Shown piece after piece: positions 1-64,000 of a DNA stretch of 64,000 bases. Every line of letters begins with the position of its first letter. Position 1 is the first letter of the stretch. The notes beneath the pieces are model-generated. The model did not search any database. It saw only the letters and a program-made list of their open reading frames with translations, and had not been told where the DNA came from. Source of the stretch: a virus (Duplodnaviria > Caudoviricetes); the IMG/VR virus record IMGVR_UViG_2974750029_000001, positions 1,219 to 65,218 of that record; one strand, written 5' to 3'. The translations under genes were made by a program, and so were the position numbers.

Positions 1-116
1 GGGGCCGCAAGCGTCGCGCCGGACGCAAGCCCAAGGACCACGTCGACGCACCCGAACCCGCGGACCCGCGGGCTGTCCAGGAGGCAGATTCGAACCCCTT
101 CTCGGTCGTGTCTTAG
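1..116 (+). CDS. 3' end of a gene cut by the window edge, possibly terminase small subunit
   Basis: Frame from nt 3 reads GRKRRAGRKPKDHVDAPEPADPRAVQEADSNPFSVVS then TAG at 114-116, followed by a terminator. Function inferred only from position and from the lack of another small-terminase candidate. Confidence 0.5.
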   Translation, partial: GRKRRAGRKPKDHVDAPEPADPRAVQEADSNPFSVVS

Positions 117-126
117 ACTGGCTAAC

Positions 127-175
127 GACCCCCTCGGATGTGACATCGCCAGCGCAACCGAGGGGGTCTTTTCTT
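127..175 (+). terminator. Intrinsic terminator
   Basis: GACCCCCTCGG (127-137) / CCGAGGGGGTC (158-168) perfect 11-bp stem followed by TTTTCTT. Confidence 0.85.
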
Positions 176-250
176 GCCCTCAGAAACCTGAGAGAAACCT
201 TAAAACTTTCCGGTTAACGCTCAACCAGAAACGCCTCAACCCCGCTCCGG

Positions 251-632
251 TGTAGTACCAAAAATCCAAGACTATTTTTGGGCCTCTGACCAGCGGAAAC
301 AACCAAAACGGTCGAAAAGTTCTGAAATTAATACTACGCGAAATAGGGCCTTTTCGAGCCTCTGACCTGCGACAATCCGTTTTGTAGCATATGTAGTACC
401 CATTTTTGGGTCGAGGACTCCTGTAGAGAGAGGGCGTTAGAGGCCCTTAGTTGTCACGGTTGACGTGCATATTGGCGACAAGAACCGTGACAACTAATTA
501 CTACTAGTGCTGACCCAACCCCCAAAAAGGGTACTACATATGCTACAAAAATTATCCCCGCTGGTCAGAGAGTCGGAAAGTCTTGATTTGTGTAGTAGTT
601 GTCACGGTTGTTTCATACTACGTGGTACTACA
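251..632. repeat. Nested inverted repeats in an AT-richer non-coding region
   Basis: Pairs 251-260/623-632, 284-296/558-570, 380-401/529-550 (22 bp perfect) and 447-461/483-497 (15 bp perfect). Confidence 0.9.
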
Positions 633-753
633 TTCCCGAATGACGACCAACCAGAAAAGTACGTGACCGTTTCTCAGCCTTTTCTCAGGAATGGCCCGAT
701 TTCCCTTAGTTCCGCGGTTGGCACCAACCATGAAAGTCGTGTAGAGTGGCCTC

Positions 754-1173
754 ATGATCATCCGAAACGAGCTCGCCAAGGGTGGGGCCGCAACCTTCTT
801 CGTGGCCTGTGATTCGCCCTCCTGCGAGAAGACCATCAGTGCGACGTTCCACGACTACGGCATCGACTTCCCCGGCCCTGGCAGCCAGCTCCGCGGCCGC
901 TACCTCGACCGCCTCCGCAAGCGCGGCTGGAGCATCGGCCGGAAGGACTCGACCTACACCTACTGCCCCGACCACACCGTGCGGGTGCCCGAGGGGATCA
1001 ACCTCGAACCGCCGCGCCCGATCGGCCGTCCGCGCAAGGACGACCTCACCGGCGACACCCCAGCACAGAAACGCAAAAGAATGCTCGCTGAAAAGGCCGC
1101 CAAAACGGCAGCCCGGCGTGAACGGCAGCGCATTGCTGCCACCAAGAGAAGGAATCAGAAGAATGGCTCATGA
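754..1173 (+). CDS. Hypothetical protein with putative C3H zinc site and basic tail
   Basis: CDSPSC...GW...YCPDH motif, AT-hook-like IGRPRK, high-GC3 codon usage. Confidence 0.8.
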   Translation: MIIRNELAKGGAATFFVACDSPSCEKTISATFHDYGIDFPGPGSQLRGRYLDRLRKRGWSIGRKDSTYTYCPDHTVRVPEGINLEPPRPIGRPRKDDLTGDTPAQKRKRMLAEKAAKTAARRERQRIAATKRRNQKNGS

Positions 1174-2461
1174 CGCACCCTTTCCCGGCCCGACAATTGT
1201 CACGATCAAGTGCGCGGCCGCCGCGCCGGTAATTCAGGGTCCCTCGGGATGCCCGAAGATCGGCATCTGTATCGAGCCCGGCGAGAACCGGCGCAAGAAG
1301 GTCCAGTCGGAAATGCAGCGAATGTTCCCCGACTGGATGGCGATCCCGACGCCGGACGAGGCTCTCTACTCGTCGCAGACCCTCCCTATGCTCGACTGGA
1401 TCTGCCCGAAGCACGCCGAGGAGTACCGCGAGACCGACGCGCTGCGCCTCGCCAGCGGGGCCGTGCTCTCGCGGGTTCTGGACCCCGACAAGTCCATCCA
1501 GGTCCCCGACGGGGTCTACACCACCGGTCGTGTGCTCCGACTCAAGCGCGGCGACGACGTCCTGACGATCCGCAAGAGTGAGGACCCCTCGGTCCGCAGG
1601 GTCACCCAGAAGCTCACCGAGCTGACCGCCGAGGCCTCGAAGCTGCTCGACATGATCGACGGCGACGACGCGTCCGACCGGCAGGAGTTCCCCGACGGGA
1701 GCGACGGCAGCGTGGAGAGCCGCCGGACCGACGACCTCGAAGACCTCGAAGACCGGTTCAACGAGCGGATCGACTCGGTGGCGCGGTCGGTCGCGACGGC
1801 GTTCGCCCGCATCGACAGCGCGCAGTCCGACATCGACGAGACGATGGAGGCCCTCCGCGAGGTCAGCCGGGGCCTCAACGAGCGCATCGACAACCAGAAC
1901 ACGGTCATGAAGAGCCTCATGTCGGAGAACTCCAGCACTGCCGAACTGGCCGCGGCACTGGCAGAGGAGCACAAGGTCACTCGCCAGACGATCAAGGCGA
2001 TGCAGGACGGGGACGACTGGGTGCCGCCGACCGATCTGATCCCGCCGACCCCGCAGCGCATGACCGCGGCCGAGAACGAGATCCACCGGCTGAAGGAGAC
2101 GGTGCTCGGCGACGAGGACAGCAGCGTGGAGAGCCGCCTGGGCACCCTCGAAGACATGATCCAGGGGATCGAGAGCCGCCTGAAGCGGGCCGAGGCGAAC
2201 ATCACCGACCTGGCCGACACCTGGAACGCATCGCTGCCGAAGTCGACCAGCAACCCGAGAACGGACCTCACCGGGCCGCCGAACACCTCTACGCGCGCCG
2301 AGATGGTCAACGACCGGGTCGAGATCTCGATGACCGCGAAGAAGTTCGCGCTCGCGCTCCGCGGGACCGTCGCCTCGATCATGGCCGGAGGCGAACCCTC
2401 CCGCGTGACCGAGCGAGACGTGTGGGACACGTTCTTCGAGCGACTCAGGAAGTACAGTTGA
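1163..2461 (+). CDS. Coiled-coil hypothetical protein
   Basis: ATG 1163 overlaps the upstream gene; long heptad-like acidic helices; N-terminal Cys/CPKH motif. Confidence 0.8.
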   Translation: MAHDAPFPGPTIVTIKCAAAAPVIQGPSGCPKIGICIEPGENRRKKVQSEMQRMFPDWMAIPTPDEALYSSQTLPMLDWICPKHAEEYRETDALRLASGAVLSRVLDPDKSIQVPDGVYTTGRVLRLKRGDDVLTIRKSEDPSVRRVTQKLTELTAEASKLLDMIDGDDASDRQEFPDGSDGSVESRRTDDLEDLEDRFNERIDSVARSVATAFARIDSAQSDIDETMEALREVSRGLNERIDNQNTVMKSLMSENSSTAELAAALAEEHKVTRQTIKAMQDGDDWVPPTDLIPPTPQRMTAAENEIHRLKETVLGDEDSSVESRLGTLEDMIQGIESRLKRAEANITDLADTWNASLPKSTSNPRTDLTGPPNTSTRAEMVNDRVEISMTAKKFALALRGTVASIMAGGEPSRVTERDVWDTFFERLRKYS

Positions 2462-2487
2462 CGTCAACCTAGAAACTGCGGTAGGGT
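2457..2487 (+). promoter_or_regulatory. SigA-like promoter overlapping the GTTGACGTCAAC palindrome, probably leaderless
   Basis: TTGACG 2458-2463, 18-nt spacer, TAGGGT 2482-2487, ATG at 2494. Confidence 0.65.
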
Positions 2488-2493
2488 GTGGGT

Positions 2494-2820
2494 ATGACCA
2501 CAGAGGACATACCCACACCCCCGCCGCCGCTGCCGCCGAACGTCGAGGTCGGCCACCGGATGCACGAGCTGGCCGAGGAGATGCGCGAGAAGCTGGCCCC
2601 GGCGCTGCGAGAGTTCGGTCGCCAGGTCCGCGGGGTGTTCCAGACCATCGAGATCGCCTGGCCGACGGTGCAGAAGCTCGCCGAAGAGGCGCAGCGCGAG
2701 GTCGACGAGCGCAACCCGCCGGACCCCAACAGCCTGCGCGACGAGCGGGGCATCAAGCGGCCCGCGTCGGTGCCGCCGATGTGGGCCAACAACCCGACCC
2801 GCAAACGGCGTCGCCGGTGA
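2494..2820 (+). CDS. Hypothetical protein
   Basis: ORF MTTEDIPT...; start chosen to fit the upstream -10. Confidence 0.8.
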   Translation: MTTEDIPTPPPPLPPNVEVGHRMHELAEEMREKLAPALREFGRQVRGVFQTIEIAWPTVQKLAEEAQREVDERNPPDPNSLRDERGIKRPASVPPMWANNPTRKRRRR

Positions 2821-2936
2821 GGCCATTCGCCATCACGAGCTGGGTGCTCACTCGGCTCATCGACGCGGCGATGCGCGCCGTGAACCCCCTACCGAACATG
2901 TACCCCGACCCCGAGGAGAGCCCCGACGATGAGTGA
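2817..2936 (+). CDS. Small hypothetical protein, 39 aa (not in the ORF track)
   Basis: GTGA overlap with upstream stop; reads VRPFAITSWVLTRLIDAAMRAVNPLPNMYPDPEESPDDE* and fills the gap. Confidence 0.6.
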   Translation: MRPFAITSWVLTRLIDAAMRAVNPLPNMYPDPEESPDDE

Positions 2937-3231
2937 GCCTTCAGGCATCGAGCAGTTCAAGACAGCCACCGAGCGGTACCTCGAAACAGTGACCACCGGC
3001 GAGCAGTGGGGGTTCGGCCAGCTCGACCCCGAGCCGTCCGACGCGCCGAGCGCCCACGACCTGGTCATCGCCGACATGGCGAGGCGCAAGGAGTTCGGGC
3101 TGGCGAAGTACGGCACCCCGCTCCAGCACGACAACGGCCGCGACCACCTGGTCGACGCCTACGAAGAGGTGCTCGACCTCGCGGTGTATCTCCGCAACGA
3201 GATCGAAGCTCGCCGCGAGCGGGGTGAGTGA
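2929..3231 (+). CDS. Conserved phage protein, possibly all-alpha NTP-pyrophosphatase-like
   Basis: Motif G..KYGTPL...NGRD.L.DAYEE.LD..VYL with an EExxD acidic cluster. Confidence 0.6.
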   Translation: MSEPSGIEQFKTATERYLETVTTGEQWGFGQLDPEPSDAPSAHDLVIADMARRKEFGLAKYGTPLQHDNGRDHLVDAYEEVLDLAVYLRNEIEARRERGE

Positions 3232-3476
3232 TGCCGCTGACGACACCCTCCCCAGGCTCGAAAGCCTCGACCTACCGCGGCAAGAAGGACTTCCGCGTGC
3301 TGGTCAAAACCATCAAGAAGGCCGGGGGCGAGATGCGGATGCCCCGCCACACCGGCGGCCACCCGCAAGTGTTCTACCGGGGCAAACACGTCACCTCGGT
3401 GCCGTTGACGCCGTCGGATAGCCGGTCCTACAAGAACGTCCTCGCGGCCTGCCGCCGCGCGGGAATGCAAGTCTGA
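3228..3476 (+). CDS. HicA-like (dsRBD-fold) toxin
   Basis: 82 aa basic protein with GGH motif and TPSD.R..KN....RRAG tail typical of actinophage HicA-like proteins. Confidence 0.65.
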   Translation: MMPLTTPSPGSKASTYRGKKDFRVLVKTIKKAGGEMRMPRHTGGHPQVFYRGKHVTSVPLTPSDSRSYKNVLAACRRAGMQV

Positions 3477-3490
3477 GAAGAGGATTCACC

Positions 3491-3949
3491 GTGAAAGACT
3501 CGACCTACCTGGGCGTGAAGGTCGGCGACGAGCTGATCGTCGTTGAGCGTCGCCGCGACTACGACGCCGAGATGAAGCGCCGTCGAGAAAACGAGGGGTC
3601 CGGCCGTCACTTCAGCCACGAGAGGCTGTTCAAGAACGTGCAGCACACCGCGGTGGTGACCAAGGTCGGCACGAAGTACGTCTACGCGACCGAGCAGGGC
3701 AAGTACTTCGTCGAGCTGAAGATCGCGAAGGACACCGGGTGGGCCGTTGGTACCCGGCCTGGGGACGGGACCGGCAAGCGGGCCTTCACCCCGGCCAGTT
3801 ACGAGGCACACCAGCGCCGACAGAAGGCGCGGGAGACCGTGCGAGAGGTCGTGCAGAAGGGGTCGGGCTACTCGTGGCCCGACGACCTGACCACCGAGGC
3901 GCTCGAAGACATCGCGCGCATTCTGTCGAACAAGGAGAGCCGACTGTGA
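3491..3949 (+). CDS. Hypothetical protein
   Basis: GAGGA RBS, GTG start, typical codon usage. Confidence 0.8.
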   Translation: MKDSTYLGVKVGDELIVVERRRDYDAEMKRRRENEGSGRHFSHERLFKNVQHTAVVTKVGTKYVYATEQGKYFVELKIAKDTGWAVGTRPGDGTGKRAFTPASYEAHQRRQKARETVREVVQKGSGYSWPDDLTTEALEDIARILSNKESRL

Positions 3950-4302
3950 GCAGCAACGGACAGGCGAAGATGCCGGAGGCCGCGCTGAAGGCCTATGCCG
4001 ACCTGGTCTTCGACCTGAAGACCGGGGAGATGAGGAACCACCCGGCCACCCGCGGCAGGATCGACATGCTGACCGAGTACTTCCTGAACACCTGGCACGT
4101 CGCGCCGGTGACCGAGGTGGCACAGCAGCGCGAGGCGACCGCGGAGTGGCAGCGGGAAGCGAAGCTGGTGATCGCGCTGCTCCTGACGGCGATGAACAAC
4201 GTCGCGCCGCAGCTCGGCGACACGGTGCTGGCCGAGGCCGAGAGGATCGTCGTCGCGAGAGGCCTTGATCCCGAGGAGGTTCTGGCAAGGTTCACTCCAT
4301 GA
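3946..4302 (+). CDS. Hypothetical protein
   Basis: AAGGAG RBS and GTGA overlap. Confidence 0.75.
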   Translation: MSSNGQAKMPEAALKAYADLVFDLKTGEMRNHPATRGRIDMLTEYFLNTWHVAPVTEVAQQREATAEWQREAKLVIALLLTAMNNVAPQLGDTVLAEAERIVVARGLDPEEVLARFTP

Positions 4303-4607
4303 CGATGAGGATGAGGTTTGTCGAGGAGTACGCGGTGGAGTGGCTCCGCGCCGACGGCACCACGATCCAGTCGGAGCCGACGCGCTCCTTCGAGGTCGCC
4401 GCCAGCGCCGCGGAGTGGCTCCCGCGCCAGAAGGGCATCCACATGGCGCGGGTCCTCAACCGGACGATCCGGCAGGAGAAGAAGTGGTGGCAGGTGTTCT
4501 GGCTGGACACCGGCATGACCCGCTGGTTCGACGCCGAGGAACGCTTCGAGAACCCTCTCGTCCCCATCGAGGAGGACGGTCGGTTTGACGCCGTTGACGT
4601 CAACTGA
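4299..4607 (+). CDS. Hypothetical protein
   Basis: ATGA overlap with the upstream gene. Confidence 0.75.
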   Translation: MTMRMRFVEEYAVEWLRADGTTIQSEPTRSFEVAASAAEWLPRQKGIHMARVLNRTIRQEKKWWQVFWLDTGMTRWFDAEERFENPLVPIEEDGRFDAVDVN

Positions 4608-4613
4608 TACAGT
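4585..4613 (+). promoter_or_regulatory. SigA-like promoter with GTTGACGTCAAC in the spacer, probably leaderless
   Basis: TTGACG 4585-4590, 17-nt spacer containing the palindrome 4593-4604, TG-A-TACAGT extended -10 ending 4613, ATG at 4620. Confidence 0.75.
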
Positions 4614-4619
4614 GAGGGA

Positions 4620-5081
4620 ATGAGCGCATTCCCACCCGATCAAGATCCATCCCTGGTCCACGTCAGCTTCACCGAGGACGGGACACAGATGGTCAACCTG
4701 CACATGACGCCGAGCGCCGCCCGGCACATGGCGGTCGACCTCTACGACGAGGCCGACCGCACGGAGGCACGACCGACCTTCCGAGAGCAGATCAAGGCTC
4801 GCTGGCGGCCCGGCGGCAGCCGCGACTGGACCCAGGCCATCGCGGTCTCCGCCATCTGCGTCGCCCTCCTCTCGGCGTTTGACGGCTCGCTGTACGACTC
4901 GGTCACCAGCCGAGTGCTCGGCTACGGCATGTTCGTGCTCGGCATCGGCCTGGTGATCTACCGAGCCTGGCGCGATCGGCGGGACCTCGACGAGGAAGCC
5001 CGCGAGCGCCGGTACACCGGCGAAGTCGGCGAGCAGCTCGACGCCGAAACCGGCCGCCTACCCTGGAGGATCGTCCGATGA
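4620..5081 (+). CDS. Membrane protein (2 predicted TM helices)
   Basis: Hydrophobic stretches AIAVSAICVALLSAF and VLGYGMFVLGIGLVIY. Confidence 0.8.
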   Translation: MSAFPPDQDPSLVHVSFTEDGTQMVNLHMTPSAARHMAVDLYDEADRTEARPTFREQIKARWRPGGSRDWTQAIAVSAICVALLSAFDGSLYDSVTSRVLGYGMFVLGIGLVIYRAWRDRRDLDEEARERRYTGEVGEQLDAETGRLPWRIVR

Positions 5082-5383
5082 GCATCGCCGTCGGCCACCG
5101 GCCGGGAGCGCAGTCCGGCGGGATGCTCGCACCGCGGGCCACGCTGGTCGGGTGCGACTACCCGCTCTGCGACAAGGCGATCCACTTCCCGGTGGACCTC
5201 CAGGCATCGAAGGCGCAGTGCATCCGCGACACCATCCGATTCATGAAGAAGCACGACCGGCGACCAGAGATCGCCGGGTGGACGGTGGACACCACCGTGG
5301 ATCCGCCGAAGTTCTTCTGCTCCAACCACGCCGACAAGCCCAAGGTCGGCACCATCACCCTCAACCCGAATCGAGGCTCATGA
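5078..5383 (+). CDS. Hypothetical protein with putative C3H zinc site
   Basis: CDYPLC...GW...FCSNH, same pattern as 754-1173; ATGA overlap. Confidence 0.75.
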   Translation: MSIAVGHRPGAQSGGMLAPRATLVGCDYPLCDKAIHFPVDLQASKAQCIRDTIRFMKKHDRRPEIAGWTVDTTVDPPKFFCSNHADKPKVGTITLNPNRGS

Positions 5384-5745
5384 GCAACACCGAAGAGCGC
5401 GAGCTCACCGTGCAGGACCAGTTCGACGCCGCGCAGGCGCTCGGCGAGGTCCGCCGCAAGATCGACGCCGGAGAAGACCTGAACGACACCGAGAAGGCGC
5501 TGCTGGTCTATTCGGCCAACTGGGTCTCGGCGAACGAGATGGCCGGATTTTGGAAGACGGTCGCCATGTATCGGCCGACCGGCAATCCCGACAAGGACAT
5601 CGTCTCCCACCTCCGCAGCTTCGACACCCTGCTCGACCGCGGGCTCACCGCCGCGAAGCGGGGTCTGCTGGTCGGCGAGGTGACCGGGCTGGAAGCCCTG
5701 CGGTCCGACTTCCGCAAGTGCTTCATGAAGGAGCTGGGACAGTGA
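5380..5745 (+). CDS. Hypothetical protein
   Basis: ATGA overlap; reads MSNTEERELTVQ... Confidence 0.75.
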   Translation: MSNTEERELTVQDQFDAAQALGEVRRKIDAGEDLNDTEKALLVYSANWVSANEMAGFWKTVAMYRPTGNPDKDIVSHLRSFDTLLDRGLTAAKRGLLVGEVTGLEALRSDFRKCFMKELGQ

Positions 5746-5999
5746 GCGAGCGCGTCAACGAGCTGAAGGTCACCAAGCGCATCGACCCCGAGCGGGTCGG
5801 CCGGGTGCTGAAGCAGGACCGCGAGTCGATGAACGAGATGCCGTCCCAGGAGCTCCAGTCGCTCATCAAGCAGGCCGAGGTCGACATGGGCCGATGCGCC
5901 GACGCCTCGGAGACGCTGCGACTGGTGTCGCGGGAACTGGCCGAGGTCATGCTCATCGGGCTGGAGGTGGCCGCTGCGAGGAACGTGAGGGTCCTGTGA
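5742..5999 (+). CDS. Hypothetical protein
   Basis: AAGGAG RBS and GTGA overlap. Confidence 0.75.
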   Translation: MSERVNELKVTKRIDPERVGRVLKQDRESMNEMPSQELQSLIKQAEVDMGRCADASETLRLVSRELAEVMLIGLEVAAARNVRVL

Positions 6000-6352
6000 C
6001 TCTCGCGGAGCGGGTTGGGCTCGGCGCGGCAGCGTGGTTCGTCTTCGCCGCCCTGCTCAACTCGACCGACCGGCATTGGCTTGCGACGCTCACCTGCCTG
6101 TTGTTCGCGTCGGCGATCCTCGCATGGGCCTTCGGCCGGTCTTCCGACCGCGCCGCCGCGAAAGCCGACCGTGAGCAGCGGGACCTGTTGGCCCGCCTGG
6201 AGAGCGACATGAGGAACGAATGCACCGGCGGGTGGGTGCTCAACGAGGAGGGATTCTATGTCCGAAGAGATGAGCGTGGAGGAGATCTCCCAGGCAGCCC
6301 TGGAGACGATCAAGAACGCGGTGAACGTGGAGATCAAGGCGCGGTACGGTGA
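5996..6352 (+). CDS. Membrane protein
   Basis: GTGA overlap; two hydrophobic segments; 3' end overlaps the next gene by 95 nt. Confidence 0.65.
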   Translation: MTLAERVGLGAAAWFVFAALLNSTDRHWLATLTCLLFASAILAWAFGRSSDRAAAKADREQRDLLARLESDMRNECTGGWVLNEEGFYVRRDERGGDLPGSPGDDQERGERGDQGAVR

Positions 6353-6551
6353 CGAGTTCTTCGTCGCGAACGCGATGGTGATCGCCTTGGTCGAGCGACC
6401 CCGAGGCGACCTGGAGAAGCCGGACGCGAAGCGGTTTCGGTTGTTCCTGAAGACGCTCGGCTCGATCCCGGCACACGTCGGGATCGGAATGATGAGGGAG
6501 GCCGCGGCGATCTTCCAGGCCCGCCGCGCACAGAACGGAGAGTCGAATTGA
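6258..6551 (+). CDS. Hypothetical protein
   Basis: Strong GAGGAGG RBS. Confidence 0.75.
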   Translation: MSEEMSVEEISQAALETIKNAVNVEIKARYGDEFFVANAMVIALVERPRGDLEKPDAKRFRLFLKTLGSIPAHVGIGMMREAAAIFQARRAQNGESN

Positions 6552-7288
6552 GTGAGATCGCCATCCGGTCGCTGCGAGGCACCGGGGAGCCGCTCCAGGG
6601 GCCGAACATGATGGACGACATCGTGAACGCCGGTCGAGAGCTGGGAGTCGGGCACTACCCGGTCCCCTACTACGCCTCGATCGCCCCGGCCGGGGGCACG
6701 AAGATGTTCCACGAGAGCTACCACGACGGCTGGCAGAAGGTCACCCAGACCGATGCCACGAGCGGGACGGCGAACATCTGGATCGGCTACTCCCTCGGCG
6801 CGCTGATCCTCGGGGACGTCGCGGCCGCGGGAGAGCTGAACAACTGCATCGGCATGATCCTGCTCTCGGACCCGGCGATGCCCAAGGGTGGCGCGCACCC
6901 CGCCTGCCAGGTGCCGTCGGATCGGTACGGATGTACCGGAAGCCGGGCCATCTCGGGACCGTTCCCGAAGTACTGGATCTCGGCCTCCGACGACCCGATC
7001 TCGGCGTTGTCGCAGGGGAACGGGTTCCGATCCATCGCCTCGGTGGTCACCGGGAAGCCGCAGCCGTTCAACCCCGGCTACCTCAACGTCCCGGCGATCA
7101 TCGACGCGGTCCGGCGCTACCTCGGTACCCCGCCGATCGAGGCCGCCGGTCGGCGGATTCGGGAGGCGGTGCCGAGTCGACATGTCATCTACGCCTCGGA
7201 ACGGATGCCCGGATCCACCCAGACCTACACAGCCTTCGCCGGGACCCTGGCGAAGGCAATGATCAACCGACACAAGGAGAATCAGTGA
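6548..7288 (+). CDS. lysB: Lysin B (cutinase-like serine esterase)
   Basis: LRGTGE oxyanion segment, GYSLG nucleophile elbow, SDP, DDPIS and a late His (SRH), as in cutinase-family LysB. Confidence 0.75.
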   Translation: MSEIAIRSLRGTGEPLQGPNMMDDIVNAGRELGVGHYPVPYYASIAPAGGTKMFHESYHDGWQKVTQTDATSGTANIWIGYSLGALILGDVAAAGELNNCIGMILLSDPAMPKGGAHPACQVPSDRYGCTGSRAISGPFPKYWISASDDPISALSQGNGFRSIASVVTGKPQPFNPGYLNVPAIIDAVRRYLGTPPIEAAGRRIREAVPSRHVIYASERMPGSTQTYTAFAGTLAKAMINRHKENQ

Positions 7289-7743
7289 CCGACATCCTCG
7301 ACACCCCCGATCTCGTCCAGGCTCTCGAAGGCGTGCCGCCGCGCAGCCTCATGGGCGACGGCGGGGTGCTCACCCCGGCCGGGGAGCGACTCATCGAGAT
7401 GGGTCTGAAGGCGCTCGTGCTTTGCGCACACCTCCAGGCCGAGAAGGCGGGGTGGAACGAGAACCGCAACACCGTGATCGAGGAGCTGGCGCTGGTCACC
7501 ACCGAGGTCGCCGAGGCCATCGAGGAGGCCCGCGACGGGTGCCCCGGCGTCGAGGGGCTCTACTTCGACATCGAGACCCAGAAGCCGGAGGGGATCGCGT
7601 CCGAGATCGGCGACGTGATCATCCGGTCGGCGCACCTGTCGACCAACCCGCAGTACGGCTCGATCGACGTCGTCGAGGGAACCCTGGCGAAGCTGCGATA
7701 CAACCCGACGCGGGGGCATCGCCACGGCGGCCGACTGGCATGA
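7285..7743 (+). CDS. MazG-like nucleotide pyrophosphohydrolase
   Basis: LAL..TEVAEAIEEAR...PEG..SEIGDVIIR...KLRYN.TR..RHGG motif set. Confidence 0.8.
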   Translation: MTDILDTPDLVQALEGVPPRSLMGDGGVLTPAGERLIEMGLKALVLCAHLQAEKAGWNENRNTVIEELALVTTEVAEAIEEARDGCPGVEGLYFDIETQKPEGIASEIGDVIIRSAHLSTNPQYGSIDVVEGTLAKLRYNPTRGHRHGGRLA

Positions 7744-7895
7744 TGCTCTACCTGTTCGGTATCTCGGCAGGGATTCTCCTGAGTGGGCTCGTTGTCGACG
7801 TTCCGTTGTGGTGGACCATGATCGGGATGCTGTTGCCGACCTGGCACCTGGCGGGAGTGATCACCCGTCTGGTGATCCCCGACGAGAAGCCCTGA
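7740..7895 (+). CDS. Small membrane protein
   Basis: ATGA overlap; 51 aa, nearly all hydrophobic. Confidence 0.65.
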   Translation: MMLYLFGISAGILLSGLVVDVPLWWTMIGMLLPTWHLAGVITRLVIPDEKP

Positions 7896-7969
7896 TAGGA
7901 TGGGCCCTAACGCCTCACCTTAGGGTGTTCGTTTCGCGGGGCACACACGTGAAGCGGCGTTGTCACCGG

Positions 7970-8011
7970 AGAACCCCGGCCCTCGTTTTGCACGAGAGGT
8001 CGGGGTTTCTT
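7970..8011 (+). terminator. Intrinsic terminator
   Basis: AGAACCCCGGCC-CTCGT / ACGAG-AGGTCGGGGTTTCT stem ending in TTTCTT. Confidence 0.7.
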
Positions 8012-8035
8012 CGTGCTCGGGGTAACATCACGGCC

Positions 8036-8290
8036 ATGTCATCCTCGTCGAGCTATGCCAAGGGCAAGGCGTCCGGCGGCGCGCAACTGAAGGTGTACTG
8101 GACCACCGGCGAGGGCGGGGTCAAGAAGATCCGGTGGAACACCCCCGGCGACTTCACCCGCTGCGTCCGGTACATGCGGAAGTACGCGGCACGGGAGGGC
8201 TTCTCGGCCGAGGGGTACTGTGCCCGGCTCCACAAGGCGGCCACCGGCGTTTACCCTGGTGACAAACGGAACGTGGGCAAGAGGGGCTGA
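8036..8290 (+). CDS. Conserved actinophage hypothetical protein
   Basis: YW..GEG..KIRWNTPGDFTRC...GYCA.LH motif; TAACAT at 8023-8028 suggests a leaderless start. Confidence 0.75.
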   Translation: MSSSSSYAKGKASGGAQLKVYWTTGEGGVKKIRWNTPGDFTRCVRYMRKYAAREGFSAEGYCARLHKAATGVYPGDKRNVGKRG

Positions 8291-8607
8291 TGGCGAACTA
8301 CCTGGGGACGGTCTTCCCCACCCGAACGCACGCGGAGTGGATGGCGCTGAACCCACTCGTCGCGAGGGGCCAGGGTGTCTACGAGTCCGACACCGGCGCG
8401 CTGAAGATCGGGAATGGTACGGACGTCTATGCCAACCTCCCGTACTTCGTCGGCGCTATCCAGGCGCTCGACCCGGCCGCCGCGCAGGTGGTTCGGTTTG
8501 CTGACGGGGATGGGAACCCGTTGCCCGCAGGGTCGAACGTCGAGGTCCGCATGAATCCCGACACCGGGGAGTTCATCTCGGTCGTTTACGTGCCCCCGGC
8601 TGGCTGA
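8290..8607 (+). CDS. Protein with Mtd_N/hyaluronidase-N-like domain, likely virion-associated
   Basis: W...NPLVARGQGVYESDTGALKIGNG...YANLPY motif. Confidence 0.7.
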   Translation: MANYLGTVFPTRTHAEWMALNPLVARGQGVYESDTGALKIGNGTDVYANLPYFVGAIQALDPAAAQVVRFADGDGNPLPAGSNVEVRMNPDTGEFISVVYVPPAG

Positions 8608-8624
8608 CCGGTATCATTCCGGTT

Positions 8625-8807
8625 ATGGCACAACGGCGGCGCAGGGGTGGCGCGCTCAACACCCGCAAGAAGGGCAAGGCGAAGAACGGGGCCAAGTGGG
8701 GCCACGGCTTCGTCCCCAAGAACGCCGCCGCGCGCAAGCTGAAGAAGAAGCTCGACCGCAACGGCAAGCGCCGCAAGCGAACCGCCCAGGGGTACCCGAA
8801 GCGATGA
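8625..8807 (+). CDS. Small very basic protein
   Basis: 60 aa K/R-rich; TATCAT at 8612-8617 suggests a leaderless start; ATGA overlap with the HNH gene. Confidence 0.7.
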   Translation: MAQRRRRGGALNTRKKGKAKNGAKWGHGFVPKNAAARKLKKKLDRNGKRRKRTAQGYPKR

Positions 8808-9235
8808 CCGGTCGCGCGCCGAAGACGTGCTCGTGGCGCGACCCCGAAGACGCCTCCCGCGGGTGCTCGCGTCGCGCCGAGGAGGCACCGAACGGCGACG
8901 ACTTCCGGTGCCGTGCGCACTGGCGGAAGACCCTGGCGGGGAAGGGCCCTCGGCGCGTCCGGCCGCTGACGATCGCCGAGAAGGAGTACATCCGCGAGCG
9001 CGATCACCACGTCTGCCGGGAGTGCGGGGAGTTCGCGCACGAGGTCGATCACATCGTCGAGGTCGCCGACGGCGGCGGCAACGAGCCGAGCAACCTCCAG
9101 CTCCTCTGCGACCGGCACCATGCGGCCAAGACGCGAGCCAGCCAGGAGGCATGGAATCCTGGTGTCCGGCGGGGCACCTCGGCACGAGCGCAGGCGAAAC
9201 GCAAGGCCCGCGCCGCGGGTCTCTACATCCAGTAG
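8804..9235 (+). CDS. HNH endonuclease (packaging-associated)
   Basis: RD...CRECG....EVDHI....GG.....NLQLLC..HH..KT directly upstream of the terminase. Confidence 0.9.
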   Translation: MTGRAPKTCSWRDPEDASRGCSRRAEEAPNGDDFRCRAHWRKTLAGKGPRRVRPLTIAEKEYIRERDHHVCRECGEFAHEVDHIVEVADGGGNEPSNLQLLCDRHHAAKTRASQEAWNPGVRRGTSARAQAKRKARAAGLYIQ

Positions 9236-9261
9236 GGGGATGACCGGGGAGGGTCAGGAAA

Positions 9262-10989
9262 ATGAGGGTCGAGTACCCAGCGGTCGAGGACGATGACGTC
9301 ACCTACCCAACGCTTGGGCCGCAGGTCGCGGCGTTCATCGAGGACCGGTTCACCTACGGCCCCGGCTCGCTTCAGGGGCTCCCGGCGAAGCTGACCGACG
9401 ACCAGCGCCGGGTGCTGTACCGCGCCTACGAGCACTTCCCCAAGGGGTACAAGCTCTACGGGATGGACAAGACCGGACACCGCCGCTTCCAGCGGGTTTC
9501 GTGGTCGGTGCGCAAGGGCTCGGCCAAGACCGAGTTCATGGCCTGGGTGACCGCGTGCGAGCTGCACCCCGAGTCACCGGTCCGGTTCTGCGGGTACATC
9601 GAGGACATCACCGATGAGCAGCGCGAGAAGTGGACCGACGAGGAGTACGAGCAGTTCAAGAAGTACGGCATGGCCCCTGGTCGGCCGGTGAACAACCCCT
9701 ACATCCCGCTGCTGGCCTACACCAAGGACCAGACCGAGGAGCTCGCGTTCGGCGCGCTGCGGTCGATCCTCGAAACCTCGCCGGACGCCGACCTGTTCGA
9801 CATCGGCAAGCAACGCATCATCCGCAAGAACGAGTTCGGCGCAGAGGACGGCAAGTGCCATGCGCTGGCCGGTAACCCGAACTCCGCCGACGGTGCGCGC
9901 ACCACGTTTCAGGGCCTCGACGAGACGCACCGCCTCTACACCCCGACGCACCGCGACGCGATCGAGACGATGATCCAGAACCTCCCGAAGCGGCCGATGG
10001 AGGACCCGTGGCAGCTCGCGATCACCACCGCGGGTGAGCCGGGGCAGGGGTCCTACGCCGAGGACGAGTACCGCGAGGGGATCGCCTGCGCCGAGGGCAA
10101 GAAGGTCTCGAAGGGCTTCTACTTCCTGCACCGGCAGGCACCGGACGGCTCGAAGTTCGACACCATGCAGCAGCGCATGGCGGCGATCTGGGAGGCCACC
10201 AGCCCCGACGTCCGCAAGTGGACGCGATTCGACTCGATCGCGGCCAACTGGGACCGCGATGGCGCGGACACCCAGTACCTGGAGCGGGTGTGGTGCAACC
10301 GCTGGACGCAGACCGCGGCGCAGGCCTTCGACAAGGAGGAGTTCGAGGCCCTCGGCGACCCGCGGTTCAAGATCCCCGATGGCTCGTTCGTCACGGTCGG
10401 GTTCGACGGCGCGAAGTTCCAGGACTCAACGGGATTCGTCGTCACCGACATCAAGACCGGCACCCAGAACGTGCTCGGCTTCTGGGAGCGGCCCGACGAC
10501 GACAAGATCGCACGGGACGCCGACGGCAAGAAGGTCAAGTGGCAGGTCCCCGAGGTCGAGGTCAACCACGCCTTCGCCGAGATCATGCGCCGGTTCAAGG
10601 TGTGGCGGGTCTACGCGGATCCGCCGCACTGGGTGGAGACTGTCGGCGCGTGGCACGCGGCCTACCCCGACCAGGTCTTCGAGTTCTGGACGAAGGACCC
10701 GACGCGCATGTACTACGCGGCGAAGTCGTACCGGAGTGCCATTTCCAGCGGGTCCCTTTCGCACGACGGCGATCCCGATTTCATCAAGCACATCGGCAAC
10801 GCGGGCAAGCGCACCACTCGCGGTGAGGACGAGGACGGCGAGCCCCGGTTCGTGCTCACGAAGATCGCCTACGACCGCAAGTTCGACCTGACGATGGCTG
10901 GAATCCTATCCTGGCAGGCGCGCATGGACGCGATCAACGAGGGCGCGCAGCCGCCGGTCGACGCGATGGAGATCATCCGAGTCCGGTGA
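9262..10989 (+). CDS. terL: Terminase large subunit
   Basis: Walker A VRKGSAKT, Walker B GLDETH, ITTAG coupling motif, nuclease GFDGAKFQDSTG and KFD. Confidence 0.95.
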   Translation: MRVEYPAVEDDDVTYPTLGPQVAAFIEDRFTYGPGSLQGLPAKLTDDQRRVLYRAYEHFPKGYKLYGMDKTGHRRFQRVSWSVRKGSAKTEFMAWVTACELHPESPVRFCGYIEDITDEQREKWTDEEYEQFKKYGMAPGRPVNNPYIPLLAYTKDQTEELAFGALRSILETSPDADLFDIGKQRIIRKNEFGAEDGKCHALAGNPNSADGARTTFQGLDETHRLYTPTHRDAIETMIQNLPKRPMEDPWQLAITTAGEPGQGSYAEDEYREGIACAEGKKVSKGFYFLHRQAPDGSKFDTMQQRMAAIWEATSPDVRKWTRFDSIAANWDRDGADTQYLERVWCNRWTQTAAQAFDKEEFEALGDPRFKIPDGSFVTVGFDGAKFQDSTGFVVTDIKTGTQNVLGFWERPDDDKIARDADGKKVKWQVPEVEVNHAFAEIMRRFKVWRVYADPPHWVETVGAWHAAYPDQVFEFWTKDPTRMYYAAKSYRSAISSGSLSHDGDPDFIKHIGNAGKRTTRGEDEDGEPRFVLTKIAYDRKFDLTMAGILSWQARMDAINEGAQPPVDAMEIIRVR

Positions 10990-12608
10990 GTCTAGCTGTT
11001 ACAGTTGACGAAACCGATGAGGGAGATGGTGTGGGGGTTATCTACGGCCAGGCCGTAAAGGCGGTGTCGCCGGTCGGCGACATCGAGCCGACACCCGACT
11101 GGTTCCTCATCTACTCGCTGAAGGAGATCCTCGCGCAGAAGGATCGGCACGAACGTCTGCGTAAGTACGTCGAGGGCGACCCGCCGAAGCCCCAGACGCC
11201 CGGCAACACCAGCGAGGACTCCTGGAAGGAGTTCGAGGCCTTCCGCAAGAAGTCCCGCACCAACTACGCCGGGCAGATCATCGGCGCGTGCGTCGACCGG
11301 ACCACCGTCCAGGGGTTCCGCACCGCGAAGGACCACGACACCGACGGCGACAAGGAAGCCCGTAGGCTCTGGGATGACAATGACCTGGACATCAAGGGCG
11401 ACAAGGCGATCTCCGAGGCCTACACCTACGGCAAGGGCTACTTGCTGGCCGACCCGCTGACGAAGAAGGCCAAGCACTTCAGGCCGTGGCAGGCGATCCT
11501 CATCAAGGACACCGCCGACGAGCCGCGAGCGGGGCTGTGCATCGAGCACAATCCGACCGAGGGGCGTGACTACGCCTACCTCTACCTGCGCGACATCGAC
11601 GACTACGGCCAGGCGACCGGCAAGGTCTCCGTTCACATCGCGGTCCGAGACCGGGACAACCGTGCCAATGTGCGCGGCGGGATCTTCACCCGAGAGGTTC
11701 CCATCACCACCGCGATGACCCGGTCGTGGACCTGGTGGAAGACCGTCGACACCGACCTGGAAATCATCCCCCTCGTCGCCTTCGAGAACCGGGACGAGTG
11801 CGGCGAGTTCGAGAACGACACGGACGTACTGGACCGGATCAACCACATGCTCCTCCAGCGCGTCGTCATCGCGACGATGCAGGCGTTCAAGCAGCGCGCG
11901 ATCAAGGGCAAGTTCCCGAAGTACGACGACAAGGGCAACGAGATCGACTACAACGATCGGTTCCCCGCCGACCCGAACGCGCTGTGGCTCCTGCCCGAAA
12001 CCGCGGAGATCTGGGAGTCCGGCCAGACTTCGATCCAGGACATCCTGTCCGCGGTGAAGGACGACGTCCGAGACCTCGCGTCGGTGACTCGCACGCCGAT
12101 GAACTACTTCAGCTCGGATGCGGCGAACCAGTCGGCGACCGGCTCCGAGCTCCAGAACGACTCCTACCTGCTAAAGATCCGAGATCGCAAGGCGCGGTTC
12201 CGCTCCCGGTGGGTCCGTTTCATGCACCTCATGTTCACGATCAACGGCGACACCGAGCGAGCTGATATGTCGCAGCTCGCCGTCATCTGGATGCCGAGCG
12301 ACAACGTCTCGATCACCGACCGCTACTCCGCGGCGACGCAGGCGAAGAGCCTGGGCCTGTCGCTGCGGACCATCATGCGCGAGGTGCTCAACTACGCGCC
12401 GGAGGACATCGAGGTCGCGGAGCTGGAGATGATCTCGGAGACGCTGAAGAACGCGATCCGTGTCACCGAGCCCGGCCAGACTACCGGCGCGAATCCTGCT
12501 GCGCAGACGCCGCTTCAGCAGCGCGCCGCGTCGGCCGCTGCGCTGACATCGAGCAACGGGGCCACCAGCCGGTCCACCGGCGCGACCGCAGGTAGGTCCG
12601 GCCAGTGA
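10986..12608 (+). CDS. Portal protein
   Basis: 540 aa after the terminase; SPP1-gp6-like motifs (TNYAG.I...VDR, GEFE...DRIN, NQSA.G). Confidence 0.92.
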   Translation: MSLAVTVDETDEGDGVGVIYGQAVKAVSPVGDIEPTPDWFLIYSLKEILAQKDRHERLRKYVEGDPPKPQTPGNTSEDSWKEFEAFRKKSRTNYAGQIIGACVDRTTVQGFRTAKDHDTDGDKEARRLWDDNDLDIKGDKAISEAYTYGKGYLLADPLTKKAKHFRPWQAILIKDTADEPRAGLCIEHNPTEGRDYAYLYLRDIDDYGQATGKVSVHIAVRDRDNRANVRGGIFTREVPITTAMTRSWTWWKTVDTDLEIIPLVAFENRDECGEFENDTDVLDRINHMLLQRVVIATMQAFKQRAIKGKFPKYDDKGNEIDYNDRFPADPNALWLLPETAEIWESGQTSIQDILSAVKDDVRDLASVTRTPMNYFSSDAANQSATGSELQNDSYLLKIRDRKARFRSRWVRFMHLMFTINGDTERADMSQLAVIWMPSDNVSITDRYSAATQAKSLGLSLRTIMREVLNYAPEDIEVAELEMISETLKNAIRVTEPGQTTGANPAAQTPLQQRAASAAALTSSNGATSRSTGATAGRSGQ

Positions 12609-13954
12609 CCACGCCGGGCTCGCTAGCGCCACGGCCGAGCCTCCTCGACGTCCCGGCGGTCCCGCCGGAGGACATGACGGCCGAGGAGCAGGAGCAGTGG
12701 ACCGTCGCGCAGGTCGCCGCGATCACGCTGGCGGCCGCGTCGGCGCGCGAGCAGGTCGCCACGAACACCACTCTCGCGCTGGTTCCCTTGCTGCGCCTGA
12801 TCAATCCCTACAACGAGGAGGCCGTGACGCGCTTCGCCAAGGAGGCGGCGCAGCTCGTCACCGCGGGGATTGACCAGGTCGGCCGGGTCGCGTGGGCCGC
12901 GGTGTCGTCGCGTCTGTCGGTGCAGGGATATACCCTGTCCACCCGGTACCAGCCGCCCGCCGACGGCCGGACGACCGACCTCGAAGTGGCTTACAAGCGT
13001 GTCGCTGCGGACTACCGCCGTCGCGTCGCCGCCGGGCCGGACTCGATCCGCGGCACCATCGCGCAGGCCGAGGAAGAACGGTTCCAGGCGATCGGCGGGG
13101 CCGTTGTCGCCGAGGGTCGCCGAGGGGAGAGCAATGCCGAAATCGAAGGCACGAAGCGGACACCGGCAAAGGGTGCAGGCTCGACGGGATCGTCAGACCG
13201 CGCGACGAGTTCGAGCAAAGCAGCGGGAGGCAGCGGTTCGGAACGGACTGGAGAGTCCGACCCCAAGCCTCGCCCTACCCCCTCTGACCAGGCCGTCAAC
13301 GACACCCGCGAAGATCGCGACGGTGCCGCTGCGGCAGGAGAACTCCCTTCGGGTGCCAGCGCGGCTGACGCAGCCGCCGAGGACGCCGCTCGCGCCGAGG
13401 CCGAGCTTCGCCGTGAAGCAGCCCTGAGCGATGCCGAGAAGCAGCGGCTACTCGAACAGGTCGCACAGCAGGAGATGGAGATCCGCCTGGAGCGGATGGT
13501 CAACGACGACCTCTCGATGGCGAACCGATCCGCGTTCCGCAATGCGATCAACGCGGCACCGAAGGGGGTAATCACCGGCTACCGGCGGGTGTTGCACCCC
13601 GAGCTGTCGCAGTCCGGCCAGTCCTGCGGGCTCTGCGTGGCGGCCTCGACGCGGATCTACAAGAAGAAGGATCTGCTGCCGATCCACAACCTCTGCAACT
13701 GCGAACCGATCGAGATCGTCAAGGGTCGCGATGTAGGGCAACAGATCAACGACGAAGACCTCGATACTCTGTACGGCGAGGCGGGTTTCAGCACCCACCG
13801 CACAGATCTGTCGAACACGAAGTACACCGTGTTCAACCACCCAGAGCTCGGGCCGGTCCTCCGGTCTGTGCCGAGGAGCAAGAAGCGAAAGCCCGTGGAC
13901 ATCCAGTTCAGCCCGCGGGAATCGTCAACCGACCGGGGAGGTCAACAGCAATGA
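12605..13954 (+). CDS. Capsid maturation protease / MuF-like minor head protein
   Basis: After the portal; GYRRVLHPELS.SG.SCGLCVAASTRIY...LLPIH..CNC motif. Confidence 0.75.
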   Translation: MTTPGSLAPRPSLLDVPAVPPEDMTAEEQEQWTVAQVAAITLAAASAREQVATNTTLALVPLLRLINPYNEEAVTRFAKEAAQLVTAGIDQVGRVAWAAVSSRLSVQGYTLSTRYQPPADGRTTDLEVAYKRVAADYRRRVAAGPDSIRGTIAQAEEERFQAIGGAVVAEGRRGESNAEIEGTKRTPAKGAGSTGSSDRATSSSKAAGGSGSERTGESDPKPRPTPSDQAVNDTREDRDGAAAAGELPSGASAADAAAEDAARAEAELRREAALSDAEKQRLLEQVAQQEMEIRLERMVNDDLSMANRSAFRNAINAAPKGVITGYRRVLHPELSQSGQSCGLCVAASTRIYKKKDLLPIHNLCNCEPIEIVKGRDVGQQINDEDLDTLYGEAGFSTHRTDLSNTKYTVFNHPELGPVLRSVPRSKKRKPVDIQFSPRESSTDRGGQQQ

Positions 13955-14625
13955 TGAAGTCGTTCAACAAGAGCCGCGTGATCGCGGCCGCCCTGCCGCT
14001 CGACGGGGACCTGCCGTTCACCGGCCGACCGGTGCGCGCGGCCCGCGCGATCCCGCGTCGTGACCCCGACGGCCACGACAACGGCGGCAAGGGCAAAGGC
14101 GGCGGTGACGGTGACGGCGAAGGCGAAGGCGACGAGCCGACGCCGGTCGACGTCAAGGGATCTCCCGAGTACAAGGCCCTCGCCACCGAGGCGCAGAAGC
14201 ACAAGGACGACCTCGCCACTCTGCGCGCCGAGCTCGAAGAGCTGAAGAACAAGGATCTCCCCGAGGACGAGCGCCAGCGCGCCGCCGAGGTGGCGACCAA
14301 GGTCTCGGAGGCGGTGTCGGCCAAGGAGGTCGAGCTGACCGACCTCTACGAGACTCGAATCGCCAAGCTGCACGACGAAATCATCGACTCCACGATCGAC
14401 GGCGTCTTCGCCGGTGGGTCGCTGGACAAGAAGGATTTCGTCGACATCATCGCGACTTTGGACAAGGCCCAATTCGTCACCGATGATGGCACTGTCGATC
14501 GGGAGAAGATCAAGCGGGTTCTGACTCCGATTACCAAGGCGGCGACCTCACGGCCTCCCCGTACTTCTGGGGTCGCGCGGGTGGCACAGAACAACGGCTT
14601 TGGTCGATACCTGAAGCAGGACTGA
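13951..14625 (+). CDS. Scaffolding protein
   Basis: Charged coiled-coil protein before the decoration and capsid genes. Confidence 0.8.
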   Translation: MMKSFNKSRVIAAALPLDGDLPFTGRPVRAARAIPRRDPDGHDNGGKGKGGGDGDGEGEGDEPTPVDVKGSPEYKALATEAQKHKDDLATLRAELEELKNKDLPEDERQRAAEVATKVSEAVSAKEVELTDLYETRIAKLHDEIIDSTIDGVFAGGSLDKKDFVDIIATLDKAQFVTDDGTVDREKIKRVLTPITKAATSRPPRTSGVARVAQNNGFGRYLKQD

Positions 14626-14642
14626 GAGAAGGAGAAGGCTCG

Positions 14643-15089
14643 ATGGCCGGATTGACCCCCACGCGGAGCACCAACAAGAACGTCCGCGACAACACCTGGC
14701 TGGCCTCGGCCGACGGGCTGGAATACGCAGGCAGCGCAACGCTGCACGCGGCCAGCCTCTCCGCCGCGGGCAACCACAAGCTCGACAACTGGCTCCGCAG
14801 CGGCACTCCGCTCGGCAAGGTCACCACGGCCGGTGCGACGAAGGGCCAGTACGGCCTCTACGACCCCGCCGCGTCCGATGGCCGCCAGCACCACGTCGCG
14901 TTCCTCGTCGACTCGGTGCAGCTCGTCGATCCCGTGTCGGGCGTGACGAATACGCCGATCACCGGAGCGATCATCGAGCGGGGCCAGATCCTCGTCGGCC
15001 GTCTCCCGGTGGCTTTCACCCCGGCGGACACCGTCGACGGCGATGGCGACGTCACCGCGTCGGTGTCGAAGCACTTCATCTACCGGTAG
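14643..15089 (+). CDS. Head decoration protein
   Basis: SGTPLGK....G.YGLYDPAASDGRQ motif of lambda gpD-like proteins; precedes the capsid gene. Confidence 0.85.
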   Translation: MAGLTPTRSTNKNVRDNTWLASADGLEYAGSATLHAASLSAAGNHKLDNWLRSGTPLGKVTTAGATKGQYGLYDPAASDGRQHHVAFLVDSVQLVDPVSGVTNTPITGAIIERGQILVGRLPVAFTPADTVDGDGDVTASVSKHFIYR

Positions 15090-15129
15090 ACCTCGGGCTC
15101 GACAGAGACCAGAAGACAGGAGAGGGTAA

Positions 15130-16197
15130 ATGCCCATCAATCGCGATTTCGTCGATCCCGCGGAGTTGACTTCGCAGGTTCGCGTGGCGCTGGCGGATCA
15201 GGACATCAACGGTCCGAACACGCTTGCGCCATACCTGCCGTCGGAGACCATCGACGACATCGAGTACAACGCCGAGACCGGTCAGGGTGGCCTGGTCGAG
15301 GCGGCCATGTACCGCGCGTTCGACGCCGAGCTGCCGCTGGCGAACGACGAGGCGCTTGGCAACATGCGCGGTCGTATCCACCCGCTCGGCCAGAAGATCC
15401 CTCTCCTGGAGGAGGATCGCATTCGCCTGCGCAACGGTGCCGAGAGTGGGCTCACCGCCTACATCGAGCGCACCTCCAAGCGCATCGCGAAGGCCGTTGC
15501 GCTTCAGATCAACCTGAAGCGCGCGGAGGCTCTGTCCACCGGCAAGCTGAAGTTCGTCGGCAACCGCCAGGACTTCGAGGTCGACTTCGGCCGCCGCGCC
15601 GACTTCACCGCGACGGCGACCGACCTCTTCAGCGATCCCGACGTCGATCCGTTCGGCGTCCTGGAGGATCTGAACGAGGAGTACTACGACGAGAACGGTT
15701 TCGAGATCGGAACCTTCCTCGCGCCGAAGGAGGTCAAGAACGCCTTCTACCGGCACCCGCTGGTCACCGCGCTCGCGTTCGGACGCAAGCCGACCGACGT
15801 GCCGGACGGTGCAGTGGCACCCCCGTCGGCGATCGACGCTCTCTTCGGCGAGCGCAACCTGCCGGGCTTCACCAAGGTCGGCGGCCGCATCAAGGTGCGC
15901 AACCTCGACGAGTCGGTGACGATCAAGGATCTGCTCCCGCGGGACACCCTGATCGCTCTCCCCGGCGCGGGTGACGCCTCGGTGGCGGGGTCGTCCGAGC
16001 TCGGGTCGACCTTCTGGGGCAAGACCATCGAGGCCGACAAGCCCGAGTGGGGCCTGTCCGCCGAGGAGGGAGCCGGTATCGTCGCCGCTGTCCACGACAA
16101 CGACGACGTCCCGGCTCGCATGTGGGTTTCGGCTCACGCGATCGCCATGCCGGTCCTGGTCAACCCGAACTACTCGGCCGCGCTGAAGGTTCTCTGA
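15130..16197 (+). CDS. Major capsid protein (lambda gpE-like)
   Basis: 355 aa; YRAFDAE, VDFG and AIAMPVLVNPN motifs; position. Confidence 0.92.
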   Translation: MPINRDFVDPAELTSQVRVALADQDINGPNTLAPYLPSETIDDIEYNAETGQGGLVEAAMYRAFDAELPLANDEALGNMRGRIHPLGQKIPLLEEDRIRLRNGAESGLTAYIERTSKRIAKAVALQINLKRAEALSTGKLKFVGNRQDFEVDFGRRADFTATATDLFSDPDVDPFGVLEDLNEEYYDENGFEIGTFLAPKEVKNAFYRHPLVTALAFGRKPTDVPDGAVAPPSAIDALFGERNLPGFTKVGGRIKVRNLDESVTIKDLLPRDTLIALPGAGDASVAGSSELGSTFWGKTIEADKPEWGLSAEEGAGIVAAVHDNDDVPARMWVSAHAIAMPVLVNPNYSAALKVL

Positions 16198-16198
16198 C

Positions 16199-16642
16199 AT
16201 GGCGGCGCGCAAGCTGAAGACCCACGTGTTCCTGCGTGAGCCCGGCGCGCTGTCCCTGACGTCCTTCGGACCGGATGACACCCTCCCCGACTGGGCTGTG
16301 AAGCTCACCGAGGGAAAGGATCACCTGTTCGTGGAGCAGGAGCCCGACCGCGACCCGGTCGATCTCCCGCTTCCGAAGGATCAGGACCCGCAGGCCGACC
16401 TCGACTACGCCGACACCGGCGAAGCGGTCGGCAAGGAGCCCGCGGCGAGCGAGCAGGGTGACACCCAGCTCGTCGACCGGGCCGCGGAGGACGAGGACGA
16501 CGAGCCGGAGCAGCCCAAGGGCAACGCTTCTCGCGAGGCCTGGGCTCGGTTCGCCGACGAGAGCGGCGTTCCGGTCACCGACGAGATGAGCCGCGACGAC
16601 ATCAGGGCCGCTTGTGCCGATGCCGGAGTGCTCGACGACTAG
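16199..16642 (+). CDS. Hypothetical virion-associated protein
   Basis: FGP.D.LPDWA N-terminus, acidic linker, PKGNASREAW...MSRDDI C-terminal module. Confidence 0.75.
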   Translation: MAARKLKTHVFLREPGALSLTSFGPDDTLPDWAVKLTEGKDHLFVEQEPDRDPVDLPLPKDQDPQADLDYADTGEAVGKEPAASEQGDTQLVDRAAEDEDDEPEQPKGNASREAWARFADESGVPVTDEMSRDDIRAACADAGVLDD

Positions 16643-16686
16643 CCAGACAGCGAGAGGTCCGCAACAGGAAAAGGGAGGCGATCGTA

Positions 16687-17142
16687 ATGGCAGTACTGGC
16701 AACGTTTGACGACGTCCAGCGCGGATACGAGAAGCCCATCCCCCAATCTCTGAAGCCGAAGGTGGAAGAGTTCCTGCGGCGGGCCTCTCGTCGTCTGCGC
16801 CTGATGGTGCCGAAGCTCCAGGCGACCATCGACAAGGTGCTCGCGGAGAGCTCCTACGACCCGGCCCTGCCGGAGTCGGAAACCAACGAGATCCCTGACG
16901 TCGTCGGATACGCACGAGACATGATCGTGCAGGCGGCCGAGGTCAAGCTCCGCAACTTCGGCGGGTTCTCCTCGGAGAGCGCCGGTGTCTTCTCGGTGAC
17001 CCGCGAGGACTACTGGTCCACCGGCCGAATCGACTTCTCCCCGGCCGATCTCGAACTCCTCCAGGAGTCGATCGACGACTCCTTCGGGGAGCTGCTGACC
17101 GGACCGATCCGGTCCCCGATCCCTTGCACGAGGTGGCCGTGA
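16687..17142 (+). CDS. Head-to-tail adaptor
   Basis: LATFDDV start and RNFGGFSSESAG motif (Gp19/Gp15-like); GGGAGG RBS. Confidence 0.8.
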   Translation: MAVLATFDDVQRGYEKPIPQSLKPKVEEFLRRASRRLRLMVPKLQATIDKVLAESSYDPALPESETNEIPDVVGYARDMIVQAAEVKLRNFGGFSSESAGVFSVTREDYWSTGRIDFSPADLELLQESIDDSFGELLTGPIRSPIPCTRWP

Positions 17143-17540
17143 TCGGCGTCAACACCCTCGCTGGCTCGGTCGACATCGAGGTCTGGCGAGAGGCCGAACA
17201 GGACTCGTGGGGCGACAAGCCGAAGAGCAACCTGGCGAAGGCCTTCGTCCTCGAATGCGTGGCCCTGGTGCCGCGCACCACGACCATCGCGACCAACGAC
17301 TCCTTCCGCGAGAGAATCGAATCCGGCTACACGATGTGGCTGTCGAGCGAGGACATCGCGCGCCTGCGGGAGACCGACGAGTTCCGCGTGACCTTCCCGA
17401 CGGGCCAGGCCGTCGCGTTCGCGCTCGACGGCAGCCTCGAAGGCCTTCTCTGGGACATGAACCCCCTCTCCAGCTTCGACCTCGGGAACGAGGTCAACCT
17501 GAAGTTCCTCCGGCGCATCGGCTCTCGATCCGATGGCTGA
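17139..17540 (+). CDS. Head-to-tail stopper (putative)
   Basis: Position and size; D.WGD motif; GTGA overlap. Confidence 0.65.
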   Translation: MIGVNTLAGSVDIEVWREAEQDSWGDKPKSNLAKAFVLECVALVPRTTTIATNDSFRERIESGYTMWLSSEDIARLRETDEFRVTFPTGQAVAFALDGSLEGLLWDMNPLSSFDLGNEVNLKFLRRIGSRSDG

Positions 17541-17877
17541 CGACAAGATGCGCGGCGGGTACCGGCAGAACACCCGCGGGTTCGGCCAGCTCCTCCGGCG
17601 CTCGAAGCCGCTGGACCGCGCGCTGCGCTACGAGGCCGTCCAGATCGCCTGGTACTTCCGCAACAAGCACCCCCGCGACGGCAAGACCCCGGCGTCGGCC
17701 GACATGGTCAAGGTGGTCAAGCGGGTGCCCGGCGGCCGCCGCAAGGACCGCATGGAGATGCGCGTGGTCGCCTACGACCAGCGCAACATGAAGGAAGCAG
17801 TGAAGACGCTAAAGGCGGGACTGCGGCATACGTCCGGCGGCCGCAAGATCTCGGCCAGGGGGAGGATCTCGAATTGA
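17533..17877 (+). CDS. Neck-region hypothetical protein
   Basis: Basic 114 aa protein between stopper and tail terminator. Confidence 0.7.
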   Translation: MADDKMRGGYRQNTRGFGQLLRRSKPLDRALRYEAVQIAWYFRNKHPRDGKTPASADMVKVVKRVPGGRRKDRMEMRVVAYDQRNMKEAVKTLKAGLRHTSGGRKISARGRISN

Positions 17878-18389
17878 CTTGGACGCAGCCAGAACTGGGC
17901 GAGCTCGTCGCGGAGGCGGCGGAGCTGTACGACGGGTTCAACAGCGACTTCCCCGAAGGCGCGGTCTACCCCGACATCGAGAAGCTGCTCGCGAAGGTGC
18001 TCCGGCCACTGGTCGAGAAGGACAGCCACATCGGCAATTTCGTGGTCTCCGACTACGACCAGGACAGCATCGACGAGGACACCGGTGAGGAGGTCGCAGG
18101 ACCCTTCATCGAGATCCACCGGCGGGGTGGGGAGTACGACCCCGACGACTTTAGCTACTACCCGAACGTAGAGGTACTGTTCTGGGGTAAGTCGAGGCCG
18201 GTGGCGAACGACACGGCACACAAGGGGACGATCCTTCTCCTCGGGTGCAGTGGAGCCGTCATCGACGGCGTCCAGATCGACCTGCTGGAAGACGCGACGG
18301 GAGACGAGGAAGTTCGTCAGAACAACTTCGACGATCGTTGCGTGACACGGCAGTTCCGAGTTGGATACCGACCCACCTACCCCGACTGA
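17874..18389 (+). CDS. Tail terminator (putative)
   Basis: Acidic; PDIE and PFIEIHRRGG motifs; precedes the major tail gene. Confidence 0.75.
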   Translation: MTWTQPELGELVAEAAELYDGFNSDFPEGAVYPDIEKLLAKVLRPLVEKDSHIGNFVVSDYDQDSIDEDTGEEVAGPFIEIHRRGGEYDPDDFSYYPNVEVLFWGKSRPVANDTAHKGTILLLGCSGAVIDGVQIDLLEDATGDEEVRQNNFDDRCVTRQFRVGYRPTYPD

Positions 18390-18420
18390 GCTCGGGACCT
18401 AACAGAAGGAGACAGGCAAG

Positions 18421-19101
18421 ATGCCTTCGTTCGCCGCTCTGGCAAAGCGCCAGGGAGAACTCATCCGCAAGCCCCTGGCGGGCATCATCGGCGTCGCACC
18501 TGAAGACACCGAGATCGACGCCGATTTCAAGCTCACCGTACTGACCGGCGGAGCGATCGAGCTCGCCGATCTCAGCGACTTCGACCAGCTCGGTTGGGTC
18601 TCGAAGTCCGACGGCGTGGTCTTCTCGGCCGACACCGAGACCAGCGACGTCGAGTCGTGGGGTGCCCTGGAGCCGACCCGCTCCGACATCACCAAGGACG
18701 TGACCTCCGCGCAGTTCACCTGCCAGGAGACCAACAAGACCGTCCTGGAGATGTTCTACAACGTCGACCTCGACGGTGTCCTCGGCGAGTTCGAGACCGG
18801 CGAGATCGCGTTCAACCAGTCGATCGAGCCGACGACCACCTACCGCCGCATGATCTTCCTGTCGAAGGACGGCAGCGGGACCAAGGAGGTCTTCATCGGC
18901 AAGCTGATGCCGCGTGCATCGGTCACCGCGAAGTCCGACCAGAACTGGAACTCCGAGGACGCCCTCGTCCACGGCATGACCATCGTCGCCAAGGTCGACG
19001 ACGAGCTCGGTTACGCCGTCCGGCACATGTTCGGTGGCGCGGGCTGGAAGTCGCAGCTCACCAAGATGGGCTTCACCCTGGCACCGGCCCCGACGCCGTA
19101 G
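18421..19101 (+). CDS. Major tail protein
   Basis: LGWVSKSDG, VESWG.LEPTRSDIT, QETN and FGG.GW motifs. Confidence 0.9.
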   Translation: MPSFAALAKRQGELIRKPLAGIIGVAPEDTEIDADFKLTVLTGGAIELADLSDFDQLGWVSKSDGVVFSADTETSDVESWGALEPTRSDITKDVTSAQFTCQETNKTVLEMFYNVDLDGVLGEFETGEIAFNQSIEPTTTYRRMIFLSKDGSGTKEVFIGKLMPRASVTAKSDQNWNSEDALVHGMTIVAKVDDELGYAVRHMFGGAGWKSQLTKMGFTLAPAPTP

Positions 19102-19106
19102 CAGAC

Positions 19107-19163
19107 CCAGTCCGGCCCACTCTTCCTCCCCGGTAGTGGGCCGGACTGGTCTCCACCGGGGAG
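19107..19163 (+). other. Stem-loop with loop complementary to downstream sequence
   Basis: 15-bp stem 19107-19121/19135-19149; loop CTCCCCGGT (19126-19134) complements ACCGGGGAG (19155-19163). Confidence 0.7.
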
Positions 19164-19188
19164 AACCCTTCCACCAGAGGAGAATCCA

Positions 19189-19503
19189 ATGGCTTTCGAG
19201 CCCGTTCAGCTCGTCCACCCGAAGACCGGCGCAACCGTCACTGCGACGACCGCAGTCGACCTCACCACGTTCCGGTTCAACGACGGCTACGTTCCGGCCG
19301 ATTCCGCCGAGGCGCTGCTCCGCGTCGACGGCAACGACAAGAAGTACCCCAAGCTGGCCGAAGGCCTCAAGGCCCTGAAGGCCGAGGGGGATTCGGCTCC
19401 CAATGACGTCAAGGAGGTATCCTCGACGAAGACGGGTAAGCCGTCCGGTCAGACCGTGAAGAGCGGGACCGACGCCAGCGGCAAGGACGTCGGCGTCTCC
19501 TGA
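19189..19503 (+). CDS. Hypothetical protein
   Basis: GAGGAG RBS; same frame as the major tail gene. Confidence 0.75.
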   Translation: MAFEPVQLVHPKTGATVTATTAVDLTTFRFNDGYVPADSAEALLRVDGNDKKYPKLAEGLKALKAEGDSAPNDVKEVSSTKTGKPSGQTVKSGTDASGKDVGVS

Positions 19504-19532
19504 CCGACCACCGACCGGGGAGATAGACACAC

Positions 19533-19850
19533 ATGGCAAGCGTTTCGTTCGAGGATCTCGAAAAGCGGGCAGCGCGACGGATCAAGGGCCGCAACCGGTC
19601 CCCCTACGTGCTGAAGGTCGAGGGCGATGACGACATCGTCATCAAGTACCCCGACGCCGTCACGTCGATGGAGTACGAGGCCGCCACCGGGATCATGGAG
19701 CAGCTCCGCATCCTGTCGGGCTCGGAGTATCCGCGACTGATCGACCTCTTCCGCGGCAAGGACATCGCCGTCGTCCAGCTCTTCATCACCGACATGTGGG
19801 AGACCTGGAACGACGACAGTCATGAGGTCCCTGGGGGAAAAGAGGCCTGA
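19533..19850 (+). CDS. Tail assembly chaperone (gpG-like)
   Basis: Position before the tape measure gene; ends at a slippery GGGGGAAAA. Confidence 0.85.
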   Translation: MASVSFEDLEKRAARRIKGRNRSPYVLKVEGDDDIVIKYPDAVTSMEYEAATGIMEQLRILSGSEYPRLIDLFRGKDIAVVQLFITDMWETWNDDSHEVPGGKEA

Positions 19851-20341
19851 TCCAGCTCTTCGACCAGTACGGCCGCGATCTTCTTCTTGACTTTCGCGAC
19901 TACTGGTCGGGGCTGGATGTCATCGAGTACTTCTCGGGAGAGCGTTCCTGGTTCGAGTTCTACGAGTTCATGAACGCTCTCCCTCCCCACTCGCGGTTCA
20001 AGGCCAAGCTGGCGCTGGACCCCGAACTCGCCGAGCAGTTGCACGCGCAGCGCAAGGCCGCAGGGGAGACCGACGAGGAGATCGAGGACGACAACTCCGA
20101 GGGTTGGAAGCCGGAAACCCGTTCGCAAGAAGGCTTCACCCCGATCATCGCGATAATGTACTCGATGCTCGAAGCGATCAACGAGATCTCGCGCACGACC
20201 GTCGCCGTCAACGGCGGGAAGCCTCCGCAGCAGCAGAAGCTCCCTCGGCCGTTCTCGGCGCTGGAGATGCTGGAGCTCCAGGACGAGCGGGACGACATGA
20301 TGGACCTCGGCGCGAGGTTTGGCATGAAGCAGCCGGACTGA
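19533..20341 (+). CDS. Tail assembly chaperone, -1 frameshift product (gpGT-like)
   Basis: G GGA AAA heptamer at 19835-19841; the -1 frame (RGLIQLFDQYG...) is open to 20341. Confidence 0.85.
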
Positions 20342-20366
20342 GATAGGATTTCAGCAGGCCTACCGG

Positions 20367-20404
20367 AAGGGCACCAGGGAACGGAAACCCCTGGTGCCCT
20401 TTCC
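20367..20404 (+). terminator. Hairpin, possible terminator or processing site before the tape measure gene
   Basis: AAGGGCACCAGGG (20367-20379) / CCCTGGTGCCCTT (20389-20401); short U tract. Confidence 0.55.
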
Positions 20405-20428
20405 TATATCCAAGAGGAGTGAGACACC

Positions 20429-23400
20429 GTGGCGAAGACCTTCCTGGTCGGAGAAGGCGCTGTACGGCTCATTCCCAATGCCGCCGGGTTCCACCTCAAA
20501 GCTCGCGCCGAGCTGAAGAAGGAGCCGCTCAACGTCAAGGTGGACCTGAAGCCGAACATGTCGGGCTTCACCACCCAGGCGAAGGGGATGCTGAAGAGCG
20601 TCACCACCCTGAAGGTCGGCGTCGAGTTGCGGCCGGACGCTACGGGTTTCAGCCAGAAGGCGCAGGCCAAGCTCGACGCGACCAAGAAGCTGCGGGTCAA
20701 GGCCGACATCATCGGGAAGCTCGACGCGGGGTCGATCGCTCGCGCCCATGCCGCAGCGCAGATGCAGCTCACCGCGATGGGCCCGCTGAAGATCAGCATC
20801 CATTCCGACATCGACGACGCTAGCCTGCGGCGTGCGCTGGAGATCCTGAAGGCGAGGGTCGAGGCTACGCGGATCACCGCGAACATCAACTCGCGGAACG
20901 GACGCGATCGGGGAATGCCCGGCGGCGGGTCCGGCGGAGGCCGCGGCGGAAACGGACCCCTCGGCCGCCGACCGGTGCGCAACGCCGCCATCGGTTCCGC
21001 GGTGGTCATGGCCCCCATCGTCACCAAGGCCGCCGTCGGCGGTCTCACCGCGCTCATCGGTGCCGCCAGCCAGGCCGCCGGTGCGCTCGGCCTTCTCCCG
21101 GCCGCCGCCACGGCCGCCGGTGCCGGTCTGGCCGCGATCGCCATCGGCGCAGCGGGGATCGGGGGCGCGTTCTCCGCGCTGTCGAAGGAGTCGAAGAGCG
21201 CCGGTGCCGACGTCGCCAACAGCGCCAGCCAGCAGGCCGCCGCACAGCGAGCCCTGGCCGGTGCCGACCGAGGCCTTCAGACCGCGCACCGCGGGGTGAC
21301 TCGCGCTCTCGAAGACCTCAATGACGCGCGCAAGGAAGCGGTCCGCCGCCTGCGCGACATGAACGACGAGATGAAGATGGCCCCGCTCAACGAGCGGGAG
21401 GCCGCCCTCGCGATCAAGGAGGCGCAGCGTTCTCTCCAGGAGGCTTACGCTTCCGGCGACACGCTGGAGATCGAAGGCGCGCAGATCAACCTGGAGAAGT
21501 CGAAGCTCCAGTACGACCAGCTCCGCAAGCAGAACGACGACCTCGCAACCGATGTCGCCGAGGCGAACCGCAAGGGTGTCGAGGGCGACAAGGAGGTCAT
21601 CTCCGCGAAGGACGGCGTCACCGACGCCTACAACTCGCTCGCCGACGCGCAGGACGCGATGGCCGCTGCGCTCGACGGCCTGGCACAGGCCTCGAAGTCC
21701 GCCGCCGCGGGGGTCGACCAGCTCCAGCAGGCGATGGACAAGCTCTCGCCGAAGGCGCAGCAGTTCGTCCGCCAGGTCCACGCGCTCGGCCCGGCCTGGA
21801 CCGAGACCCGCAAGTTCATCCAGGACGCGCTGTTTGACCACATGGGTGACTCGGTCACCAAGCTGGCGAACGTTCAGCTCCCGGTGCTGAAGACCGGCCT
21901 GGCGGGGATTGCGACCGAGATCAACTCCGGTGTGCGCGGTGCCCTGGCGGCGTTCTCGACGGACATGGCCGCGGCCGACTTCACGACCACGCTGGAGAAC
22001 TCGCGGCAGATGTGGGCCGGTATCGGCCAGAGCTTCGCGCCGTTCTCGGTCGCGTTCATGAACCTGGCGACCGTCGGCTCCGAGTTCATGCCGCGGCTCG
22101 GTACCGCGATCGCGAACATGGGGTCGTCGTTCAAGGAGTTCACCGACCGCACTCGCGCCGACGGCTCGATGCAGGAGTTCTTCGACAACTCGATCGAGAT
22201 GGCGAAGCAGCTCGGCCGTATCCTCTCCAACGTCGGCCACATCCTCGGCTCGATCTTCTCTGCGGGTGCCGAGACTGGTGCCGGGTTCCTCAACACCATC
22301 GAGACCGCCACTGCGGAGCTGCGCGAGTTCCTGGAGTCGGCCGAAGGCCAGGAGGGGCTGAAGACGTTCTTTGAGGGCGTGAAGGTCGCCGTCCAGGCGC
22401 TCGCTCCCATCATCCAGATCGTCGCCTCGACATTCCTCACTGCGCTCGGACCGGCGCTGACCGACTTCGTCATCGGTCTGGGCCCCGGCCTGGTCGCCAT
22501 GTTCGAGGGTCTCTCCAGCGGGCTCCAGGCCATCCAGCCGGTCATGCAGGTGGTCGGCGGGGCCATCGGCTCCATCGGATTCGAGCTCGGCAAGGTCTTC
22601 GAGGTTCTCGGCCCGGTCATCGCGCAGACTCTCACCGCGTTGGCTCCGGCGGTCGCACCGCTGGCCGAGCTGCTCGGCCACATCATCACCGGTCTCGCGC
22701 CGATCCTGCCGCTCGTGGCGCAGTTCGTCGGACTGCTGATCTCCGCTCTCGCACCGGCACTGACGAAGATCGTCGACGCGCTCGCCCCGGTGATCCAGCA
22801 GCTCGTCGACGCGCTGATGCCGATCCTTCCGCCGATCATGGACGTCCTCGGCGAGGTGGCCTCGGCGATCGCGGACGCGCTCGTGCTTGCGATCGAGAGC
22901 CTCCTGCCGTTCCTGCCGCAGCTCGTCGAGCTGTGGGGCGGGCTGATCCAGTCGCTCCTGCCCCTGGTCCCGATCCTGGTCAACCTCGCGCTGTCGGTCG
23001 TGCCGCCGCTGGTGCGCGCGCTCGAAGGCATCCTGCCGGTCGTCATGCGAGTGATCCAGATCCTCGCCGACATGATCGCGTTCGTCGTGCCGATTCTGAT
23101 CCCGGTGCTGAAGCTGCTCTCGGCCGTTGTGACCGAGGTGTTCTCGTGGATCGGCTCGCTGATCGGCGCGATCTTCCGCAACGTCCTCGACCCGATCTTC
23201 TCGGCCCTCGGCCGAGTGATCGGCTGGCTCGGCGACCTCTTCCACTGGCTGTGGGAGGAGGCGATCAAGCCCGCCTGGGACGGCATCGCTGCCGCCTCGA
23301 AGTGGGCCTGGGAGAACGTGATCCAGCCTGCCTTCGAGGGAATCAAGACCGGCATCTCGAAGGTCGGCGACTTCTTCTCCGCGGTGGTCGATGGAATCGG

Positions 23401-25828
23401 CAAGGCCTGGGGCAAGCTCGGCGAGATCGCCTCGAAGCCGATCAACTGGGTCATCAACCACGTCGTCAACGGCGGCATCGGCAAGGCCTGGTCGGCGGTC
23501 GACAACTTCCTCGGCGGACACCTGCCGGACTGGAAGGACGTCCCGCCGATCGCGATGGCGACCGGCGGCGAGGTCCCGCTCACGAAGGACGCCGAGCGGG
23601 GCAAGGACTCGGTCCGCGTTCTCGCCATGCCCGGCGAGCACATGTGGGATGTCACCAACGTCGAGCGCGCCGGTGGTCAGAAGGCCATGTACCGGATGCG
23701 CGACATGGTCGACCGCGGCCAGCCGTTCACCTGGACCCCGGCGGGGATCGCCGCGGCGAAGGGTGACGGTGCGCTGCCGCGTTACGCCAAGGGTGGCGAG
23801 ATCAGTGCCGGTGATCGCCTGGCCCCGTTGCCCGGCGAGGGTGGCCTTCAGCCGATCGCGCAGCTCATGGCGCGCATCATCAAGGCCACGTGGCCCAACA
23901 CCGTCAGCTCGATCGGCGGATACCGTCCGCCGGATGGCTACAACGAGCACAGCTCGGGCCGCGCGCTCGACGTGATGATCGACAACATGAAGACCGGCGA
24001 CGAGGTCGCCGACTTCTCGCTGGCGAACCACAAGAACTACCCGATCAACTGGACCATCTGGAAGCAGATGATGCACTACCCGCCAGATGGTCGGACCTCC
24101 AAGATGGAGGATCGTGGTTCGCCGACGCAGAACCACATGGACCACGACCACATCTTCTACTCGGAGAACCAGAAGGGGCCGATCAACCCCAACGTGATGC
24201 CCGACAACATCGCGTTCGGCGGGGTCACCGATGCCGCTGTTCGCAAGGGCATCACGGCATGGGCCGAGAAGGCGTTCAACACTGCGCTCGACCCGGTGAA
24301 GAAGCTGGTGAACAGCGATGCCTTCGCGCCGCCGCCGCAGATCAAGGCGACCCCGAAGCACATGTACGACGGGATCGTGGAGCCCGCCAAGGAGAAGCTC
24401 CTCGACAAGGTCTCCGAGCTCACCTCGATGAAGGGGTGGAAGAACATGCTCGGGGGTGCCGTCGACAAGGTGAAGTCAGCCGGGGGCAACCTGGTCGGCG
24501 GGGCCGTGAGCCTCGGCAAGAAGATCCTGTTCGACACCGGCGGTGTCGTCCGGCCGGGCACCACCGTGGTGCAGAACAACACCGGCAAGGACGAGTACAT
24601 GCTCGACCCCTTCGAGACCATGCTGCTGCGTGGCCTCGTCGAGGGCCTGCGCGGGATCGGGATCAAGCCGACGCTGCCGAGCGACACCGGACCGCAGACC
24701 TCCACGCCGGAGACGCAGGACGTCAACATCGCTGGGGTCGGCGGAAAGTCGACCAGCCCCGGCGAGCTACCGGTCCCCGAGTCGAAGGAGATCCAGCCAC
24801 CGACGCCGGAGGAACTCGGCGAGGGCGAGGTGCCCGACGGCGGCACCATCGAGCTCGTTCAGAACGCCGACGGCACCTGGTCGGCCAAGGACCCCGAGTG
24901 GAACAAGCTGATCCAGCGGGAGTCCGGCGGCCGCGCCGACGTGACCCAGGGAATCTCGGACGCCAACAGCGGCGGCAACGAGGCCTCGGGGCTCTTCCAG
25001 ATCGCCAAGGGCACCTGGGCCAGCTACGGCGGCACCAAGTTCGCGCCGACCGCCGGTGAGGCGACGCCGCAGCAGCAGGCCGAGATCGCGGCGAAGATTT
25101 TCAACGCCGAGGGCGGGTCCCCGTGGGGCTCCGGCGCGGGCCAGAACTTCGGCCGCGAGGACGAGGCCGCTCTGCGCGCCGGGATCAAGCGCGGCCCGAG
25201 CGGGGCCAAGGGCGACCCGGTCAACGTCACGTCGAAGGACTGGCCGACCACCGCCGACGACGTCAAGCCCGGCGACACCACCGGTTCGGCCTACGGCCAG
25301 AACCTCCAGGGTGCCGCGATCGGTCAGGACGGCAGCTACAAGCCGGACAACAACGTCACCGCTGGTGACAAGGGCGGGAATGCGGCTGCCGACAAGCCGA
25401 TGTTCAGCAACCCGTTCGAGACCACCGCGGGCAAGTTCGCGATGAAGTTCGCCGAGAATACGCCGCTGGGAATTGGTGGGCCGCAGGCGAAGAAGCTCCA
25501 GGAGAAGGCCCCGGCAGTCACCGAGCTCGCCAACGGTATCGCCAAGGCCGCCCCGGCCTGGGGTGCCGCGCTCGCCGGTGACCCGACGCAGCTCATCGCC
25601 AACGTCGGGCAGGCGACCGGACAGTGGGCCACCAAGACCGCCAGCGACTTCGCGCAGTACCTCCCCGAGGCCGCACCGGGAATGCTGGAGAGCGCACTGT
25701 CGGCGATCGGCGGGCCTCTCATCGGTACCGTTAACACCGGAGTGAGTGAAGAGCAGCTCATGTCGACGATGGAAGATGCACAGAACCGGCAGATCCGCCG
25801 GTCGAAGACCGGCCGACGGAGGTACTGA
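20429..25828 (+). CDS. Tape measure protein with peptidase-like and Rpf-like transglycosylase domains
   Basis: 1799 aa Ala/Leu-rich helical repeats; GGYR...EHSSGRALD...NHMDH.H and W..LIQRESGG...GLFQI..GTW..YGG...SPW motifs. Confidence 0.95.
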   Translation: MAKTFLVGEGAVRLIPNAAGFHLKARAELKKEPLNVKVDLKPNMSGFTTQAKGMLKSVTTLKVGVELRPDATGFSQKAQAKLDATKKLRVKADIIGKLDAGSIARAHAAAQMQLTAMGPLKISIHSDIDDASLRRALEILKARVEATRITANINSRNGRDRGMPGGGSGGGRGGNGPLGRRPVRNAAIGSAVVMAPIVTKAAVGGLTALIGAASQAAGALGLLPAAATAAGAGLAAIAIGAAGIGGAFSALSKESKSAGADVANSASQQAAAQRALAGADRGLQTAHRGVTRALEDLNDARKEAVRRLRDMNDEMKMAPLNEREAALAIKEAQRSLQEAYASGDTLEIEGAQINLEKSKLQYDQLRKQNDDLATDVAEANRKGVEGDKEVISAKDGVTDAYNSLADAQDAMAAALDGLAQASKSAAAGVDQLQQAMDKLSPKAQQFVRQVHALGPAWTETRKFIQDALFDHMGDSVTKLANVQLPVLKTGLAGIATEINSGVRGALAAFSTDMAAADFTTTLENSRQMWAGIGQSFAPFSVAFMNLATVGSEFMPRLGTAIANMGSSFKEFTDRTRADGSMQEFFDNSIEMAKQLGRILSNVGHILGSIFSAGAETGAGFLNTIETATAELREFLESAEGQEGLKTFFEGVKVAVQALAPIIQIVASTFLTALGPALTDFVIGLGPGLVAMFEGLSSGLQAIQPVMQVVGGAIGSIGFELGKVFEVLGPVIAQTLTALAPAVAPLAELLGHIITGLAPILPLVAQFVGLLISALAPALTKIVDALAPVIQQLVDALMPILPPIMDVLGEVASAIADALVLAIESLLPFLPQLVELWGGLIQSLLPLVPILVNLALSVVPPLVRALEGILPVVMRVIQILADMIAFVVPILIPVLKLLSAVVTEVFSWIGSLIGAIFRNVLDPIFSALGRVIGWLGDLFHWLWEEAIKPAWDGIAAASKWAWENVIQPAFEGIKTGISKVGDFFSAVVDGIGKAWGKLGEIASKPINWVINHVVNGGIGKAWSAVDNFLGGHLPDWKDVPPIAMATGGEVPLTKDAERGKDSVRVLAMPGEHMWDVTNVERAGGQKAMYRMRDMVDRGQPFTWTPAGIAAAKGDGALPRYAKGGEISAGDRLAPLPGEGGLQPIAQLMARIIKATWPNTVSSIGGYRPPDGYNEHSSGRALDVMIDNMKTGDEVADFSLANHKNYPINWTIWKQMMHYPPDGRTSKMEDRGSPTQNHMDHDHIFYSENQKGPINPNVMPDNIAFGGVTDAAVRKGITAWAEKAFNTALDPVKKLVNSDAFAPPPQIKATPKHMYDGIVEPAKEKLLDKVSELTSMKGWKNMLGGAVDKVKSAGGNLVGGAVSLGKKILFDTGGVVRPGTTVVQNNTGKDEYMLDPFETMLLRGLVEGLRGIGIKPTLPSDTGPQTSTPETQDVNIAGVGGKSTSPGELPVPESKEIQPPTPEELGEGEVPDGGTIELVQNADGTWSAKDPEWNKLIQRESGGRADVTQGISDANSGGNEASGLFQIAKGTWASYGGTKFAPTAGEATPQQQAEIAAKIFNAEGGSPWGSGAGQNFGREDEAALRAGIKRGPSGAKGDPVNVTSKDWPTTADDVKPGDTTGSAYGQNLQGAAIGQDGSYKPDNNVTAGDKGGNAAADKPMFSNPFETTAGKFAMKFAENTPLGIGGPQAKKLQEKAPAVTELANGIAKAAPAWGAALAGDPTQLIANVGQATGQWATKTASDFAQYLPEAAPGMLESALSAIGGPLIGTVNTGVSEEQLMSTMEDAQNRQIRRSKTGRRRY

Positions 25829-25830
25829 GT

Positions 25831-26751
25831 GTGAGCGGGGGACTCAGCCACGGGGACAAGACCTGGATCATCTTTCGGGGCCCCAACGGCGGCCGGTTCT
25901 GGCTCTCGGGGATGCGCGGCCGAGGCAAGCAGGGGGTCGAGCTCTCGAACGGCCTTGTGGGACTGGACCGGCCGCCGACCGAGCTCATCTGGCTCCAGGA
26001 GGCCCGCCAGAACGGCGCGGATCTCGTGGGGTCGAACATCGACATTCGCACGGTCAAGGGTGCCGTCAACATCCTCGGCCGGACGCCGCGCGAGGTCCGT
26101 GCCCGCTACGACGACTGGCAGCGCAACAACTTCCACGACCGGTACTCGCGGCTGTTCTTCATCAACAGCTACAGCGGGGTCCGGTTCCTCGACGTGCTCC
26201 TGGGAGAGACGCCGAACGGGTCGCTCGACAAGGACCCGGCGCTGCTGAAGCGCATCATCGACTACCCGTGGACGTGGGTGTCGCCGAACCCCTACTACAA
26301 GGGCTATACCGAGACCTTCGAGACGAAGATGCCAACCGGCAACGGCATCACCGAAGTTCGGGTGCGCAACCTCGGTAACGCACCGCGGACGTATCCGCGC
26401 ATCTACCTCCCTGGCCCCGGCACCTGGCACATCCCCCGCGGGACGCGCCAGGTGAACTGGCGGGGAGAGGAGAACCTCGGCCCGCTCGTCGACGAGGACA
26501 CGATCAAGCTGCCGACGCTGAAGACCGGCGAGGGCATCTGGCTCAACCCTGACCCGCGCGTGGAGACGATCACGAAGGTACGCAACGGGTCCAAGGAGGA
26601 GACGAACCTCTGGGCACAGATGAACGGTCAGCGGCCGAAGCTGTGGCTCAACCCCGACTCCCAGGAGATCTGGAAGTTCCGATGCGAGGGTGGCCTCGAC
26701 CAGCAGAAGGTGAAGATGATCGTCCAGCCTCTCTACATGACGTTCTGGTGA
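25831..26751 (+). CDS. Minor tail protein (distal tail, Dit-like)
   Basis: First gene after the tape measure gene; size and motifs typical. Confidence 0.85.
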   Translation: MSGGLSHGDKTWIIFRGPNGGRFWLSGMRGRGKQGVELSNGLVGLDRPPTELIWLQEARQNGADLVGSNIDIRTVKGAVNILGRTPREVRARYDDWQRNNFHDRYSRLFFINSYSGVRFLDVLLGETPNGSLDKDPALLKRIIDYPWTWVSPNPYYKGYTETFETKMPTGNGITEVRVRNLGNAPRTYPRIYLPGPGTWHIPRGTRQVNWRGEENLGPLVDEDTIKLPTLKTGEGIWLNPDPRVETITKVRNGSKEETNLWAQMNGQRPKLWLNPDSQEIWKFRCEGGLDQQKVKMIVQPLYMTFW

Positions 26752-26755
26752 GCCG

Positions 26756-28372
26756 ATGCCTCCGCTGATGACTGACGCTCCACCGATCCCGATGGACGAC
26801 CGCGGGATCGTTTCGTCGTTCCGTACCGAGTCCGAGATCGAGATCCGCCGGTGGATCGGCGACGACCCGATGGGTCTCGAAGGCTACTGCAACGACTACA
26901 TCGAGGCCGAGGTCGAGTTCACCGAGAACGAGACCGGAACCGGCCATATCGAGGTCCCTCCCAACTCGAAGTGGGCCTCGATCTTCGCCAACTGCGACAA
27001 CGAGAACGTCTTCGTCCACGTCAAGGTCAACGGCGAGTGGTGGACCGGCCGGGTGGACAAGTGCCGCAAGGTCCGCAAGGGCAAGAAGCGCACCATCATC
27101 GCCGAGCTGGTGAGCGACTACGTGTGGCTCGAAGCGATGTTCTGCTGGCCGAACAACTTTGCGCCGCTGGGAATCCAGTGGCCGAAGAAGAACGTCAAGC
27201 TCATGCCGACGAAGAGCATGATCGAGAGTTACCTGTTCGAGGTGATCTTCCGGCTCCAGGCTTTCGGCTCCGGCCTGTACCGGTTCCCCATCGGGTTCTT
27301 TAACAACCCTGGGGAGAACTGGTGGTCGATGAAGGTGAAGGACTGGGCACAGCCGTGCGTGGTCATCCCCGGCAACATCCTCTACGACACGACCCGCTGG
27401 AACTCGCTCCTCGCGCGCATGACGCCGCTCGACGAGCTGTTCAAGGACGTGCTCTACGACGAGCACTGCGTGCTGGAGGCGAAGGCCTTCGTCCCCGGCC
27501 GCGACCCGCAGCCGTCGAGCAAGATCACGCTCGAAAAGCCCTGCATCTACTTCCAGGTCAAGGACAAGCGGGGCGTGGTCGGCCGGACCGGCACCGTGCT
27601 CGACGGTCTGTTCAACACGGTCATCGACACGATTGACCCGTTCCTGACCAACATCGTCGGCGCGTTCACCGAGAGCAGCGAGATGTACTCGCTGTCGAAG
27701 TTCTTCGGCACCGACCCGAAGGACCCGTGGGTGGTCATCCGCGAGGACGACATCGACGACGACATCGAAGAGTCCGAAGTCGTCATCAACTCGCCGCAGG
27801 CACACACCGCGATCGTCGGCGGCCAGTCGCCGGAGTGGCTGAACAAGGGCATCGAGATGATCGCCAACGCGGCGATCTCGGGAGTCCTCGCGATGGCGGG
27901 AGTCTCGTTCCTCTCCGACCTGATCAGCGGGGAACTCTCCGACATCGCCCTGGCCTTCCAGAGCCAGACCGACGAACGCCGCCGCGCGAAGTTCGGCCTC
28001 TTCTGCCTGCCGGAGGCCTACCCAGGCAGCGGGACCACGGCCTACACCTACGAATCGGTGCAGGCGCTCCGCAAGGTGCTCTACGAGACCCGGCCGCACC
28101 GCACGTTCTCGGTGACGATCAACGACGGGAAGCCGTTCATCCCGTTCGTCCACTTCGGCATCGGCGACCCGATCGGCTGGGAGGACGACGGCGAGATCCA
28201 CGTCGACTACGTCCGGCGGATCACCGTCACGCTCAACCGGGCCAAGCGAACCAAGCTCCAGATCCAGGTCGGCGACAACGGGGGCATGAAGGACCCGATG
28301 GAGCTGGCGATCAAGCGGATTCAGGGGGTCAAGCAGGCCTTCGACTTCTGGACTTTGTCGGATAGCGGATAG
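26756..28372 (+). CDS. Minor tail protein (baseplate hub-like)
   Basis: ENETGTG, WTGRV, VGGQSPEWLN, LAFQ and HFGIGD motifs. Confidence 0.88.
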   Translation: MPPLMTDAPPIPMDDRGIVSSFRTESEIEIRRWIGDDPMGLEGYCNDYIEAEVEFTENETGTGHIEVPPNSKWASIFANCDNENVFVHVKVNGEWWTGRVDKCRKVRKGKKRTIIAELVSDYVWLEAMFCWPNNFAPLGIQWPKKNVKLMPTKSMIESYLFEVIFRLQAFGSGLYRFPIGFFNNPGENWWSMKVKDWAQPCVVIPGNILYDTTRWNSLLARMTPLDELFKDVLYDEHCVLEAKAFVPGRDPQPSSKITLEKPCIYFQVKDKRGVVGRTGTVLDGLFNTVIDTIDPFLTNIVGAFTESSEMYSLSKFFGTDPKDPWVVIREDDIDDDIEESEVVINSPQAHTAIVGGQSPEWLNKGIEMIANAAISGVLAMAGVSFLSDLISGELSDIALAFQSQTDERRRAKFGLFCLPEAYPGSGTTAYTYESVQALRKVLYETRPHRTFSVTINDGKPFIPFVHFGIGDPIGWEDDGEIHVDYVRRITVTLNRAKRTKLQIQVGDNGGMKDPMELAIKRIQGVKQAFDFWTLSDSG

Positions 28373-28412
28373 CCCCCGATAGACTAATTGCGACCGAGGG
28401 AGAGCACTTCAC

Positions 28413-29528
28413 ATGACCACACCCAACACCGTCCGCGAGGCCATCGCGCAGCTCGTGCTGCGTTGGGATGGCGACGCGATGGACTACGAGTCCGAGCGTC
28501 GTGCGTTCATCGAGGTGACCAACGGCCAGGGCGAGCTGCAACTCCCGCGGGGACGGCAGGGCGTGCCCGGCCAGGACGGCGAGCCAGGGCCGAAGCTCGC
28601 GCCGGATCTCGTGCTCGAAGAGGACGACGACGCCGACATCACCTCGCAGCTCCCGACCGGACTGGCCGCAGGCGACCGCGGGTACGTCGTCATCAACGAC
28701 ACCACCAACACCGCGTGGTTCTGGTCCGGCACCCAGTGGAAGGTCGTCCACGACGTCGTCGGTATGCGCGGGGAGATCGGCCCGTCGGTCGGATTCCAGA
28801 TCGGCAGCGTCACCACCTCGCCGTCCGGCGGGGCCGCGTCGGTCTCGATCGACCCCGGCTCGACCTCGACCAACAAGATCCTGAACTTCACCCTCCCTCG
28901 CGGCAACCAGGGTGCGGTCGGCGTCGGCCAGAAGGGCGACCCCGGCGATGCGCTCGCGTCGGCCGCCGACGTGCTCATGCCCGACGGCGGGCCCGACGAC
29001 GGCGACGTGCTGGTCTTCGACGCGCCGACCCAGAAGTGGATCCCGACCACCTTCGCCTCGGGCCCTGTCGGCCCGTATGGCTTGGGGTCCAACGATTTCA
29101 ATGCGATCAACGACAGCGCGTGGCCGCAGACCTACAAGGTCGTCGCGCAGATCACCGTGGAGCCGCAAGGATTCGCCTGGCACCCGCGGGTGTTCGCGCA
29201 GTGCGACGTCCGGCTCACCGGCGTGCAGGCGCGCGTGGACCTCGAAGCGCGCCTCGGCTCGCCGACGGGCCCGGTCGTCGGCCGCGGACCCGGCAACACG
29301 ATCACCGCGATCATCGACAACTACTACCCGCGCGACCTGTCGCCGACCTTCGAGGGGTCCCCGATCAGCCCCGGGTCGACGGCGTACTCGGTGCCGAAGG
29401 GCGAGCCCGGCACCATCTACCTCGTCATCAGTCGAATCGACACGTTGGCGACGTTCGGTGTGCAGACGCGCAAGGACCGCGCGTCGATGGTCGTCTACTG
29501 CGACCCGATCCCTGGCTCCGAGGGGTAG
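28413..29528 (+). CDS. Minor tail protein with short collagen-like repeats
   Basis: G-X-Y triplets and LNFTLPRG motif; tail module position. Confidence 0.85.
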   Translation: MTTPNTVREAIAQLVLRWDGDAMDYESERRAFIEVTNGQGELQLPRGRQGVPGQDGEPGPKLAPDLVLEEDDDADITSQLPTGLAAGDRGYVVINDTTNTAWFWSGTQWKVVHDVVGMRGEIGPSVGFQIGSVTTSPSGGAASVSIDPGSTSTNKILNFTLPRGNQGAVGVGQKGDPGDALASAADVLMPDGGPDDGDVLVFDAPTQKWIPTTFASGPVGPYGLGSNDFNAINDSAWPQTYKVVAQITVEPQGFAWHPRVFAQCDVRLTGVQARVDLEARLGSPTGPVVGRGPGNTITAIIDNYYPRDLSPTFEGSPISPGSTAYSVPKGEPGTIYLVISRIDTLATFGVQTRKDRASMVVYCDPIPGSEG

Positions 29529-29531
29529 CCG

Positions 29532-31934
29532 GTGACCGACGCTATCGAGCTCAACCGGCGGACGCCGGAGGAGCTGCTCCGCGCTGGCGAACAGCTCGCG
29601 CTGAAGGCCGACATCTGGGATCCGGCGTCAGTCAGCGAGATCGTCGCGAAGATCTTCGACCTGTTCGGACTCGACATCCCGAACTGGCAGACCGCGCTGG
29701 CGAACTTCGATGCGCTGAAGGATGCCATCGCGGGCAACTACGTCGGTAATGACTTCGCGCTCAACGCGATCCAGAACATCATCGGCACCATCCGCAAGCT
29801 CGCGACGGGCCTGATCCACCCGTCGCGTCTCCCGTTGATCCCGTTCTCGCACATCGGCGAGAGCTACCCGAACCTACTGGAGAACGGCGGGTTTGACGGG
29901 GCCGACTCCCTCGACGGCGAGGACGTGTGGACGTGGGACGCCGATGAGGGCAAGACCTCTCCCGGCTCGGCGCGCACCTACGGCAGCGGCACGCGCAAGG
30001 TGCTGCTGTCGAATCTCGTCGCGGCCACCCCCGGCCAGAAGTTCCAGGTCGCCGGGTGGGCCAAGTGGTCCGGCCTGACTGGCGCAGCCAACGCGCTGAG
30101 GGTGTCCGCGGTGGCCTACAGCGGGGACGAGATCCTCTCCGAGACTCCGATGGCGACGCGGAACTCCCCCGCGTCGAGCTCGGGATGGACCGAGCTGACC
30201 GGCACCTACGAGGTGCCCGAGGGAGCCGACGGCGTCCGCGTGCAGGTGGAAGTCGGCGCGAGCGTCGAGACCGGCACGATCTGGTGGGACGACATGCGGC
30301 TGTCGAAGTACGGCAGCCTCCCCCAGCGGTTCATCAATGGCCTGGCCGACGCGCTCGGCGACCTCGGCGCGGGCATCGTCGCCGTGGTCAATCAGATCGG
30401 CGCGTTCTTCGACCGCATCACCGGCCGCGTCGGTGCAACCATCTCCGACATCCAGGAGTGGGTCTCTCAGCTCAAAACGATCCTCTCCGGCGGGACCGTC
30501 GGCGCAGGCCTGCTCCCGACGCTGTCCGAGGCACTGCGGACCGGCGTCCACAACCTCCAGTCGTTCGTCCAGAACATCATCGACACGATCCTCTCCGCGC
30601 TGCGCAAGGTGCCGGTCATCGGCGGCCTCCTCGGCGACGTCGAGCAGGACATGGGTCGGCTGGCGAGCACCGCAGAGGTTGCCAACTCGATCGCCGTCAC
30701 CAGCCGGACGCTGGCGCAGTCGACGGTCTACAACATCGCCACCAACCGCCCGCTGTGGTCGGGCATGGACCCGACGGCCGAGGTGTCCTTCCCCTGGGGT
30801 GACCTGTCGGTGGCGACCGGAGCCAACATCTCGACCCAGACTCTCACCAACACAATCTCGCGTATCGCGAAGGTGCGTTGCCAGGTCGACCAGGTGATGA
30901 ACACCGTCGCGATCCTCGCCTCGCGCTCGGGCTCGCAGCAGCTCAACCTGAACATCTACAAGTACAACGAGGACTCGGCGAAGTGGGTGCGGATCTACGC
31001 CTCCCCCTCGCCGGGGTTCGGCGCGCTCATCGGTGCCTCGCTCAACCGCGTCACGATGAAGATCTCCGAAGACGGCATCGCAGTCAATGCCGGTGAGCTC
31101 TACGCCTTCGAGTTCATCGCCTCCGGCGGCAACATCACCATCGCCTCCAAGGGATTCCCCGTCGCGCCGATACCTGGGGTGGTGCCCGGCGCGCTCGGCG
31201 GGGCCCGCAACCCGACGACGATCAGCAACTTCAGCGAGATCAGCTCGACGCTGATGGAGAGCTACAACGACGGCAACACGATCTACCTGGAGTTCGGTTC
31301 CGACCTCGGCGTGCTGGAGATCCCGCGGCACTACTACGTGTCGTTCGACAACAGCTCGTGGCAGAACTGGATCCGCAACACCCAGCACGACTCGCAGCTC
31401 CAGATCACCAACGGCCGCGTCGCCTACGGACCGGCCGGGACGATCGACGCCGGTCTCCAGGTCGCGACCTTCGGCTCACAGACCCTCACCGATCAGTGCG
31501 CGGTGCAGGCGGACTTCTTCGGGATGAAGGCCAGCGCCTTCTCCGCGGTGGTCCTCGCGCAGACCAACGAGACCGCCTCGACGCTGGCCGACAACTGCGT
31601 GCTTGCGCTCTACAACTACAAGGCCGACATCATGACCGGCGGGACCGTGCGTGCCACCATGAGCCTGACTCTCGGCGACGGCACCTATCGCCTGCGCCGA
31701 GAGTTCATCGACGGGGTGCCCGGCAGCATCTTCCACGGCGAGCGGTGGGACGGCGTCCAGTGGGTTGAGATCGTCCAGTGGCACGACAACACCGACATCG
31801 TCGCGAAGGGGCCCGGTCGCCGTTTCGGCGCGATCGGCATCCGCCGAGCCCTGGTCAACAATGGTCCGCAGCTCGACAACTTCCAGCTCTACGACATCGA
31901 GACGGTCACCGAGGAAGTCCCCGAGGAGGAGTAG
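29532..31934 (+). CDS. Minor tail protein with carbohydrate-binding-like domain
   Basis: NLLENGGFD...WTELTGTYEVP...WWDD CBM-like segment. Confidence 0.85.
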   Translation: MTDAIELNRRTPEELLRAGEQLALKADIWDPASVSEIVAKIFDLFGLDIPNWQTALANFDALKDAIAGNYVGNDFALNAIQNIIGTIRKLATGLIHPSRLPLIPFSHIGESYPNLLENGGFDGADSLDGEDVWTWDADEGKTSPGSARTYGSGTRKVLLSNLVAATPGQKFQVAGWAKWSGLTGAANALRVSAVAYSGDEILSETPMATRNSPASSSGWTELTGTYEVPEGADGVRVQVEVGASVETGTIWWDDMRLSKYGSLPQRFINGLADALGDLGAGIVAVVNQIGAFFDRITGRVGATISDIQEWVSQLKTILSGGTVGAGLLPTLSEALRTGVHNLQSFVQNIIDTILSALRKVPVIGGLLGDVEQDMGRLASTAEVANSIAVTSRTLAQSTVYNIATNRPLWSGMDPTAEVSFPWGDLSVATGANISTQTLTNTISRIAKVRCQVDQVMNTVAILASRSGSQQLNLNIYKYNEDSAKWVRIYASPSPGFGALIGASLNRVTMKISEDGIAVNAGELYAFEFIASGGNITIASKGFPVAPIPGVVPGALGGARNPTTISNFSEISSTLMESYNDGNTIYLEFGSDLGVLEIPRHYYVSFDNSSWQNWIRNTQHDSQLQITNGRVAYGPAGTIDAGLQVATFGSQTLTDQCAVQADFFGMKASAFSAVVLAQTNETASTLADNCVLALYNYKADIMTGGTVRATMSLTLGDGTYRLRREFIDGVPGSIFHGERWDGVQWVEIVQWHDNTDIVAKGPGRRFGAIGIRRALVNNGPQLDNFQLYDIETVTEEVPEEE

Positions 31935-33039
31935 GTGTGGACCCCGAGTCCGCAGCCGGACACTCCGATCAACCCCGGCCTGGGATGGTCCCTCGACGGG
32001 GTGCTTGACCCCATCGCCGACCCGGTGCAGGGGTGGACGGTCAAGCGCCAGCTCCTCGCGCTCATGGAGACGCACGCGGAGTTCCGCGCCGGGATCAAGG
32101 CGATCCTCACCGGCCAGCAGACCGCACAGGCCTACTCGACGGCGGCCATCGTCGCCAAGCTCATCGGCATCGCGCCGAGCCGCACCCTCGGCGGCGGGGA
32201 AGGCGAGGCGATCGACGCGCTGATCAAGGCCTACCTCACCGGCTGGGTGAACACGCTCGGGACCTTCACTGCGCGAGGGGCATTCTCCTCCAAGGGCACC
32301 TACCCTGCCGCCGCGGCGTTCACCGGCGGCCTGCACGTCAGCCTCGGAGGCACTGCGTTCGGCCAGTACTCGTCGTCGGCGGAGGCGTTCGCGCACCTGG
32401 CGGGATCGGCGACGGCCACAGCCAGTTTCAGCGCAGCGGCCGCCTACGGGGCCATGCCGCCAGTGGTCACGCAGTACACCGCGCCGGGGACGTTCCCGAT
32501 CTCCGCCCCGTCGTGGGCGAACCGTGTCGAAGTGGTGTTCATCGGCGGCGGCGGCGGGGGTGGAGGACACGCCGCGAACAGCGTCCTCACGGGCAAAGGC
32601 GGCGGGGCGAGCACCTGGGTGTCGGGGGGCCCTGATGCGCGGGGTCAACTTCCCCGCGGCGGCAGAGCAGTTGAGTATCACGATCGGCGCAGGCGGTAGC
32701 GGGTCGAACTCCAACGGCGGGAGCGGCTACCCCGGTGGGGACAGCTCCGTCGAGGTCCCCGCTGCCGGGGTTGTGGCGACCTCTCTGGGTGGTTCTGGGG
32801 GAGCCGGGAATACCTCTGGCTCCCCAACCGCCGGTGGGACGCCGGGGAACCTCTACGTGTTCGACACGATGTTCACTGGCGGCACCGGTGGGTCCTCGGG
32901 GACTGGCAGCACCAACGCAGGCGGCGGGACCGCTCCCGGCGCAGGCGGCGGCGGAGCGGGTGGTGGCCTGATCAACCCTCGCCGCGAGGGAGGGCCAGGG
33001 GCCCGCGGTCAGGGGTGGGCTCGTGTTCGACAGTGGTAG
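31935..33039 (+). pseudogene. Glycine-rich minor tail protein split by a +1 frameshift in a G6 run
   Basis: ORF 31935-32699 loses its Gly-rich character after STWVSG, while the +1 frame continues ALMRGVNFP...LSITIGAGG to 33039. Removing one G from 32624-32629 gives one 367-aa ORF. Confidence 0.75.
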
Positions 33040-33054
33040 GAGAGAATAGGGCTC

Positions 33055-33399
33055 ATGGCAGCAACCAACGCAGACAAGCAGGACATCGCGAACTACATCG
33101 CGTCGACAGGAGCCAAGATCACCGCGCACAGCGGCGATCCCGGCACCACCGGGGCCAACCAGATCGGCTCCAGCTCGGGCAACACCACGTGGGGATCGGC
33201 GGCTATTGTCGGCAGTGACGCCGTCGTGACCGGTTCGGCCGTAGCATTCACCATCCCCGCCAACACGACGGTGAGCCACTTCGGTATCTGGAACGGGTCG
33301 ACGTTCCGCCGCGGATACGCCCTCGATGCCTCGATCTCGGTCGGGGCCAGTGGATCTGCGCCGGTCGACATCACCCCGAAGATCAAGTACACCGGTTAA
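33055..33399 (+). CDS. Minor tail protein
   Basis: HSGDPGTTGAN and VSHFGIW motifs; AGGAG RBS. Confidence 0.8.
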   Translation: MAATNADKQDIANYIASTGAKITAHSGDPGTTGANQIGSSSGNTTWGSAAIVGSDAVVTGSAVAFTIPANTTVSHFGIWNGSTFRRGYALDASISVGASGSAPVDITPKIKYTG

Positions 33400-33458
33400 G
33401 GACTTTCGTGCCACTTCGGCCCCCGGTGATACCGTCGGGGGACCGGAGAGGGGTGAGC

Positions 33459-34091
33459 ATGGCCGACGGCGACGTCATTCTGAAGTTCGACCACGTCATC
33501 ATTCCCCAGGAGACCTATTACTGGTGCGGACCTGCGACGATGCAGGTTCTATTGTCGATTCGCGGCATCCATGTCACTGAGAAGTACATGGCTGATCAGC
33601 TCGGCACGACCGTCAACGGGACCGACACGATCCTGTACCTGACGCGCGAGCTGAACGAGCGCCTTGGTGACATTTATCGCACCGTCCAGGTCCCAGGGAA
33701 GGGTGACCTCGAAGCGTTCCGGCGGCACGTCCGCCACTCGATCGACAGCGGCTACGGCGTCGCGGGCAACATCATGGTGCCGCCGTCGAATTACCCACGG
33801 CCACAGCGGGGTGAGCGCGCCGCCTACAGCGGGGGCTGGGTCTACCACTACTGGTCGATCGTCGCCTACAACGCGCGTCTGGACCAGGTCGCCATCGCCG
33901 ACAGCGGTTTCCCCGACTACTTCTACTGGGTGACCACCGCGCAGGCGTTGTCGATGATCGAGGGCAAGGGCTACTCGTGGGCCGCCAACGCCGAGCCGGT
34001 CGACGACTTCTTCGACTCGTTCACCGACGCCGAGCTCGCGCTCATCCTCGGGGCCGCGCGTCAGCTTGGAGAGCCGCAGGTGGCCTCATGA
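33459..34091 (+). CDS. Lysin A, C39-like cysteine peptidase part
   Basis: QETYYWCGPA catalytic Cys, YHY His and IADSGF Asp. Confidence 0.85.
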   Translation: MADGDVILKFDHVIIPQETYYWCGPATMQVLLSIRGIHVTEKYMADQLGTTVNGTDTILYLTRELNERLGDIYRTVQVPGKGDLEAFRRHVRHSIDSGYGVAGNIMVPPSNYPRPQRGERAAYSGGWVYHYWSIVAYNARLDQVAIADSGFPDYFYWVTTAQALSMIEGKGYSWAANAEPVDDFFDSFTDAELALILGAARQLGEPQVAS

Positions 34092-35107
34092 ACGGCGAGA
34101 TCCTGCACCGCGCACTGTCTCCCACCGCCAAGAGCGTCGCCGACATGGAGGTCTTCGTGAACCCCGTCGTCGCCGCAATGGAAATCGCCGGAATCAACAC
34201 GGTGCGCCGGGCCGCAGCATGGTTCGCCACCCTCGGCGAGGAGACCGGCGGGTTCGCCAACTTCGTCGAGCTGTGGGGCCCCACCGCGCAGCAGCGAGGG
34301 TACGAAGGTCGCGCCGATCTCGGCAACGCCCAGCCCGGCGACGGCTACCGCTTCCGCGGTCGCGGTGCGATTCAGACCACCGGCCGGAGCAACTACCGCC
34401 AGTTCGGGCAGTGGTGCCGGGCCCGCGGGCTGGTCGACGACCCCGACTACTTCGTGAAGAACCCCGACCTCGTCGCAAACCCGCGGTGGGCCTTCATCTC
34501 TGCGGCGATGTACTGGTCGACGACTTCGCGTTACGGCAAGACCATCAACGAGTGGGCCGACGCCGGGGACATCCTGGCCGTCAGTCGGTGTGTGAACGGC
34601 TGGATCGAGGGGTCCTACCCCTGGGGCTGGTCGGGCCGACAATCACGCTGGAACAACTGCCTCGCGATCGGCGAGGATCTTCTACCGGGAGGACTGGACG
34701 ACATGAACGACGCAGACAAGAAGGCCGTGGTCGGAGCCGCAATTCAGACCGGCCAGCCGCACGTCTCCGACGCGAAGAACGGGGTCATCGGCCCGCGCCC
34801 GCAGCGGCACACGGAGTTCTACAACGTGGACGGGAACCCCTCGTTTGCGGCCAAGGGCAAGAAGCTCGCCTACGTGCGCGCGATGCTCATGGATCTGTGG
34901 AATGAACTCGTCTATGACGGGTACAAGGGTGAGGTCGAGGACCCCAATCTCGATGGCGGCCAGTACGGTTCGCCGGTGCGATTCATCATCGCCACCCACA
35001 AGAACGCGCGCCAGACCTTCCTCCTCGTGAAGGCGATTGCCGAGAAGAACGGCATCGACGTCGACAAGGTTCTGGAGCCCGCGCCGAGCACGAAGGAGCT
35101 GAAGTGA
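34088..35107 (+). CDS. lysA: Lysin A, GH19 glycoside hydrolase part
   Basis: LGEETGG, YEGRADLGN.QPGDG.RFRGRG.IQTTGRSNY and VNG motifs. Confidence 0.9.
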   Translation: MNGEILHRALSPTAKSVADMEVFVNPVVAAMEIAGINTVRRAAAWFATLGEETGGFANFVELWGPTAQQRGYEGRADLGNAQPGDGYRFRGRGAIQTTGRSNYRQFGQWCRARGLVDDPDYFVKNPDLVANPRWAFISAAMYWSTTSRYGKTINEWADAGDILAVSRCVNGWIEGSYPWGWSGRQSRWNNCLAIGEDLLPGGLDDMNDADKKAVVGAAIQTGQPHVSDAKNGVIGPRPQRHTEFYNVDGNPSFAAKGKKLAYVRAMLMDLWNELVYDGYKGEVEDPNLDGGQYGSPVRFIIATHKNARQTFLLVKAIAEKNGIDVDKVLEPAPSTKELK

Positions 35108-35424
35108 CCAACCCGAACATCCCCAACCTGCCGCCACCGGTCCCGACCGAGGCAGTTGTCGAGGAGCTGCGGGCACAGCTCGAAGCGCAGCCCTGGTACC
35201 GGCGGTTCGCCAACACGGTGACCGCGGCGGCAGGTCTGCTCTCCCTGCTGATCTGGACGCTGATCGCCAACGGGGTCGAGATCCCCGGCGAGGTCGGAAC
35301 AGCGATCGGCTCGGCGCTCGGTCTGCTCACCCTGCTCGGTCTGCTGAAGACCCCGAACGGCATCACGCCGCGAGGCGTCGAGCGAGTTGAGGATGCGGCC
35401 TCGAAGGTCGCCGAGCGATACTGA
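35104..35424 (+). CDS. Holin (putative)
   Basis: Two TM helices, QPWY...ANT and KTPNGIT motifs, directly after lysin A. Confidence 0.75.
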   Translation: MTNPNIPNLPPPVPTEAVVEELRAQLEAQPWYRRFANTVTAAAGLLSLLIWTLIANGVEIPGEVGTAIGSALGLLTLLGLLKTPNGITPRGVERVEDAASKVAERY

Positions 35425-35428
35425 TCAG

Positions 35429-35932
35429 ATGATCGACTTCCTCAAATCTCGCTTGCCTCGGCTGGGGGACTGGACGCCGACGATCCCGTTCCCCCTCCGA
35501 GCGGCGATTCTCGCGCTGTGGGCATTCGAGCCGATCTCACGTGGTGTCGACTACCTGACCGGAGCAGATCTCCAGAACACCACCACCCTGACGCAGGTCG
35601 AAAAGGCCTTCCCTCTTCCTGTCTGGGGTCTGTTCTGCCTTGTCTCGGGGACAATGATCCTTGTGGGTTTCGCTGGCCGGTGGCGTCGGGTGTCGATTCT
35701 GGGGCTCTACTTCGCTGGGGCAACGTATCTCGCGCTCGCCGCGGGGTTTGCGAGCGCAGTGTGGGAACGGGGAGGTGACGGTTTCCGTACCCCAGTCATG
35801 TTCCTGGTCTTCGGACTCACGTATTGGCTGGCGGCAATCGGATACGTCGTGAACAACAGACCACGGCTCGTCGTGGTCGATGACGACGAACTCCCAGACG
35901 CAAAGGTTCCCGATGGAAGTCCCACTCCCTAA
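35429..35932 (+). CDS. Membrane protein (4 TM), lysis cassette
   Basis: Four hydrophobic segments; RGVDY motif. Confidence 0.8.
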   Translation: MIDFLKSRLPRLGDWTPTIPFPLRAAILALWAFEPISRGVDYLTGADLQNTTTLTQVEKAFPLPVWGLFCLVSGTMILVGFAGRWRRVSILGLYFAGATYLALAAGFASAVWERGGDGFRTPVMFLVFGLTYWLAAIGYVVNNRPRLVVVDDDELPDAKVPDGSPTP

Positions 35933-36341
35933 CTCGGACAACTTCTGGCTGACCCTTCTCGTCTTCATCCTCTTCGGGTCACCGGCACTGTTCTCGAAGG
36001 CGGCCGCGAAGCTGCCCGGTTTTCTGGGTGCCGCGGGGCGTTGGTGGCAGCGCCGGTCCGATAACAGCTCCACCACCTCGAAGGTGATCACCGCGGCCAA
36101 CCTCGACCGCATCATCAGCGAGCGGGTGAGTGAGAAGGTCGGCCACATCGAGAAGGAAGTCGACGAGCTCCGCGAGGATGTCGACGACTACTCGGAATAC
36201 CTGACCTACGATGCGGGCTGGCACCGCGAGACCAACATCTACGCGGCGCAGGTGGGGTTCGAGTTCCCGCCCCCGCTGCACCTGACGTTCACCCAGTGGC
36301 GCGAACGCAAGCGTGCAGCGGAGGCGGGGCTGACACCCTAG
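35913..36341 (+). CDS. Membrane protein (1 TM plus coiled coil), lysis cassette
   Basis: N-terminal TM followed by a charged coiled coil. Confidence 0.75.
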   Translation: MEVPLPNSDNFWLTLLVFILFGSPALFSKAAAKLPGFLGAAGRWWQRRSDNSSTTSKVITAANLDRIISERVSEKVGHIEKEVDELREDVDDYSEYLTYDAGWHRETNIYAAQVGFEFPPPLHLTFTQWRERKRAAEAGLTP

Positions 36342-38932
36342 TCCTTCGCGACCCTGATGCCCTTGTAGATCAGGGTCGAGGTGACCTTGCCGTCCCGGCG
36401 GACCGAGGCCTTCTTGCTCTCGTATCCGTTGTCCCGCATCCGGCCAAAGAAGTCCCGCTTACTCAGCACGTCGCGGATCTCCTCGCGAGCGGCCCACTGC
36501 CGGTAGAGCTCGAAGAGCACGGGGGTCTGGACGCGGCCGTTCTCGTCGTCCTCGACCATCTCGTCGAGGAACATCTGGAACGTCGAGGTGCCCGCGATGA
36601 ACGTCCGCTGTCGCTTCTTGACCGACGGGGGCATGTTTACGTCGAGCCCTTCCATTAGGTAGTCGAGCAAACCATCGACAAGCCAGGAGAGGACGGCCTT
36701 CAGAGCCTCGGGGTTGTTCTTGATCGGCTCGGTCTCCACCGTGCTCGGCGGGACCTGCCGGTCGAAGGGGAGCACCAACAGACGCCGCCACAGCGCCGCG
36801 TCGCCGTCCTCGATAGTCGGCATGGAGTTCGTCGCGACGATCGGGGTGAACATCGGGGTGCGCTGCACCATGACGTTCGAGTAGAGCGCACGAGCGATGA
36901 CCGAGTCGCCACCGGTGAGCCGCTTGATCACGTCGGCGTGCAGACGGTTCCGCTGGCCGATCTCGGAGGCGAACACCACGCGGCGGGGAAGAGCAGACAG
37001 GATCTCGGGCATTGGCCCTGAGTCCCGCTTCTGGCGGAACAGCCCGTTCATGTCGATGACGGCCCCGTAGTCACCCAGGCACGCCTGTACCGATTCGAGA
37101 ATCGTCGTCTTGCCGGTCGAGGTGCCACCCTGGATGAAGACGATGCGGCGCTGCGGGTTTCCGCCGAGGAAGGCGTAGCCGAACACCTTACGCACGTACC
37201 GCCGGTAGTCGGCATCGGGGAGGAAGGTGTTGAGGTAGCTCTCCCACTTCGGATGAGTGAAGTTGGGCTCGTAGGGGATCGGGGTGTGCTGGAGGATCAG
37301 GTCTTCGGGACGGCCTTTGCGGCAGAGAGAGTCGTAGTCGACGTCGACCCCGCCGTTCTTCGCGGCCGCGGTGAGGTCGAGCACGCCGTTGCCGACGCCC
37401 CAGGTGGTCGGGTTGGTGTCGAAGTCCGCGGGGTCGATCGCGTTGCCGGAGAGGACGTGTGCCATCGACATCGAGTGCTCGATGATCGTCCGGTTGCCCG
37501 CGGTGATGGCCCGCTTGGAGTAGGCCTTGGCGAGCTTCTCGGTGTCCTCGGCCTCGGCACTGCCCTGCTCTTCGAGGATCTCGGCCTGGCGGAACAGCCG
37601 GTTGGCCGTGGCCTGGAGGGAGGCGACGACCGACTGGTTCCAGAGCAGGCCGTAGGTCTCGGACTTCGAGAGCTTGACCAGGCGGCCGATGCTCTCGTCC
37701 CACCAAGCCCAGTCGTCGGTGCCGGAGCGAATCGGCCGGATCGAATCGCCGAGCGCGTCGAGGAACATGCGCGCGCGGCCGGAGTCGTTGTCGTCGTACT
37801 CTTCGGCATCGACGATCGTGTTCCGGCGCTCCACCCACTGCCGCAGCATCTTCTCGCGGAACAGGTCGAGGTCGATGTTGCCGTCCTCAGCGGTGTATCC
37901 GCCGACGGGGGAGATGCGGATCAGGTCGTTGGCGATGTCGTCGCGCAGCTTCGAGACCTCGCCGCACAGTGCGCGTCGCCACTCCGCCTGGGCCGCCGAG
38001 ATGTCGCGCCGGGCCTCTTCGGACTCCGCCCCGCCGAGCACCTCGGTCAGGAACGCCTGCCGGACACGGTTGATCGCGATCTTCAGGCCGTGGTGACCCT
38101 CGGCGGAGAGCTGAACGACCTCGTGCAGACGGGCAATCAGCAGGTCGTGTGCGCCGGTCGACATCTCCTCGCGCAGCTTCTCCGGCTCGGTGACGCGGTT
38201 CATCTGCCCCGAGGGATCGTTGTCGTAGCCAGGGATCTCGGCCTGGAGCCAGCCGAAGGCCTCTTCGACGTCGTCGATCTCCTCGATCTTCCGAGCCTCT
38301 CCGGCCTCCCCCTTGAACAGGTGGTCGACCCAGGACTCGGGGAGGTCAGGGAACTCGGCGACGTGCGGAGGCTCGTCGAGGGGCTGGTCGTTCGCGTCGT
38401 ACCACTGGTACGCACGTCCGTCTGTCTCCGAGGGCCATGCGACGGCGTAGCGGTGGGTGCGCTGGATGATCTCGATGTCGGGGCCGGGCTTGCCGCGCCA
38501 CTTCGCGTTGGCGGGGACGCGGAAGAACCGGATGCCCGAAGGGTTTTCGGGGTCGCGGGAGGTCGATCGGTAGGTGCGAGGCAAGGGCCCGAGCTGCTCG
38601 ACCAGGTCGGTGAGCGTCTCCCCGCCGTGCTTCTCGTCGTAGTCATCGACGTCGATACCGAGGAGCTCGTAGAGCACCCCGTCGACGGGGAACTGCGGCA
38701 TCCGCAGACCCAGGTTTGCGGAGGCGATCTCTTCGCACCAGTTGTTGATCTTGTTGATGTCGGGGTAGGGCTTGTTCCCGGTGGAGTCGTCCGGCGGCGG
38801 ATACTTCATCCCTTCGGGCAGCGGGAGCGGGCTATTCCATCCGCGCCGGAGGTAGATCGAAGCGTGATCGCCGTAGATGTCGGACAAGGGTTGTCTCCTA
38901 GAGGACTTGTTCGTTGAGAAGAATCTCGTCAA
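36338..38932 (-). CDS. Bifunctional primase/polymerase fused to D5-like SF3 helicase
   Basis: GW..LPL...K.PP, NLGLRM, IDVDDY and VAWPS prim-pol motifs; GGTSTGKTT Walker A, ASE, KRLTGGD, TNSMP and WRRL. Confidence 0.92.
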   Translation of the reverse strand: MTRFFSTNKSSRRQPLSDIYGDHASIYLRRGWNSPLPLPEGMKYPPPDDSTGNKPYPDINKINNWCEEIASANLGLRMPQFPVDGVLYELLGIDVDDYDEKHGGETLTDLVEQLGPLPRTYRSTSRDPENPSGIRFFRVPANAKWRGKPGPDIEIIQRTHRYAVAWPSETDGRAYQWYDANDQPLDEPPHVAEFPDLPESWVDHLFKGEAGEARKIEEIDDVEEAFGWLQAEIPGYDNDPSGQMNRVTEPEKLREEMSTGAHDLLIARLHEVVQLSAEGHHGLKIAINRVRQAFLTEVLGGAESEEARRDISAAQAEWRRALCGEVSKLRDDIANDLIRISPVGGYTAEDGNIDLDLFREKMLRQWVERRNTIVDAEEYDDNDSGRARMFLDALGDSIRPIRSGTDDWAWWDESIGRLVKLSKSETYGLLWNQSVVASLQATANRLFRQAEILEEQGSAEAEDTEKLAKAYSKRAITAGNRTIIEHSMSMAHVLSGNAIDPADFDTNPTTWGVGNGVLDLTAAAKNGGVDVDYDSLCRKGRPEDLILQHTPIPYEPNFTHPKWESYLNTFLPDADYRRYVRKVFGYAFLGGNPQRRIVFIQGGTSTGKTTILESVQACLGDYGAVIDMNGLFRQKRDSGPMPEILSALPRRVVFASEIGQRNRLHADVIKRLTGGDSVIARALYSNVMVQRTPMFTPIVATNSMPTIEDGDAALWRRLLVLPFDRQVPPSTVETEPIKNNPEALKAVLSWLVDGLLDYLMEGLDVNMPPSVKKRQRTFIAGTSTFQMFLDEMVEDDENGRVQTPVLFELYRQWAAREEIRDVLSKRDFFGRMRDNGYESKKASVRRDGKVTSTLIYKGIRVAKD

Positions 38933-39281
38933 CGGAGTCGAAGTAGACTCCGCAACCGGGGCACAACAGAGGGTACTTCAGATACTCGCGAAAGTATCGG
39001 ATGTGGTCGTCACAGAGTGTCGCGGCGATCGTGAGAAGGCCTGCGACATAGTTGTATTCGGTCCAATCCTTGCCGAGCAGGACGAACTGTCGAGGGTCGC
39101 TCCAGCAGGGGCACAGTCGCATCTGGTACGCACGAACGGACTGGTTCTGGCAACCGTCGGGGTGGTGCTCGGCGGGGTGGTCGAATGGTGGCTCATAGGG
39201 ATGAACCCAGAGCATCCGTTTGCAGGTGCAGACTACGTCAGGCTGGAAATCGAGACTCTCCAGAGCCTTGTCGAAGTCCAT
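38898..39281 (-). CDS. Cys-rich hypothetical protein
   Basis: CTC, CPC, LCDDH and CPGC motifs. Confidence 0.65.
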   Translation of the reverse strand: MDFDKALESLDFQPDVVCTCKRMLWVHPYEPPFDHPAEHHPDGCQNQSVRAYQMRLCPCWSDPRQFVLLGKDWTEYNYVAGLLTIAATLCDDHIRYFREYLKYPLLCPGCGVYFDSVDEILLNEQVL

Positions 39282-39582
39282 CTGGCGGGGCCTCCTGCGT
39301 TCGGTTCATGATGAGCTCGCCGCCGTAGATGCCTTCGGCGAGCGGGTCGGTCAGTGCCGCGGCGAGGCAGACCTCGCGTTGCGAGCAGGCGCGGCAGACC
39401 TGTTTGGCACCTTCGTGCCGGTTTCGCCGGGCGACGGCGCTCTCGCCCTTCGCGTTCTTCTTTCCTCCCCCGTCAAGCTCGGCATCCCAGAGCCAGGACC
39501 CCACGAATCGCTCCTGGCAGCAGAGCGCCTCATGGCGATCCACCGCCCGTTGAGCGGGGGAGATCAGGCTGAGTGGGATCAC
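39238..39582 (-). CDS. whiB: WhiB-family protein
   Basis: C...AKQVCRACSQREVC...GIYGG. Confidence 0.8.
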   Translation of the reverse strand: MIPLSLISPAQRAVDRHEALCCQERFVGSWLWDAELDGGGKKNAKGESAVARRNRHEGAKQVCRACSQREVCLAAALTDPLAEGIYGGELIMNRTQEAPPDGLRQGSGESRFPA

Positions 39583-39860
39583 TGCGGGGGCTTCACCGCT
39601 CGCGCCGCGTTCATGATGTTCTGGCGCGCGGTCTCGGGGTCGAAGTAGACCAGGATGCCCTGCGCGTGCATCCGCTCGGCGACCATCCGCATCATGTTCT
39701 CGTTACTGATCCCCGTCTCGGGATCCCAGTCGTCGTTGAGTCGCTTGATCGGGTGGGTGTCGCTCCCGGCGCGCAGCTTCCCCTGCTCGTAGTCGTTGAG
39801 GACCGACTCGATGCAGGCAGTCAGTCGTTCAGCCGTGGAAGCGGGGTCGAGCTTCCTCAC
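39579..39860 (-). CDS. Hypothetical protein
   Basis: 4-nt overlaps on both sides. Confidence 0.75.
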   Translation of the reverse strand: MRKLDPASTAERLTACIESVLNDYEQGKLRAGSDTHPIKRLNDDWDPETGISNENMMRMVAERMHAQGILVYFDPETARQNIMNAARAVKPPQ

Positions 39861-40318
39861 ATCGACCCCGCTTCCACCAGCGCCTCGATGGACTCTCGGC
39901 TGTATCGAACCTGCTTGGGTCCGAGTGGCCGGAATCCGATGATCTTGCCCTCACGCTCCCATCGGCGCAAGGTCGGGCGGGAGACGCCGAGAAGGGTGGC
40001 CGCGGTGTTCGCGTCCATCGTCTCCTTCATCTGCTTGCGCAGTGCGGTGATCCCCTCGGGGGTGCCCTTGCGCGGCAGGTTGCGGGAGTCCGACCGGCGC
40101 GCGGTGTCCATGCGCCACCGGCGGATCTCCTCGACGATGTCCTCGGCGTGGTCGAGCAGTGCGCTCACGGGGATGCGCATGTGTGACCCCGCGGTGCGGC
40201 TCATCGGCAGGGTCTTCATTCCGTTTCGGAGGCAGCGTCGGAGCACCCACGAGGGCACGCCGAGCAGCGTGGCCGCCTGGTCAACACTCACGAGGGTGTC
40301 GATGTCTGGGGTATCCAT
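39857..40318 (-). CDS. DNA-binding protein with two MerR/excisionase-like HTH domains
   Basis: VSVDQAATLLGVP...RT.GSHMRI and DANTAATLLGVSRPTLRRWEREGKI...RYS. Confidence 0.85.
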   Translation of the reverse strand: MDTPDIDTLVSVDQAATLLGVPSWVLRRCLRNGMKTLPMSRTAGSHMRIPVSALLDHAEDIVEEIRRWRMDTARRSDSRNLPRKGTPEGITALRKQMKETMDANTAATLLGVSRPTLRRWEREGKIIGFRPLGPKQVRYSRESIEALVEAGSM

Positions 40319-40348
40319 TGCTCTCGTCTCTCTCTTTGTTCGGGTTGT

Positions 40349-41089
40349 CTACAACTGTATCAGATCCAGCTCCACGGCAGCCTTCAGGATCGGCCACGCC
40401 CGGTAGACGTCGGAGCGGGCCTGGCGCACCTTACGCAGGAACAGGATCGCGTGCCGGTCGGCGTCGCGGGCGTGTCGGCTCCCTGAAGCCCAGAAACCCC
40501 ACTGTTTGAGCCGCTCGTCGGTGATCGAGGACTTCGCCTCGCTCGGTTGCTGCCGCTTCGGTGTGGGGTATCCAGGGCGCTCCCAGATCATCTGCTCGAA
40601 GGCCGCGGTGAGCCGGACCGGCGAGAGTGCGTCGCGCTTCTGGGTCTGGGTCCGCAGAATGAAGTCCTCGATGACCAGCGCGGTGAGGAACCGACCTCCG
40701 GCCTGGTTCACGAGCTGGTCCATCATGTAGGCCCCGGCGTGCTCGCCGGACAGGGAGCCACCGAGGTCGATCTCGTCGCCGAGCTGGGTGATCGCGGCGT
40801 CGTTGACCGAGCCGGACATCGCCCCGCAGTCGATCTCCCCGTGCCACCAGTGAGTGATGACGTCGCGCCAGCTCGCCGTCTTGTCGAGCAGCTTCGCGGG
40901 GTCGAGACGCATGACCGACCAGCCGGTGGTGCCGCCGGGGTCGAAGGCGATGACCCGCAGCCCACGGCCGAGGAGAATCCTGATGTCGGCCTCGGAGAGC
41001 CCGGCGACCAACTCCTCGACCGGCCGCGGGATCTCCGCGGCCATGCCCTGTCGGTCGAGCCAGTCCTTCGGGGTGGTCTCGGGGATCAC
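40349..41089 (-). CDS. RuvC-like Holliday junction resolvase
   Basis: IAFDPGGTTGW, VIEDF and HARDA.RH motifs; GGAGG RBS before GTG 41089. Confidence 0.8.
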   Translation of the reverse strand: MIPETTPKDWLDRQGMAAEIPRPVEELVAGLSEADIRILLGRGLRVIAFDPGGTTGWSVMRLDPAKLLDKTASWRDVITHWWHGEIDCGAMSGSVNDAAITQLGDEIDLGGSLSGEHAGAYMMDQLVNQAGGRFLTALVIEDFILRTQTQKRDALSPVRLTAAFEQMIWERPGYPTPKRQQPSEAKSSITDERLKQWGFWASGSRHARDADRHAILFLRKVRQARSDVYRAWPILKAAVELDLIQL

Positions 41090-44000
41090 GGTTCCTCCAA
41101 TTCGATGATCTCGACGGTCTCTGCCTGGATGCTGGGGCCGTGGCCGTCGCGCGAGATGCCGACGACATGGACGGCGGTGTTGCCGTCGACGGCCGCGAGC
41201 TCGTCTGCCAGAGCGGGGTACATCCACCGGCTGACGTAGAGGTGAACCTCGATCCCCTCGGCGTCCTCGGCGATGACGGTGGCCTTCGTCGACAGCTCCG
41301 GCCGCTCGGTCTTGGCCTTCAGCGCCTCGATCGACTCGCCGGTGCGCTTGCGAAGGCCCTCGAAGTGGTCCTTGACCTTGACCTCGCGGATCAGGCCGAT
41401 GAACACCACCTTCTCGTCGACGCATTCGAGGAGCAGGCTCGACGGGGTGTTGCCGCCGAGCAGTCCGATCTCCCCGTTCTCGATCGCCTGCTCGATGGTC
41501 TGCACGGCGCGCGCGGCCTTGTTGATGCCGAACGGGTCGGCCGAGGCGGTCAGCGCCTTGATTCGCTCGACGGTCTTCGCGCCGAGGCCCGGCACCCCGC
41601 GAGACGGCTCGTCCGGCTTGGTCTTGCGACCCTTCTTCGGGGCCACGTAACGCATGTCGTCCCAGTCGTGAAGGAGCGCCTTGAAATTGACGCCCTTCTC
41701 CGGCGGAGGTCCGATCTCGCGATCGCGCCACTCGACCATCTTCTGTCCGACCTTCTCGGCGACGCCGTCGATCTGGGTGAACCCCGCTCGGATGGAGGGG
41801 CCGCTGGTGACCGGCTCCCAGGTCAGGCCGGACATGGCAAGGTCCGGCGCGAGGATCGAGAACCCGTGCGCGGCGGCGTCCTTCAGCAACGAGAGCTGCT
41901 GGTCCTTGTCGGCCCCGCGCAGCGCCGCAGCGTAGAAGTACTTCGGGTGGTAGTGCTTCAGCCATGCCAGCCAGTACCCGACGACGGCGTAGCAGACCGC
42001 GTGCGCGATGTTGAACAGGTAGCTCGACGAGGCGGCCATGTAGTCCCAGAGCTCCCGAGCATCGTCCTCGGGCATCCCGATCTCGCTCTTCATGCCGTCG
42101 CGGAACTCCTCCCAGAACGCCTCGAAGGCCCCGCCCTGCTTCTTCTTTCCGATGATGCGCCGGAGCTGGCTGACCCGGTCGCCGGGCATCCCGGCCACGC
42201 GGCCCATGCCCATCACCTGCTCCTGGTAGACCAGGCAACCGTTGGTCGACTGCAACACCGCGTTGACCGCGGGGTAGCCCCAGTCGCGAGGCTCCTCCTG
42301 GCCGAGCTCGACGGCCTCGTAGTGCGAGGTCTGGCCGGAGATGAGCGCGCCAGGACGCGAGAGGGCGTTGATGTCGGCGAGATGGCGGAACTCGAAGTCG
42401 GTCTGTCCGGCGAGCTTGTTCACGATCCCGCGGGTGGTCCGGCCATCGAACTGGAAGATGCCGGTCAGGTCGCCGGTACCGAACACGCTTTCGAGCACCT
42501 CGACGTCGTCGAGCGGGAGCGCGTAGAGCTCCTCGAAGGTCATGCCGATCCAGTCCAGGCAGTCGTGGATGAGCCTCATCGTCTTCAGCCCGAGGATGTC
42601 GAGCTTCAGCATTCCGAGGTACTCGGCGTCGCGCTTGTCGTAGGAGATCCCGCGGCGGGTGACGCCGTCCTTGGCGACGGTGTAGACCGCGCAGGTGTCG
42701 GCGATCGGCTGGGTCGAGATGACCAGCCCCGCGGCGTGGATGCCCATGCCGCGGTAATCGCCCTCGATCGCCATCGCCATCTTCAGGTCGGGGTACTTCT
42801 CGACGATCTGCCGGGCCCGGTCGAAGGTGCCGATCGCGTCGGCGACCGAGAAGTTCTCGCGGGGGTCGCCGTCGTCGCGGTCCACGATGAGCTCCTTCAG
42901 CTCGTAGACCTCGCTGAAGTCGGCGAGCTCGTGCGCGCGAGCGGTGTCCTGGACCGCAGTGCGGCCGCGGTAGCGCATGTAGTTGGCGATGTGCGCGGTC
43001 TTATCGGCCCCGTACTTGCCCTGCGCGTAGGCGAAGACGGCCTTCGGGTCCTCGAAGTCGATGTCGATGTCGGGGTCGTCAGGCCGCGACGGGTCGATGA
43101 ACCGCTCGAACTGCATGAGCGGGAACTGCATCGGGTCGATCTCGGTGATCCGCAGCAGGTAGCACAGCAGCGACCCGGCGGCCGACCCGCGACCGGGGCC
43201 GACACCCATCTTCGCGACGTCCTTGGCCCACCGCACGAGGTCGGCGGTGACCAGGAAGTAGTCGCAGAACCCCTTCGGCTCGATGATGGAGAACTCGTAG
43301 TGGATCCGCTCCAGGTAGGCGTCGGTGTCGATGTCCCACCGCTGCGCGAAGCCGGGGTTGGTCTCGGCGCGGAACTCGATCCCCTCGTTGATCCACTTCT
43401 TCAGCCGGTCAGCCGCCGACATCTGCGGGCCCCGCTCGATGAACACGACGCGGTCCGACTTCGGCAGCTCGACGTTGCACCGGTCGGCGATCTCGCGCGC
43501 CCCTTCGACCGCGGCCTTCGCTTCGGCGCGGGTGAGGTCACAGTCGAGGAGGGCCTGAAGGCAGTGAGCGTCGGACTCGGGGTAGGTCAGCCGGACGTCG
43601 TACTCCCAGTCGGCGTCCTGCGTCGCCACGGTGCCTCCGCGGTGCGCCGCGTGCAGCATTCGTTGGACGACGTTCTGGTCGGGGTGCGGGTAGTGGACGT
43701 CGGCGGTCGCCACCAGCGGGATGCCCTCGGCGGCCGACACGTCGGCGAAGAACTGGTTGAGCAGGACCGCGCGATCGAGCTCGGGGAACATCTGCGCTTC
43801 GAGGTAGAACCGGTCGCCGTAGCACTTCTGGAACTTCGCGATCAGCGCGCGGGTCTCGTCGACGCTTTCGTCGGTCCAGTCCTCGCGTCGGTCGCCGAGG
43901 CTCTTGCCGCCGAGCAGGGTGCAGGAGATCCACGAGTCGGCGCACCCGCTGGTGACGATGAGGCCTTCGGTGAGCTCGGGGTCGAGGATCTGGTTAAGGT

Positions 44001-44337
44001 GCAGGCGGGGGACGTACTTGGTCTGCTCCCAGGCCAGGGTGACCAGCCGGTTGAGGTTGCGGTAGCCGACCTCGTTCATCGCCAGCACCGTCTGGTGGAA
44101 ATGCCGTCGGCGGGGCTCGTCGGCCGGGGCGATGTCGAACTCGCAGCCGAAGATCGGCTTGATCCCGGCCTCCTTGGCGGCGATTTCGAGCTGCACGTGC
44201 GAGCTGACGTTGCGGTGCTCGGTGAGCGCGAGCGCGTCCATGTCGAGCTCGGCCACGCGAGCGACGTGCTCGGCGGGCTTGCGGTACCCGTCGCCGTGGC
44301 TGAACGAGCTGTGTGTGTGGAGCGAGACCCACTTCAT
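41086..44337 (-). CDS. dnaE: DnaE-like DNA polymerase III alpha subunit
   Basis: PHP domain (LHTHS, LTEH, GCE, TADVHY), GRGSAAGS, FERF, PDIDIDF, KLDILG, GIFQF and YQEQVM. Confidence 0.95.
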   Translation of the reverse strand: MKWVSLHTHSSFSHGDGYRKPAEHVARVAELDMDALALTEHRNVSSHVQLEIAAKEAGIKPIFGCEFDIAPADEPRRRHFHQTVLAMNEVGYRNLNRLVTLAWEQTKYVPRLHLNQILDPELTEGLIVTSGCADSWISCTLLGGKSLGDRREDWTDESVDETRALIAKFQKCYGDRFYLEAQMFPELDRAVLLNQFFADVSAAEGIPLVATADVHYPHPDQNVVQRMLHAAHRGGTVATQDADWEYDVRLTYPESDAHCLQALLDCDLTRAEAKAAVEGAREIADRCNVELPKSDRVVFIERGPQMSAADRLKKWINEGIEFRAETNPGFAQRWDIDTDAYLERIHYEFSIIEPKGFCDYFLVTADLVRWAKDVAKMGVGPGRGSAAGSLLCYLLRITEIDPMQFPLMQFERFIDPSRPDDPDIDIDFEDPKAVFAYAQGKYGADKTAHIANYMRYRGRTAVQDTARAHELADFSEVYELKELIVDRDDGDPRENFSVADAIGTFDRARQIVEKYPDLKMAMAIEGDYRGMGIHAAGLVISTQPIADTCAVYTVAKDGVTRRGISYDKRDAEYLGMLKLDILGLKTMRLIHDCLDWIGMTFEELYALPLDDVEVLESVFGTGDLTGIFQFDGRTTRGIVNKLAGQTDFEFRHLADINALSRPGALISGQTSHYEAVELGQEEPRDWGYPAVNAVLQSTNGCLVYQEQVMGMGRVAGMPGDRVSQLRRIIGKKKQGGAFEAFWEEFRDGMKSEIGMPEDDARELWDYMAASSSYLFNIAHAVCYAVVGYWLAWLKHYHPKYFYAAALRGADKDQQLSLLKDAAAHGFSILAPDLAMSGLTWEPVTSGPSIRAGFTQIDGVAEKVGQKMVEWRDREIGPPPEKGVNFKALLHDWDDMRYVAPKKGRKTKPDEPSRGVPGLGAKTVERIKALTASADPFGINKAARAVQTIEQAIENGEIGLLGGNTPSSLLLECVDEKVVFIGLIREVKVKDHFEGLRKRTGESIEALKAKTERPELSTKATVIAEDAEGIEVHLYVSRWMYPALADELAAVDGNTAVHVVGISRDGHGPSIQAETVEIIELEEP

Positions 44338-44510
44338 CCGCGCAGCACCCGCAGCTTCGACTGGACGGCCAGCGCGTTCAGCGCGGCCTGGGGGTCCCTG
44401 AAACGAGTGACGATCGTCGGCGCGCGGTGCCGCCCGACGTACTCGGTGTCCCGCGGCGCGGGGACGATGATGTACTCGCCGGACTTGCCGGTGCGCTCGT
44501 GCTGTGCCAT
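44334..44510 (-). CDS. Small hypothetical protein, 58 aa (not in the ORF track)
   Basis: GGAGG RBS; MAQHERTGKSGEYIIVPAPR...; stop overlaps the dnaE ATG. Confidence 0.65.
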   Translation of the reverse strand: MAQHERTGKSGEYIIVPAPRDTEYVGRHRAPTIVTRFRDPQAALNALAVQSKLRVLRG

Positions 44511-44558
44511 GTGGGCCTCCAGGATTTTGCTCGAAAATTGGCGGAACTCTCTCCACCG

Positions 44559-44587
44559 ACTTTACGAGTTGACGTCAAAGAAGTCAA
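44559..44587 (-). promoter_or_regulatory. SigA-like promoter with TTGACGTCAAC in the spacer
   Basis: Minus strand TTGACT (44587-44582), 17 nt, TAAAGT (44564-44559); palindrome at 44568-44579. Confidence 0.7.
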
Positions 44588-44792
44588 CCCGGTTCCTCCC
44601 GGCTGATCCAATCAGCCAGACCTTGAACGTGATCATCGCGGGCCGGTCGTGGTCCTCACGCGACCAGTGCCCGGCGTTCTCCTGCTCGATCTCCTGGCGG
44701 TACCGCTCCTCGCGGTATTCGCTCACGAGCCGGGCATGATCGGCCGAGCACTGGACGTGGTTGGGTTGGCACCGCTGGTGCCGGGGGATCAA
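44562..44792 (-). CDS. Hypothetical protein
   Basis: 76 aa; overlaps the upstream stop; MITFK.WL motif. Confidence 0.65.
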   Translation of the reverse strand: MIPRHQRCQPNHVQCSADHARLVSEYREERYRQEIEQENAGHWSREDHDRPAMITFKVWLIGSAGRNRVDFFDVNS

Positions 44793-45358
44793 TCGGTGCA
44801 GTCGGGGCAGCCGCCGCCGTCGCAGGTCGCACAGCTCGACGGCGGGACCGGGTCGGGCACCGGGACGTCGGAGGCCTTCATGAAGATCGGCTGGCCGTCA
44901 GGGGTGACGCCGATCTGAACGTACTCTTGGGGGTCCGTTGGCCGCACCCACAGTCGGTCGGGGTCTTCCATCTCGGCCATCGCCGCGGCCAGCCGGTCCG
45001 CGGTGTTCTCTTCGCAGAGGTTCTCGATCTCCACCTTCAGGCGCTCGTGCGGGATCGCGCCGGAGATGACCGCCTCGACCGAGCCCCGCTTCACGAGCAG
45101 CAGTGACGGGGTCGAGCTGACGCAGGCCTCCTCGACGAACCGGCGGACCTTCTGCCCCTGCTCGGACTCGTCGCCCCAGCCCATCGTGAGGGCGTGCGAG
45201 AGGTTGCGCTTGAGCGGCATCTCGTCGAGCGCCTGCACCATGTAGCTGTGCAGCGGCTCTGTCGGCGAGCCGACGAGGATGGCCCAGCGGGTGTTGCCGG
45301 TGGTCGAGGTGACCTTGTCGATGACGGTCAAGAGATCGTAAAAGGCAATGGTGGGCAT
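44789..45358 (-). CDS. Hypothetical protein, possibly degenerate thioredoxin-like fold with C-terminal CxxCxGxGCxxC
   Basis: VSSTPSLLLVKRG......GA resembles a thioredoxin C-terminal half; no active-site CxxC. Confidence 0.65.
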   Translation of the reverse strand: MPTIAFYDLLTVIDKVTSTTGNTRWAILVGSPTEPLHSYMVQALDEMPLKRNLSHALTMGWGDESEQGQKVRRFVEEACVSSTPSLLLVKRGSVEAVISGAIPHERLKVEIENLCEENTADRLAAAMAEMEDPDRLWVRPTDPQEYVQIGVTPDGQPIFMKASDVPVPDPVPPSSCATCDGGGCPDCTD

Positions 45359-45382
45359 GGTAAAGCTCCCTGGATACGAGAA

Positions 45383-45420
45383 GAGCGGGTGGGCCGACCC
45401 CTCAATCGGCCCACCCGCTC
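45383..45420 (-). terminator. Hairpin, probable terminator
   Basis: 15-bp perfect stem 45383-45397/45406-45420 just after the 45432 stop. Confidence 0.7.
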
Positions 45421-45431
45421 GGGTGGTTGGG

Positions 45432-46292
45432 TCAGAAGGCGCTGCGGCGCTTCCGGCCCGTGGTCTTCTTGGGTTCCGGCTCCGGCTCCGGCTCGTCCTC
45501 GTCCTCGTCGTCCTCGGCGACGTAGCCGTCCTCGTCCGAGTCCTCGTCGACGTAATCGACGTCGTCGTCCGAGTCGTCGTCGTCCGAGTCGTCCTCGTCC
45601 GAGTCGTCCTCGTCCGAGTCGTCGTCGGGCTCGACGTCGGCCGTCTCGTCGGCCGAGTCATCCTCGACGATGATGTCGTCGGTGTCGACGTCGTCGTCCT
45701 CGATGATCTCCTCGTCGGCTCCCGACGCAGGAACCTCGTGGTCCGACGGGTAGATGTCGTTGATGCGGAGCTGGCGGACGGTCTTCTTCTCGATCTTGCC
45801 GTCGACCTTCTCCTTGACGACGTAGCTGTCGTTCTTGGTGGAGACGACGACGGGGATTCCCTTGAACCCCTTCCCCGCCAGGGAGAACTTGCCCAGCTTG
45901 GTGATCTTCTCGCCCTTGTCGTCGAGAACGGCGCTGCCACCCCAGAAAACGCTGCGGAGCTTCTCGTCGCCGGAGATCGCGTCGAGCAGACGGTTGATCT
46001 GGCCGACCTGAAGGTCGACGTAGTCGTCCTCCATGCTCTCGGGGATCACGAGGCGATGGAAGATCGAGTAGCCGTTGTACTTCTCGTTCTCGTGCGTCTT
46101 CGGAGCGTCGAACTCGACGATGGCGACCAGCATCGTCTTGTCGCCAGCCTTCGTCGGCTTGATCTGGAGCTGCTTGATCACAGCGCCGTAGACGCCGACC
46201 GGCGGGGTCGGGCCGGTGTAGTTCTTGAATCCGGTGACGGCCTCGACCTTGGCGGCCTCGGCACCGATGTTGAGCTTCAGCTTGATGCCCAT
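45432..46292 (-). CDS. Probable ssDNA-binding protein with long acidic tail
   Basis: Y.GPTPP.G.Y...IK N-terminal domain; follows the Sak4-like ATPase; D/E-rich C-terminus. Confidence 0.6.
   Translation of the reverse strand: MGIKLKLNIGAEAAKVEAVTGFKNYTGPTPPVGVYGAVIKQLQIKPTKAGDKTMLVAIVEFDAPKTHENEKYNGYSIFHRLVIPESMEDDYVDLQVGQINRLLDAISGDEKLRSVFWGGSAVLDDKGEKITKLGKFSLAGKGFKGIPVVVSTKNDSYVVKEKVDGKIEKKTVRQLRINDIYPSDHEVPASGADEEIIEDDDVDTDDIIVEDDSADETADVEPDDDSDEDDSDEDDSDDDDSDDDVDYVDEDSDEDGYVAEDDEDEDEPEPEPEPKKTTGRKRRSAF
45565..45624. repeat. Four 15-bp tandem repeats encoding (D/E)DDSD units
   Basis: TCGTCCGAGTCGTC(G/C) at 45565, 45580, 45595 and 45610. Confidence 0.9.
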
Positions 46293-46307
46293 GTGGGTGT
46301 TGTTCTC

Positions 46308-47105
46308 CTACTTCTGCGAGGGATTCGCGTCGTCCTCGACGGCGTTTGCCGCCAAGATCTTCTCGGTGATCTGCGCCAGATTCTTGTTGACGGTCTGGCG
46401 GCCGAGGCAGTCGAAACGGTCCTTGGCGATCACATCGTCGGTCCCGTGCCATTGGATGACGCGGGCCTTGGTGGTCTTCTGGGTCTTCGCGTTGGTGACG
46501 TTGGCGAAGTGCATGTAGCCGACGCAGTGCATCTGTGCGGCCACCCAGTTCGCCACCTTGTAGCCCTGGCCGTGCATGTTGGGGAGCCGGAACTCCTCCC
46601 CCTTCTCGTTCTCGACCAGCATCGAGTGCGCGGTCCAGAGCTTGTTGACGTTCGGCAGGTCGTTGACCAGGGTCACGAAACGCATCAGGCGCATCTGGTC
46701 CTCGCCGTACTCTTCGAGCTGCACCTTGTCGAGCGATCCGCCCTTCAGCTCGAAGCGTTCCTCGACGATCGACCGGCGGATGTTGAGCTGAAGCTGCGTG
46801 ACGGTGTCGACGCAGATCCAGTCGAACGGGAAGCCGTCCTTGGCGGTGTTGTCCACCAGCCACTCGTAGGCCTGCTCGAACTTCTCCCACGAGTTGACGC
46901 AGTCCCAGACCTTCGACTGGCCGCCCGCCTTGCGCGCGGAGATCGTGCCGTTCTCGGTGGCGAGAAAGAGGGTCTTGGCCGCACCAGCGAAGCGGGTCTT
47001 GCCGATGCCGGGGTCGCCGTAGACGAGCATCGAGATGCTCTCGGTGTAGTCCTCGATGCCGACGATGTCATCGGGGAGCTCGAAGGCGTCTTCAGGGTTA
47101 CTCAT
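46308..47105 (-). CDS. Sak4/AAA_24 RecA-like ATPase (recombinase)
   Basis: LVYGDPGIGKT Walker A, ICVDTVT Walker B, TAH and AKDRF; GAGGAG RBS. Confidence 0.85.
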   Translation of the reverse strand: MSNPEDAFELPDDIVGIEDYTESISMLVYGDPGIGKTRFAGAAKTLFLATENGTISARKAGGQSKVWDCVNSWEKFEQAYEWLVDNTAKDGFPFDWICVDTVTQLQLNIRRSIVEERFELKGGSLDKVQLEEYGEDQMRLMRFVTLVNDLPNVNKLWTAHSMLVENEKGEEFRLPNMHGQGYKVANWVAAQMHCVGYMHFANVTNAKTQKTTKARVIQWHGTDDVIAKDRFDCLGRQTVNKNLAQITEKILAANAVEDDANPSQK

Positions 47106-47121
47106 GGTCTCCTCTGTCTGT

Positions 47122-47140
47122 GTTGACGTCAACTGTATCA
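47122..47140 (-). promoter_or_regulatory. Extended -10 element followed by GTTGACGTCAAC
   Basis: Minus strand TGATACAGT (47140-47132) overlapping the palindrome 47122-47133, upstream of the recombinase RBS. Confidence 0.6.
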
Positions 47141-47157
47141 GAACTTTCCCGCCGAGG

Positions 47158-48357
47158 CTAGAAGTCGCCCTTGCGCTCCTCGCGGTGTGCCTCGTAGGGG
47201 TCGCGCACGTGGTAGGCGACCGACTTCAGCATCTCCACGTCCCCGCCGTTCTCGTCGGCCAGGCAGAGGTTGTAGAAGTCGCAGTCCCAGGTGCAGTCCG
47301 ACGTCGGGGTCTTATACAGCGGGAGCAGCCCGTCGCGCATCGCGTTCATCGACGCGACCTCGTCGGCGATCCGCTGGATCTGCTGGCGACGCTCCTTCGA
47401 GGTGCGATACACCGGCTCCCGGTGGAACCGCGGGGAGGGCTGCTTATTCGACACGTCCCCGAGCACCACCAGGTCCCGCTCGTCGGCCTCCTCCTCCAGC
47501 GCGGCGAGGGCCATCTTCTTCAGCTCGGCCTCTCGCTTCGGACCGACCTCATCGACCCAGAGCTGCGAGAGGCCGTCGTCGGCGTACTTCTTCGCCTCGA
47601 CCTCCAGCAACGCCTCGACGAAGTGGCTCTTCTTGGGCTTGTTCGTCGCGAGGCCCTGTTCGTTCACCGGCCGGTCGTCCGGCGGGGCCTTCATCAGGAA
47701 GTTGTAGAGGATCCCCGAGATCCGCTCGTTCTTCCCGATGGTGCCGTCGCGCCGGAGCACGTTGTCGGCCACCGCCCAGTAGCCGCCCGCCTGGTCGTCG
47801 AGCGGGAGGTGGTTGGTGCGGATCGAGCGCGCCGTCTTGTGGTCCCAGAGCCAGATCTTGCCGGTGGCCTGGTCCCGCGCGACGATGTCGAAGGTGCCGT
47901 GGAACTTGGCAACCGGGGTGGTGTCCTTCGGCCGGTCAGGGTCGATCCCGGTCGAGCGGGGAATGCTCACTCCGAAGGGCCGCTCCGGCGAGAGGATCTC
48001 CCACTGCTCGTCGTGGCCGTAGGTCACCAGGTAGTTGTCGAGCATCGCCAGCCCGACGCCTTCGGCGTCCATCACGACCTGCTCCGGCTCGCCAGGGATG
48101 CCGCTGTCGCGCATCTCTACGCGGATCAGCTCACGCACCCCTTCGCAGTACTCCGACCAGGTCTCGCGCAGGTCGCGGCCGCGCTCGGTGCCGGGGATGT
48201 ACCAGTGCTCGAAGGCCAGGTGGATGCCGGTGCCGAACCACAGCGGGAGCTTGCGCTTGTTCGACTCCAGCCCGTCGCGCCAGGCCCACCACCACCGTTG
48301 CGGGCACCGCTTGAAATCCTTGCGCTCCGACCCGCGGAGCAGGGGGAGGTCAGTCAT
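47158..48357 (-). CDS. Cas4-family / PD-(D/E)XK exonuclease
   Basis: FKRCPQRW, GTGIHLAFE, GTFD, DHKT and C.WDCDF..LC motifs. Confidence 0.88.
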   Translation of the reverse strand: MTDLPLLRGSERKDFKRCPQRWWWAWRDGLESNKRKLPLWFGTGIHLAFEHWYIPGTERGRDLRETWSEYCEGVRELIRVEMRDSGIPGEPEQVVMDAEGVGLAMLDNYLVTYGHDEQWEILSPERPFGVSIPRSTGIDPDRPKDTTPVAKFHGTFDIVARDQATGKIWLWDHKTARSIRTNHLPLDDQAGGYWAVADNVLRRDGTIGKNERISGILYNFLMKAPPDDRPVNEQGLATNKPKKSHFVEALLEVEAKKYADDGLSQLWVDEVGPKREAELKKMALAALEEEADERDLVVLGDVSNKQPSPRFHREPVYRTSKERRQQIQRIADEVASMNAMRDGLLPLYKTPTSDCTWDCDFYNLCLADENGGDVEMLKSVAYHVRDPYEAHREERKGDF

Positions 48358-48655
48358 CGCTGGCGAGCATGATCTCGCTGGCAAGGCTGATCACGTGCCG
48401 ACGACTGATTTCCAGCATCGTCACGTGGTTCTCGCCGTTCATCTTCGAGGCCTTCGGGTTCCCTACCTCGCGGATCGGCAGGTAGGTCAGCATGTGGTCG
48501 TCATCGTTCTCGACGACGTAGCCGACGAACTCGCGGATCATGCCGCCGTCGCCGACCTGGTAGCGCAGGGTCGACAGCATCTCGGACAGCAGGCCGTAGC
48601 GACCCTCGACCCATTCCTGGATCTTCTGGTCGACGTGGGGTCGATGGGTGGTCAT
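48350..48655 (-). CDS. Hypothetical protein
   Basis: GAAAGGA RBS; MTTHRPHVDQ... Confidence 0.7.
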   Translation of the reverse strand: MTTHRPHVDQKIQEWVEGRYGLLSEMLSTLRYQVGDGGMIREFVGYVVENDDDHMLTYLPIREVGNPKASKMNGENHVTMLEISRRHVISLASEIMLASDD

Positions 48656-48686
48656 GGTGTTCCTTTCGCGGGGCAGATGGACGCTA

Positions 48687-48866
48687 TCAGGGCAATCGGA
48701 CAGGGGTCTGGTTGACCGCGCCGCAGTCGAGGCAGACGGTCTGGCCGAGCCGGACCACACCGACCGGGACGCCGTCCTGGGTGGCCGGTCGGGTGACCCA
48801 GTCCTTGACCGTCGTGCGCTTGTGCTTGCACCGCTTCTCAGCGCGGCGGTCAGCGCGGTTAGACAT
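48687..48866 (-). CDS. Small hypothetical protein (CxH...CxxC)
   Basis: AAGGAG RBS; MSNRADRRAEKRCKH...CLDCG. Confidence 0.65.
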   Translation of the reverse strand: MSNRADRRAEKRCKHKRTTVKDWVTRPATQDGVPVGVVRLGQTVCLDCGAVNQTPVRLP

Positions 48867-49152
48867 CCGCGTTCTCCTTCGCGTAGTGACGGCGGCAGAG
48901 GCCGTCGGTGACGACCGGCGCGGTGCAGTCGGGGTCGCCGAGACACTCTGGCATCCGGCGGGTGGGGGTGCTGACGATCGGCGGGAGCCCAAGGTCGTCC
49001 TCGCGCCGGGTGCCGATCTTCTTGCGGATCTCTCGCTCGCGGGTCCACTTTTCGGCGGACTCGTTGGTGGCGCAGCGCGCCGAGCAGAACCGCTGCGCTA
49101 CGCGATACTTCGTCGGGGTGAACTCGACCCCGCACCGGAGGCACTTCTTCAT
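48859..49152 (-). CDS. Zinc-finger hypothetical protein
   Basis: CLRCG..F......RFCS.RC and C....C......GLC.RHY motifs; ATGA overlap. Confidence 0.75.
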   Translation of the reverse strand: MKKCLRCGVEFTPTKYRVAQRFCSARCATNESAEKWTREREIRKKIGTRREDDLGLPPIVSTPTRRMPECLGDPDCTAPVVTDGLCRRHYAKENADV

Positions 49153-51230
49153 GCGGCCTTCCTCTTCTCTCGGGTGATCGGGGTGAGCAGCGAGCGAGCG
49201 AAGTTGACCCCGCGCTGCCCGTCGATGAGCATCTTCGTGAGCCGCTCGCGGCTGCCGGTGGTGAACGCGATGTTCTCCTCGACGGTGCCGAGCGACCGTA
49301 GGTAGTGGATGGTCACCTGGTGGATCCGCGACACACGGTGGATACGGTCCTCGACCTGCTCCTGCTCGTCGGGAATCCACGTCTCGTCGAGGAACACCAG
49401 GTCATCGGCGGCGTCGAGGGTGAGCGAGACACCACCGGCGGCCGTGTTCAGCAGGAACACCCGGGGTCCGCCGGGCTGCTGCCAGCGGTCCTTGTTCGCC
49501 TTGCGCTGCGCTTGGCTGACCTTGCCGGTGACCTTCAGGCACTCGATTCCCAGCTTCGCCAGCTCGGCCTCGTACATGTCGAGGATCGAGGTGAACTGCG
49601 AGGCCACAACCACCTTGCGCTCCTCCCCCTCCTCGTCGAGCTCGGTCGACATGTTCTTGTTGATCCCCAGCCCGTCGAGGAACTCGACCAGCCAGTTGAA
49701 CTTGTTCGACGGCATCTGCGGCAGGAAGCGGTAGGCCTCCTCCCCGTCCTTCATGAACGTCTCGATGTCGCCGTGGCAGATCGCGAACTGTTTCAGGCGG
49801 GTGAGCTCGGCGAGGAACGTCGAGGCGACCAGCACGCCGGAGTCGAGCATGGTCTCGGCCTGCTCGGCGATCTCGCGGTAGGCCTTGGCCTGCTTGGGCT
49901 CCATGTCCAGCCAGTGCCCGACCGGCGAGTGCTCGTCGACGAACCCGGTGTCAGGGTTGGGCAGCGGGGTTCCGGCGTAGAGCTTGTCCGGCAGCTCCGG
50001 CCGCACCTCGCGCTTGGTCCGGCGCAGCATGATCGGCGCGATGTCCTCGTAGAACAGCTTTGCCTTGGTCTCGTCGAGACCGGCGATCTCGACGTGGCTC
50101 GCGCCGCGACCTTCGTTGCTGCGGGGGTCGCCGAGCACGTGGAACCACTGCTGCGCCCACGACCAGTAGGCGTGGTACTTGACCGGGTCGAGCCAGTTCA
50201 GGGTGCCCCAGAGGTTCTCCGGCTTCCCGCGGAACGGGGTGCCCGAGAGCGCGATCTTCAGGCCGTTCTCGGCGACCGGGATCATTCCGGCACCGGCGCG
50301 GACCTGCGTCTGGGACTGCGGGGTGGCCGAGTGACAGATCAGGCAGCGGTGGCTCTCGTCGATGACGAATGCCGCCCACTCCCGCTCGTGGAGCTGCGGG
50401 TACTTGTGGTCCCACCAGCCCTTCTCCTCGAACCAGCCCATCTGGCCGGTGCGCTTGTGCGGTCGGCGGACCCGGCGCGGCTTGACCCACTCGGCGCGCA
50501 TCATCTCCAGGTTGATGATGACCCAGCGGCGGCGGTCGGTCGGCGCGGGGCCGAGGCCTTCGAGGATCTTCTTGCGCTTCGGCCCGGTACCCATCACCGG
50601 CACGACCTCGTCGCCGGGAGCCCACGTCGCGAGCTCGTCCGGCCAGGTGGTCGCTACGGCGATCGACGGGGCCGCCACCAGGATGTCGCCGACGGTCTGG
50701 CTCTCGGCCATCGCGCCGATGGTCTGGAGCGTCTTGCCGAGGCCGGGATGATCGGCCAGCAGCGCCCGGCGGGTGTGGGTGAGGAAAGCGATCCCCGCTC
50801 GCTGGTAGGGGTGGACGACGCGGTTGATCGCCGGGACCTCGCGGGCGAAGTGCTCGGACAATTCGGCGTCGCTGCTCGCGCTGGCGAAGTTCTCGATCGC
50901 TCCGAGGCGCTCGATCTCCTCCAGCGCCCACTCGTTGAGGCCCTCGGAGATCTCCAGCTTCTCGCCGAAGGTCTCGCGCAGCGCCTTGCAGTTGGTCAAC
51001 GACAGCGGGAGCTGGCCGCCGCCGGAGGAGACCTTCAGCCCGCCAAGGCCTTTCAGCGCCTCCTGGTTGCGCTTGCGGTGGACGACCGCGAGGCCGCTAG
51101 GCCACCAGACCTCGATCCCGGTGGGGGAGGTGTCGTCGTCGGCTAGTTCTGCCCAGACGCCGCCAGTGCGGAGGCACTCGATGCGTTCGAGAACGGATGG
51201 GTTGTCGGATTCGAGCTCGATGGCGGCCAA
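49149..51230 (-). CDS. SNF2-family DNA helicase
   Basis: LADHPGLGKT, IDESH, LSGTP, MLRRTK, ASQF and QVEDRIHR; TTG start inferred from a GGAG RBS. Confidence 0.9.
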   Translation of the reverse strand: MAAIELESDNPSVLERIECLRTGGVWAELADDDTSPTGIEVWWPSGLAVVHRKRNQEALKGLGGLKVSSGGGQLPLSLTNCKALRETFGEKLEISEGLNEWALEEIERLGAIENFASASSDAELSEHFAREVPAINRVVHPYQRAGIAFLTHTRRALLADHPGLGKTLQTIGAMAESQTVGDILVAAPSIAVATTWPDELATWAPGDEVVPVMGTGPKRKKILEGLGPAPTDRRRWVIINLEMMRAEWVKPRRVRRPHKRTGQMGWFEEKGWWDHKYPQLHEREWAAFVIDESHRCLICHSATPQSQTQVRAGAGMIPVAENGLKIALSGTPFRGKPENLWGTLNWLDPVKYHAYWSWAQQWFHVLGDPRSNEGRGASHVEIAGLDETKAKLFYEDIAPIMLRRTKREVRPELPDKLYAGTPLPNPDTGFVDEHSPVGHWLDMEPKQAKAYREIAEQAETMLDSGVLVASTFLAELTRLKQFAICHGDIETFMKDGEEAYRFLPQMPSNKFNWLVEFLDGLGINKNMSTELDEEGEERKVVVASQFTSILDMYEAELAKLGIECLKVTGKVSQAQRKANKDRWQQPGGPRVFLLNTAAGGVSLTLDAADDLVFLDETWIPDEQEQVEDRIHRVSRIHQVTIHYLRSLGTVEENIAFTTGSRERLTKMLIDGQRGVNFARSLLTPITREKRKAA

Positions 51231-51736
51231 GGGATGTTCTCTCCGTTGATGATCTGGTCGTGGAGGGTGGTCAGCTTCTCGGTGTACTGGTCGTTGTTCT
51301 CGCGGCCGGTGAAGCTCACCCCGGCCCAAACCCCGGTCAGCCGCCCGTACTTGCCGTGGAGCTTGGCGAGATCCTGCGCAACCACCATTGCGTCCCGAGA
51401 GCATAGGTCGAGGAACGGACACTCCTCGGTGCAGATCCGCGCGACGTCTTTCTGCCGCTGCTTCTCGCGGATGTGCCAGGACGTCGACCGGCGGTTCTTC
51501 TCGTGCTGTTCCTCGTCCTCGTCAGGGGTGATGAAGGTGTCCCAGTCGAAGTCGCACGGCTTCATCTCCCTGCGCCAGTCGCGCCGGTCCTCGGGAACGT
51601 CGGGCACGGCGAAGAGCATCACCGGGTTCTTCTGCGGCGCAGGGCCGATGAACTTCTTGCGGTCGGGGTCTCGGAGACTGCTCTGGATGCGCTGGCCGGT
51701 GATGGAGATCGAGCTCGCGCGTGCGCCGGTCCTCAC
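51143..51736 (-). CDS. WhiB-like protein
   Basis: PC...ARICTEECPFLDLC...GVWAG. Confidence 0.7.
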   Translation of the reverse strand: MRTGARASSISITGQRIQSSLRDPDRKKFIGPAPQKNPVMLFAVPDVPEDRRDWRREMKPCDFDWDTFITPDEDEEQHEKNRRSTSWHIREKQRQKDVARICTEECPFLDLCSRDAMVVAQDLAKLHGKYGRLTGVWAGVSFTGRENNDQYTEKLTTLHDQIINGENIPWPPSSSNPTTHPFSNASSASALAASGQN

Positions 51737-51912
51737 TCTCCGGCGACCTTCTGTCCGCCGACCGACACGACCCGCGGGGTCGAGGTGTGGCTCTCGCTGT
51801 GGATGGCGACGCCGATGTCGGCGTGGCGCTCGATGGCCTCGTTCTCGTCGGTTGCCATGACGCTGAACGTGGTGGTCGTGACCTGCTCGATCTCGACGGT
51901 GTACTCCTGCAC
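51733..51912 (-). CDS. Small hypothetical protein, 59 aa (not in the ORF track)
   Basis: AGGAG RBS, GTG start, VQEYTVEIEQVTTTTFSVMATDENEAIER..., GTGA overlap with the next gene. Confidence 0.7.
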   Translation of the reverse strand: MQEYTVEIEQVTTTTFSVMATDENEAIERHADIGVAIHSESHTSTPRVVSVGGQKVAGE

Positions 51913-51949
51913 GTGGTTCTCCTGGAGGGGTGGGTAGTTGGACTTGCTA

Positions 51950-51978
51950 ATGATATGCGGTTGACGTCAATACGTCAA
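51950..51978 (-). promoter_or_regulatory. Strong SigA-like promoter with TTGACGTCAAC in the spacer
   Basis: Minus strand TTGACG (51978-51973), 17 nt, TATCAT (51955-51950); palindrome at 51960-51971. Confidence 0.8.
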
Positions 51979-52003
51979 CTCTTGTTCTCAGTGCTCATGG
52001 GGA

Positions 52004-52942
52004 TCATCCAATCTTCGTGACGCGGGCGAGGGCAACGGAACGGAATCCGCCGCTGACTTCGAGGAAGTGCAGGATGCGGAGATCCTCCCCGAACTCGATG
52101 GGGTCGAACTCCGCGGGAGTGATGTGCGGCGGGTGCTTGCCGCCGTTGGCATCGACTACGGCGCGGTCGAGCGCGCCGGACAACGAGTTGCGCCAGACTA
52201 CCTCGACCTTGCCCTTCGCGAGCTTGGTGAGGATCTCGGTGTTCGACAGTTCGCTGGCGACCTTCGACCAGTTGCGATCGGGGTTGGCCTGCTGACCGCG
52301 GACCGCGGCATAGGTGCCCTGCTGCGACCAGACCGCGTGCTCGGCGTCCTTCGGCTTGGCCTCCTCGGCAGCGGCCTTGTGCGCCAGCGCCTCCTGCGCC
52401 ACCTCGGCGTCGTCGGCCTTCGGCCCGGTGCCGTAGAACTCGGATACGGTCTGATCGGCGATGCCAGCGGGGATGGGCGGCACTTCGTCGGCCTGCTCCT
52501 CGATGGGCGGCACAGTGGGCGGCACAGCCTCGACCTCCTGCTGGTGGGCGGCACTATGGGCGGCACTGGTGGGCGGCACTGGGGGTGCGTCGGCGGGCTG
52601 CTGGCTGTCCTCGGCCCCGCTCGGCTGCGGCTTGACGTGGAAGTCGTTCTCGATCGCCTCGCGCACGTCGCCGGACTCGGGGTCGAGCACCTTCTGCGCG
52701 CCGATGACGTCGACGTAGGTGACCTGGTCGCTGTCGGTGTCGGGGTCGATCGCATAGAACGCGCGGATCTCCTCTGCGCCCCACTCGTTGCCCAGGTCGC
52801 GCCGCAGCGTGACGAAGGCGAACTTCTTGTTGGCGCGGGGTGCCTTGGGGGCGACCCAGCCGTACTGCTCGGCGTGAGCAGTGATCTGCTTCGCCATGTC
52901 GAGGGCTTCGGCCTTCGCCTCTGCGAACTCTTCTGGTGTCAT
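52004..52942 (-). CDS. Hypothetical protein
   Basis: GAGGAGG RBS; two globular regions joined by a Pro/Ala linker. Confidence 0.8.
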   Translation of the reverse strand: MTPEEFAEAKAEALDMAKQITAHAEQYGWVAPKAPRANKKFAFVTLRRDLGNEWGAEEIRAFYAIDPDTDSDQVTYVDVIGAQKVLDPESGDVREAIENDFHVKPQPSGAEDSQQPADAPPVPPTSAAHSAAHQQEVEAVPPTVPPIEEQADEVPPIPAGIADQTVSEFYGTGPKADDAEVAQEALAHKAAAEEAKPKDAEHAVWSQQGTYAAVRGQQANPDRNWSKVASELSNTEILTKLAKGKVEVVWRNSLSGALDRAVVDANGGKHPPHITPAEFDPIEFGEDLRILHFLEVSGGFRSVALARVTKIG

Positions 52943-53029
52943 GCTTCCTCCTCGGTTGAAACTCTGAAATCCTAATCAGAACAACGGAACTGGTCATATT
53001 CGGCTTATTCGGCTAGTACCCGCGTACCG

Positions 53030-53095
53030 CCCGGCTCCCGCGTCCGGCCTGGCCCCGGCTCCCGCGTCCGGCTCCGCGCTCGACCCCGGCTCCCG
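53030..53095. repeat. Direct repeats CCCGGCTCCCG(CGTCCGGC)
   Basis: 19-bp copies at 53030-53048 and 53054-53072, partial copy at 53084-53095; also TATTCGGCT twice at 52997-53014. Confidence 0.8.
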
Positions 53096-53104
53096 TGCGC
53101 GCCC

Positions 53105-53165
53105 TCGAACGCCCGTTCGACCGGCCGTGCCGCTCGAACATCCGTTCGATCGAACCTCTGTTCGA
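53105..53165. promoter_or_regulatory. Three perfect actinobacterial LexA (SOS) boxes
   Basis: TCGAAC-N4-GTTCGA at 53105-53120, 53134-53149 and 53150-53165. Confidence 0.8.
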
Positions 53166-53470
53166 TCCGGTGTCACTCTCACCCCGGCCGGTTTCCCGTT
53201 CGCGCTGTGCCGCGCGATCGCCGTGTGACACCGTCGGCGCGCTATCTGTGTCGCCGTGGTCGGCCGGGTGTCTGTATCTCACCCGGTGCGCGTAACCCTC
53301 GCGCTGTGACCCGTGTCCCGCTGTTCTGTTCTCAAGGTGCATATGGCTTGCGCCGTTGCCAACACTGTACCGGTTGATCGCCAACCGACGCAAGTCCCGT
53401 GTTGAGCGTGTCCCCGCGGCCGGTCGTCGGTGCCGGTCTCACCCGCGGGGGTGTGCTGCTGTCCCGGCCG

Positions 53471-53531
53471 ACGATACGCAACTCACGCGGTTAACGTCAA
53501 CTAGACAAGTAGGCGAGATCTCGCCTACTGT
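53471..53531. promoter_or_regulatory. Divergent promoter pair with two palindromes
   Basis: Leftward TTGACG-18-TATCGT (53500-53471); rightward TAGACA-18-TACTGT (53502-53531); GTTAACGTCAAC at 53490-53501; perfect 22-bp palindrome at 53508-53529. Confidence 0.6.
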
Positions 53532-53581
53532 GACCCTCAACCGGCCGCACACGGCGACCGGCACACCGAAAGGATCTCCCC

Positions 53582-54373
53582 ATGACAACGTTCAACGTCC
53601 GCGAGCTCACCGGCGACGACGCGGCGCAGTACCTCGACAACCGGCCGCGTATGCGCGCTTTCCACGTCGACGGCCGCGGGGTGTCGGGACCGTTCACCGT
53701 GCAGACCATGCTCACCCCGTTTGGTGCGCCGGTGCATCGTCCGATCGACCCGGCGACCGGTCGCGAGGTGCGCGAGGATCGACCCGTCGCGAGCTATCCC
53801 GGGTTCGTATTCGAGTTTGGGCCGATGGTCGTCGGGACCTACGTCAACACACACGACGACGCGCAGCGGCACCCGTACCCGTTTACTGTGAACGGCCGCG
53901 AGTACCAACGTCTCACCGTGCGCGCCGACTTCCATCCGATCGACGTCGTCGAGTCGAGCAATTTCTACGGGGTCAAGCGCGCACACTCGACGAACGGTTA
54001 CACCCTCGCGCAAGCGCGCACTCACTGTGAGTACAGCGGCGAAGTGGTCGCGTCGCCGGTCCCCGGCACCGACGGTGAAGCTCACACCGGTATCTACGTC
54101 GTCGACGTGCGCGACTATCTGCGCGAGGTCACCGACTCGGCACGCCGGACGCTGCGCCGGTTGGTCTCGCACGTCATCGCGACGACGTACCTCGGCGACG
54201 CCGACCACCACGACGACATGCTGGACCTGATCGCCCGCGACATCCGCGCCGACATCGTCGTCGCTGATGAGATCTCGACCCGTTGGCAGCGCGAGTCGGC
54301 GCGTCTCCAGAACCTCGCCATCGCTGCGCGCACGACGGCCGTCCGCAACCCGATTGCGTCGGTGATCGCATGA
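53582..54373 (+). CDS. Hypothetical protein (right-arm cassette)
   Basis: CGAAAGGATC RBS; 263 aa. Confidence 0.8.
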   Translation: MTTFNVRELTGDDAAQYLDNRPRMRAFHVDGRGVSGPFTVQTMLTPFGAPVHRPIDPATGREVREDRPVASYPGFVFEFGPMVVGTYVNTHDDAQRHPYPFTVNGREYQRLTVRADFHPIDVVESSNFYGVKRAHSTNGYTLAQARTHCEYSGEVVASPVPGTDGEAHTGIYVVDVRDYLREVTDSARRTLRRLVSHVIATTYLGDADHHDDMLDLIARDIRADIVVADEISTRWQRESARLQNLAIAARTTAVRNPIASVIA

Positions 54374-54762
54374 CGGCCGCTATCGCGACGCGCGTCGAGT
54401 CGGGCCCGCTGCGCGTCGACGTCGAGCGCGTCGCCGACACCGTCGCGACGCTCACCGCGGCCGGGTACGTCTGGCAAGTGATCGCCGACGGCGACGACAC
54501 CGCTCCGCGGGTGCGCGTCACGTGCCACGGCCGAAAGGTCTCGCGTCTGTTCGATCGCTGGCAGTATCCGCGCGCGGACGTCTGGCACGCCGTCGGTGTC
54601 GCCGGGGTGCGCCTGCTGACACGCGCGGACGTCGTCGAGATCGACCACGAATCGGCCGGTCTCGGCGCGGCGAGCTACGTCGGCCGACGGCCGCTGCCTG
54701 ATCACGAACGGCACGCCGTCGAGTCGGCGACGCGGTTGTACGTCGTGCGAGATCTCGCCTAG
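54370..54762 (+). CDS. Hypothetical protein
   Basis: ATGA overlap; ends at the next promoter. Confidence 0.7.
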   Translation: MTAAIATRVESGPLRVDVERVADTVATLTAAGYVWQVIADGDDTAPRVRVTCHGRKVSRLFDRWQYPRADVWHAVGVAGVRLLTRADVVEIDHESAGLGAASYVGRRPLPDHERHAVESATRLYVVRDLA

Positions 54763-54791
54763 TTGTCACGATTAACGTCGACGGGTAATGT
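54763..54791 (+). promoter_or_regulatory. Repeated right-arm promoter
   Basis: TTGTCA-17-TAATGT. Confidence 0.8.
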
Positions 54792-54844
54792 CGACGGCGC
54801 GGCCGGGTCACACGGCCGCAACCCCCACCACGAAAGGATCGAAC

Positions 54845-55600
54845 ATGTTGATCAACACACCTCACGGCGTGACGGCGACCGTCGACGCTCGCACGACATA
54901 CGCCTACGGTTCGCGCACGGCGACCGGCACGCTTCGCACGGCGACGGTGACCTACCGCAGCGGGTACGGACACCCGGTGCCGGTCGCGCTCGACGCGATC
55001 GCCGGGGACGAATGGACACCGTCGGCGCACCCGGCCGGTTGGGACACTCCCCCGACGCACGTCGATACGTGCGAGGTCTCGCGCTACCTCACCTCGGCCG
55101 GTGCGCAGCGGGTGCGCGGCGAGCTGCTCAACCGGGCCCGGCGCGCACAATCGGCCACATGGGACTTCACCCCCGGCCGTATCTACACCGGGCCCCGCGT
55201 GTCTGCTCTCACCGTGCGGACGAACCGTGTGTGTGTCGTGTGGGACCGGCGAGACCTCATGTGGTGGGAAGACGTGACGACTGACGACGCGCCGGTATAC
55301 CTCACGCACCGCGACGGGGTGCGCGAGATCGCCGACGTTCGGCAGTACCTCGACGACCGTCGCCGGTGGATTCACGGCACCGATGACGCCGTTCAGCTCG
55401 ACGCTGACACCGACACCGGCATCGTGCGTCTGTTCGGTCGGACGGTCGCCGACGTCGTCCGGTGTCTCGACTGCGGCCGTGCCTGGGATGACGCGCACGC
55501 CTCCAGCTCGACCCCGGCACCCGCTGCCCGGTGCCCTTTTGAGTACGACCACGGTCGACCGGCCGCGCAGCGCGCTTACCCGTTTGGCGGCGAGCGGTGA
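54845..55600 (+). CDS. Hypothetical protein
   Basis: CGAAAGGATCGA RBS; C-terminal CLDCGRAWDD...TPAPAARCPFEY.H motif. Confidence 0.8.
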   Translation: MLINTPHGVTATVDARTTYAYGSRTATGTLRTATVTYRSGYGHPVPVALDAIAGDEWTPSAHPAGWDTPPTHVDTCEVSRYLTSAGAQRVRGELLNRARRAQSATWDFTPGRIYTGPRVSALTVRTNRVCVVWDRRDLMWWEDVTTDDAPVYLTHRDGVREIADVRQYLDDRRRWIHGTDDAVQLDADTDTGIVRLFGRTVADVVRCLDCGRAWDDAHASSSTPAPAARCPFEYDHGRPAAQRAYPFGGER

Positions 55601-56052
55601 GCGCGCCGGGTGCGCGTCTCGCGCAGCGTCTCACCGCGGCCGGATACCGACGCGCCGACGCGGCCGCGTGGTCGGCCGACGGCGAGGTGTGGGAGACCGT
55701 CGCTAGTAGTCGATACGGGTACGCGATCACTACGCGCGTCGAGATCTCGCGAGACCGACGCGGCCGGGTGACGCGCGCGGCATATCTCGACGGCGACGGC
55801 CGTCGATACCCGTTCGGGCCCCGTCGCGTCGTCGGCGAGCTGCTCGACTACCTCGCCGGGGTGCGGTTCGACGTCACGACGTGGAACGGCGCATATCCGA
55901 CGTTCGGTGTCGCGTATGGTCCGGCGAGCGTGACGACCGTCGCGACGCGCCGACATGCGCGCGCGCTGCGCGAGGCTCGCGCAGCGAACGGCGATCAAGT
56001 CACCTTGCGCCGGGTCGATCCGGCCGGATACCGGCCGCGCGTCACGCCGTGA
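55597..56052 (+). CDS. Hypothetical protein
   Basis: GTGA overlap; ends at the next promoter. Confidence 0.7.
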   Translation: MSAPGARLAQRLTAAGYRRADAAAWSADGEVWETVASSRYGYAITTRVEISRDRRGRVTRAAYLDGDGRRYPFGPRRVVGELLDYLAGVRFDVTTWNGAYPTFGVAYGPASVTTVATRRHARALREARAANGDQVTLRRVDPAGYRPRVTP

Positions 56053-56053
56053 C

Positions 56054-56082
56054 TTGTCACGGTTAACGTCATCCCGTAACGT
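56054..56082 (+). promoter_or_regulatory. Repeated right-arm promoter
   Basis: TTGTCA-17-TAACGT. Confidence 0.85.
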
Positions 56083-56126
56083 ATGCCTCACCGGGCCCAC
56101 CGGGCCCCACACGAAAGGATCGAACC

Positions 56127-57059
56127 ATGACAACTCTCACCCCCGCGCAGATCGCCCGCATGACGGCGATGGGGACCCCCGCACACCGTGAGCATCTCGG
56201 CGGCGATTGGACAGTTACCGGCACCGTGCGAAGCGCGCACGTTCTCGCGGCCGTCGTCGCGAACGATGACTTCCACGGCGCGCTATCGAACGTCATCCGG
56301 TCGGCCGGTGCGCGTATCTGGGAAAACCTCGAATACGTCGGTGCCGACGACGTCGATCGCTTCGCCGCGCACGTGGAAGGATCGACCCGCTACGGCACCG
56401 ACGCGGCCGACCGGGCCCGGATCGTTGGCGAGCTGCGCGCGATCGCCGATTACATGCGCGAGTACACCGACGGCGTCGAGATCGAACGGCACTACTCCGA
56501 CGGCACCACATACGTCGACGTATTCCGTCGGTCGGTGACCTTCCCCGGCGATTGGGAGACGCGCGGGGGTGAGATGTTCACTGCGGATACGTCCGACGCG
56601 CTGCGCGCAGCGGTGAGCGATTACGACCTTCTCATCTTCTCCCCCGATCGGTGCGTCGTGTGTGGCGAGGTGATCGACTACTGCCAGGGTCACGGCGCGA
56701 TCGGTGACCCGGCCGGTAATGCGGTGCTCAACGCACACGACGACGGCGACCACACCCGGTGTCACCCGGCCGGGTGCGACGACGCGCAGCGCGCGGCCGA
56801 CGCGGCCGACGCCGCACACAACCGCGGGGCCCGGCACACCCGCGGCGATCACACGGCGTGCTCTCCGTCGCTCTGCGACGCGGCACGCGCGGCCGCTGCG
56901 CGCCGGTACGTCGTGTCCGGCGACCGGCGCGGCGAGTACTACGCCGGGGTGCGCGCAACCTACGCGCGCAACGTCGCCGCGGCCGACGTCTCGCGCACCG
57001 TCGCCGAGGCGCAGCGCGCCGGTTGGTCGAACGTCGTCGCGACCGTCGAGAGTTTCTGA
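56127..57059 (+). CDS. Hypothetical protein with Cys/His motifs
   Basis: CGAAAGGATCGA RBS; CVVCGE.IDYCQGH and two H..GDHT.C.P..C repeats. Confidence 0.8.
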   Translation: MTTLTPAQIARMTAMGTPAHREHLGGDWTVTGTVRSAHVLAAVVANDDFHGALSNVIRSAGARIWENLEYVGADDVDRFAAHVEGSTRYGTDAADRARIVGELRAIADYMREYTDGVEIERHYSDGTTYVDVFRRSVTFPGDWETRGGEMFTADTSDALRAAVSDYDLLIFSPDRCVVCGEVIDYCQGHGAIGDPAGNAVLNAHDDGDHTRCHPAGCDDAQRAADAADAAHNRGARHTRGDHTACSPSLCDAARAAAARRYVVSGDRRGEYYAGVRATYARNVAAADVSRTVAEAQRAGWSNVVATVESF

Positions 57060-57128
57060 CACACCCCTCACTCCTCGCGGCCGGGTGTCACCCCGACACC
57101 CGGCCGCACCCCTCGAAAGGATCGAATC

Positions 57129-57698
57129 ATGCGGATACACACAACTCTCACCCCCGTCGTCGTGCGCGAGTGCCTCGACGCCGTAAACGCGCTGACGGCC
57201 GAGATCTCGACCGACGTCGCGCCGCGCAGCGCGCGCGAGGATTACCGGCCGCACACCGTCACCCCGGCGCGGTTCGACGCTCTCGACGTCCACGGGTCAC
57301 GCACGCACCCCCGCGGGATTGAGGTGAAGCTCACCGGCGACGCAACGAACCGGCCGAACAGCGGGGCCCGCGGGCCCGACCGGTGGGACGACGCATACGC
57401 GGCGAGCTATGACCAATGGGGGTTGTTCCTTGCGGAGATCTACGCGCGCGATGAGTCGGCGCGCGTGCCGCAGATCTATCACAACGGCGACCACTTTCAC
57501 TGGGCAACCGGCGACCGGTACCGGCGCGAGATCTGGACACCGTCGGACTATCACCGCCGCCACAAGTGGGAGAGTCACGGCACCGCGGCGACCGGTTCGT
57601 ACTACGTGAGCGGGTGCGCGGCCGACGATTGTTCGGCGATCATGCGCCGTGTCGCGCACGGCCGTAAGTGGGCCGACATTTCGGGGTGCGCGCTGTGA
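57129..57698 (+). CDS. Conserved-looking phage hypothetical protein
   Basis: RBS motif; HGSRTH.R.IEV.L.G, NSG and AASYDQWG.FLA motifs. Confidence 0.8.
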   Translation: MRIHTTLTPVVVRECLDAVNALTAEISTDVAPRSAREDYRPHTVTPARFDALDVHGSRTHPRGIEVKLTGDATNRPNSGARGPDRWDDAYAASYDQWGLFLAEIYARDESARVPQIYHNGDHFHWATGDRYRREIWTPSDYHRRHKWESHGTAATGSYYVSGCAADDCSAIMRRVAHGRKWADISGCAL

Positions 57699-57859
57699 AC
57701 GTCCGCGAACGGCGCGCGCTGCGCGAGATCACCGCGGCCGCGCTGCGCGGGGTGGTCGCCATTCCGACCGACTCCCCCGCTTATTGGCAAGCTCTCGACG
57801 TTCTCCACGCTGCGCGCGCTCACCGGCGCGCGCTCACCTCGAAAGGATCGACAAAATGA
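57695..57859 (+). CDS. Small hypothetical protein
   Basis: 4-nt overlaps at both ends. Confidence 0.6.
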   Translation: MNVRERRALREITAAALRGVVAIPTDSPAYWQALDVLHAARAHRRALTSKGSTK

Positions 57860-58479
57860 CCAACCTCACCCCCGGCGACGGTGTCGAGATCGACGACGCG
57901 ACCGTCGAGATCTCGCGCGGATTGTGCGCAGCCTTCCCCGACGTCTCCGCGGCCGACGTCGTCGAGAACCTCGCCGCGATGAGTCACGGGTACCTACTCG
58001 CGTTGCTCTGGACACAACAAACCGGCGACGGCGCCGACCTCGACGACCGGACGCTACTCGACGCCGGTTGGACCGTCGACGACGTCGACACGGCGACGCG
58101 CGAACGGGTCACGCGCGAGCTACGCGAGGTCGTCGAGACGCACCCGCTCGCCGTCCGTATGTACGGCGCGCAGCGGCGACACAACGCGGCCGACGGTTCG
58201 GTGTGGGAACACTTCGGACATGACTTGCTGCTCACCCGCGACCAACACGGCGCGGGGTTTTGGGACCGCGGTCTAGGCGATCTCGGCGACTACCTCACCG
58301 CGGTGGCCGACGGGTACGGCGAGCACGACGAGCTGTATCCCGACACCGTCGGTCCCAACGGTGAGGAACTACTCACCGACGGCGAGGGCCCGACGTGCGA
58401 GCGTCACGGTGGGCCGTGGGGCGGAGACGAGACGTGCGAACTTTGCACCGATGACGACGGCCGGGCCCGGCCGTCCTGA
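57856..58479 (+). CDS. Conserved-looking phage hypothetical protein
   Basis: RBS motif; GHDLLLTRDQHGAGFWDRG motif. Confidence 0.8.
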   Translation: MTNLTPGDGVEIDDATVEISRGLCAAFPDVSAADVVENLAAMSHGYLLALLWTQQTGDGADLDDRTLLDAGWTVDDVDTATRERVTRELREVVETHPLAVRMYGAQRRHNAADGSVWEHFGHDLLLTRDQHGAGFWDRGLGDLGDYLTAVADGYGEHDELYPDTVGPNGEELLTDGEGPTCERHGGPWGGDETCELCTDDDGRARPS

Positions 58480-58512
58480 CACCCTTCCCTCACGCACGAA
58501 AGGATCGACAAA

Positions 58513-59037
58513 ATGACCAACCTCACCCCCGACGGCCGCGACCGGTCGACTCTCACCCGCGCCCGCGAGGTTCTCGCGATCATGCGCGGGGCCGTGACGG
58601 CCGCGCCGGTGCCGATCGGCCGGACGACGTATGTCGGCGAGACCAATCGGGATTATGTCGTCGACGTCGCCGTCGAGTTTCACCAACTCAAGCGCGCCGA
58701 CGGTATCCGGCACCGTATTTACACTCTCTCGCACACGGTTACCGCTGTCGGTTGGGGCCCGGTGCGCGTAGGTAATTCCGTTCGCCTCGACACAACAACC
58801 GGCGAGATATGGCACACCGGCCGCACTCTCGCCGATCACGATCGCTGCGCGACACCGGCGCGCGGGGTCGATCTCGGCGCCGGTTTGTGGCCGTTGCTAC
58901 TGCCCACGGTCGACGCCGTCGCGTCGTGGTGCGAGCGCAGCGCATACGACGTCACCCCGGCGAGCTATCACAGCGGCCGCAAGGTGTGGAAACTCGCGCG
59001 GCCGGTCGACTTGTCACGGTTAGCGTTAACCGGGTAA
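58513..59037 (+). CDS. Hypothetical protein
   Basis: RBS and first codons identical to the previous gene (35-bp repeat). Confidence 0.75.
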   Translation: MTNLTPDGRDRSTLTRAREVLAIMRGAVTAAPVPIGRTTYVGETNRDYVVDVAVEFHQLKRADGIRHRIYTLSHTVTAVGWGPVRVGNSVRLDTTTGEIWHTGRTLADHDRCATPARGVDLGAGLWPLLLPTVDAVASWCERSAYDVTPASYHSGRKVWKLARPVDLSRLALTG

Positions 59038-59040
59038 CGT
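59011..59040 (+). promoter_or_regulatory. Repeated right-arm promoter
   Basis: TTGTCA-18-TAACGT. Confidence 0.75.
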
Positions 59041-59087
59041 CATCGGCACCGGGCCCACACGGGGCCCGCAACCGAAAGGATCGAATC

Positions 59088-59339
59088 ATGTCGAACGTCA
59101 CCCCTATTGCGGCCGTTGCAACACTGCGCGTCGTCGACGTCGAGACCGGTGGTTACCGCTCGCGGTTCGCATTCGCGAGTTTGTCGGCCGCACTGATGAC
59201 GCTGCGCGAGCAGTACGGGCCCGGCGAGGCAGACGTGCTCGACGTCGCGACCGGTGAGGTTTACGACCTCGTCGACGTCGACGATGACGACGTCGACGCG
59301 ATCGACTGGACACCCCCGGCCGCGCCGGTCGCGCTCTGA
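59088..59339 (+). CDS. Small acidic hypothetical protein
   Basis: RBS motif at 59073; 83 aa. Confidence 0.75.
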   Translation: MSNVTPIAAVATLRVVDVETGGYRSRFAFASLSAALMTLREQYGPGEADVLDVATGEVYDLVDVDDDDVDAIDWTPPAAPVAL

Positions 59340-59344
59340 CACCG

Positions 59345-59376
59345 ACGGCCGGGCCCATAGTGGGCCCGGCCGTTTT
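59345..59376 (+). terminator. Intrinsic terminator
   Basis: ACGGCCGGGCCCA / TGGGCCCGGCCGT stem followed by TTTCCTT; a related hairpin lies at 62292-62326. Confidence 0.75.
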
Positions 59377-59407
59377 CCTTCCCCTCCCCTCGAAAGGATC
59401 GACCCTG

Positions 59408-60103
59408 ATGGACCTGCACACCCTCGACGGCCGCGCAGTCGGCCGCGCAACCCTCACCCCCGGCGAGCTATCGGCGATCGCCCGCGACGCGGCGACGCAT
59501 ATCGGCGCAACGATCGACGCGCGAGCTCGCGAGCTGATCGACGCGCAGCGCGCAGCGATCGCCGACCGGGCCCGGCCGAGCGTCGACCCGGCCGACGGTG
59601 GCACCGACGGCGCGGCACCCTCGCGCCGTCGCCGTTGGTGGCCGTGGGTTGCGGGTGTGCTGCTCGCGCTCGCATTGATCGGCGCGATCGCCGACGGCGA
59701 CGATGACGCACCGGCACCCGCGGCCGACGTCGTGCCGATCGGCGCGCCGACGGTCTCCCCGCAACCGATCGACGTACCTCGCACGGTCCCGGCCGATGAC
59801 GGTTCGATCATGGTCGGGGGTGTCGTGGTCGATAACGTGTTCGACGACGGTTCGCCGCTGCGCGAGCGGTTCGCCGGTGTGCTCACCGCATACGGGGTGA
59901 GCGGCACTACCGGCCGATCGCTCGACGCGAACCTTTCCGACGGCGTGACGTTCTGCCAGAACCTCGCGATCGGCGACGCTCTCGCGCAGCGTCATGCGGC
60001 CGTTGTCACCGGCACGGCCGACCGGTCGGCCGCATACGGCATCGGAAAACAACGGCGCGCAATAGTCACCGCGGCACTTTCTACGCTCTGCCCTGCTCTG
60101 TAA
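59408..60103 (+). CDS. Membrane-anchored protein
   Basis: RRRRWWPWVAGVLLALALIGAIA TM segment; C-terminal G..FC...A...LCP resembles DUF732-type domains. Confidence 0.75.
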   Translation: MDLHTLDGRAVGRATLTPGELSAIARDAATHIGATIDARARELIDAQRAAIADRARPSVDPADGGTDGAAPSRRRRWWPWVAGVLLALALIGAIADGDDDAPAPAADVVPIGAPTVSPQPIDVPRTVPADDGSIMVGGVVVDNVFDDGSPLRERFAGVLTAYGVSGTTGRSLDANLSDGVTFCQNLAIGDALAQRHAAVVTGTADRSAAYGIGKQRRAIVTAALSTLCPAL

Positions 60104-60129
60104 ACCTCACTCACGTAAAGGATCTCGAC

Positions 60130-60651
60130 ATGCACACCTCCCCGAACGGCACCCGGTATCTCACCCTCGACGACGTCACCGCGGTGATGCCCAACGGCGA
60201 CGCACCCCGGCCGCGCAGCGCGAGCGGGTACGGCGAGGTCGCTACGCGGCACCGGGTGCGCTGCGCCGTCGGCGACGACGCGCGGATCCTCACCCGGCGC
60301 GTCTACGTTCTGGCCTATGGCAACTCCGGTAGTTCGTTCGTCTACGGCACGGTGTCCGGCGAGCGTCAGCGGTTCTACCTCGACACCGTCACCGACCACA
60401 CCTTGAGAGATCTCGCCGCGGCCGGTGTCACCTGGGGCCCGATTACCAACCTCGACGTGCGCGACGCGCGAGATCTCGACACTCGCGCCGGTGGTGTCCA
60501 CGGCGACGGGTACGCGCAGCGGTTGCGTTTCGACGGGTCACCGCGGGGACCGCTGTACGTCCACACGACGTCTCGGCCGGACGACGTCGGCCGACCGACG
60601 CGCGAGGGTCGACTGTTCATCGCTCGCCGCGCGCACGACGTCGGCGCGTAG
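60130..60651 (+). CDS. Conserved-looking phage hypothetical protein
   Basis: AAAGGATC RBS; SASGYG and RRVY...YGNSGS motifs. Confidence 0.8.
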   Translation: MHTSPNGTRYLTLDDVTAVMPNGDAPRPRSASGYGEVATRHRVRCAVGDDARILTRRVYVLAYGNSGSSFVYGTVSGERQRFYLDTVTDHTLRDLAAAGVTWGPITNLDVRDARDLDTRAGGVHGDGYAQRLRFDGSPRGPLYVHTTSRPDDVGRPTREGRLFIARRAHDVGA

Positions 60652-60659
60652 CTCACCCC

Positions 60660-60722
60660 GTAGGGCCCGGCGAGATCTCGCGCCGGGCCCTACTTGTCAC
60701 GGTCGACGTCATGCCGTAACGT
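60660..60722 (+). promoter_or_regulatory. Hairpin plus repeated right-arm promoter
   Basis: 13-bp stem 60660-60672/60681-60693; TTGTCA (60694)-17-TAACGT (60717). Confidence 0.8.
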
Positions 60723-60768
60723 ACTGCGCAGCGGGCCCAACCGGGGCCCACACACGAAAGGCGAGACC

Positions 60769-61134
60769 ATGACTAATCCCGACCACACCACTATCGCGAC
60801 CACCGTCACCGCAGAGCATCGCGCAGCGCACAACCGACTCATGATCAACGATGTGCAAGTGGCGCACGGTCTCGCCGTGGGTGCGCGGGGTGTCGCCGGT
60901 CCGGCCGTCGTCGACGCGCGAGACGCGCACCGCGCCGGATGGTTGATCATCGAATTGACTGCTTACGGTCTCTTCGCGATCGACGCCGACGGCGACAGCA
61001 TCCGCGCGGATTACTCGCCGCAGTCCAACGGCGTCACCTACGCCGCGGTGACGATCGGCGGCCGGTACCGGCAGATCACTCCGCGCAACACGATCACCGT
61101 GCGCGAGCAAGTTCAAAACTTCCTGCGCGGGTAA
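60769..61134 (+). CDS. Hypothetical protein (paralog of the next gene)
   Basis: CGAAAGG RBS; shares AGPAVVDAR, GW.I.EL and SNGVT with 61274-61714. Confidence 0.8.
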   Translation: MTNPDHTTIATTVTAEHRAAHNRLMINDVQVAHGLAVGARGVAGPAVVDARDAHRAGWLIIELTAYGLFAIDADGDSIRADYSPQSNGVTYAAVTIGGRYRQITPRNTITVREQVQNFLRG

Positions 61135-61150
61135 CCCTCGCGAGATCTCC

Positions 61151-61227
61151 AGACACCCCCGGCGACCGGTCGGGGGTGTCTTTTGCTGTCTGCCCTACTT
61201 GTCACGGTCGGCGTCAACGGGTAACGT
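61151..61227 (+). promoter_or_regulatory. Terminator plus promoter unit, copy 1
   Basis: AGACACCCCCG/CGGGGGTGTCT stem plus TTT, then TTGTCA (61199)-17-TAACGT (61222). Confidence 0.85.
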
Positions 61228-61273
61228 CGGTGTCAGCGGGTGAGAGACACCCGCACCACGAAAGGATCGACCG

Positions 61274-61714
61274 ATGCCCTACCGCGCACAGAACCGAAAC
61301 ATGATCGCCGCTGTCCAGGCAACGAAAGGTCTCGCCGCGGGTGCGCGTCTGGCCGCGGGCCCGGCCGTCGTCGACGCTCGTATCGCCGATCGGCACGGAT
61401 GGATCATTGTCGAGTTGTCCCCGTTCGCGCTCACCGTGCGCGACGTGGAAGGATTCGAGGTGCACGCGGAATACTCGACGGCGTCCAACGGCGTCACTCG
61501 CGCCTGGACTCGCAACGGCGAGCGGGTGAACAATATCGCGCGTTCTTCCCACTACACGCTGCGCGAGCGTGTCGTCGACGCGCTCAAGGCGAATACCGAT
61601 CAGTGTTCGCACACGATGACGTGCGATCTCGACTCCCCCGATGCGGCCATGCGCGGTTATGTGCTGCGCTGTGTCGAACCGGCCGGACACGACGGCGCGC
61701 ACGTCTGGCCCTGA
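61274..61714 (+). CDS. Hypothetical protein (paralog of the previous gene)
   Basis: RBS motif; C-terminal C...C...GHDG.H.W motif. Confidence 0.8.
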   Translation: MPYRAQNRNMIAAVQATKGLAAGARLAAGPAVVDARIADRHGWIIVELSPFALTVRDVEGFEVHAEYSTASNGVTRAWTRNGERVNNIARSSHYTLRERVVDALKANTDQCSHTMTCDLDSPDAAMRGYVLRCVEPAGHDGAHVWP

Positions 61715-61727
61715 TCTCCCCCGCATA

Positions 61728-61801
61728 AGACACCCCCGGCGACCGGTCGGGGGTGTCTTTTGCTGCGCGGACTTGTCACGGTCGACGTCATCGCGTAACG
61801 T
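61728..61801 (+). promoter_or_regulatory. Terminator plus promoter unit, copy 2
   Basis: 38 bp identical to 61151-61188, then TTGTCA (61773)-17-TAACGT (61796). Confidence 0.85.
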
Positions 61802-61847
61802 CGGTGCCAGCGCGGCACACGGCCGCGCACGTCGAAAGGATCGAACC

Positions 61848-62285
61848 ATGACACACACCCTCACCCCCGGCACCGTCGCCACCGTCGTCGACTCGCGCGA
61901 GCTGCGCGATCACGTCGTGCGCGTTGTCAGCGTCGACGTCGATAATGAGATCGCTCACGTCGAGATCGACCGGCCGACCGTCGCGCCTGGTCTGCTCACC
62001 GTCGCCGTGCGGTTCGCCGACTTGGTCCCGGCGACCGGGTCGACCAAGATCACGAAACTCACTGCGGCGAACGTCCGCGCGCTGCGCGAGGCTGTCCAGC
62101 ACGGGTTCCTGTCCGGCGTCGAGACCGGCGAGACCGTCGCAACGTTCGTCGGGACACCGGCCGACGCGCTCGCGCGTCTCGACGCGGCGCGTGACGGTCT
62201 CGCGTCGCTGTTCGGCACGCGCGGCCACCCGGTCGCGTCGATTCCGGCCGTGCGCCGTAAGTTGATCGCAGCCGCCGCGCAGTGA
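61848..62285 (+). CDS. Hypothetical protein
   Basis: RBS motif at 61833. Confidence 0.8.
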   Translation: MTHTLTPGTVATVVDSRELRDHVVRVVSVDVDNEIAHVEIDRPTVAPGLLTVAVRFADLVPATGSTKITKLTAANVRALREAVQHGFLSGVETGETVATFVGTPADALARLDAARDGLASLFGTRGHPVASIPAVRRKLIAAAAQ

Positions 62286-62358
62286 CCTACTCGGCCGGGC
62301 CCGCGCGAGTAGCGGGCCCGGCCGTTCTGTCTCCCCACCACACACAAAGGATGAACCG

Positions 62359-62637
62359 ATGACACTTGCAACAACTCTCGCCGCGCTTGCGGCGATGCTG
62401 TCCCCCGTCCACGCACCGGCCGACGTCGGTGTGTACCCGGTCGACTCCCACGGGTGGACCACCACGGCGCCACGACTGTCCGGCACCGGCGAGCTGCTGG
62501 AGGATCAATCGCCGTGGTCCGGCGCGTATGGCGGCGAGCTGATCAACTTCGGCGCGGGGATCGCCTGCTATGCCGACCACACGGCGACCGACGGCGCAGC
62601 GTGGCACATTGTCCAGACATGCGAGCGTCCGGCATGA
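62359..62637 (+). CDS. Hypothetical protein with possible signal peptide
   Basis: AAAGGA RBS; MTLATTLAALAAMLSPVHA N-terminus. Confidence 0.7.
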   Translation: MTLATTLAALAAMLSPVHAPADVGVYPVDSHGWTTTAPRLSGTGELLEDQSPWSGAYGGELINFGAGIACYADHTATDGAAWHIVQTCERPA

Positions 62638-63050
62638 CGCGCGAGGCCTCGCACGTGATCGCGTGCCGGACGTCCGCGAGCGCGACCGGCGTTAACTACT
62701 ACGTCGTCGGGACCAACTCGCGCGACACCCTCGCGGGACCGTTCGGTGAGCGCGCCGACGCCGAGCGCGCGCAGCTCGCGCGAGGAGATCTCGCAACCCG
62801 GCCGTTCGATGACTCCCACGGTCTCTACCGTTCGATGACGAGCGGACACTACAACCGCACCGGACACGCGCTGCGCGCTCACCTCGCGAGCAGTGACGGC
62901 GAGGTGTGGCATATCGTGCGCGAGTGTTGCGGCACGGCCGTCGACAACGCGGCGGCCGACACTTTCCGGTGTCGCCGGTGCGGGGAGTCTCGACGCGAAG
63001 TGATGGGAGACATTCGCCCGGTGTGCGATCGCTGTGTAGCGCGCGCATAG
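62634..63050 (+). CDS. Hypothetical protein with C-terminal CxxC pairs
   Basis: ATGA overlap; CRRCG...VCDRC. Confidence 0.65.
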   Translation: MTREASHVIACRTSASATGVNYYVVGTNSRDTLAGPFGERADAERAQLARGDLATRPFDDSHGLYRSMTSGHYNRTGHALRAHLASSDGEVWHIVRECCGTAVDNAAADTFRCRRCGESRREVMGDIRPVCDRCVARA

Positions 63051-63365
63051 CCTTATCCGGTCCCGGCGCGCCGGTCGACCTAGTCCCGGCCGTTGGTGAA
63101 CCTCACCCCCGATACCTCACGGTGTCGGGGGTGAGGTGCGTTTAGGGCACCCCTCGCGGGGGGGGTGCCACGGGTAGGGGTGCCATACGGCCGCGGTGTG
63201 ATCGGCGCGAGATCTCGCCACACGGCCGCGTGCTGCGCGCCGATTGCGCCGTGGGACCTTGCACCCGGCCGGGGACGTCGCACCTCGCGAGGCGAGCTGT
63301 GAGCGGGCCCTACGGGGTGCCCTAGTGGGTTGTTTTTCGAGCGGGTGTGGCGAGGGTACGGGAGG

Positions 63366-63592
63366 AAAATTGAAAAACTCATAATTCCTCATGAGGAATT
63401 GCATTTTCTTCATATCGAACAATTATTCGATATGTATAAACAATGGGATAGATATATGGCTATGGGTAGGGGTCCTATATAGGGGTGAATATGGCACATA
63501 TACATATATATGTATATTGCATATTATTTATTGGAATAATTATTTGATATTTGAATTATCAATTTGTTTTTGTTTGTGTCAATCATGACAAC
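63366..63592. other. AT-rich island of consecutive palindromes
   Basis: Roughly one quarter GC by eye; perfect palindromes at 63383-63400 and 63498-63517, plus further stems. Confidence 0.9.
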
Positions 63593-63990
63593 TCGTGTGA
63601 GTGACGGGAGAGCGAAGGAGTGAGCAGGGTTGCGGATATGTGCGGCGAGATCGAACGTCGTCGAGCAGGGTGCGCTGCTATTGGAACATCGTCGAGCAGG
63701 GTGCAAAGGGTGCGAAAGTGATCGGGTGCGCAGCGATCGACTCGGCCGCGGCGACCGGGTACGCGGCGAGGGTTGCGAGGGTGCGCCGAACGGGGTGTGC
63801 GTTGCGGCCGCTGTACGCGCCGTGTGCGCGTCGAGATCTCGCCGGGTGTGCCGAGGTGCGAGCGTGCGTTATCGGGTGCGAGCAGCGAAAACAGCGGCAC
63901 GCATGGCCTCGCGGGTGGCGCAGGGGCCCGCACGGCGCGAAGCGTCGGGTGGGGGGTGCCACCCCTCCCCCGGCCGTCTGGCCGGGGGCC

Positions 63991-64000
63991 CGCCGCGTAC
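63991..64000 (+). other. Probable cohesive genome end CGCCGCGTAC
   Basis: Last 10 nt match, from memory, the 3' overhang of Gordonia cluster CR phages; the HNH gene beside the terminase fits cos packaging. Confidence 0.55.

Follow-up and report, generated by a model that had tools for sequence, protein, structure and literature searches.

LexA-type boxes in the replication-operon leader of cluster CR Gordonia phages probably connect phage replication with the host SOS response

Why would a phage with no annotated integrase or repressor carry three perfect copies of what appears to be the SOS operator of its host, all within 61 bp ahead of its replication genes? The question was raised by a preliminary description of a viral DNA window of 64,000 nucleotides (bases 1219-65218 of the 65,218-base IMG/VR record IMGVR_UViG_2974750029_000001), which reported TCGAAC-N4-GTTCGA three times, two copies back to back and each with a different spacer, as well as a one-mismatch copy at 63415-63430. 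All four sites were recovered. Box 1 (TCGAACGCCCGTTCGA, 53105-53120, spacer GCCC) is the nearest to the first leftward gene, with its end 162 nt from the ATG at 52942, and box 2 (TCGAACATCCGTTCGA, 53134-53149, spacer ATCC) abuts box 3 (TCGAACCTCTGTTCGA, 53150-53165, spacer CTCT), 16 bp from centre to centre. All three are perfect. Sites with ≤1 mismatch numbered four in the window; 100 dinucleotide shuffles averaged 0.40 and never reached four. Perfect boxes were expected at 0.0019 per window under a mononucleotide model and occurred once altogether in 300 first-order Markov simulations. No further box at ≤1 mismatch was found in the whole record. The one-mismatch box (TCGAACAATTATTCGA) is a weak member that sits within a longer palindrome, CATATCGAA-N6-TTCGATATG, and because it was confined to the closest relatives checked (HubbaBubba and BiPauneto) and is missing from Tracker, it carries little weight. 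It lies near the right genome end in an extremely AT-rich island of ~230 bp (63360-63590) in a 66% GC genome, ~0.4-0.6 kb from that end, with promoter-like sites on both strands.

The window derives from a Gordonia phage of cluster CR (Emilbogenvirinae), with positions 52000-55000 being 94% identical to Gordonia phage HubbaBubba, 91-93% identical to Sukkupivirus members and, over parts, ~75% identical to Foxboro-, Kabluna- and Skysandvirus. The boxes fall within a 639-bp divergent gap between the first gene of the leftward replication operon (52004-52942, minus strand, 312 aa, PHROG 12059) and the first gene of the rightward arm (53582-54373, plus strand, 263 aa, PHROG 26936). Behind the first leftward gene follow genes for a WhiB protein, an SNF2-type helicase, a Cas4-type exonuclease, an ASCE ATPase, a thioredoxin, a DnaE-like polymerase, a RuvC-like resolvase and a primase/polymerase, with the names beyond the helicase taken from the HubbaBubba annotation. 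In that annotation genes 1-48 run rightward and comprise small genes, virion and lysis genes, genes 49-71 run leftward and comprise the replication genes, including those for two WhiB proteins and an HTH protein, and genes 72-87 again run rightward with no assigned function. The absence of an integrase and a repressor, as first described, agrees with the annotation of close relatives, HubbaBubba included, and with the prediction that all cluster CR phages are lytic (available part of PMC13313380). The product of the first leftward gene gave no Pfam family, and its AlphaFold2 model (43 sequences; mean pLDDT 80, pTM 0.52) had no Foldseek match in the PDB at E ≤ 0.001. Sm-like and WYL-type barrels were considered and set aside, as the best Foldseek rows reached only E 0.14-0.3, and likewise the best hit in a wide VIA-align search (Z 6.7) covered residues 1-105 only and fell within that tool's range for common arrangements.

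Are these palindromes LexA operators? They had been described as the actinobacterial SOS box consensus, and they do match the Mycobacterium tuberculosis LexA consensus, TCGAAC(N4)GTTCGA, for which PMC3381160 gives 24 genomic sites at ≤1 mismatch and, between lexA and Rv2719c, a group of four. The Streptomyces venezuelae consensus is given as tCGAAC-N4-GNNCGa (excerpts of PMC9380542). A search of a bacterial genome collection with the exact doubled, abutting pattern returned eight stretches, all from Actinomycetota, and in all eight lexA starts within a few hundred bases, with a LysM-domain gene on the opposite side in at least three. One of these genomes (5.2 Mb) holds seven perfect boxes altogether, and a LexA match was found in 392 of 401 genomes drawn evenly from its order, six flagged as unpublished being included. 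This GTDB order was reached from Geodermatophilus and we take it to include Gordonia; the sample is order-wide. From the matches listed we took 40 lexA upstream regions at even steps, and every one contained a box at ≤1 mismatch (reversed pattern, 0/40), with a perfect box in ten and a 16-bp abutting pair in nine. The motif thus stands at the lexA genes of the order itself. LexA operators classically overlap promoters, and in this respect the phage boxes differ, as they overlap no recognisable promoter or start and stand 190-360 nt downstream of the nearest predicted promoters.

The boxes also vary as protein-binding sites would. Among 27 distinct phage boxes we counted 14 one-sided arm changes and one compensatory change, which argues for a sequence-specific site and disfavours a hairpin. 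Small ORFs annotated over the boxes were likewise considered and rejected; their translations are rich in Arg, Pro, Ser and Gly, the three boxes fall in different frames, annotators differ on the strand of the overlying ORFs, and an open frame carries no weight here because each of 18 phages has four to six open frames across the cluster anyway. When the entire record was searched in six frames with TIGR00498 and PF01726, no phage LexA homologue was detected, although a relative recognisable by structure only could escape such searches. From the consensus match, the conservation described below and the layout shared with native lexA operators, we consider it very probable that Gordonia LexA binds these boxes.

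Conservation was assessed in 21 Gordonia CR phages of six genera (Sukkupi-, Foxboro-, Kabluna-, Skysand-, Gruuna- and Pleakleyvirus), and in all of them one to four boxes (≤2 mismatches), at least one of them perfect, occupy this position, and the distance from the end of the nearest box to the ATG is 131-171 nt. Twenty of the 21 have an abutting pair, the exception being Fury with its single box, and Skysand- and Gruunavirus have two abutting pairs each. This holds across considerable divergence, the adjacent first leftward gene sharing 51-61% protein identity between the window and box-bearing phages of other genera. When five representatives of four genera were aligned (Sukkupivirus, Foxborovirus twice, Kablunavirus and Skysandvirus), 31 of 36 arm columns were invariant, compared with two of 12 in the spacers and 109 of 568 in the rest of the intergenic region. 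The suggestion, made initially from the differing spacers, that selection acts on the arms is therefore borne out, and the comparison with relatives proposed at the same time shows the array to be a constant feature of these Gordonia CR phages. More distant relatives differ, there being no box upstream of the homologous gene in any of the five Rhodococcus and Nocardia relatives inspected (Maselop, GuyFagieri, MacGully and ChewyVIII from Rhodococcus; NC1 from Nocardia), which indicates that the array is dispensable for this genome architecture. In four of these five, all but GuyFagieri, the whole records contained 0, 0, 2 and 1 boxes at ≤1 mismatch.

A conserved palindrome could in principle serve a phage-encoded or another host protein and merely resemble a LexA operator, a reading that we hold to be very improbable. 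Candidate DNA-binding proteins do exist, namely the HTH protein and the two WhiB proteins of the HubbaBubba annotation, and many genes are common to all box-bearing genera and undetected in the box-less relatives. A phyletic test for a co-inherited binder, in which 425 window ORFs were compared with six box-bearing and four box-less genomes, was fitted by dozens of ORFs, spurious frames included, and is not discriminating because the box-less relatives are distant. Against another binder, the LexA consensus is matched at 12 of 12 positions three times over, the variants in relatives (TCGAAA, TCGCAC and ATTCGA) keep the core, the abutting layout copies that of the native lexA operator, and unrelated viral contigs of 46% GC share a four-box design. 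Moreover, nothing in the window is homologous to the 'HTH' gene that neighbours the first leftward gene in Emianna, or to its BiPauneto and HubbaBubba counterparts.

A better candidate operator for a phage regulator is a second palindrome, GCGAGATCTCGC, which occurs in 11 copies at ≤1 mismatch against 0.89 expected, with none of 100 shuffles reaching 11. Its copies lie at 53513-53524, 54747, 55071, 55739, 57905, 60405, 60468, 60670, 63207, 63831 and 20181, so that ten are in the rightward-transcribed right arm, and one of these (53513-53524) fills the spacer of the predicted rightward promoter P_R. This set looks like the operators of a phage-encoded regulator, distinct from the LexA-type boxes, and LexA remains the binder that we favour for the latter.

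What, then, might bound LexA do at this place? Read leftward, the gap comprises two predicted promoters, P_L1 and P_L2, then a conserved block GGCGACA..AGCGCGCC, a hairpin (53217 to 53200), the three boxes and a GC-rich spacer. P_L1 (TTGACG-18-TATCGT, 53471-53500, minus strand), like all the promoters named here, is predicted by consensus match only, and its -35 region is back to back with P_R (TAGACA-18-TACTGT, 53502-53531, plus strand). P_L2 (TTGCGT-18-TACAGT, 53364-53393, minus strand) was read from sequence comparison, with related sites in other genera; across genera its hexamers are kept and its spacer sequence varies. The boxes would thus lie ~190-250 nt past the inferred start of P_L2 and 300-360 nt past that of P_L1. 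Between the boxes and the ATG lie, in order, a low-complexity GC-rich spacer of ~85 nt, a pair of GTAC repeats, an AT-rich tract of ~50 nt and a ribosome-binding site. The boxes and their immediate surroundings contain no TA dinucleotide, and hence no -10-like hexamer. The original placement of the boxes between the leftward promoter and the replication genes, off any promoter, agrees with these predictions, in which no sigma-70-type promoter overlaps a box. Of 17 Gordonia phages scanned with fixed criteria, 13 have a promoter-like site that precedes the first box by 131-315 nt, and the other four (Marietta, Tracker, GTE8 and Patio) have none at the scan threshold. In the box-less Rhodococcus phage MacGully a comparable site, TTGACA-18-TACAGT, lies 294 nt before the ATG, which suggests that the long leader existed before the boxes did.

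Several other features of this region were recorded. Promoter-like sites of the family T[TA]GnCn-17/18-TA[CT]nGT number four in the window (4585-4613, 47132-47160 and, within 53471-53531, the remainder) against 0.28 in simulations, and the site at 4585 also holds a palindrome, GTTGACGTCAAC, as does the divergent promoter pair of relatives. The conserved leader hairpin (53200-53217, minus strand), ~35 nt upstream of the boxes, has a 6-bp stem, TCGCGC/GCGCGA in the window, and the loop GGCACA, which across genera, at homologous places in seven further loci, reads GGCNNA with four stem variants (TCGCGC, TCTCGC, CACCGC and GGTCAC). Four of its six pairs change on both sides and none of 500 shuffles reached its covariation score, in segments that were picked by a search for perfect hairpins and with both Kablunavirus genomes having no hairpin at that place; RNAalifold found no covarying pairs in a wider leader alignment. 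It might be a nut/boxB-like site. The GC-rich spacer (53031-53104) contains the direct repeats CCCGGCTCCCGCGTCCGGC in the window, and its transcript strand, G-rich in Sukkupivirus and Commandaria, is rich in C in the remaining genera, as though the segment had been inverted. An Rfam search of 52800-53700 returned only mir-278 (E 0.36, both strands), which we rejected as a chance match to the palindromes.

The reading that we put forward as the best, and hold tentatively, is that LexA forms a roadblock, or gate, on transcription of the replication operon. The three boxes would be high-affinity operators for the Gordonia SOS repressor, lying in a long leader transcribed from the promoters at ~53.37-53.50 kb toward the ATG at 52942. 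Three LexA dimers, two on the abutting pair and one 29 bp off, would block or strongly damp read-through of the leader by RNA polymerase, such that expression of the replication module would be gated by the level of intact LexA and hence by the SOS state of the host, and transcription into the GTAC-repeat/AT-rich element would be gated likewise. Three steps of this model are inferred: binding by Gordonia LexA, activity of the predicted promoters and hindrance of elongation by the bound repressor. The fixed position of the array within a diverging leader favours a roadblock, and the long leader in box-less relatives, along with the precedent of the Bacillus thuringiensis tectivirus GIL01, also supports it. 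For the third role originally considered, that of a mere host-protein anchor at the module boundary, nothing was found in support.

Several points count against a gate. Sukkupivirus alone has an extra promoter-like site, ATGACC-17-TAGGAT, whose end is 26-27 nt from the ATG and which would, if active, bypass the boxes. The four Gordonia phages with no promoter-like site upstream of the boxes at the threshold used, the absence of the array from the five Rhodococcus and Nocardia relatives, and the lack of promoter overlap, unlike classical LexA operators, also weigh against it, and for a lytic phage to tie its own replication to SOS induction seems risky.

The main rival to the gate is that the boxes act in trans as a LexA sponge, with hundreds of perfect operators on multiplying genomes draining free LexA and so inducing host SOS functions, namely recombination, repair and a division block, without DNA damage, to the benefit of the phage; we judge this rather unlikely, if the strongest of the alternatives. 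The notion of a LexA sponge is part of general background, and the literature searched held no relevant passage on titration of LexA by operator copies. Perfect consensus and multiplicity fit a sponge as well, in that all three phage boxes are perfect when any perfect box was present in only 10 of the 40 sampled bacterial lexA regions, and the sites lie off any promoter. One phage copy would add three perfect sites to a host complement for which the 5.2-Mb actinobacterial genome, with its seven, and M. tuberculosis, with 24 at ≤1 mismatch (PMC3381160, in part), give some measure. Some relatives are box-rich across their whole records (≤1 mismatch), with 11 in GRU1, nine in Fury, seven in Patio, six each in BiPauneto and Kabluna and three in Tracker, against 0-1 with the pattern reversed. 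In GRU1 and Fury most of the additional boxes fall within replication-gene coding sequence, and they are not independent because some are identical between the two phages, at 37412 and 38316 in GRU1 and at 44309 and 45069 in Fury, inside the RuvC-like and DnaE-like genes. These coding-sequence boxes and the single leader box of Fury fit a sponge as well as they fit multiple roadblocks. However, a sponge needs no fixed place, and in all 21 phages the array has stayed put in the leader as its flanks diverged; furthermore, Tracker and the record of the window itself hold no, or almost no, boxes elsewhere. Titration could coexist with the gate and, if LexA binds, would be an unavoidable side effect of genome replication. 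Two boxes near genome ends were also observed, a perfect one 29 bp from the left end of Fury (29-44) and a one-mismatch box at bases 6-21 of BiPauneto.

The element directly upstream of the first leftward gene (52955-53030, minus strand) raises another possibility. It consists of GTAC repeats (53011-53030) with a period of 8-9 bp and an AT-rich stretch, and could be an origin-like iteron with an unwinding element or, alternatively, the site of a regulator. LexA bound beside it might control origin firing or transcriptional activation of the origin and not gene expression as such, which we regard as improbable. In all genera the repeats and an AT-rich stretch of ~50 bp lie 80-150 bp from the boxes, an arrangement that resembles iterons next to an unwinding element. 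On the other side, Rhodococcus phages that lack the boxes have the element too, and the first gene product has no recognisable initiator fold. A GGTAC-then-AGCC motif was seen too in two of three box-less relatives printed (Maselop and MacGully), and in weaker form in NC1.

It is equally improbable, in our estimate, that LexA acts as a GIL01-like surrogate repressor, keeping the replication operon off in unstressed or slow-growing cells so that the phage persists silently and resumes on SOS induction. GIL01, which has no classical repressor, is held by host LexA downstream of its P1 start (excerpts of PMC4551915), and plaques of StarStruck and RedRaider are described as clear with turbid edges (PMC9583778 and PMC12821328, each in part). 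Yet stable lysogens of StarStruck were not obtained (same portion of PMC9583778), CR phages are predicted to be lytic (PMC13313380, likewise in part), partition or plasmid-maintenance genes are not annotated in HubbaBubba, and the record holds no detected LexA homologue. The dormant mode and the origin-linked role are both less likely than the gate and titration, and the roadblock on leader transcription remains our preferred reading. Whichever of gate and titration prevails, replication of CR Gordonia phages is, judging by sequence, probably wired to the host SOS response or interferes with it.

Comparable arrays occur in other viruses. Two unrelated viral contigs of 46% GC carry two abutting pairs, hence four boxes, upstream of a gene, with direct repeats before them, and the ORFs flanking the array in one of these contigs gave no Pfam family. 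A relaxed pattern of two CGAAC-N4-GTTCG cores 16 bp apart (Cheo-type) retrieved 39 IMG/VR stretches with arrays of two to seven boxes at 34-68% GC, and no LexA or LysM match was found within them. Off-promoter LexA-box arrays may therefore be common in uncultured phages. A bolder proposal, which we think unlikely, is that they are a widespread device by which virulent phages read or drain LexA, the CR array being a surrogate-repressor switch that sets a reversible dormant or delayed mode released by SOS. In the literature searched, supplements aside, we found no description of LexA boxes in these phages, and the words 'LexA' and 'SOS' are absent from PMC13313380 and PMC5559632, again supplements aside. 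That a subfamily reported to be strictly lytic has kept perfect operators ahead of its replication genes, even as protein identity in the adjacent gene fell to 51-61%, suggests that sensing or manipulation of the SOS state extends to virulent phages. If the gate is real, the timing of infection and burst would depend on host DNA damage and on recA/lexA genotype, which would be relevant to phage therapy and to foam biocontrol with Gordonia phages, and a sponge, if real, would induce SOS without the need for a protein. The system lends itself to testing: the host is a laboratory strain, the sites are three short palindromes, and the box-less Rhodococcus relatives could serve as comparators.

Compared with the bacterial region that holds lexA and the LysM gene (Rv2719c-type) in actinobacteria, the phage array shares the 16-bp palindrome, the grouping of several boxes in ~100-300 bp and the abutting pair. 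It differs in that the phage boxes are not beside lexA, are off any recognisable promoter and are all perfect, whereas the bacterial boxes are mostly imperfect. Use of host LexA by temperate phages is textbook knowledge and triggers induction; in coliphage 186 (tum) and CTXphi (rstA), host LexA operators in the phage control regions couple development to SOS. Those operators overlap the promoters of single regulator genes in temperate phages, which the CR boxes do not.

GIL01 resembles the CR phages in having no classical repressor, and in it host LexA at dinBox1 and dinBox1b, downstream of the P1 start, controls the replication and regulation module (PMC4551915, in part), a role that the CR boxes may share. 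GIL01 also depends on a phage co-factor, gp7, and carries a gene for a LexA homologue (abstract of PMC6182141). However, GIL01 is temperate and its sites are next to the start, one being only a half-site, while the CR boxes precede the replication operon ~190-360 nt into the leader of phages reported to be lytic, the profile searches of the record detected no gp6-like LexA homologue, and the published accounts of CR phages speak against a temperate life style.

Stoperators stop elongation, and the mechanism proposed for the CR boxes would be stoperator-like. In cluster A mycobacteriophages and cluster CA Rhodococcus phages, as proposed for the CR leader, repressor sites lie inside transcribed regions and not on promoters (available part of PMC13313380). 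Stoperators, however, are asymmetric sites of 13-14 bp that are oriented with transcription, number tens genome-wide and bind the phage's own repressor, whereas in the CR phages, where no repressor is annotated in a close relative, the boxes are symmetric sites for what is very probably the host repressor, and three of the four in the window stand together in one cluster.
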